From: Marmoricola sp.
GTDB lineage: Bacteria > Actinomycetota > Actinomycetes > Propionibacteriales > Nocardioidaceae
Direction of reading: 5' to 3'
DNA length: 36,723 bases
Assembly (NCBI GenBank): GCA_052040065.1
Contig: JBQGFI010000073.1
Coordinates: forward strand, 1-36,723
Shown: in pieces, positions 1 through 36,723 of the stretch
How the letters are laid out: the number at the start of each line of letters is the position of its first letter
Position numbering within the stretch: position 1 is the stretch's first letter
Notes under the pieces: model-generated
Seen by the model: only the letters and a program-made list of their open reading frames with translations
The model's database searches: none
What the model was told of the DNA's origin: nothing
Program-made: the position numbers and the translations under genes

Positions 1-87
1 GTCGACCTCGACGAGGGCACCCGCGACACCCTGGTGCGGCACATCGACGACGGCGGCGGCCGCGAGGACGTCGGCACGCTGCTGTGA
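1..87 (+). CDS. 3' end of an unidentified CDS (partial)
   Basis: Frame 1 is open with all-G/C third positions (VDLDEGTRDTLVRHIDDGGGREDVGTLL), ends at TGA 85-87 and converges on the peroxidase gene. Confidence 0.6.
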   Translation, partial: VDLDEGTRDTLVRHIDDGGGREDVGTLL

Positions 88-91
88 CGGC

Positions 92-1711
92 TCACCCCAC
101 CGGAGCAAGGGCCTTCTTGCTGCTGCCGTAGGTGAACTGCAGCAGGTCGGTCATCTCGAAGGTGCCGCGGCGGGGGCCGAGGGTCGGCGTCCAGTCGGCG
201 TTGCGCACGATGCTGTTGCGGCTGGCCTCGATGGCGCGGTGGAAGGTCTCGGCCACCAGCCGTCCGCCCACCCCACGCATCAGCCCGTCGGTGACCTCGG
301 CCTCGCGGAGCACGTAGAACCACAGCGGCGTCCGGGCGGCGACGGCGTCCTTCTCCGCGGAGGTCAGCCCGGTGAGCTTGGCGCCCCCCGACCCGTCGAG
401 GATCTGGCTGCGGGTGAGGGCCTTGGTGGTGAGGCCGGCGGCGCGGAAGTGCTCGACCATCTGCTGCCCGCTGGCCAGGCGCAGCAGGCTGCCGCGCGCC
501 AGGTTGCGGAAGGCCAGGTTGCGCTGCATCGGTGGGGTCGCGTCGTCGCCGTCGATGCCCTGCAGCGGGAGCAGTGCGAGCGGATCGGTGAGCCGGGTGT
601 CGATCCGCATCGCGAGGTTGGTCCCTCCCGGTGCCGCGAGGCCGGGCTTGCCGGCCGCCGGGAAGTCGTAGAGCCGGCGCCAGTCGACGATCCAGTTGCT
701 CGGCAGCGTCGTGGAGCCGAACATGTCGCCGCTGGTGCCGGAGAAGATGAAGAGGAACTCCAGCGTGCCCCCGTCGATCGGGAACTCCTTGTTCCAGTTG
801 TAGGCCCGCCGGATCATGCTGTGCCCCATGCGGAAGGCCGCCGCGGAGAACTCCACCGGCATCGTCGGCAGGTCCATCGGCGAGGCCTCGGCCTCGAAGA
901 CCTTGCGCCCCTCCTCCCAGACGTCGTCGAGGATGCGCGGGACGACGATGCGCGGCAGGTAGTCGTGGCGCAGCAGCCACTGGTAGTGCAGCGTCACCGC
1001 GCGACGGGCGCGGGAGAAGCGGCGGCTCGCGGCGACGCTCGCGGGCACCTTGTCGACGACCTTGTTGTGGAAGTTCACGAAGGCCAGGTGGGTCTGGGCG
1101 ACCGCGAGGTTCTCGTCGTTGCGGTGGTCGGGGATCAGCGCCTTGCGGGCCTCGGCGTCGGTGCCGACGCCGACCCGGGGGAGGTCGCGCGCGTCGTGGG
1201 GAGGCAGCGAGCCGAAGGCCGAGGTCCGCCCCACCTTCAGCCGCACGCCGTCGGGGTCGAAGAACTGCTCCGAGTCGGGGTGCTGCGGGCCGAGCCCGTA
1301 GAGGCAGTCCAGGTCGAGCCGGGGGGAGCGGCCGCTGAGGATCGTGAGCGGGTCCTGCTCCCCACCCGGCGCGAGCGCGCTCCGGTCGAGGGTGAGGTCG
1401 TGGTCGACGAACTGCCCGAGGTAGGTGTAGCCGGCGGGGACACCCTCGCGACCCGGGCCGCCGCCCTCGTCGATCATCGCGCGGGCCAGCTTGCGCGCCA
1501 GGGCCAGCCGGAGGCGACGTCCCTTCGGCCCGACCCGCGAGAAGCGGAACTCCGGCGCCTCGCCCGCGGCGAGCCGCCTCGCCTGCGGCGCCGCCAGCGA
1601 CCCGTCGGTCGCGTCGAGCGGGTCCGGATCGTGACCGCTGCGCCCGCCGAGCTGGGTGGTGACCACACCCTCGCCCTCGATGTGGAACGTCTCAGAGCCG
1701 TGGTGCACCAT
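92..1711 (-). CDS. Heme peroxidase, peroxidase-cyclooxygenase (animal heme peroxidase-like) superfamily, 539 aa
   Basis: Motifs YTYLGQFVDHDLT (distal His region), DHRNDENLAVAQTH and PVEFSAAAFRMGHSMIR (proximal His). Start placed at ATG 1711 (MVHHGSE) behind a purine-rich GGGGAGAAGGGG. The longer ORF-track N-terminus overlaps the amidohydrolase gene. Confidence 0.85.
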   Translation of the reverse strand: MVHHGSETFHIEGEGVVTTQLGGRSGHDPDPLDATDGSLAAPQARRLAAGEAPEFRFSRVGPKGRRLRLALARKLARAMIDEGGGPGREGVPAGYTYLGQFVDHDLTLDRSALAPGGEQDPLTILSGRSPRLDLDCLYGLGPQHPDSEQFFDPDGVRLKVGRTSAFGSLPPHDARDLPRVGVGTDAEARKALIPDHRNDENLAVAQTHLAFVNFHNKVVDKVPASVAASRRFSRARRAVTLHYQWLLRHDYLPRIVVPRILDDVWEEGRKVFEAEASPMDLPTMPVEFSAAAFRMGHSMIRRAYNWNKEFPIDGGTLEFLFIFSGTSGDMFGSTTLPSNWIVDWRRLYDFPAAGKPGLAAPGGTNLAMRIDTRLTDPLALLPLQGIDGDDATPPMQRNLAFRNLARGSLLRLASGQQMVEHFRAAGLTTKALTRSQILDGSGGAKLTGLTSAEKDAVAARTPLWFYVLREAEVTDGLMRGVGGRLVAETFHRAIEASRNSIVRNADWTPTLGPRRGTFEMTDLLQFTYGSSKKALAPVG

Positions 1712-1785
1712 GGCGGACCCCCTTCTCCCCGCCTCTCGGTCTACTCCTGGGAGTCGGCCGGCCGCCAGGGGCAAAACGGGCGCGT

Positions 1786-3402
1786 TCAGTGCACGCGCGT
1801 GCCGCCGACCCAGGTGCCGACCGTCGTCGCGGCGCCGATGTCGGCGACGTCGCCGGCGAAGGGGTCGCGGTCGAGCAGCACCAGGTCGGCCTGCTTGCCC
1901 GGCTCGACCGTGCCCGCCACCTCGTCGCGACCGTCGACCCACGCCGAGCCCGAGGTGTACACCGCGAAGGCCGTCTCCAGGTCGAGCGCCTGCTCGGGCA
2001 GGAAGGGCTCCGAGCCCGCCGGACCCGCCTCGCCGTGGGCCCACCGGTTGACCGCGACGTGGATCGCCTGCAGCGGGTCGGGTGTCGAGACCGGCCAGTC
2101 GGAGCCCGCCACGAGCGGCGCCCCCGCGCGGTGCAGCGCGCCGAAGGGGTACTGCCAGGTCGCCCGCTCCTCCCCGAGGAAGGGGATCGTCAGGTCGAGC
2201 ATCTGGTCGTCGAGACACGCCCAGACGGCCTGCATGTTGGCGGCGACGCCGAGCTCGGCGAAGCGGGGCACGTCGTCGGGGTGCACCACCTGCAGGTGCG
2301 CCACGTGGTGCCGCAGGTCGCTCGTCGAGCCGATCCCCGCGAAGGCGTCGAGCGCCTCGCGGACACCGCGGTCGCCGATGGCGTGGACGTGCACCTGGAA
2401 TCCCTCGGCCGCGAGCAGCGGCACCACGCGGCGCAGGGTGGCGGCGTCGACGAAGGAGAGGCCGGCGTTGGTCGTGGCGTGGCCGCAGCGGTCGAGGTAC
2501 GGCGCGGTCATCGCGGCCGTGAAGTTCTCGGCGACGCCGTCCTGCATGATCTTCACGCTGGTCGCCCGGAAGCGTCCGGTCGTGAAGGCCTCGCGGCGCT
2601 CGACCAGCGAGGGGATCTGCTGCTCGTCGCGGTCGCGCTCCCACCACAGCGCCCCGACGACGTGGGCGGTCAGGTCGCCGCGGCGCGCGGCGCGCACGTA
2701 CGCCGGACCGCAGTCGTCCATGCCGGCGTACTCGCCGATGATCGCGTCCTGCCAGCCGACCACCCCGAGCGAGTGCAGGTAGGCCTGCCCGGCCAGCAGC
2801 GCGGCGTCGTACTCCTGCTCGCTGGTGACGGGAAGCAGTCGCCCGACGAGCTCCATCGCGCCCTCGTGCAGCGTGCCGGAGGGACGCCCGTGCGCGTCGC
2901 GCTCGATGCGGCCGTGCTCCGGGTCGGGGGTGTCGGCGCCGACGCCGGCGAGCTCGAGCGCGCGGCTGTTGACCCAGGCGCCGTGGTGGTCGCGGTTGGG
3001 CAGGAAGACCGGCCGGTCGGGGCAGACGCGGTCGAGGTCGGCGGCGGTCGGCGTGCCGCCGGGGAAGGCCGCCATCGCCCAGCCGCCGCCGAGCACCCAG
3101 GGCCGCTCGGGGTGCGCCTCGGCGTACGCCGCGACGGCTGCGAGGTAGTCCTCGCGGGTGCCGAGCTCGGAGAGGTCGCAGCGGGTGCGCTCCAGCCCGC
3201 CCTGCACGGCGTGCACGTGGGCGTCGGTGAAGCCGGGGCTCAGCAGCCCGCCGTCGGCCTCGACCACCTCGGCGCCGCGCGGCACCGGTGCGCCGACGGC
3301 GCTGATGTGGTCGCCCTCGACCAGCACCGGGCCCACGTCGCCGCGGTAGCGCAGCCCGTCGAAGAGACGGGCACCGACGTACGCGATCTGCTGCTCAGCC
3401 AC
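1786..3402 (-). CDS. YtcJ-like metal-dependent amidohydrolase (amidohydrolase 3 family)
   Basis: PGFTDAHVH, VKIMQDG, HVHAIGD, RHHVAHLQ, AGSDWPV and GKQADLVLLDRD motifs; GTG start. Confidence 0.9.
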   Translation of the reverse strand: MAEQQIAYVGARLFDGLRYRGDVGPVLVEGDHISAVGAPVPRGAEVVEADGGLLSPGFTDAHVHAVQGGLERTRCDLSELGTREDYLAAVAAYAEAHPERPWVLGGGWAMAAFPGGTPTAADLDRVCPDRPVFLPNRDHHGAWVNSRALELAGVGADTPDPEHGRIERDAHGRPSGTLHEGAMELVGRLLPVTSEQEYDAALLAGQAYLHSLGVVGWQDAIIGEYAGMDDCGPAYVRAARRGDLTAHVVGALWWERDRDEQQIPSLVERREAFTTGRFRATSVKIMQDGVAENFTAAMTAPYLDRCGHATTNAGLSFVDAATLRRVVPLLAAEGFQVHVHAIGDRGVREALDAFAGIGSTSDLRHHVAHLQVVHPDDVPRFAELGVAANMQAVWACLDDQMLDLTIPFLGEERATWQYPFGALHRAGAPLVAGSDWPVSTPDPLQAIHVAVNRWAHGEAGPAGSEPFLPEQALDLETAFAVYTSGSAWVDGRDEVAGTVEPGKQADLVLLDRDPFAGDVADIGAATTVGTWVGGTRVH

Positions 3403-4591
3403 GGGCCGATGGTGCCACCTCGGGCGGGCGCGGCGCGGGGGGCAGCCAGCGCACCACGAGCGGGCCGAGCAGCACGGCCACCAGCCCGGCGACGAGCACC
3501 GGCGTGGCCACGTCGCCGGTCGGGGCGAGTGCGAAGCCGACGAAGGCCAGCACCTGGAGCACCTCGGAGAGCACGTTGGACGTCGAGATGACGGTGGCGC
3601 GGGCCCCGGCCTCGATGGAGTCCTGCAGCCGCACCTCGCTGACCACGACGGCCAGCTGCACCAGGCCGTAGCCCAGCGTGAGTGCCAACGCGGCGACGTA
3701 GGGGTCGTCGGCCAGGGCCGCCACCGCGACGAGCGCCCCGGCCAGCGACACCGCGGCGCCGACGTACGCCGGACGCCAGCGTCCGGCGCGGGTCGCGACC
3801 ACGGCGCCGACGATCTCGCCGAGGCTGGTCAGGGCGTAGAGCACCGGGATCAGCACCAGGGCCGCGCCCTGCTGCTCGAAGAGCAGGCCGAAGTACTCGT
3901 CGAGCACCTGCAGCGCCAGGATCGCCCCGCTCGCGAGCACGGCGCCGCGCACCAGCGCCGAGGTGCTCGCCTCGGCCAGGCCGGTGCGCAGCGCGTGGCG
4001 CCAGCGGTGCCAGACGCCGGGTCGTGGCGGGGCGAAGCCGGGCGCGCCCTCGAGGTCCTCGAGCTCCTCGACGTCGTCGGCCGAGACCGCCTTGGGGGCC
4101 GAGGGCAGCGAGAGCACCACGAGCAGCTGCACCCCGCAGACGCCCACGCTGGCCCAGCCCACGAGGTCGTAGCCACCGACGGCGAGCAGCGGGGTCGCGG
4201 CCACGCTCGCGAGCATCATCGCGGTGATCGCGAGCGCTCGACCGAGCCCGATGAGCCGGGCGTAGCGGTGCGGCGCGCCGAGGGCGGCCAGCTCGTCGTA
4301 GGCCAGCGCCAGGTAGGTGCCGGAGGTGAGCGCCCCCGAGAGCCCCCACAGCGCGAAGCCCGCCGCGAAGCCGGCGAACGACGGGAAGAGCACCCAGCAG
4401 GCGAAGCCCGCCGCGTAGGTCACCGCACCGAGGGCGAGCAGGAGCCGGCGCGAGACGGTGTCGGCCCAGGCGCCCGAGGGGACCTCGAGCACGATGCCGA
4501 CGACCGACCACAGCACGAAGAGCAGCGAGATGTCGGCGACCGAGAGCCCCGCGTCGGCGAAGAGCAGGGCGTAGACGGGGAAGATCGGCAT
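3395..4591 (-). CDS. MFS transporter (true N-terminus probably extends to 4657 or 4672; see findings)
   Basis: Many hydrophobic helices; MFS motif A-like EVPSGAWADTVSRR; acidic central loop. Confidence 0.85.
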   Translation of the reverse strand: MPIFPVYALLFADAGLSVADISLLFVLWSVVGIVLEVPSGAWADTVSRRLLLALGAVTYAAGFACWVLFPSFAGFAAGFALWGLSGALTSGTYLALAYDELAALGAPHRYARLIGLGRALAITAMMLASVAATPLLAVGGYDLVGWASVGVCGVQLLVVLSLPSAPKAVSADDVEELEDLEGAPGFAPPRPGVWHRWRHALRTGLAEASTSALVRGAVLASGAILALQVLDEYFGLLFEQQGAALVLIPVLYALTSLGEIVGAVVATRAGRWRPAYVGAAVSLAGALVAVAALADDPYVAALALTLGYGLVQLAVVVSEVRLQDSIEAGARATVISTSNVLSEVLQVLAFVGFALAPTGDVATPVLVAGLVAVLLGPLVVRWLPPAPRPPEVAPSARG

Positions 4592-4657
4592 GGCCTCGTC
4601 GAGCGCCTGCCACGCCAGCAGGCGCCACTCGAGGCGGCGGAGGTCGGTGGCGATGGG

Positions 4658-4672
4658 TCAAGGCTCGCGCAT
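4658..4672 (-). other. Leaderless 4-codon ORF (MREP-UGA) in frame with the MFS gene
   Basis: The minus strand reads ATG CGC GAG CCT TGA, then 22 in-frame sense codons to ATG 4591. It is preceded by TTGACC-N18-GACGGT-N6-ATG. Confidence 0.55.
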
Positions 4673-4715
4673 GTGCCGACCGTCGTACGGCGCGGACCCG
4701 CGGGTCAAGCGGATT

Positions 4716-5519
4716 TCAGCCGAGCGCGGCGCGCACCGCGCGGACGTCGTCGGGCCCCACGCGGCAGCAGCCGCCGACGCCGATCGCGCCCGCGGCGACC
4801 CACTGCGGCACGAGCGCGGGGTCGAAGGCGCCCGACCCGGTCCACCGCTTGTGGGTGGCGTCCCAGTCCTCGCCGCGGTTGGGGTAGACGACCCCGGGGG
4901 CCGACATCAGCGCCAGCGCCCCGAGCACGTCGCCGGGGGCCGAGCAGTTGACGCCGGGGACCACGTCGGTGGCCGCGACGGCGGCGTACGCCTCGGCGAG
5001 CGGCTGGCCGGCACGGGTGCGGTCGCCGGCGACGGCGTAGGAGAGCCACGCGGGGAGGTCGAGCTCACCCAGCAGGTCGAGCAGCACCAGCGCCTCGTCG
5101 AGGTCGGGCACCGTCTCGACGGCGAGCAGGTCGGGTCCGGCCGCGGCGAGCGCCTCCAGCCGCGGGGCGTGGACGTCGCGCAGCGCGGCGGGCGTCAGGC
5201 CGTAGCGGCCGCGGTACTCCGAGCCGTCGGCGAGCAGCGCGCCGTACGGTCCGAGCGAGGCGGCGACCAGACCGTCGGGGGCCACGCGGTCGCGCACCTC
5301 GCGCGCGATCCGCACGCCGTCGCCCAGCAGCTCGAGCGGCGCCTGGTAGGTGGCCGTGGTCGCCACGTCGGCCCCGGCGCGGAAGTAGCGCTCGTGCACC
5401 GCCGCCACCCGTCCCGGCTCGTCGCGCAGCACCCGCGCCGTCCACAGCGGGTCGGTGAGGTCGGCACCCTCGTCCTCGAGCGCGTTGGACATGCCACCGT
5501 CGAGGACGCGGACAGTCAT
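4716..5519 (-). CDS. mmuM: Homocysteine S-methyltransferase
   Basis: VLDGGM, SLGPYGALLADGSEYRG, LAVETVP, GVNC, YPNRGE and the Zn-binding GGCC motif. Its ATG overlaps the transketolase TGA (ATGA). Confidence 0.85.
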   Translation of the reverse strand: MTVRVLDGGMSNALEDEGADLTDPLWTARVLRDEPGRVAAVHERYFRAGADVATTATYQAPLELLGDGVRIAREVRDRVAPDGLVAASLGPYGALLADGSEYRGRYGLTPAALRDVHAPRLEALAAAGPDLLAVETVPDLDEALVLLDLLGELDLPAWLSYAVAGDRTRAGQPLAEAYAAVAATDVVPGVNCSAPGDVLGALALMSAPGVVYPNRGEDWDATHKRWTGSGAFDPALVPQWVAAGAIGVGGCCRVGPDDVRAVRAALG

Positions 5520-7549
5520 GAGCGCTGGCGCGACACCGTGCGCCGTACGGCGTCGACGACGGCAGCGAGGGTGATCCCGCGCTCCGCGAGCACCTGATCG
5601 CCCCTGCCGCTGGCACCGAACTGCTCCACGCTGACGGTCTCGCCGGCGAATCCGACGTAGCGGTGCCAGCCGGTGTCGGTCCCGGCCTCGACGCTCACCC
5701 GGGCGGTCACGGTGGGGGGCAGCACATCGTCACGGTAGTCCGCCGGTTCGGCGGCAAACCACTCCAGGCACGGGGCCGAGACGACGCGGACAGCGATCTC
5801 GCCGGCGAGCTGCTCACGGGCCGCGAGGGCGACCGCGACCTCGGAGCCCGTCGCGATCACGATTGCCTCCAGCGTCCCGTCGCTGTCCGCGACGACGTAC
5901 GCCCCTCGTGCGGCGCCTTCGTCGGCCCCGACGTGGGCGGTCACGACCGGTAGGCCCTGACGGCTCAGCACCAGCGCCGTCGGACCTTCCGGCCGTGTGA
6001 GCACGCGTCGCCAGACGTCGACGGTCTCGACGGAGTCGGCTGGGCGCGCCACGGCGAGCCCCGGGATGGCCCGGTGCGCCCACAGCTGCTCGACGGGCTG
6101 GTGGGTGGGTCCGTCCTCACCGACCGCGACGGAGTCGTGGCTCCAGACGTAGGTGACCGGCAGCTGCATCAGCGCCGCCAGGCGCACGGCGGGACGCATG
6201 TAGTCGGAGAAGACGAAGAAGGTGGCACCGAACGGTCGCGACCGGCCGTCGAGGGCGATGCCGTTGAGCACGCCGCCCATGGCGTGCTCGCGGATGCCGA
6301 AGTGCACCAGGGTCCCGTCCGGGCCTCCAGGCCACTGGTTGCTGCCGAGACCGGGGCGCACGAAGCTGCGCGCCCCCGCCAGCGCGACGCCGTTGGACTC
6401 CGCGAGGTCTGCCGACCCGCCCCACCACCACGGCAGGTGGGGCCACACGGCGTCGAGCACGGCGGCGCTGGCGATCCTGGTCGCGACCTCCTTCGGGCTG
6501 GCACGCAGCTCCTCGAGCGCGGCGAGCGCCTCGGGGGTCACGCGCTGGTCGCGGAGGAGGTCGTGGAGCCGAGCGCCTTCGGGGTGGGCCTCGCGCCAAT
6601 GCGCGACCTGCTGCTCCCACCCGGCCCGCAGCTCACTGCCCCGTCGCGAGACGTCCCGGGTGTGGTGGAGCAGCTCGTCGGGCATCGCGAAGTGGGCCTC
6701 GGGGTCGAGCCCCAGCAGCCGCTTGGTGGCCGCGACCTCGTCCGCCCCCGGAGCACCGGCGTGGGCACCGGCGGTCCCGCCGACGTGGGGCATCGGGTGG
6801 CCGATCCGGGTCCGCAGCCGCACGAGCACCGGGCGTCCCGTGACCTCGGCCGCGGCGGTGAGCACCCGGCGCACGAGGTCGGCGTCCTCGGCGTCGTCGA
6901 TCTCCAGTGTCTCCCAGCCGTAGGCGCGGAAGCGGGCGGCGACGTCCTCGGTGAAGGCGACGTCGGTGTCGCCCTCTATCGAGATGCCGTTGTCGTCCCA
7001 GATCACCACCAGGCCCTCCAGGGCCAGCGCGCCGGCGAGCGCGGCGGCCTCGTGGCTGACGCCCTCCTGCAAGTCGCCGTCGGAGGCCAGGCACCAGGTA
7101 CGGCGCCCGAAGAGGCTGTCGGCGAAGGGCGCCTCGGGCTGCAGCAGCGCGGCCGTGCGCCGCGCCGCCATCGCCAGCCCGACCGCGTTGGCGACGCCCT
7201 GGCCGAGCGGACCGGTCGTTGTCTCAACGCCGTCGGTGTGGCCCCACTCGGGATGGCCCGGGGTGAGCGAGCCCAGCGTGCGCATGGCGCGCAGGTCGTC
7301 CATCTCCAGGCCGTAGCCACTGAGGTAGAGCTGCACGTAGAGCGAGAGGCTGGTGTGCCCGGCCGAGAGCACGAACCTGTCGCGCCCCTCCCACTGCGGC
7401 GTCGCTGGGTCGTGCCGCAGCACCTCCTGGAAGAGCACGTACAGCACGGGTGTGAGACCCACGGCCGTTCCGCCGTGGCCCGAGCCCTTGGCCTGGACGA
7501 CGTCGAGGGGCAGCACTCGGGCGTGGCGGACAGCGTCGTGGTCGAGCAT
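5516..7549 (-). CDS. tkt: Transketolase (divergent, probably a secondary paralog)
   Basis: DRFVLSAGH, TPGHPE, ETTTGPLGQG, SDGDLQEG, DDNGISIEG, HFGIREHAM, FFVFSDYMRP and GEDGPTHQP motifs. Confidence 0.92.
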   Translation of the reverse strand: MLDHDAVRHARVLPLDVVQAKGSGHGGTAVGLTPVLYVLFQEVLRHDPATPQWEGRDRFVLSAGHTSLSLYVQLYLSGYGLEMDDLRAMRTLGSLTPGHPEWGHTDGVETTTGPLGQGVANAVGLAMAARRTAALLQPEAPFADSLFGRRTWCLASDGDLQEGVSHEAAALAGALALEGLVVIWDDNGISIEGDTDVAFTEDVAARFRAYGWETLEIDDAEDADLVRRVLTAAAEVTGRPVLVRLRTRIGHPMPHVGGTAGAHAGAPGADEVAATKRLLGLDPEAHFAMPDELLHHTRDVSRRGSELRAGWEQQVAHWREAHPEGARLHDLLRDQRVTPEALAALEELRASPKEVATRIASAAVLDAVWPHLPWWWGGSADLAESNGVALAGARSFVRPGLGSNQWPGGPDGTLVHFGIREHAMGGVLNGIALDGRSRPFGATFFVFSDYMRPAVRLAALMQLPVTYVWSHDSVAVGEDGPTHQPVEQLWAHRAIPGLAVARPADSVETVDVWRRVLTRPEGPTALVLSRQGLPVVTAHVGADEGAARGAYVVADSDGTLEAIVIATGSEVAVALAAREQLAGEIAVRVVSAPCLEWFAAEPADYRDDVLPPTVTARVSVEAGTDTGWHRYVGFAGETVSVEQFGASGRGDQVLAERGITLAAVVDAVRRTVSRQRS

Positions 7550-7592
7550 GGCGATTCCTTCTGCGTCGAGGACGTGGTGGTGAGCGGGCGGA

Positions 7593-8786
7593 TCACGAGG
7601 GACGAGCGACGAGCCGACCGACCTGCTCGGGGGCGAGGATGCTGTCGCCGATCAGGTGGGCCAGGCCGACCAGTCCTCCGCGGGGTTGGAGCGTGCTGGC
7701 GTCGATGCTCAACGAGGCCGTCGCCAGGGGGAGCGAGCGGCTGTAGACGCGCTCCCGGATGGCCGGCAGCACGTGGTCGCCACCTGCCGAGGTCAGCTGC
7801 CCCCCGAGCACGATGACCCGGGGGTTGACCAGGTTGACGTAGCCGGCCAGCGCGGTGCCGATCAGGCGCCCCGCGCGCCGCGCCATCTGGACCGCGGTCG
7901 GGTCAGCCGCGACGATCAGCCGCGTCACGTCGTCCACGGTCATGACGTCGCGACCCAGCTGCTGCAGGTCGCGCAGCAGCGCCCAACCGCCGGCGTACGC
8001 CTCGAGGCAGCCGGTGTTGCCGCACTTGCACAGGGGTGCGCGAGCGCCGGGCTCGCGGTCGGGGTCGTCGAGTGGGACGTGGCCGATATCGCCCGCGGCG
8101 CCGTCGGCACCGCGGAAGAGCCGGCCGTCCTGGACCAGGCCGCTGCCGATGCCCGTGCCGATCTTGACGAAGAGCAGCTCGTCGATCTCGGGGTACGCCA
8201 GCCGGGCCTCCCCGTAGGCCATGGCGTTGGCGTCCTTCTCGAGGAAGATCGGGCAGGAGAAGCGGCGGCCGAACCACTCGAGCACGTCGAAGCGGTTCCA
8301 CCTCGGCATGATCGGCGGGTTGACCGCCATGCCGGATCCGAGCTTCACGGGGGCGGGCAGGGTGAGTCCGACGCCGAGGATCTGGTCGGCGTCGGTGCCG
8401 GTCTTCGCGAGCAGGTCCTCGAAGGCGGTGAGCACCAGGCCCAGGTGGTGCTCGGGACCTTCGGCGAGAGCGGACGGCAGCTCGGTCTCGGCCTCGACCT
8501 TGCCGGCCAGGTCGCACAGGCCAGCGCGGAACTTGGTGACGCCCACGTCGGCCGCGAGCAGCTTGCCCCGCGTCCAGTTGAACGAGAAGACCTCGGCCGG
8601 CCTGCCCTGGCGGCGGTCGTCGGTGAGGTCTCCGACGACGAGCTGTCCGGCGAGCAGGGCATCGATGCGCTGGTTGACCGCACTGCGGGACAGCCCGGTC
8701 TCGGCCACGATGCCGGCGCGGGTCATGCCGCCCTTGCGGCGCAGCAGCGCCAGCGTGTCGCTGATGCCCTCTTCGAAGGTGGCCAT
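7593..8786 (-). CDS. ROK-family transcriptional repressor
   Basis: N-terminal HTH (TRAGIVAETGLSRSAV, GRP); KDANAMAYGE, KIGTGIGSG, AGDIGH and the Zn motif CKCGNTGCLEA. Confidence 0.92.
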   Translation of the reverse strand: MATFEEGISDTLALLRRKGGMTRAGIVAETGLSRSAVNQRIDALLAGQLVVGDLTDDRRQGRPAEVFSFNWTRGKLLAADVGVTKFRAGLCDLAGKVEAETELPSALAEGPEHHLGLVLTAFEDLLAKTGTDADQILGVGLTLPAPVKLGSGMAVNPPIMPRWNRFDVLEWFGRRFSCPIFLEKDANAMAYGEARLAYPEIDELLFVKIGTGIGSGLVQDGRLFRGADGAAGDIGHVPLDDPDREPGARAPLCKCGNTGCLEAYAGGWALLRDLQQLGRDVMTVDDVTRLIVAADPTAVQMARRAGRLIGTALAGYVNLVNPRVIVLGGQLTSAGGDHVLPAIRERVYSRSLPLATASLSIDASTLQPRGGLVGLAHLIGDSILAPEQVGRLVARPS

Positions 8787-8837
8787 GGGCCCTTCCGATC
8801 GGGGAGTCCAGGGTCGACTCCGGATTCCAACAGATGC

Positions 8838-8888
8838 TTGCAGATCCCCAACGTGTGGCGTACGTTACATGACACAAAGTGTTATAAC
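8838..8888 (+). promoter_or_regulatory. Housekeeping-type promoter and candidate ROK operator for the sugar ABC operon
   Basis: TTGCAG (8838-8843)-N17-TACGTT (8861-8866), followed by the imperfect dyad ATGACAC-AAA-GTGTTAT (8869-8885) and the palindrome GTTATAAC (8881-8888) in an AT-rich patch. Confidence 0.6.
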
Positions 8889-8947
8889 CACAGCACAAGC
8901 CGTTAGAAGTCAGCGGACTCGGACCTGACCGGCTGAAAGGAACACCC

Positions 8948-9982
8948 ATGACCAGGCGGAACCTCAAGCGCGGCCGGCTCGCCACTCTCGCGACCTGCTC
9001 CCTCCTCGTGCTGACCGCGTGCGGCAGCTCTGGCGACAGTGGCGACTCCGACGACAGCGGGTCCGAGAGCGGCGACGCCCGTGTCGCGCTCGTCATCAAG
9101 GGCCTCGACAACCCGTTCTTCCAGTTCATGGAGGACGGCATCAACGCCCGCGCGGAGGTGTCGGGCACCGAGACCGAGATCCAGTCGGCGGCGTCGATCA
9201 CCGACACCGCCGGTCAGGCCGACAAGCTCTCCAGCGTCGCCAACCAAGACTTCGACTGCTACGTGGTCAACCCGATCAGCGGCACCAACCTGATCCAGGG
9301 GATCGCCCAGATCGCGGCCAAGGACAAGCCGATCGTCAACATCGACAACCCGGTCGAGGCCGACGCTGCCGACGCCGCGGGCGCGCAGATCACGACCTAC
9401 ATCGGCACCGACAACGTCGAGGCCGGGTCGATGGTGGCCGACCAGCTCGCCACGCTGGCCCCCGACGGTGGCGACGTGGCGGCCGTGGGAGGCATCGCGG
9501 GCGACGTGACGAGCGGGCAGCGGATCGAGGGCTTCAAGGACGGGCTCGCCGACAACTTCTCCGTGATCCAGGAGGTGGCCGCGAACTGGGACCGCCAGGA
9601 GGCGCAGACCCAGGCCGAGACCATCCTCCAGGCCAACCCCGACCTCGCGGCCTTCTTCGTGGCCAACGACGACATGGCCATGGGCGTCGCCCGCGCCGTG
9701 GCCGCCGCTGACCGCAAGGGCGAGACCCTGGTGGTCTCCGTCGACGGCATCGACGGGGTCGCCTCCGGTGACATCGACGCGGCCGTGGCGCAGTACCCCT
9801 TCGTCGTCGGCAAGATGGGCCTGGAGGCCTGCGAGGCAGCCGCGGCGGGCAACGACCTGCCCGAGTCGGTCGAGACGCCGATCGCACTCATCACCCCGGA
9901 CAACGCGGCCGAGGCGCAGGAGGCCTTCCCCGAGCCTCCGGGCGAGTACGACGACCCCTTCGCCGACATGCTCGACAAGTGA
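8948..9982 (+). CDS. Sugar ABC transporter substrate-binding lipoprotein (RbsB/AlsB-like)
   Basis: RBS GAAAGGAA; lipobox LTAC; KGLDNPFF, IVNID, ANWDR, ANDDMAMG and VDG motifs. Confidence 0.92.
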   Translation: MTRRNLKRGRLATLATCSLLVLTACGSSGDSGDSDDSGSESGDARVALVIKGLDNPFFQFMEDGINARAEVSGTETEIQSAASITDTAGQADKLSSVANQDFDCYVVNPISGTNLIQGIAQIAAKDKPIVNIDNPVEADAADAAGAQITTYIGTDNVEAGSMVADQLATLAPDGGDVAAVGGIAGDVTSGQRIEGFKDGLADNFSVIQEVAANWDRQEAQTQAETILQANPDLAAFFVANDDMAMGVARAVAAADRKGETLVVSVDGIDGVASGDIDAAVAQYPFVVGKMGLEACEAAAAGNDLPESVETPIALITPDNAAEAQEAFPEPPGEYDDPFADMLDK

Positions 9983-10007
9983 CCTGAGCGCCGACGCACC
10001 CTGACGT

Positions 10008-10043
10008 CCGGTGGTGGGCGAGACCATGTCCGCCCACCACCGG
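10008..10043 (+). other. 13-bp perfect inverted repeat after the binding-protein gene (mRNA stabiliser or partial terminator)
   Basis: CCGGTGGTGGGCG-N10-CGCCCACCACCGG between the SBP and permease genes, a usual position for differential-stability hairpins in ABC operons. Confidence 0.7.
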
Positions 10044-10069
10044 GCTCCACGACCGCCAGAGGACGTCCC

Positions 10070-11047
10070 ATGACCACCACCGCCGACCCGGACACGGACA
10101 CCGCCCGGAGATCGCCCACCGAGCTGTTCACCCCGTCGACGCTCGTCGAGTGGGCCTCGGTGATCGGGCTCGTCGTCCTGGCAGCCGTCTTCACGACCCT
10201 GGACCCGACCTTCCTGTCCTCCGGCAACGTGCGGGCGATGCTGCTGGCCTCGGCGATCCTGATCATCCTCGCCGTGGGGCAGTCCTTCGTCATCCTCACC
10301 GCGGGCATCGACCTCTCGATCGCCTCGACCATGACGCTCGCCGCCGTCGCCTTCGGCATGGCCATGACGAGCGGCAAGGGCCTGTTCGTCTCCTGCGTCG
10401 CCTCCGTGGTGGCCGGTGTCGCCGTCGGCCTGATCAACGGCCTGCTCGTCTCGAAGGGCCGGATCACCGACTTCATCGTCACGCTGGGCGCGCTCTCCGC
10501 CGCCTCCGGAGCCGCCCTGGTGCTCTCCGACGGCAAGCCCATCACGGTCATCAGCGCACCGCTCTTCAAGCTGTCCGCGGGCGGCGTGGGGCTGGTCCCC
10601 TACACCTTCATGATCGCCCTCGTGGTCGCGGTGGTGGCGCACCTGGTGCTCTTCAGCACGCGCTTCGGCACCCACGTCCTCGCCACGGGCGGCTCCGCGG
10701 AGGCCGCGCAGGCGACGGGCGTGCGCACGACCCGGATCAAGACCGCGGTCTACGTCATCTCGGGAGCCCTGGCGGGCGTCGCGGCCATCCTGCTCGTCGC
10801 GCGCGTCGGATCGGCGGAGCCGGCGGCCAACACCACCTTCCTGCTCAACTCGGTGGCGGCGGTGGTGCTCGGCGGCGTCAGCCTCTTCGGCGGCAAGGGC
10901 TCGATCAAGGGTCCCTTCTTCGGCGCCCTGCTCCTCACCGCGCTCGCCAACGGCCTGACGCTGCTCGGTGTCTCCCAGTTCTACCAACCCATCGCCATCG
11001 GCGTCGTCGTCGTCGGTGCCGCCTTCCTGACGAGGTTCGAACGATGA
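10070..11047 (+). CDS. Sugar ABC transporter permease (RbsC family)
   Basis: GIDLSI, FIVTLG, TRFG-(x)-ATGGS and AAVVLGGVSLFGGKGS motifs; hydrophobic throughout. Confidence 0.93.
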   Translation: MTTTADPDTDTARRSPTELFTPSTLVEWASVIGLVVLAAVFTTLDPTFLSSGNVRAMLLASAILIILAVGQSFVILTAGIDLSIASTMTLAAVAFGMAMTSGKGLFVSCVASVVAGVAVGLINGLLVSKGRITDFIVTLGALSAASGAALVLSDGKPITVISAPLFKLSAGGVGLVPYTFMIALVVAVVAHLVLFSTRFGTHVLATGGSAEAAQATGVRTTRIKTAVYVISGALAGVAAILLVARVGSAEPAANTTFLLNSVAAVVLGGVSLFGGKGSIKGPFFGALLLTALANGLTLLGVSQFYQPIAIGVVVVGAAFLTRFER

Positions 11048-11799
11048 CGACCACCACGACCGACCTGCTGTCGGCACGCGACGTCTCCCTGTCCTTCGGT
11101 CCCGTCAAGGCGCTCCAGGACGTCTCGCTGGGCCTGCGCTCCGGTGAGATCACCGCGCTCGTCGGCGACAACGGCGCCGGCAAGTCCACCCTGGTGCGCT
11201 GCATCGCCGGCGTGCACCAGCCTGACTCGGGTGAGATCGTCTTCGACGGTGCAGCGGTGACCTTCTCCGGTCCTGACCAGTCACGCCGGATCGGCATCGA
11301 GACGGTGCACCAGAACCTCGCGCTGGTCGAGGACCTGACCGTGTGGCAGAACCTCTTCCTCAACCGTGAGGACTGCCTCTCGATCGGACCGGTCAAGATC
11401 TTGCGCAAGCGCAAGATGCGGCGGGACGCCGAGGAGATGGTCTCCAAGCTGGCCGTCAACGTGCCGGCCGTGACCAAGACCGTGCGTCGTCTCTCCGGCG
11501 GCCAGCGACAGGCGGTGGCGATCTGCCGTGCCGCCGGCTTCAGCTCCAAGCTGGTGATCATGGACGAGCCGACGGCGGCGCTCGGCGTCCAGGAGACCGC
11601 CCGCGTGGAGGAGCTGATTCTCCGGCTGCGCGACGAGGGCCACGCCGTCCTGCTCGTGAGCCACAACTTCGAGCAGGTCATGCGACTCTCCGACCAGGTG
11701 TGGGTGATGCGCACCGGTCGTTGCGTCGCGGGCCGCCGCACGGCCGAGACCACCGGACAAGAGATCGTCGGCCTCATCACCGGCGCCGTCAGCGAGTAG
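11044..11799 (+). CDS. Sugar ABC transporter ATP-binding protein (single domain)
   Basis: ATG 11044 overlaps the permease TGA. Walker A GDNGAGKST, signature LSGGQRQ, Walker B IMDEPT and H-loop VSH. Confidence 0.93.
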   Translation: MTTTTTDLLSARDVSLSFGPVKALQDVSLGLRSGEITALVGDNGAGKSTLVRCIAGVHQPDSGEIVFDGAAVTFSGPDQSRRIGIETVHQNLALVEDLTVWQNLFLNREDCLSIGPVKILRKRKMRRDAEEMVSKLAVNVPAVTKTVRRLSGGQRQAVAICRAAGFSSKLVIMDEPTAALGVQETARVEELILRLRDEGHAVLLVSHNFEQVMRLSDQVWVMRTGRCVAGRRTAETTGQEIVGLITGAVSE

Positions 11800-11815
11800 A
11801 GGACCAGTCCACACG

Positions 11816-12697
11816 ATGAAGAGCTATGAGAACCCGATCGGCGTCCACGCCCTGGTCTGGGTCGGCGGCACCACCGACGACGAGGTCGCGGAGGCCGTAC
11901 GACGTACCGCGGCCGCAGGCTACGACCTGCTGGAGCTGTCGCTGCACGACATGGCGCGGCTCGACACCGCGGCCGCCCGGGCCGCGCTCGAGGCCGCCGG
12001 CCTCGGAGTCGCGTGCTCGCGGGGCCTGGCCTTCGACGCCGACGTCTCCAGCGACGACCCGGAGGTGGTCTCGCGGGGGGCCGAGATCCTCCGGGCCTCG
12101 CTCGACGTCGCCCACGAGCTGGGCGCCCCGATCCTCACCGGTGCTCTCTACAGCGCCCTCGGCAAGTACGGCCACCGGCTGACCGAGCGCGGCCGGGCCA
12201 ACGTCGTGACGGTGCTGCGCGAACTCGCCCAAGAGGCGGCGGGTCGCGGGATGCAGCTGGGCCTGGAGATCTGCAACCGCTACGAGACCAACGTGGTCAA
12301 CAGCGCCCGCGACTGCCTGCGCCTGGCTGACGACATCGGTGCCGACAACGTCGTGATCCACCTCGACACCTACCACATGAACATCGAGGAGTCCGACCTC
12401 GTGACCCCGGTCTACGAGGTCGGCGACCGGCTCGGCTACGTGCACATCGGGGAGAACCACCGCGGCTACCTCGGCGCCGGTTCCCTGGACTTCGCGGGCT
12501 TCTTCCACGCGCTGACCCGGACCGGCTACACCGGCCCGATCACCTTCGAGAGCTTCTCCTCGGCGGTGGTGAGCCCGACGCTCTCCAACGACCTCGCGAT
12601 ATGGCGCAATCTCTGGTCCGACGGCGACGACCTCGCCCGGCGCGCCCGCTCCTACATCGACGACGGTCTGGTCGCTTCCCTCACCGGCGTGCGATGA
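11816..12697 (+). CDS. Ketose 3-epimerase (D-allulose/D-tagatose/L-ribulose 3-epimerase family)
   Basis: GVHALVW, DVSSDDP, LEICNRYETN, IHLDTYHMNIEE, YVHIGENHRGYLG, TFESFS and IWRNLW. These carry the Glu-Asp-His-Glu metal ligands and resemble the Arthrobacter globiformis D-allulose 3-epimerase as I recall it. Confidence 0.9.
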   Translation: MKSYENPIGVHALVWVGGTTDDEVAEAVRRTAAAGYDLLELSLHDMARLDTAAARAALEAAGLGVACSRGLAFDADVSSDDPEVVSRGAEILRASLDVAHELGAPILTGALYSALGKYGHRLTERGRANVVTVLRELAQEAAGRGMQLGLEICNRYETNVVNSARDCLRLADDIGADNVVIHLDTYHMNIEESDLVTPVYEVGDRLGYVHIGENHRGYLGAGSLDFAGFFHALTRTGYTGPITFESFSSAVVSPTLSNDLAIWRNLWSDGDDLARRARSYIDDGLVASLTGVR

Positions 12698-14088
12698 CCG
12701 TCCGCGCCACCCTCGGAGTCGACCTCGGGACCAGCGGCGTGAAGGTCGTGCTGGTCGACGACTCCGGCACGGTGCTCGCGCGGGCGGCGCGCGGCTATGC
12801 CGTGAGCTCGCCGCGTCCCGGGTGGGCCGAGTCCGATCCCGCCGACTGGGAGCGGGCGACGCGTGAGGCGGTCGCCGAGGTCGTGGGGTCGTCGACCGCG
12901 ACCGTGGCCGCGCTCGGTGTCGACGGACAGATGCACGGATCGGTGCTGGTCGACGGGGCCGGCGCCCCAGTGCGAGCCGCGGTGCTGTGGCCGGACTCGC
13001 GTGCGCGGGAGGAGCTGGCGCTGTGGCGTGACCTCGCTCCAGCCCAGCGGTCGGCCCTGGCCAACCCACTCACGCCCGGTATGACGGGCCCGGTGCTCGC
13101 GTGGCTGTGCCGCCACGAGCCCGAGGTGCTCGCCCGCGCTGCCCGGGTGCTCCTCCCGAAGGACTGGCTGCGGTCCCGGCTGGTGCCCGGTGCCCTCGTC
13201 ACCGACGCATCCGACGCGTCCGCGACGCTGCTCTACGACGTGGTCGCCGACGCCTGGGACCGCGATCTCGTCGCTCGGATCGGTGTGGACCCTGCGATGC
13301 TCCCGACGGTCGTCGGCTCGGGTGATGCGGTCGGCACCCTCGACGCCACGACCGCTGAGGCCTGGGGGCTCCCGGCCGGGATCCCGGTCGCCGCCGGCTG
13401 CGCCGACGTCGCGGCGACCCTGCTGGGGTCCGCCGCGCCGGAGGGCCGGCTGCTGTTGACGGTCGGTACAGGAGGACAGGTCGTGCTGCCCGGCGTCACG
13501 CCGCGTCCCGCCGACCCCGCGACCTTTCACACCTACCGGGCTGCCGAGGGTCACTACGCCATGGCGGCCGTGATGAACGCCGGGCTGGCCCTGGAGCGGG
13601 TCGTCACCCTGCTCGGCGCCGGCTGGGAGGAGGTGTACGCCGACTACGATCGCGACCGCGCGCTGCCCGTCTTCGTGCCCTTCCTCGCGGGCGAGCGGCT
13701 TCCTACGCCGACCCCACCGGGCGGCGGCTGGTCGGGCATCACCCTCGCCACGGCGCGTGCCGACCTCCTCGCAGCGGCCCTGGAGGGCGTCGCCTTCGGC
13801 ATTCGGCGCGCGATCGAGTGGCTGCCGCCGGGCGAGGAGACTGTGGATCTGGCCGGCGGGGGCAGTCGCAGCCCGGTGCTGAGCCAGCTGCTCGCCGACA
13901 CGCTCGGTCGCCCGCTGCGGCGCGTGCATCACCCCGATGCCAGCGCGGTCGGGGCCGCGCGGCTGGGACTGAGGTCGGCCGGCGAGGACCTCGGGGTGCC
14001 GACCGGGGGCGGCGAGCTGATCGAGCCTGCGCCGTCCTCGGCGCTTGAGGAGCGCTACCTGCGCTTCGTGGAGATGGCCGGTGGATGA
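12694..14088 (+). CDS. FGGY carbohydrate kinase (xylulokinase-like)
   Basis: ATG 12694 overlaps the epimerase TGA. LGVDLGTSGVK, GQMHG, LWPDSRA, LPKDW, TDASDASAT, GTGG, PFLAGER, ALEGVAF and AGGGSRS motifs. Confidence 0.9.
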   Translation: MTVRATLGVDLGTSGVKVVLVDDSGTVLARAARGYAVSSPRPGWAESDPADWERATREAVAEVVGSSTATVAALGVDGQMHGSVLVDGAGAPVRAAVLWPDSRAREELALWRDLAPAQRSALANPLTPGMTGPVLAWLCRHEPEVLARAARVLLPKDWLRSRLVPGALVTDASDASATLLYDVVADAWDRDLVARIGVDPAMLPTVVGSGDAVGTLDATTAEAWGLPAGIPVAAGCADVAATLLGSAAPEGRLLLTVGTGGQVVLPGVTPRPADPATFHTYRAAEGHYAMAAVMNAGLALERVVTLLGAGWEEVYADYDRDRALPVFVPFLAGERLPTPTPPGGGWSGITLATARADLLAAALEGVAFGIRRAIEWLPPGEETVDLAGGGSRSPVLSQLLADTLGRPLRRVHHPDASAVGAARLGLRSAGEDLGVPTGGGELIEPAPSSALEERYLRFVEMAGG

Positions 14089-15148
14089 GCCGCGCGGCGA
14101 CGCTGTCCGCTGGGCGGTCGCCGGCTGGGGAGCCGGCGGTCGGGTCTTCCACGCCCCCCTGTTGACGGCCGCGCACGGTCTCGACCTCGCCGCGGTCGTC
14201 TCGACGAACCCCGAACGGGCCGCGCAGGCGCGGGCCGCCGGGCACCTCGTCGTCCCGGACCTGGCCGCGCTGGTCGACCACGGCGTCGACGGCGTCACCG
14301 TCACGACGCCGGCGCGCACGCACGTCCCACTGGCGCTCGAGGCGCTGGCAGCGGGTCTCCACGTGGTGGTGGACAAACCCTTCGCCCTCACCGGCACTGA
14401 CGCCGAGCTGCTCGTGAGGACCGCCGAGGACCGGGGCCAGGTGCTCACGGCGTACCAGAACCGGCGGTGGGACGGTGACTTCCTCACCGTCGCCGACGAG
14501 CTCCGCAGCGGTCGGGTGGGCGAGGTCCTGCGTGTCGTGTCTCGGATTGAGCGCTTCGAGCCCGCCCTGCCGGCATGGACGCGCGAGGTGCCGTCCGAGC
14601 AGGGCGGTGGCGTCCTCGTCGACCTCGGACCGCACCTGATCGACCAGCTGGTGCACCTCCTCGGGCCGGTGGCGTCCGTCGCCGCCGAGCTGACCACCAC
14701 CGATCCCCGCAGGGCCAGCGAGGACGACGTCGTGCTCCAGCTGCGGCACGTGGGTGGAGCGCTGTCGACCGTGGTGGCCTCCGTGCGGGCGGCGACGGAG
14801 GGGCCTCGATTCCAGGTCAACGGCACGACGGGCGGTGTCTTGATCGAGGGTTTCGACGTGCAGGAGGCGCAGCTCTTCGCCGGCGTGCGACCCGGAGACC
14901 CGGGATGGGCCCAGGAGCCGGCGTCACGCCCGGCGAGGGTGCGCACCCGAGAAGGGTGGTCGGTGCGGCCACTGCTGCCTGGCCGGTGGGACACCTTCTA
15001 CCCGGCGGTGGCCGCCGCAGTGCGCGACGGCGCCCCCGCACCTGTCGACCCGTGGGACAGCGTGCACGTGGCACGCGTGTTCGACGCCGCGAGGCGCTCG
15101 GGCGCCGAGGGCCGCCGGGTCGAGGTGGTCAAGGCAGCCTCAGCCTAG
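14081..15148 (+). CDS. Gfo/Idh/MocA-family NAD(P)-dependent oxidoreductase (IolW/YdgJ-like)
   Basis: GWGAGGRVFHAP, HVVVDKP, YQNRRWDGDF and GGGVLVDLGPHLIDQ motifs. GTG start at 14081 overlaps the end of the kinase gene. Confidence 0.88.
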   Translation: MDEPRGDAVRWAVAGWGAGGRVFHAPLLTAAHGLDLAAVVSTNPERAAQARAAGHLVVPDLAALVDHGVDGVTVTTPARTHVPLALEALAAGLHVVVDKPFALTGTDAELLVRTAEDRGQVLTAYQNRRWDGDFLTVADELRSGRVGEVLRVVSRIERFEPALPAWTREVPSEQGGGVLVDLGPHLIDQLVHLLGPVASVAAELTTTDPRRASEDDVVLQLRHVGGALSTVVASVRAATEGPRFQVNGTTGGVLIEGFDVQEAQLFAGVRPGDPGWAQEPASRPARVRTREGWSVRPLLPGRWDTFYPAVAAAVRDGAPAPVDPWDSVHVARVFDAARRSGAEGRRVEVVKAASA

Positions 15149-15763
15149 GAGCGTCGTCTCCCGGGCCAGCCTGGTGATGCGGGCCCAGTCGCCGGCGTCG
15201 ACGGCGCCGGCCGGGGTGAGCCAGGAGCCGCCGACGCACCCGACGTTGGGAAGGGCTAGGTACGACGCCGCGGTCGACGCGGTGATGCCACCCGTCGGGC
15301 AGAAGCGGGCCTGGGGCACGGGGGCGCCGAGCGACTTCAGGAAGGGCGCACCGCCGGACTGCTCGGCGGGGAAGAACTTCAGCTCCTCGTAGCCGAGCTC
15401 GAGCAGCCGCAGCACCTCGCTCACGGTGGCCGCACCGGGCAGGTGCGGCAGCCCGGTCTCCTGCATCGCCGCCGCGAGCGACTCGGTGGTGCCGGGGGAG
15501 ACCAGGAACTGCGCGCCGGCCGAGAGCGCGTCCTTGGCCTGCGAGGGCGCCACCACGGTGCCGACGCCGAGCAGGATGTCGGGCACCGCGGCGGCGATGG
15601 CCTCGACGCAGGCCAGCGCAGCGGGGGTGCGCAGCGTCAGCTCGATGACGGGCACGCCGCCCTCGACGAGGGCCTCGGCGACCGGCACGGCGTGCGCGAC
15701 GTCGTGGAGCACGACGACCGGGATCACCGGGGTGCGGTCCAGCAGGCTGTCGGTGGTGCTCAT
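15140..15763 (-). CDS. eda: KDPG/KHG aldolase
   Basis: PVIPVV, IELTLRT, GVGTV, FLVSPG, LKFFPA, FCPTGGI and VGGSW motifs. Confidence 0.95.
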   Translation of the reverse strand: MSTTDSLLDRTPVIPVVVLHDVAHAVPVAEALVEGGVPVIELTLRTPAALACVEAIAAAVPDILLGVGTVVAPSQAKDALSAGAQFLVSPGTTESLAAAMQETGLPHLPGAATVSEVLRLLELGYEELKFFPAEQSGGAPFLKSLGAPVPQARFCPTGGITASTAASYLALPNVGCVGGSWLTPAGAVDAGDWARITRLARETTLLG

Positions 15764-17598
15764 CAGAGCTGCTCCTTGCGGGTGGCGAAGACCGAGGCGC
15801 CCTCGTCGGCGGGGCCGACGTGGGAGCGGAAGGCCGCGAAGAGCTCGCGGCCGGTGCCGTAGACGAAGCTGTCGTCGGCGGAGGCCGCCTCGCGCTCGTC
15901 GAGCTCGTGCTCGGCGACGTGCAGCTCGAGGATGCCGGCGTCCGCGTCGAGCGAGACCAGGTCGCCGTCGCGCACCCGTGCCAGCGGTCCGCCGACCGAG
16001 GCCTCCGGGGTGAGGTGGATGGCCGCGGGGACCTTGCCCGAGGCCCCGCTCATCCGGCCGTCGGTCACCACGGCGACGCGCTGGCCGCGATCCTGCAGCA
16101 CACCGAGGGCCGGGGTGAGCTTGTGCAGCTCCGGCATCCCGTTGGCCGCCGGGCCCTGGAAGCGGATGACCGCGACGAAGTCGCCGGTCAGCTCACCGTC
16201 GCTGAAGGCCTGCAAGAAGTCGGCCTGGTCGTCGAAGACCCGCGCGGGCGCCTTCACCTGCCGGTGCTCCGGCGCGACCGCCGAGGTCTTGATCACCGAG
16301 CGGCCGAGGTTGCCCGAGAGCATCCGCAGGCCGCCGTCGGTGCTGAAGGGGTCGTCCGCGCCGCGGAGGACCTCGGTGTCCAGCGAACGCTTCGGACCCT
16401 CCTCCCAGCTCAGCTCTCCCCCGATGAGCCGAGCCTCGCTCGTGTAGCGCCACAGGCCGTGACCGGCCACGGTGCGCACGTCGTCGTGCAGCAGTCCCGC
16501 CTTGAGCAGCGAGTGCACGGTGAAGCCGAGGCCCCCCGCGGCGTGGAAGTGGTTGATGTCGGCCTTGCCGTTGGGGTAGACCCGCGCCATCAGCGGGACC
16601 ACCGCCGAGAGGTCGGCCAGGTCGTCCCAGGTCAACGTGATGCCGGCGGCCTTCGCGATCGCGACCAGGTGCATCGTGTGGTTGGTCGAGCCGCCAGTGG
16701 CGAGCAGGGCCACGCAGCCGTTGACGATCGCCTTCTCGTCGACGACGTGCCCCACCGGTGTCCAGCTCTCGCCCCAGGCGGTCAGGGCCGTCGCCCGCGC
16801 GGCCGCGGCGTCGGTCAGCGCCGCGCGCAGCGGCGTCCCGGGGTTGACGAAGGAGGCGCCCGGCAGGTGCAGGCCCATGACCTCCATCAGCAGCTGGTTG
16901 GAGTTGGCGGTGCCGTAGAAGGTGCAGGTGCCCGCCGAGTGGTACGACGCCGACTCGGCCTCGAGCAGCGCCTCGCGGTCGACCTCGCCGGCGGCGTACT
17001 GCTGCCGGATCCGCGCCTTCTCGCCGTTGGGCAGGCCCGAGGTCATCGGGCCCGCGGGCACGAAGACCGCCGGCAGGTGGCCGAAGGACAGCGCGCCGAT
17101 GAGCATGCCCGGCACGATCTTGTCGCAGACGCCGAGCATCAAGGTGGCGTCGAACATGTCGTGGCTGAGCGCGATCGCCGTCGACATCGCGATGACGTCA
17201 CGGCTGAAGAGCGAGAGCTGCATGCCCTCGCGACCCTGGGTGATGCCGTCGCACATCGCCGGCACGCCGCCGGCGAACTGGGCGATGCCGCCCGAGCGCA
17301 CCACCGCGCGCTTGAGCTGGGCCGGGACGGTCTCGAAGGGCTGGTGGGCCGAGAGCATGTCGTTGTAGGCCGACACGATCGCCACGTTGGGCTTGACCTT
17401 GCCGCGCAGCGCGGCCTTGTCGACCTCGCCGGACGCGGCGAAGCCGTGCGCGAGGTTGGCGCAGGCCAGCCGGGTGCGCATCGGGCCGCGCTCGGCGGCC
17501 TGCTCGAGGCGGTCGAGGTACGCCGTGCGCTCGGCCGCGGAGCGCTCGACGATGCGGGCGGTCACCTCGGCGAGCACGGGGTGGGTGGTGGGGGGCAT
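15763..17598 (-). CDS. edd: 6-phosphogluconate dehydratase
   Basis: [67 protein letters not shown] and [11 protein letters not shown] motifs; ATG 17598 with RBS AAGGAG. Confidence 0.95.
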
Positions 17599-17624
17599 GG
17601 GCGGGGCTCCTTGTCCGGAGGTGG

Positions 17625-19097
17625 TCAGTCGTGCTCGTGCCAGGAGCGGCCGTCGCGCTCGACGAGCGTGCTGGCGGCGTACGGGCCGCTGGTGCCGGCG
17701 GGGTAGCGGCGCGGCTTGGCCCCGGTGCGGGTCCAGTGCTCGTGGATGGGCTCGACCCATCGCCAGGCGGCCTCGACCTCGTCGCGCCGCATGAAGAGCT
17801 GCGGGTTGCCGCGCACGACGTCCATCAGCAGCCGTTCGTAGGCCTCGGGCGAGCGCTCGGTGAAGGTGCTGGTGTAGCTCAGGTCCAGCGAGACCGGGCG
17901 GAGCCGGATGCCGCCAGGACCGGGCTCCTTGGCCGTGAGGTGGAGCCGCATGCCCTCCTCGGGCTGCAGCTGGATGACGAGCCGGTTGGGCTCGCTGCTC
18001 CCCTCGGCGTGGGGGAACATCGGGTGCGGCACGTCCTTGAACTGGATCACGATCTCCGAGGCCCGGCGGTCGAGCCGCTTGCCGGTGCGCAGGTAGAAGG
18101 GGACCCCGGCCCAGCGCCAGTTGGCGACCTCGGCGCGGATCGCCACGAAGGTCTCGGTGCGCGAGTCGGGGCGCCCGGCCTCCTCGGCGTACGCCGCCGC
18201 GGCCGCGCCGTCGACGAGCCCGGCGACGTACTGCCCCGCGACGACCTGCTGGTCGACGTCGGTGCCGGTGATGGGGCGCAGCGCCTGCAGCACCTTGAGC
18301 TTCTCGTCGCGGACGGTCTCGTGGCCGACGTAGGTGGGCGGCTCCATCGCGACCAGGCAGAGCAGCTGCAGCAGGTGGTTCTGCACCATGTCGCGCAGCG
18401 CGCCGGAGTCGTCGTAGTAGCCGCCCCGCCCGCCGACGCCGAGCGTCTCCGAGGCGGTGATCTGCACGTGGTCGATGGCCGTGGCGTTCCACAGCGGCTC
18501 GAGGAAGGTGTTGGCGAAGCGCGTGACCAGGAGGTTCTGGACGCTCTCCTTGCCCAGGTAGTGGTCGATGCGGAAGATCTGGTGCTCGGCGAAGACCGCG
18601 CCCACCGCGTCGTTGATCTCCTGGGCCGAGGCGAGGTCGTGGCCGATCGGCTTCTCCAGCACCAGCCGCGACTGCTCGGTCACCAGGCCGTGCTCGGCCA
18701 GGCGCGCGCTGACCGTGCCGAAGAGGCCGGGGGAGATGGCGAGGTAGAAGACCCGCACCCGGCTCGGGTCGTCGAGGCGGGCCCCGAGCTCCTCCCAGCC
18801 GTCGGGGTCGGCGATGTCGAGGCTGGTGTGTGCCAGGCGTGCCAGGAAGCGCGCGACGACGTCGGCCTCGAGCTCCTCGGAGGCCACGAAGCGCATCAGC
18901 TCGCCGCGGACCTTGTCGCGGTAGCCGTCGTCGTCGAGACCGGCCCGCGAGGTGGCCAGGATCCGGGTGCCGGCGGGCAGCTGGCCGTCGCGGTCGCGGA
19001 GGTAGAGGGCGGGCAGGAGCTTGCGGACGGCGAGGTCGCCGGTGCCGCCGAAGACGACGACGTCGGCGACGGGGACCTCGACCAGGGGCTGGGACAT
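17625..19097 (-). CDS. zwf: Glucose-6-phosphate 1-dehydrogenase
   Basis: [46 protein letters not shown] and AYERLL motifs. Confidence 0.96.
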
Positions 19098-19103
19098 GGG
19101 ACC

Positions 19104-19132
19104 ACCGTAGGGAGGGTTATGTACCGGAGCAA
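19104..19132 (-). promoter_or_regulatory. Promoter for a probably leaderless zwf-edd-eda transcript
   Basis: Minus strand TTGCTC-N17-TACGGT-N6-ATG; no Shine-Dalgarno sequence. Confidence 0.6.
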
Positions 19133-19202
19133 GCGCAGTTAGGTATTTTCGAGGTTAAATTAGACCAGCGGGACCCGACCCGCAGGTGAACGGAGTGGTT
19201 CA

Positions 19203-20390
19203 ATGCCCGTCATGCGCTCCTGGGGTGGCCCCGCCACGACCGGTGAGGTCTTCTCGCTGGTCCGCGACGGCCGGGCCGACACCCGCAGCGAGATCGGCCG
19301 CGTCACCGGGCTCTCCCGCACCGCGGTGGCCGCGCGCGTGCAGGCGCTGCTCGACTCGGGGCTGGTGGTCGAGACCACCGAGCCCGACCGCCCGGGTCCC
19401 GGCCGTCCGCCGGCGCGGCTGGTCTTCGACCGCCACGCCGGCGTGGTGCTCGCCGCGGCGGTCGGTCGCCGCCGCACCCAGCTGGCCGTGTGCGACCTGG
19501 AGGGCGACGTGCTGGTCGCCCGTGACGTCGACCAGGAGGTCGGCTCCACGCCCGAGGTGCTGATGCCCCGGGTGGTCGAGCTGCTGGGGGAGCTGCTCGC
19601 CGACGCCGGGCGCGCGGCGTCCGAGGTGCGTGGTGTCGGCGTCTCCATCCCCGGCACCGTCGACCGCGAGAAGGGCGCCAGCCTCGACAGCCCGATCATG
19701 ACCGGCTGGGACGGCGTGCCGCTCTCGCCGTACGTCGCGCCGCTGACGGACGCGCCGCTCTTCTGCGACAACGACGCCAACGTGATGGCGCTCTCGGAGC
19801 GTCGCGGCCACCTCGAGCGCTACCGCGACCTGGTCTTCGTCAAGGCCTCGACCGGCATCGGCGTCGGGGTGGTCGCCGGCGGCGCGCTGGTGCGGGGCGC
19901 GCTCGGCGCCGGGGGCGAGGTCGGGCACACCAAGACCCCGGCGGCGGCCGGCCTGCGGTGCCGCTGCGGCGACACCGGCTGCCTGGAGACCCTCGCCTCG
20001 GGCTGGGCGCTGGTGCAGCGGGCCCGCGAGCTCGGCCTGGCCGTCGAGCACGTGCGCGACCTCGTCGACCTGGCCGGCCGCGGCGAGGGCGAGGCCCGGC
20101 AGCTGGTGCGCGAGGCCGGACGCCGCATCGGCGAGGTGCTGGCCGGCGCCGTCAACCTGCTCAACCCGCAGGTGGTCGTCGTCGGGGGCGACCTCGCCGG
20201 AGCCTACGACACCTTCGTGGCCGGGCTCCGCGAGTCGCTCTACTCGCTGGCCACCGCCCTGTCCACGCGAGACCTCGCGATCGTCCCGCTCACCCACGGC
20301 GACCGCTCCGGCGTCGTCGGGTGCGCCGCGCTCGCGCTCAGCAACGTGCTCGACTCCGCCTCGGTCGACCGGTCCCTGGCGCTGCGCTGA
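19203..20390 (+). CDS. ROK-family transcriptional regulator, divergent from zwf
   Basis: HTH TRSEIGRVTGLSRTAV and GRP; DNDANVMALSE, KASTGIG, GEVGH and CRCGDTGCLE. The start could also be the ATG three codons downstream. Confidence 0.9.
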   Translation: MPVMRSWGGPATTGEVFSLVRDGRADTRSEIGRVTGLSRTAVAARVQALLDSGLVVETTEPDRPGPGRPPARLVFDRHAGVVLAAAVGRRRTQLAVCDLEGDVLVARDVDQEVGSTPEVLMPRVVELLGELLADAGRAASEVRGVGVSIPGTVDREKGASLDSPIMTGWDGVPLSPYVAPLTDAPLFCDNDANVMALSERRGHLERYRDLVFVKASTGIGVGVVAGGALVRGALGAGGEVGHTKTPAAAGLRCRCGDTGCLETLASGWALVQRARELGLAVEHVRDLVDLAGRGEGEARQLVREAGRRIGEVLAGAVNLLNPQVVVVGGDLAGAYDTFVAGLRESLYSLATALSTRDLAIVPLTHGDRSGVVGCAALALSNVLDSASVDRSLALR

Positions 20391-20412
20391 CGGGCCCGAT
20401 GGCCCGTTGTGA

Positions 20413-20441
20413 CTAGATACCCCGGCCGCCGGGGTGGCTAG
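20413..20441. other. GC-rich dyad between the ROK and patatin genes (hairpin or operator)
   Basis: CTAG-AT-ACCCCGG-CCG-CCGGGGT-GG-CTAG; overlaps a TAGCGT -10-like hexamer. Confidence 0.3.
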
Positions 20442-20462
20442 CGTGGTGGTCCATCCGGAGGG

Positions 20463-23177
20463 ATGGCCGCCATGGGCACTGCCGCATCGCGCCGACGCGA
20501 GGTCGACGAGGGATTCGTGCTCGACCGCGAGCGGGTCCTGCTCGTCGGCACGCGCCAGGTCCTGGTCCGCTGGCTGGCGATCGCGCTCGGGCTGCTGGTG
20601 CTGCAGCAGCCGATGTACCTCGTGGCGACGGGGGTGCTCGAGAGCCAGTCCCCCCAGGCCACCGCCGCGGCCGGGCGCCTCTCGCTGCTGCTCGACCTGG
20701 TGATGCTGGGGGCGCTGGTGCAGGTCGTGCTGCGGGCCGACCACTTCGTGCGGGTCCGCACCGCGGCGTCCTCGCCGCTGCGACGCCTCGCGCGCGCGGC
20801 GCGGTGGGTGCTGGTCGCCGGTCTCGCGATGGACCTCGGTGAGGACGTCGCGCTGTGGCGGGTGCTGCCCGAGCGGGCCGTCGGCCCGGGGGCGATGTCG
20901 CTCGGTGGCTACACCGTGGCGATGCGCGCCGTCGTCGGTGCGTCGCTCCTCGGCCTGCTGTGGTGCTGCTGGGTGGCGGCCCGCCGCGTGCGCCGCACCG
21001 GCGTGCCGGGCCCGGCCCAGTCGCCGCCGCGGACCCGGGCGCCGGTCGCGCTCGACGGCACCATCATCAGCTGCTCCGGCGGCGGCATCCGCGCCGCGGC
21101 CTTCGCGATGGGCGGGCTGCAGCGACTGGTCCGGGAGGGCGAGTACGCGAAGGCCCGGGCGGTGGTGGGCGTCAGCGGCGGCGGCTACGTCGCGGCGGCG
21201 TACCACGTGCTGCGGTGGGCTCCCACCGACGACGCCACGCAGGACTGGCGCTCGCCGGTGCCCGACCCCTTCGTGCCGCGGAGCCCGGAGACCGGCTACG
21301 TGCGCCGGCACACCCGCTACCTGCTCGGCTCCTTCAACGTGGCCATCCACGGTGTCCTCGCGCTCGGCTTCGGCATCGCGGTCAACCTGCTGCTCCTCGG
21401 CTCCTTCCTCGCCGGCCTGGTGTGGGTGCTCGCCTTCGTCCTCGCCGCGTCGGGCCGCCTCGACGGTGCCTGCACGCCGCCCGGCCCCGACCCGGCGTCG
21501 GCGCTGGGCTACTGCGGCGACTGGCTCTGGCTCGGCTGGGCCTGGGTGCCGCTCGCGCTGGCCGTCCTCGTCTTCGTCCTGCGACGCTTCGTCGAGCGCT
21601 GGAGGACGCTGCCCCGTCCCGCCCGTGCGGTGGCCGAGGCGGTCGTCACCGGGCTGGTCGCACTCGGGTCGGCCCTCGTGCTGCTCCTCGTCGCGGTGCC
21701 CGTCGTGCTCGAGCAGGTCGCCCTGCGGGGCGAGGTCGAGGGTGACCAGTGGTGGGTGGCGCCGGTCAACGCCGTGGTCGGCGTGCTCGCCCCCGCCGGG
21801 GCCGAGGGCGCCCACGGGCTGGGCGCGATCGGCGCGATCGTCGCCGCCATCGTCTCGGTGCTGGCGAGCGCCCGGGGCAAGGGCAAGGACGCCGGACCGC
21901 AGTGGTGGTCCCGGCTGTGGGCGAAGGTCAAGGACCCCCTGGTGCCGTACGCCGCCGTCGCGGTCGTCGGCCTGGTGCTCCTGCTGCTGCTGCTGCGGTG
22001 GACGGGCCAGCTGGTCGACGACCCCGAGCGGCTCGCGAGCTGGGAGCTGGCCTACTGGCTCGGGTCCCTGCTCCTGGTCGCCCGGGTCTTCACCGACGCC
22101 AACCGCACCTCGCTGCACCACTTCTTCCGCTGGCGGATCACCCAGGCCTTCCTGGTGCGCCGGGTGGGCGGCCGCGTCGAGCCGATCCCCTACCGGCGTC
22201 CGCTGCGCTGGTCGCAGTCGGCCCCGCGGGACGGGGGACCCCGCCTGGTGACCTGTGCCGTCGCCAACGTGACCGACGTCGAGCTGGTGCCCGCCGACCG
22301 CGACTGCCTGCCCTTCGTCTTCGACCACCAGGTCATCGGCATCACCGACCGCGCGCTGCCGCCGCAGCGGCTGCAGCGCAGCGCGGCGTACGAGCGCGCC
22401 GCGGACCCGTGGTTCCGCGACTGCACCGTGCCGGCCTCGCTGGCCATGAGCGCGGCGGCCTTCTCGCCGATGGCGGGCCGGGAGAACAGGCTGCTCGGTC
22501 CCTACCGCGTGGTCCTGGCGCTGGCGAACGCCCGGCTCGGCGTCTGGCTGCCCAACCCGCTCTTCGTCGACCCCGAGAGGCCCCGGGAGGGGCGGCTGCG
22601 CCGGGTGCTCGACGGCGGCCGCAAGCCGGGCCTCACGCGGGTGCTCAAGGAGGCGGTGGGCAAGGCGTCGATCTACGACCGCTACCTCTACGTCACCGAC
22701 GGCGGCCACTACGACAACCTCGGCCTGGTCGAGGCGCTGCGACGCCGGCCGCGACGCGTCATCGTGCTCGACGCCTCCAACGACGACGAGGACGCCTTCA
22801 GCGCCCTCGGCAAGGCGATCGCCACGGCACGCATGGACCTGGGCTGCGAGGTCCGCCTCGACCCGCGAGGGATGAGGAAGCTCAAGGAGGAGCGGGCGCC
22901 GGCCGGCTGGAGTCGCGGCACCTTCCGCTTCCTCGACGCTCCCGAGGTGGAGGGTGAGCTGCTGCTCGCGAAGGCGGTGATGGTCGAGGACCTCGACTGG
23001 GACGTCGAGGCCTACGCCCTGGAGCACCCCGACTTCCCGCGCACGAGCACCGCCGACCAGCTCTACGGCGAGTTCGACTTCGAGGCCTACCGCGCGCTGG
23101 GCGACCACACCGTGGGCCGCCTGCTCGCGGGCGAGCCGATGGCGCCCTCACCCTCCTGGTGGAAGGTCTGGGCGTGA
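20463..23177 (+). CDS. Multi-pass membrane patatin/cPLA2-like phospholipase
   Basis: Oxyanion SGGGIRAA, nucleophile GVSGGG, SAAAFSP and catalytic Asp TDGGHYDNLG; many hydrophobic helices at the N-terminus and between the catalytic motifs. Confidence 0.8.
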   Translation: MAAMGTAASRRREVDEGFVLDRERVLLVGTRQVLVRWLAIALGLLVLQQPMYLVATGVLESQSPQATAAAGRLSLLLDLVMLGALVQVVLRADHFVRVRTAASSPLRRLARAARWVLVAGLAMDLGEDVALWRVLPERAVGPGAMSLGGYTVAMRAVVGASLLGLLWCCWVAARRVRRTGVPGPAQSPPRTRAPVALDGTIISCSGGGIRAAAFAMGGLQRLVREGEYAKARAVVGVSGGGYVAAAYHVLRWAPTDDATQDWRSPVPDPFVPRSPETGYVRRHTRYLLGSFNVAIHGVLALGFGIAVNLLLLGSFLAGLVWVLAFVLAASGRLDGACTPPGPDPASALGYCGDWLWLGWAWVPLALAVLVFVLRRFVERWRTLPRPARAVAEAVVTGLVALGSALVLLLVAVPVVLEQVALRGEVEGDQWWVAPVNAVVGVLAPAGAEGAHGLGAIGAIVAAIVSVLASARGKGKDAGPQWWSRLWAKVKDPLVPYAAVAVVGLVLLLLLLRWTGQLVDDPERLASWELAYWLGSLLLVARVFTDANRTSLHHFFRWRITQAFLVRRVGGRVEPIPYRRPLRWSQSAPRDGGPRLVTCAVANVTDVELVPADRDCLPFVFDHQVIGITDRALPPQRLQRSAAYERAADPWFRDCTVPASLAMSAAAFSPMAGRENRLLGPYRVVLALANARLGVWLPNPLFVDPERPREGRLRRVLDGGRKPGLTRVLKEAVGKASIYDRYLYVTDGGHYDNLGLVEALRRRPRRVIVLDASNDDEDAFSALGKAIATARMDLGCEVRLDPRGMRKLKEERAPAGWSRGTFRFLDAPEVEGELLLAKAVMVEDLDWDVEAYALEHPDFPRTSTADQLYGEFDFEAYRALGDHTVGRLLAGEPMAPSPSWWKVWA

Positions 23178-23199
23178 GCGGGGCGGCCGACGCTGCTGC

Positions 23200-25482
<2,283 letters not shown>

Positions 25483-25527
25483 GCGGGTCATGTTGCCACC
25501 GAGGGCGTGGTCGAAACCGCCGGGAGG

Positions 25528-26031
25528 TCACCGGTACGCCGGCGCCCGGGCGCCGCGGTCGGCGGCGGTGGTGGCGAGCAGGGGCAGCACGCGCTGCTCG
25601 ATCAGCGTCGAGAGCACCATCACGCTGGTCGAGCGGACCACGCTGGTGCTGCGGTTGAGGTCGATCAGCACCTGCTGCAGGCCGGCGTGCGAGGCCGCGG
25701 CGACGCGCAGCAGCACGTCGCTGGCCCCGGTGGTCACCCAGGCCTCGACCACCCCCGGGATGGTGAGCAGCTCCTCGCGCACGGAGTCCAGCGCGCCCTG
25801 CGCGATCTCGAGGGAGACGAAGGCGGTGACGCCGAAGCCCGCCGCCTCCAGCGACAGCTGCGGACCCCAGCCGCGCACCACGCCGGCCTGCTCGAGCCGC
25901 CGCAGCCGGCTCTGCACCGTGGCGCGGGCGACGCCCAGCGCGCGGGAGAGCTCGAGGTCGCCGGCTCGGGGCCGGTCGCGCAGGGTCTCGAGCAGCGCGA
26001 GGTCGAGCGAGTCGAGTCGGTGGCCGTCCAT
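25528..26031 (-). CDS. Lrp/AsnC-family transcriptional regulator, divergent from hppD
   Basis: LDSLDLALL, HTH LSRALGVARATVQSRLRRL and a RAM-domain TTGASDVLLRV; this divergent arrangement with hppD is usual in actinobacteria. Confidence 0.9.
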   Translation of the reverse strand: MDGHRLDSLDLALLETLRDRPRAGDLELSRALGVARATVQSRLRRLEQAGVVRGWGPQLSLEAAGFGVTAFVSLEIAQGALDSVREELLTIPGVVEAWVTTGASDVLLRVAAASHAGLQQVLIDLNRSTSVVRSTSVMVLSTLIEQRVLPLLATTAADRGARAPAYR

Positions 26032-26053
26032 GACGTCAGGCTAGTCAACCTGA

Positions 26054-27355
<1,302 letters not shown>

Positions 27356-27379
27356 GGGCGCGTGGGCGAAGGTTGGCCC

Positions 27380-27649
27380 GTGGACCTCTCGTCGTACCCC
27401 GCCGATCCGCCTGCGCTCGACCTCGACCCGCGCTTCACTGCGGTGCGACTGCGTCGGGGCTACGACATGCGTGAGGTCGACGACCTGCTCGACCGCCTCG
27501 TCCGTGCCATCCGACGGGGCGACTCGGACCTGGCGACGCGTCACCTCCCCAGGACGGCGCTGACGAGGACGCGCTGGCGGGAGGGCTACCGCTGCGAAGA
27601 GGTGGACGCGTGGCTGGCGGTCGCCGAGCGTCACCTCGCGAGGCGGTGA
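27380..27649 (+). CDS. Small protein with two DivIVA-domain repeats
   Basis: FTAVRLRRGYDMREVDDLLDRL and LTRTRWREGYRCEEVDAWL match the GY-x-x-x-EVD-x-x-L DivIVA motif. GTG start at 27380 (alternative 27362). Confidence 0.75.
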   Translation: MDLSSYPADPPALDLDPRFTAVRLRRGYDMREVDDLLDRLVRAIRRGDSDLATRHLPRTALTRTRWREGYRCEEVDAWLAVAERHLARR

Positions 27650-27758
27650 TCGAACCGCCCCGATGGCTCGGGCTGTCTCCGAGGGCGTGCGAGCGACGCT
27701 CCCCACACAGGTGGACGTGAGCTGGGGCTGCGCCGGGCAGCCCCTAGGGTCGGGTCGC

Positions 27759-29333
27759 ATGAGCGAGCGAGACATCCCCTGGTGGCACAGCGGCGTGGTC
27801 TACCAGGTCTACCCGCGCAGCTTCGCCGACGGCAACGGCGACGGGGTGGGGGACCTGCGCGGCGTCATCGACCGGCTCGACCACCTCGAGTCGCTGGGGG
27901 TCGACGCCGTGTGGCTGAGCCCGGTCTACGCCTCGCCGATGGTCGACAACGGCTACGACATCAGCGACTACCACGCCATCAACCCGACCTTCGGCTCGCT
28001 GGCCGACATGGACGAGCTGGTCGAGCGGGCGCACGCCCGCGGCATCCGGGTGGTGATGGACCTGGTGGTCAACCACACCAGCGACCAGCACCCGTGGTTC
28101 CTCGCCAGCCGCTCGAGCAAGGACGACCCGAAGCGCGACTGGTACTGGTGGTCGGACTCGCCGACCAACTGGCGCTCGGTCTTCTCCGGTCCCGCGTGGA
28201 CGCGCGACGAGACCACCGGCGAGCACTACCTGCACCTCTTCGCGCCCGAGCAGCCCGACCTCAACTGGGAGAACCCGGAGGTCCGCGAGGCGGTCTACGC
28301 GATGATGCGCTGGTGGCTCGACCGGGGCATCGACGGCTTCCGGATGGACGTCATCAACCTGATCTCCAAGCGCCTGGTCGACGGGCGGCTGGAGGACGGA
28401 CCGGACGGTGACACCGGGCCGCACGTGCTCAACGGCCCACGGATCCACGAGTTCCTGGCCGAGATGCGGCGCGAGGTCTTCGACGGCCGGACCACGCCGC
28501 TGGGCGAGGCGCCGGTGACGATCGGCGAGACGCCGGGCACGACGACCGAGCACGGCCGGCTCTACACCGACCCGGCCCGTCGCGAGCTCGACATGGTCTT
28601 CACCTTCGAGCACGTCGACCTCGACTCCGGCCCCGGCGGCAAGTGGGACGTCGTCCCGGTGACGCTGCCGCAGCTCAAGGGCAGCCTCGCCGGCTGGCAG
28701 GAGGCCCTGGCCGAGCGGGGGTGGAACAGCCTCTACTGGAGCAACCACGACCAGCCCCGTGTCGTCAGCAGGTACGGCGACGACAGTCCCGAGCACCGGG
28801 TGCGTGCCGCGACCGCCCTGGCCACGGTGCTGCACCTGCACCGCGGCACCGTCTTCGTCTACCAGGGCGAGGAGCTGGGCCTGGCCAACATCGCCTTCGA
28901 CGGACCCGACGACTTCGTCGACCTCGAGTCGGTCAACCACTACGCCGAGGCGGTGGGCCGGGGTGAGGACCCCGAGGTCGTGATGGCCGCGCTGCGCTAC
29001 AAGAGCCGCGACAACGCCCGCACCATGGTGCCGTGGGAGCACGGCGAGCAGGAGCGGGCGGTGCTCGACCACTACCGCGCGCTGGTGCGGCTTCGCCACG
29101 AGGACCCGGCGGTGGCACGCGGTGACTTCACGCTGCTCCTGCCCGACCACGAGCAGCTGTGGGCCTTCACGCGGGAGCACGAGGGCCGTCGGCTGACGGT
29201 GGTCGCCAACCTCTCCGGCGAGCCGGTCGACGCCGCCGCGGCGGGGGTCGAGACGGTCGGCGAGCCGGTGCTGGCCAACGACGGCGGCAGCGGTCCGCTC
29301 GGCCCGTGGGCCGCGCGCGTCCACCGGTCCTGA
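27759..29333 (+). CDS. GH13 alpha-glucosidase / oligo-1,6-glucosidase
   Basis: VVYQVYPRSF, DNGYDISDY, DLVVNHTSDQH, QPDLNWEN, GFRMDVIN, IGET, SNHDQPR, YQGEELG and SRDNART motifs. Confidence 0.92.
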   Translation: MSERDIPWWHSGVVYQVYPRSFADGNGDGVGDLRGVIDRLDHLESLGVDAVWLSPVYASPMVDNGYDISDYHAINPTFGSLADMDELVERAHARGIRVVMDLVVNHTSDQHPWFLASRSSKDDPKRDWYWWSDSPTNWRSVFSGPAWTRDETTGEHYLHLFAPEQPDLNWENPEVREAVYAMMRWWLDRGIDGFRMDVINLISKRLVDGRLEDGPDGDTGPHVLNGPRIHEFLAEMRREVFDGRTTPLGEAPVTIGETPGTTTEHGRLYTDPARRELDMVFTFEHVDLDSGPGGKWDVVPVTLPQLKGSLAGWQEALAERGWNSLYWSNHDQPRVVSRYGDDSPEHRVRAATALATVLHLHRGTVFVYQGEELGLANIAFDGPDDFVDLESVNHYAEAVGRGEDPEVVMAALRYKSRDNARTMVPWEHGEQERAVLDHYRALVRLRHEDPAVARGDFTLLLPDHEQLWAFTREHEGRRLTVVANLSGEPVDAAAAGVETVGEPVLANDGGSGPLGPWAARVHRS

Positions 29334-29334
29334 C

Positions 29335-30369
29335 GTGCGCGCCGTCAGCTACGCGGCGTACGGCGCCGAGCCCGAGCTCCTCGACCTCCCCGACCCCGCC
29401 TGCCCGCCCGACGGCGTCGTGGTGCGGGTGGAGGCCACCGGCGTGTGCCGCTCCGACTGGCACGCCTGGCGCGGCCACGAGGAGGTGCCGCTGCCCATGG
29501 TGCCGGGCCACGAGTACGCCGGCCGCCTCGCCGCGGTGGGCCCGGAGCTGGAGGGCTGGGCGGTGGGCGACCGCGTGACGGTGCCCTTCGTGCTGGGCTG
29601 CGGCCGCTGCGCGCGGTGCCGGGCGGGGGAGCAGCAGGTGTGCCCGGACCAGCAGCAGCCGGGCTTCACGCTGCCGGGCTCCTGGGCCGACCTGGTGGCG
29701 GTGCCGTCGGCCGCGACCAACCTCGTGCGACTCCCCGACGGCGTCGACGCGGTGACCGCGGCCGCCCTGGGGTGCCGGGTGGCGACCGCCTTCCGGGCGG
29801 TGCGCTGGCGTGGTCGGCCCGAGCCGGGTGACTGGGTCGTCGTGCACGGCTGCGGCGGCGTCGGGCTGGCGGCCGTGATGGTCGCGGTCGCGCTCGGCGC
29901 CGTGGTGATCGGGGTGGACCCCTCCCCGCGCGGGCGGGCGCTCGCCGCGGAGCTCGGGGCGCACGCCGTGGTCGACCCCACCGACGTCGACGTGGCGGCG
30001 TACGTGCGCGACCTGACCGGGGGTGGCGCGACGGTCTCGCTGGACTGCCTCGGTCACCCGGAGGTGGCCGCGGCGTCGGTGCGCTGCCTGCGGCCGCGCG
30101 GCAGGCACGTGCAGGTGGGCCTGCTGCTGGGCGAGGCCGCCCGTGCGGTGCCGATGGACGTCGTGGTCGCGCGCGAGCTCGACGTGCTCGGCTCGCACGG
30201 CATGCCCTCGGGCGACTACCCCGAGCTGCTGGCGATGATCGGTGACGGCTCGCTCGACCCCGCACGCCTGGTCCGTCGCACCGCCCGGCTCGACGCCGGT
30301 CCCGCCCTGCTGCGGGCCATGGACGACCCCGCGGTCGCCGAGGGCATCACCGTGCTGGTGACGACATGA
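29335..30369 (+). CDS. Zinc-dependent alcohol dehydrogenase (MDR family)
   Basis: GVCRSDWH, GHE, the structural Zn motif CGRCARC-x7-C and GCGGVG. Confidence 0.92.
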   Translation: MRAVSYAAYGAEPELLDLPDPACPPDGVVVRVEATGVCRSDWHAWRGHEEVPLPMVPGHEYAGRLAAVGPELEGWAVGDRVTVPFVLGCGRCARCRAGEQQVCPDQQQPGFTLPGSWADLVAVPSAATNLVRLPDGVDAVTAAALGCRVATAFRAVRWRGRPEPGDWVVVHGCGGVGLAAVMVAVALGAVVIGVDPSPRGRALAAELGAHAVVDPTDVDVAAYVRDLTGGGATVSLDCLGHPEVAAASVRCLRPRGRHVQVGLLLGEAARAVPMDVVVARELDVLGSHGMPSGDYPELLAMIGDGSLDPARLVRRTARLDAGPALLRAMDDPAVAEGITVLVTT

Positions 30370-30374
30370 GCGCT

Positions 30375-30405
30375 GCAAACGTTTGCTGGTCGCGCGGGTG
30401 GGTAC
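30375..30405 (+). promoter_or_regulatory. SigB/SigF-like promoter overlapped by a LacI-type palindrome
   Basis: GTTT (30381-30384)-N15-GGGTAC (30400-30405); perfect palindrome GCAAACGTTTGC (30375-30386). Confidence 0.45.
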
Positions 30406-30445
30406 GGGGGTTCTGCACCCGTCCCGATCCCGAGAGGAGCGGCCC

Positions 30446-30586
30446 ATGTGGATCCGTCCGGCCGCGGTCGTCGACGCCGCCGCCCTGCTCGGCTCCGGGG
30501 TCGGTGCGGCCCTCATGCTGGGGGTGCGTCGGGTGTGGGGCACCTCGCAGCCGCACCCGGTGGAGCGCGGTCCCGGGGACGAGTAG
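30446..30586 (+). CDS. Putative 46-aa small membrane protein
   Basis: RBS GAGAGGAG, then ATG 30446; MWIRPAAVVDAAALLGSGVGAALMLGVRRVWG has one hydrophobic segment; it fills the gap before ppsR. Confidence 0.5.
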   Translation: MWIRPAAVVDAAALLGSGVGAALMLGVRRVWGTSQPHPVERGPGDE

Positions 30587-30612
30587 CGTCAGCGCTCACC
30601 GAGGAGGTGCGC

Positions 30613-31473
30613 ATGGCATCGGAGGCCGCTGAGCAGGAGCCCGGCTCCGGTGTGGTGCCCGTCTTCTTCCTCTCCGACAGCACCGGCATCAGCGCCGAGA
30701 CCATGGGCAACGCGCTGCTGATCCAGTTCCCCGACCTGGTCTTCGACCGCACCACCATCCCCTTCATCCGCGGCGTCGAGCACGCCGCGCGGGTCGTGGC
30801 GCAGATCGACGCGGTGGTCGACGCGGGCGAGGAGCCGCTGGTCTTCACGACCGCGGCCGAGGACGCCGTGCGGCTGGAGCTGCAGAAGACCCGCGCCCCG
30901 ATCATCGACTTCTTCGACATGCACATGACCCGGGTGGAGGAGGTGCTCCACCGCCGCGGCGTGCGGCAGCCCTCCCGGCTGCACGGGGTCGGCGACATCA
31001 AGCGCTACAACAACCGGATGGCGGCCGTCGAGTTCACCATCGAGCACGACGACGGGCAGAGCGTCCGGATGCTCGAGAAGGCCGACGTCGTGCTGCTGGC
31101 GCCGTCGCGCTGCGGCAAGACGCCGACCAGCATGTACCTCGCGCTGCAGCACGGGCTCTTCGTGGCCAACTACCCGCTCGTCGACGAGGACCTCGAGAGC
31201 ACCGAGCTGCCCGAGCCGGTGCGCGAGCACCAGCGGCGCTGCTTCGGGCTGGTGACCAACGTCGACCGGCTCAGCCGCGTGCGCGGCGAGCGCCGGCCGG
31301 GGTCGCGCTACTCCTCGCCCGAGCAGTGCCGGTGGGAGCTGCGCCGCGCCCAGCAGCTCTTCGACGCCCACCGGGTCCCCGTCGTCGACACGTCCTCGCG
31401 CTCGGTCGAGGAGATCTCCGCCGTCATCATCCAGCACCTCGGCCGCCCCCGGCCCCGCAGCAACCGCCCCTGA
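30613..31473 (+). CDS. ppsR: PEP synthase regulatory protein (kinase/pyrophosphorylase, DUF299)
   Basis: VFFLSDSTGISAET, AVEFTIEHDDG, PSRCGKTPTSMYLA, ANYPL and SVEEIS motifs; RBS GAGGAGG; directly upstream of ppsA. Confidence 0.92.
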   Translation: MASEAAEQEPGSGVVPVFFLSDSTGISAETMGNALLIQFPDLVFDRTTIPFIRGVEHAARVVAQIDAVVDAGEEPLVFTTAAEDAVRLELQKTRAPIIDFFDMHMTRVEEVLHRRGVRQPSRLHGVGDIKRYNNRMAAVEFTIEHDDGQSVRMLEKADVVLLAPSRCGKTPTSMYLALQHGLFVANYPLVDEDLESTELPEPVREHQRRCFGLVTNVDRLSRVRGERRPGSRYSSPEQCRWELRRAQQLFDAHRVPVVDTSSRSVEEISAVIIQHLGRPRPRSNRP

Positions 31474-31485
31474 GAGGACACCACC

Positions 31486-33887
<2,402 letters not shown>

Positions 33888-33891
<4 letters not shown>

Positions 33892-34406
33892 ACGACCTGC
33901 ACCTGCGGCGCGAAGGCGCCGAGCACGCGCAGCGCCGCGTCGTGGTCGGCGGTGGTGCCGCCGGCGCAGGCGTCGGCGACCACCCGCACCCGTACGCCGG
34001 CGTCGCTCGCGGCGAGGGCCGTGGCCAGCACGCAGCACTCGGTGGCCACGCCCGCGAGCACGAGGGTCTCGGGCTCCTCCAGCGTCGCCGCCAGCTCGGG
34101 CGTCCACTTGCCCATGGTGGGTGCGTCGAGCACCGGCAGGTCGAGCGCCGCGAGCTCAGGGACCAGCTCCCACTGCTGCTGCGCGCCCGCGTCGCGGGCG
34201 AAGGGGAAGGCCTCGTAGTAGTCGACCCACGAGCCGGACGGCTCGGCGTGGGGGACGAAGCGCGTCAGCGCGGTGCGGCCGGCGTAGGTCTCCAGCAGCG
34301 CGGTCACCCCCTCGAGGGCCGCCGCGAATCCCGGCACCCGCCAGGGGCTGTCGGGCCCGGCGAAGACCTGCTGCATGTCCACGACGAGCAGTCGTGTCTC
34401 ACCCAT
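33888..34406 (-). CDS. Isochorismatase-family cysteine hydrolase
   Basis: [19 protein letters not shown] and VADACAG motifs. Confidence 0.88.
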
Positions 34407-34452
34407 CTCGTTGCCTCTCTCGGTGCGGGTTCACCTGATGGTCACCTAAATA

Positions 34453-34479
34453 TCAACAGAGACCTGTACAACCTGTTGA
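34453..34479. promoter_or_regulatory. AT-rich inverted repeat, candidate operator
   Basis: TCAACAG (34453-34459)-N13-CTGTTGA (34473-34479), enclosing TGTACA, between two divergent genes. Confidence 0.45.
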
Positions 34480-34567
34480 AGTATCTGGCATGCTCAGCCC
34501 AGAAGACACCGCCCCAGTCATACAAGCGGCCGGGGTTTCTTGCGCCGATGAATCAGGCGGTGATCCC

Positions 34568-35377
34568 GTGCCCCCCCACAGCACCACACTCTCCCGACGC
34601 TCCCACGAGGAGCACCGACGGACCCGAACCCGCGAGATCTTCGGGCTGCTGCCCGAGGCCGACGCCCACGAGGTCGACGACCTGCTCCACGAGGTCGTGC
34701 AGCTCAACATGCCGGTGGCCGAGCGCGTCGCCGCGCGCTTCGCCCGCCGCGGCATCGCCGAGGAGGACCTCCGTCAGGTGGCCTACCTCGCCCTGACGCG
34801 CGCCGCCCAGAAGTACGACGCCGAGCGCGCCGGCTCCGACTTCCTCTCCTACGCCGTGCCGACGATGCGCGGCGAGGTGCGCAAGTACTTCCGCGACCAC
34901 GGCTGGATGGTGCGCCCGACCCGTCGGGTGCAGGAGACGCAGGCGCGGGTCAACAAGACCCGCGAGCAGCTGACCTCCGACCTGGGTCGCAGCCCCACCG
35001 TGGGGGAGCTCGCCGAGCGCCTCGGCGAGCCCGTCGAGGACGTCGTCGAGGCCATGGCCGCCGACGGCTGCTTCGCCCCCACCTCGCTCGACGCCCCCGT
35101 GGGCGGCAGCGAGGACGAGGGCCTCTCACCGCTGGGCGCGACGCTCGGCAGCGACGACGAGGGCATGCTGGCCGCCGAGGCACGTGCCTCCGTCCAGCCC
35201 CTGCTCCGCGACCTAGCCGAGCGCGACCGGCTGATCATCGCGATGCGCTTCTACGACGGCCTCACCCAGCGTGAGATCGCCGAGCGCATCGGGGTCACCC
35301 AGATGCAGGTCTCGCGGCTGCTCTCGCGGATCCTGCAGCAGATGCGCACCAAGCTGGAGCCCTCGACCGCCGCCTGA
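34568..35377 (+). CDS. SigB/SigF/SigG-family RNA polymerase sigma factor
   Basis: Region 2 EDLRQVAYLALTRAAQKYD and FLSYAVPTMRGEVRKYFRD; region 3 PTVGELAERLG and SLDAP; region 4 LTQREIAERIGVTQMQVSRLL. The start is uncertain (GTG 34568 after AGGCGG, or ATG 34490). Confidence 0.9.
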   Translation: MPPHSTTLSRRSHEEHRRTRTREIFGLLPEADAHEVDDLLHEVVQLNMPVAERVAARFARRGIAEEDLRQVAYLALTRAAQKYDAERAGSDFLSYAVPTMRGEVRKYFRDHGWMVRPTRRVQETQARVNKTREQLTSDLGRSPTVGELAERLGEPVEDVVEAMAADGCFAPTSLDAPVGGSEDEGLSPLGATLGSDDEGMLAAEARASVQPLLRDLAERDRLIIAMRFYDGLTQREIAERIGVTQMQVSRLLSRILQQMRTKLEPSTAA

Positions 35378-35399
35378 GGCGGGCTGCCAGACTCGGGGG

Positions 35400-35801
35400 A
35401 TGAGCAACGACCTGACCGACGCCTCCGGCCCCTTCGTCGAGCACCTCGGCTTGCAGTTCACCGAGGTGACCGGCGAGCGGGTGGTGGGCACGTGGACGGC
35501 GCGCCCGGCGCTGCACCAGCCCTACGGGATCGTGCACGGCGGCGTGCACTGCAGCGTGGTGGAGACGCTCGCCAGCGTCGGGGCCGCCACCTGGCTCGGG
35601 GAGCAGGGGCAGGTCGTCGGGGTCAGCAACAGCACCGACTTCTACCGTGCGGTGCGCGAGGGGGCGCTGACCTCGGTCGCGACGCCGGTGCACCAGGGTC
35701 GCTCCCAGCAGGTCTGGGTCGTGGAGACTCGGCTCGACGAGAGCGACAAGCTCGTCTCGCGCGGTCAGGTGCGGCTGCAGCACCTCGACACCGTCCGCTG
35801 A
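35400..35801 (+). CDS. PaaI-family hot-dog-fold thioesterase
   Basis: HQPYGIVHGGVHCSVVET and HQGRSQQVW motifs. Confidence 0.9.
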   Translation: MSNDLTDASGPFVEHLGLQFTEVTGERVVGTWTARPALHQPYGIVHGGVHCSVVETLASVGAATWLGEQGQVVGVSNSTDFYRAVREGALTSVATPVHQGRSQQVWVVETRLDESDKLVSRGQVRLQHLDTVR

Positions 35802-35802
35802 C

Positions 35803-36456
35803 GTGTCCGCCGACCCGACCCCCCGGCGTCCCGTCGACGCCGTCATCTGGGACATGGACGGCACCCTGGTCGACTCCGCGCCCGTCGTGCCTGCCGCCTT
35901 CGTCGAGACCGTGCGCCGCCTCGGCGGCGCACCGGTGACGCCCGAGCGCGTCGTCGAGCTCTACGCCGTGGGCAAGCCGCGCGAGATGCTCGCGGTGATG
36001 ATGGGGCGCGAGGAGCGACAGTCCGACGAGGACCTCTACCACGACGTGCTCGCCGAGGGCACCGACGCGGTACGGGTGCACGACGGCGTGCCGGAGGCCC
36101 TGGCGGCGCTGGCCGACGCCGGGCTCGTCCTCGGCGTCTTCACCGGCAACAGCCGCCCGGCCGCCGAGATCATCCTCGGGGCCGTCGGCCTGCGGGCGCA
36201 CTTCGTCGAGGTCGTCGGTGGTGACGAGGTGGCCCGGGCCAAGCCCGCGCCCGACGGCGTGCTGGAGGCCGCGCGCCGTCTCGGCGTCCCTCCCGCGCGG
36301 TGCGCCTACGTCGGCGACTCCCCGCTCGACGTCGGTGCGGGTCGCGACGCCGGCGCGCTCCCGGTCGCCGCCGGCTGGGGACACCTCTTCGACGAGGGCG
36401 AGGCCGAGCGCGTCGCCCGGACCCCCGGCGACCTGCTCGCCCAGCTGCTGGGCTGA
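35803..36456 (+). CDS. HAD-superfamily hydrolase (phosphoglycolate phosphatase-like)
   Basis: Motif I WDMDGTLVDS, FTGN, KPAPDG and YVGDSPLD. Confidence 0.9.
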   Translation: MSADPTPRRPVDAVIWDMDGTLVDSAPVVPAAFVETVRRLGGAPVTPERVVELYAVGKPREMLAVMMGREERQSDEDLYHDVLAEGTDAVRVHDGVPEALAALADAGLVLGVFTGNSRPAAEIILGAVGLRAHFVEVVGGDEVARAKPAPDGVLEAARRLGVPPARCAYVGDSPLDVGAGRDAGALPVAAGWGHLFDEGEAERVARTPGDLLAQLLG

Positions 36457-36555
36457 CCCGCGGCGCTTCTGCGCTCGCGTGGACTCCGCTCGCGCCGACC
36501 GGCTAGTCGACCGGAGCGAGCCTGGCGAGACTCGGCGGCAGGACGCCCGGCCCCG

Positions 36556-36598
36556 GGAGTCCCCCACCGAGTCCCCGCCCGAGTCCCTGCCCGAGGAG
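36556..36598 (+). repeat. Imperfect 12-nt tandem repeat running into the RBS
   Basis: GGGAGTCCCCCA / CCGAGTCCCCGC / CCGAGTCCCTGC / CCGAGGAG. Confidence 0.6.
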
Positions 36599-36604
36599 CG
36601 CACC

Positions 36605-36723
36605 GTGACCGACCTGCCCGCAGAGATCTCCGAGGCGCTCACCGGCGCCGACGCCGCCCTGGGTCGCCTCGACGACGCGCTCGCGCGCCTCGGCGACGGC
36701 GACCTGCACCGCGCCCACCGTGG
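36605..36723 (+). CDS. 5' end of an unidentified CDS (partial; helical, possibly DinB-like)
   Basis: RBS GAGGAG (36593-36598), GTG 36605; MTDLPAEISEALTGADAALGRLDDALARLGDGDLHRAHR with high GC3. The DinB suggestion is weak. Confidence 0.6.
   Translation, partial: MTDLPAEISEALTGADAALGRLDDALARLGDGDLHRAHR

Follow-up and report, generated by a model that had tools for sequence, protein, structure and literature searches.

The window analysed here, 36,723 nucleotides of Marmoricola sp. DNA (contig JBQGFI010000073.1), carries on its minus strand an MFS transporter gene (3395..4672) that would encode 425 residues if an early in-frame UGA is read as a residue; all window features described below lie on the same strand. 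Direct reading of the sequence indicated that ATG (4672-4670) is followed by CGC GAG CCT and then by TGA (4660-4658), giving a four-codon leader, M-R-E-P (4661..4672), whose last codon CCT places U at -1 (4661) of a putative readthrough gate (4658..4660) in the context U-UGA-CCC. Behind the stop lie 22 sense codons (4592..4657), all G/C-ending and without ATG, GTG or TTG, which are modelled as the first half of helix TM1 and lead to an internal Met in mid-TM1 (4589..4591), from which the MFS frame is open to TGA 3397-3395. Upstream of the leader, a -35 hexamer that fits TKGMNN, TTGACC (4703..4708), is followed after 18 bp by a -10-like hexamer, GACGGT (4679..4684), 6 nt before the ATG, and most homologues carry TANNNT at the position matching GACGGT; this promoter geometry suggests a leaderless transcription start at the leader ATG. 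On re-reading, this arrangement of leader, stop, start-free codons and TTGACC-N18-GACGGT proved to be as the first-pass annotation had described it. A candidate WblC/WhiB7 site, GAAATC (4712..4717), lies 3 bp before the -35, matches GAAAWY exactly (0 mismatches) and overlaps the stop of the upstream homocysteine S-methyltransferase gene (4716..5519). Downstream, the GTG of an Amidohydrolase_3 gene (1786..3402) overlaps the MFS end by 8 nt (3395-3402), and this gene may share a transcript with the MFS gene, and hence the same switch, in this genome. Neither neighbour is generally kept: a Pfam scan of 147 flanking ORFs of L036-L115, left after 5 of 152 candidates had been dropped as the MFS gene's own antisense frame, found no conserved neighbours.

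The early in-frame UGA is real and not a sequencing error. A check of the reads at 4658-4660 had been proposed, and the stop was found bridged in contigs of X1, X2, X6, X7 and X3, with no other letter listed; X1, X2, X6 and X7 come from four studies, of which one may be that of the window itself; among the pieces listed for runs X8 and X18 none spans the stop, and run X10 contributed none. Genome G014 carries the same MREP-stop before an MFS protein that is 96% identical.

The product belongs to the MFS by its MFS_1 domain (62 bits against a cut-off of 33.4) and is 95% identical to a Nocardioides aequoreus entry. Its AlphaFold model (pLDDT 91.6) has a 12-helix MFS fold, and the best-ranked fold matches were MFS transporters with TM scores up to ~0.7, which identify only a generic MFS. 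In this model the 22 post-stop residues fall in helix 2-20, the first half of TM1, with pLDDT 92-97. Because homologues with an ordinary start begin upstream of the TM1 helix, Met 4591 is to be regarded as the gene-caller's start, and starting there would, on the model, remove half of TM1. The possibility raised earlier, that the protein starts at Met 4591 and homologues lack the upstream 22 residues, therefore did not hold, since homologues keep the upstream residues. Many public entries of the family start inside TM1, the artefact expected of a hidden start. The dN/dS values were 0.07-0.51 in 15 pairs by a crude count (0.07 against G014), and by this measure purifying selection acts on the MFS downstream of the stop. 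As for function, TetA(P), Tet(40) and HP1165 were the best NCBIfam matches for 9-16 of 16 members, with E values of 1e-8 to 1e-12; the window protein reached 33.8 bits against HP1165, for which the cut-off is 700, and at E 0.001 matched neither TetA(P) nor Tet(40). The MFS is thus, by sequence similarity, likely a drug pump with a remote likeness to TetA(P)/Tet(40). A profile search among representatives, in which the family comprised 683 clusters at E 1e-30, gave no clue to the substrate, and neither did the plasmid search; two named examples were gained.

The conservation of the arrangement was then assessed in 207 distinct homologous loci, pooled and de-duplicated from related genomes, named GTDB contigs and metagenomes. 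In class I (143 loci, including the window's), a leaderless-type ATG or GTG opens a leader of 2-10 codons that closes with a stop and is joined to the MFS in the same frame; class II shares this leader and stop, but its leader frame continues and ends on the MFS start in an AUGA overlap (36 loci by rule and 34 by hand, L218 and L220 being miscalled). The remaining 28 of 207 fall in neither class by rule (14 other, 14 none), and on manual inspection several of these are fused leaders or double stops. The leader search was frame-blind, taking the nearest ATG with xANNNT 5-8 nt upstream. Applied to a first set of 123 loci anchored on the profile, from which 10 duplicates or frameshifted fragments were dropped, it gave 101 short leaders; relative to the leader, the MFS was in frame for 86, in -1 for 14 and in +1 for 1. 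Besides these, 6 starts ran into the MFS and 6 loci had none. By the same rule, a held-out set of 95 loci (107 minus 2 unanchored, 9 short of upstream DNA and 1 duplicate) gave 58 fused (class I), 22 coupled (class II), 10 other and 5 none; the loci are related by descent, so that all such counts overstate independence. The spacer from stop to TM1 varies from 0 to 43 codons with the frame kept throughout. Before TM1, 110 of 143 class I loci have no ATG, GTG or TTG, and 75 of those 110 also lack CTG, ATH, ACG, AAG and AGG. The leaders themselves are free to vary, with 116 different peptide sequences of 2-10 codons. The gene is patchy: it was found in 16 of 401 genomes of the phylum, in 9 of the 103 from the genus and in 39 of the 151 from a Streptomyces-like genus. 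It occurs, among others, in Nocardia, Rhodococcus, Kribbella, Nocardioides, Streptomyces, Micromonosporaceae and Nonomuraea, as well as in other classes of the phylum. Among 151 genomes, 28 have the Streptomyces leader motif, each as a single copy next to the MFS, and the 112 genomes lacking the MFS have none.

On a FastTree phylogeny built from 183 proteins over 382 columns and rooted at the midpoint, for which 10 loci were skipped and short ones omitted, parsimony required at least 12 interconversions of classes I and II, a figure taken without a shuffle test, and 8 changes of stop identity; the last leader residue changed 47 times and the -1 base 20 times. Four close relatives without the stop (L134, L135, L137 and L197) are nested among the carriers. 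Because three of these four match the WblC site poorly, with 3-4 mismatches, it is suggested that the stop and the WblC site were lost together. Two in-frame stops close together, for example MPFR-stop-LH-stop, were observed in L087, L218, L253 and L274, and such leaders would represent either tighter gates or decay. Collectively, a conserved stop, purifying selection and a frame kept on either side, features expected of programmed readthrough, were all found. The tBLASTn-type question of the first-pass annotation, whether leader, stop and MFS share one conserved frame, is answered yes by the 143 class I loci, and its fear of a strain-specific error, with orthologs carrying a sense codon, is dispelled by the stop in 179 loci and in G014. 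On this comparative evidence, the in-frame stop is a conserved design.

The nucleotide context of the stop was examined in the 179 leader loci. The stops were TGA in 163, TAG in 12 and TAA in 4, and the base at -1 was U in 150 of 179, reached through 14 different codons, compared with T at -1 in 1.2% of 1807 normal TGA-ending ORFs of the window's genome and T-ending in 60 of 476 other leader codons. At +4, C was found in 78, U in 71, G in 29 and A in 1; U at +4, which is a tight termination context in E. coli, thus occupies 71 of 179 leaders against 9% genome-wide, and +6 is a pyrimidine in 168 of 179. The earlier proposal of a weak UGA-C context as the key therefore stood only in part, as C occupies +4 in only 78 of 179, and U at -1 gives the strongest signal. 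All 12 UAG versions, which fall in at least two separate clades (e.g. L048, L085, L106, L183 and L205), are followed by GT, and Kribbella leaders end in CTT TGA C. Readthrough induced by gentamicin in mammalian cells was reported to be determined mainly by U at -1, which acts as a nucleotide (PMC3315467); the link drawn from it to our leaders would be cross-domain, by analogy with a rule from eukaryotic ribosomes. Several other roles for the stop were rejected. An altered genetic code does not fit, as TGA terminates 1809 of 2297 coding-like ORFs (79%) and is the main stop in the genome, release-factor (PCRF) genes are present, and no UGA-reading suppressor tRNA was among the 37 ARAGORN hits, which form an incomplete tRNA set. 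Hopping over the stop onto a matching codon was discarded because the same residue stands on both sides in only 18 of 179, and T-TGA-C as an internal -35 because a -10 follows in only 6 of 143 class I loci.

A hairpin behind the stop (4623..4652) had been proposed as a readthrough stimulator. Its arms are indeed complementary, but it is not the predicted fold, is neither significant nor conserved, and stands outside the mechanism considered here. The 48 nt after the stop gave a z of -1.29, with 20 of 200 shuffles folding as well, and the 143 class I loci had a mean fold z of -0.25, with z below -2 in 13. Structure-stimulated readthrough of the viral or eukaryotic type was accordingly rejected, there being no conserved 3' stem-loop or pseudoknot, and Rfam returned 0 hits for 6 loci. 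Selenocysteine insertion was rejected likewise: no conserved SECIS stem was found, the spacer of 0-43 codons is not fixed, and UAG and UAA versions exist. SelA was not found in the window's genome, G000 (88% complete), or in G014 (99% complete), and was full-length in 3 of 10 carrier genomes and absent in that form from 7. A methionine or selenium link through the upstream methyltransferase was dropped as well for want of conserved neighbours.

In class II, the reading frame of the leader runs for 18-46 codons beyond the stop and closes precisely at the MFS start, in an AUGA overlap; this extension usually crosses a predicted SD-masking stem. Because the DNA is GC-rich and the +1 frame is also open in 35 of 36 class II loci, an open leader frame alone is weak evidence, and it is the AUGA phase that counts as evidence; in L121, ~20 codons of repeats were gained and this phase was kept. 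Of 193 leader loci, 36 encode an RGPP motif in the leader frame past the stop, written with 4, 3, 2 and 4 synonymous codons at its successive positions. The Streptomyces-type RGPP loci form one broad clade, RGPP appears again in Nonomuraea, and it is absent from the window's own locus. RGPP peptides are reported to arrest S. lividans ribosomes (PMC12992588). Because the motif overlaps the anti-SD strand of the stem, RNA pairing contributes to its conservation. L172, L176 and L193 display a third wiring, namely leader, stop, RGPP, a second stop, SD and an in-frame ATG ~14 codons on. Classical attenuation, with an arrest peptide before the stop and a masked SD, does not describe class I, which has 116 peptides and no downstream start; class II has the predicted SD-masking stems and, in Streptomyces, RGPP, but beyond the stop.

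The promoter suggests who turns the gene on. A WhiB7 candidate is present in G000 as L154 (G000:C319:7008-7154), with an AT-hook, which we take to be whiB7 from its C-terminal RGRPRK hook and uORF leader. L154 has its own AT-rich promoter and a long uORF, and its hook reads KGPRGRPRK, with R replacing the first G in G014 and two other relatives. The WblC site was described as GAAAWY 3 bp before a TKGMNN -35 (Lee et al., PMC7157823), and the window promoter, GAAATC-3 bp-TTGACC-18 bp-GACGGT-6 nt-ATG, has this form with a spacer inside the 16-19 bp range of WhiB7 promoters. Across the family, an A/T peak lies at the WblC-site position, and GAAAWY with at most 2 mismatches was found in 125 of 179 promoters versus 18 of 179 at a control site; 54 of 179 have 3 or more mismatches, and a TKGM -35 occurs in only 59 of 179. 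In S. coelicolor, the MFS gene SCO1457 is listed as WblC-activated 18.7-fold with a ChIP peak (Table S2, PMC7157823), and a transporter survey gives TetA(P) as its best TC hit and SCO1459 as an APC permease (PMC3924187). SCO1457 thus lies two genes from an APC permease, and in Streptomyces the order APC permease, AsnC-type regulator, MFS is seen at L094 and L103; because of the TetA(P) best match, which the family shares, and of this common neighbourhood, SCO1457 is the probable orthologue in S. coelicolor. No papers naming SCO1454-1459 were found in the literature searched. From the exact motif and the probable orthologue, we infer that WhiB7 would control the MFS promoter. Neither the WhiB7/WblC site nor the AUGA/RGPP form of relatives had been noted in the first-pass annotation. 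A search for the same design elsewhere in the genome gave 32 loose matches and 14 WblC-type leaderless starts, among which only the MFS locus was convincing. At G000:C270 ~3540-3620 (+), a WblC-type promoter precedes a leaderless 9-codon uORF with a TGA that overlaps an out-of-frame GTG, and the gene there is possibly a coupled WhiB7 target. On G000:C323 (-), a 12-codon ORF ending T-TGA-TTT shares its frame with an ORF of 445 codons in which no canonical start comes until 30 codons on, which may be chance.

Taken together, these observations favour, with a probability of roughly 0.6, a two-key switch in which WhiB7 switches the mRNA on and the pump is then licensed by drug-induced readthrough. 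Under ribosome stress, WhiB7/WblC would activate the promoter, as the exact motif and probable orthologue suggest, and a ribosome would start at the 5' AUG of a leaderless mRNA, as the geometry suggests, and meet the UGA at codon 5, so that normally only the tetrapeptide would result. When an amino acid is inserted at the stop, translation would run onward in frame, a step for which the frame evidence argues strongly. In class I the outcome would be a full transporter with TM1 intact; in class II the extended leader would cross the SD-masking stem and end at AUGA, so that the MFS start is freed and coupled, and in Streptomyces class II the RGPP pause would fall on the SD-masking stem. Readthrough, plausibly under ribosome-targeting drugs, had been suggested at the outset and now appears the likely route, given the kept frame and the lack of starts before TM1. 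The last step, that a misreading or termination-impairing drug is both the trigger and the substrate exported by the pump, is somewhat better than an even proposition. A ribosome drug is favoured as trigger because the leader peptide is free to vary, all three stops serve, the promoter is of WhiB7 type, the gene stands alone and the product remotely resembles drug exporters; and low-dose misreading agents are favoured over hard blockers because class I needs 420 more codons finished. Decoding-site agents such as aminoglycosides are our lead guess. In E. coli reporters, amikacin and azithromycin were reported to raise readthrough by only about 2-3-fold, and chloramphenicol and oxazolidinones are cited there as raising it too (PMC10959953).

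The evidence was also weighed against readings in which the stop senses something else, or nothing. If readthrough were constitutive, the stop would be a fixed damper that limits output of a costly membrane protein to a few percent of the WhiB7-induced mRNA; this fits all the frame evidence equally well, as well as the freely varying peptide and length of the leader (116 peptides) and the loss of the stop in some relatives. A weak start would damp more simply, however, and the stop has persisted in different classes of the phylum; moreover, the SD-masking stem of class II and the RGPP behind the stop amplify rare events, and the excess of +4 U suggests a low basal leak. We therefore regard a damper as unlikely. 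Alternatively, the level of Trp-tRNA or the amount or methylation of RF2 could set the competition at UGA, with the MFS exporting a metabolite. The predominance of UGA agrees with such metabolic sensing, as do the reading of the pepNL UGA by Trp-tRNA (PMC11890864) and the membership of trpS in the WblC regulon (PMC7157823), but UGA is equally the stop of 79% of ordinary ORFs, the 12 UAG and 4 UAA versions arose repeatedly (8 stop changes) although pepNL readthrough is UGA-only, and neither a conserved arrest peptide before the stop nor conserved metabolic neighbours were found, which makes this reading distinctly unlikely; low RF2 alone, one of the causes first put forward, cannot explain the 16 UAG/UAA versions.

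Termination followed by re-initiation, whether at a near-cognate codon that is in frame with the MFS or at the UUG of U-UGA, would account for U at -1, which creates that UUG; the window has ATC two codons past its stop, and class II uses coupling at AUGA. Such a route does not need an in-frame leader, yet 86 of 101 are in frame; the 75 class I loci without any canonical or near-cognate start before TM1 offer no codon for it; in class I the UUG is out of frame, and in 13 of 36 class II loci it runs into a stop; and the better starts AUG and GUG, with A or G at -1, occur in only 7 of 179. Re-initiation at a non-canonical codon, also proposed earlier, is thus disfavoured and quite improbable. 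That nothing is regulated here, the locus being a pseudogene, a sequencing error, a gene starting at Met 4591 or a selenocysteine gene, is barely credible: databases do start the protein at the internal Met or similar, and full-length SelA exists in 3 of 10 carriers, but the stop recurs in contigs of four studies and in 179 loci, the dN/dS against G014 is 0.07, a Met 4591 start loses half of TM1 where stop-less homologues begin upstream, and selenocysteine faces 7 of 10 carriers, including the 99% complete G014, without full-length SelA, as well as the lack of a conserved 3' stem and of Rfam hits in 6 loci.

Beyond the two-key switch at this locus, it is about an even bet that the element is a phylum-wide riboregulator in which the stop codon itself is the sensor, a leaderless mini-ORF with a U-stop measuring drug-induced readthrough. 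The same pump would then be wired by direct fusion, by AUGA coupling or by a hidden RGPP opening a masked SD; together with WhiB7, such a stop would form an AND gate telling misreading or termination-blocking antibiotics from other ribosome stress, and it would point to other "broken" or mis-started genes under like control. If drug-induced, the switch would add a new sensing logic for inducible antibiotic resistance beside stalling and frameshifting leaders, and would show how the broad WhiB7 response is narrowed gene by gene. The family further provides ~180 natural variants for bacterial stop-context rules (U at -1, pyrimidine at +6, UAG-GU) and would offer a ready-made whole-cell reporter for miscoding or termination-blocking natural products, and many of its database entries would need to be read as mis-started inside TM1.

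No description of the element, nor of regulated in-frame readthrough switching on any chromosomal bacterial gene, was found in the full-text literature searched, which covers few subscription journals; the main text of Belinky 2021 (PMC7918605) mentions neither MFS nor actinobacteria. Among known systems, the WhiB7/WblC regulon shares GAAAWY 3 bp before the -35, the 18-bp spacer and an MFS target, SCO1457 being listed (PMC7157823), and the second, translational key is the new part; the terms "stop codon" and "leaderless" occur 0 times in that paper's main text. RAPP/RGPP leaders likewise carry RGPP just upstream of the controlled gene, as in Streptomyces-type loci (PMC12992588), but in the MFS leaders RGPP is hidden behind the stop, where only readthrough would bring the ribosome to it; the available text of PMC12992588 contains none of the terms "MFS", "stop codon" and "read-through". 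The TetA(P)/Tet(40)/HP1165 exporters (TC 2.A.1.21) provide the best NCBIfam matches and the 12-helix MFS fold, although the similarity is remote and the substrate not transferable. In pepNL, too, a bacterial leader has a UGA that is read through as a regulatory step, but PepNL needs a specific 14-residue hairpin peptide together with UGA (PMC11890864), whereas the MFS leaders have 2-10 residues in 116 sequences and readthrough would be needed for expression. The ermC gene is induced by ketolide-driven frameshifting in its leader (PMC10959953). The MFS event would instead be in-frame stop readthrough without a frameshift, its leader peptide is unconserved, and in class I the leader would become the transporter's own N-terminus. 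Common to both would be the sequence of ribosome drug, recoding error in a short leader and resistance gene switched on. The RF2 gene prfB is autoregulated by a +1 frameshift at CUU-UGA-C. There, too, an early stop interrupts the gene and expression needs failed termination, and the Kribbella CTT TGA C recalls its site; the MFS leaders differ in being in frame 0, in having no SD-like stimulator, in using UAG and UAA as well and in preceding a transporter gene, and a prfB-type +1 gate was rejected, with frame 0 in 86 of 101 leaders and +1 in 1. By analogy, the element would work like prfB and the ermC switch in that expression depends on a recoding event, and it is distinct from both because the tests that define them fail here, the frame being 0 and no peptide being conserved.
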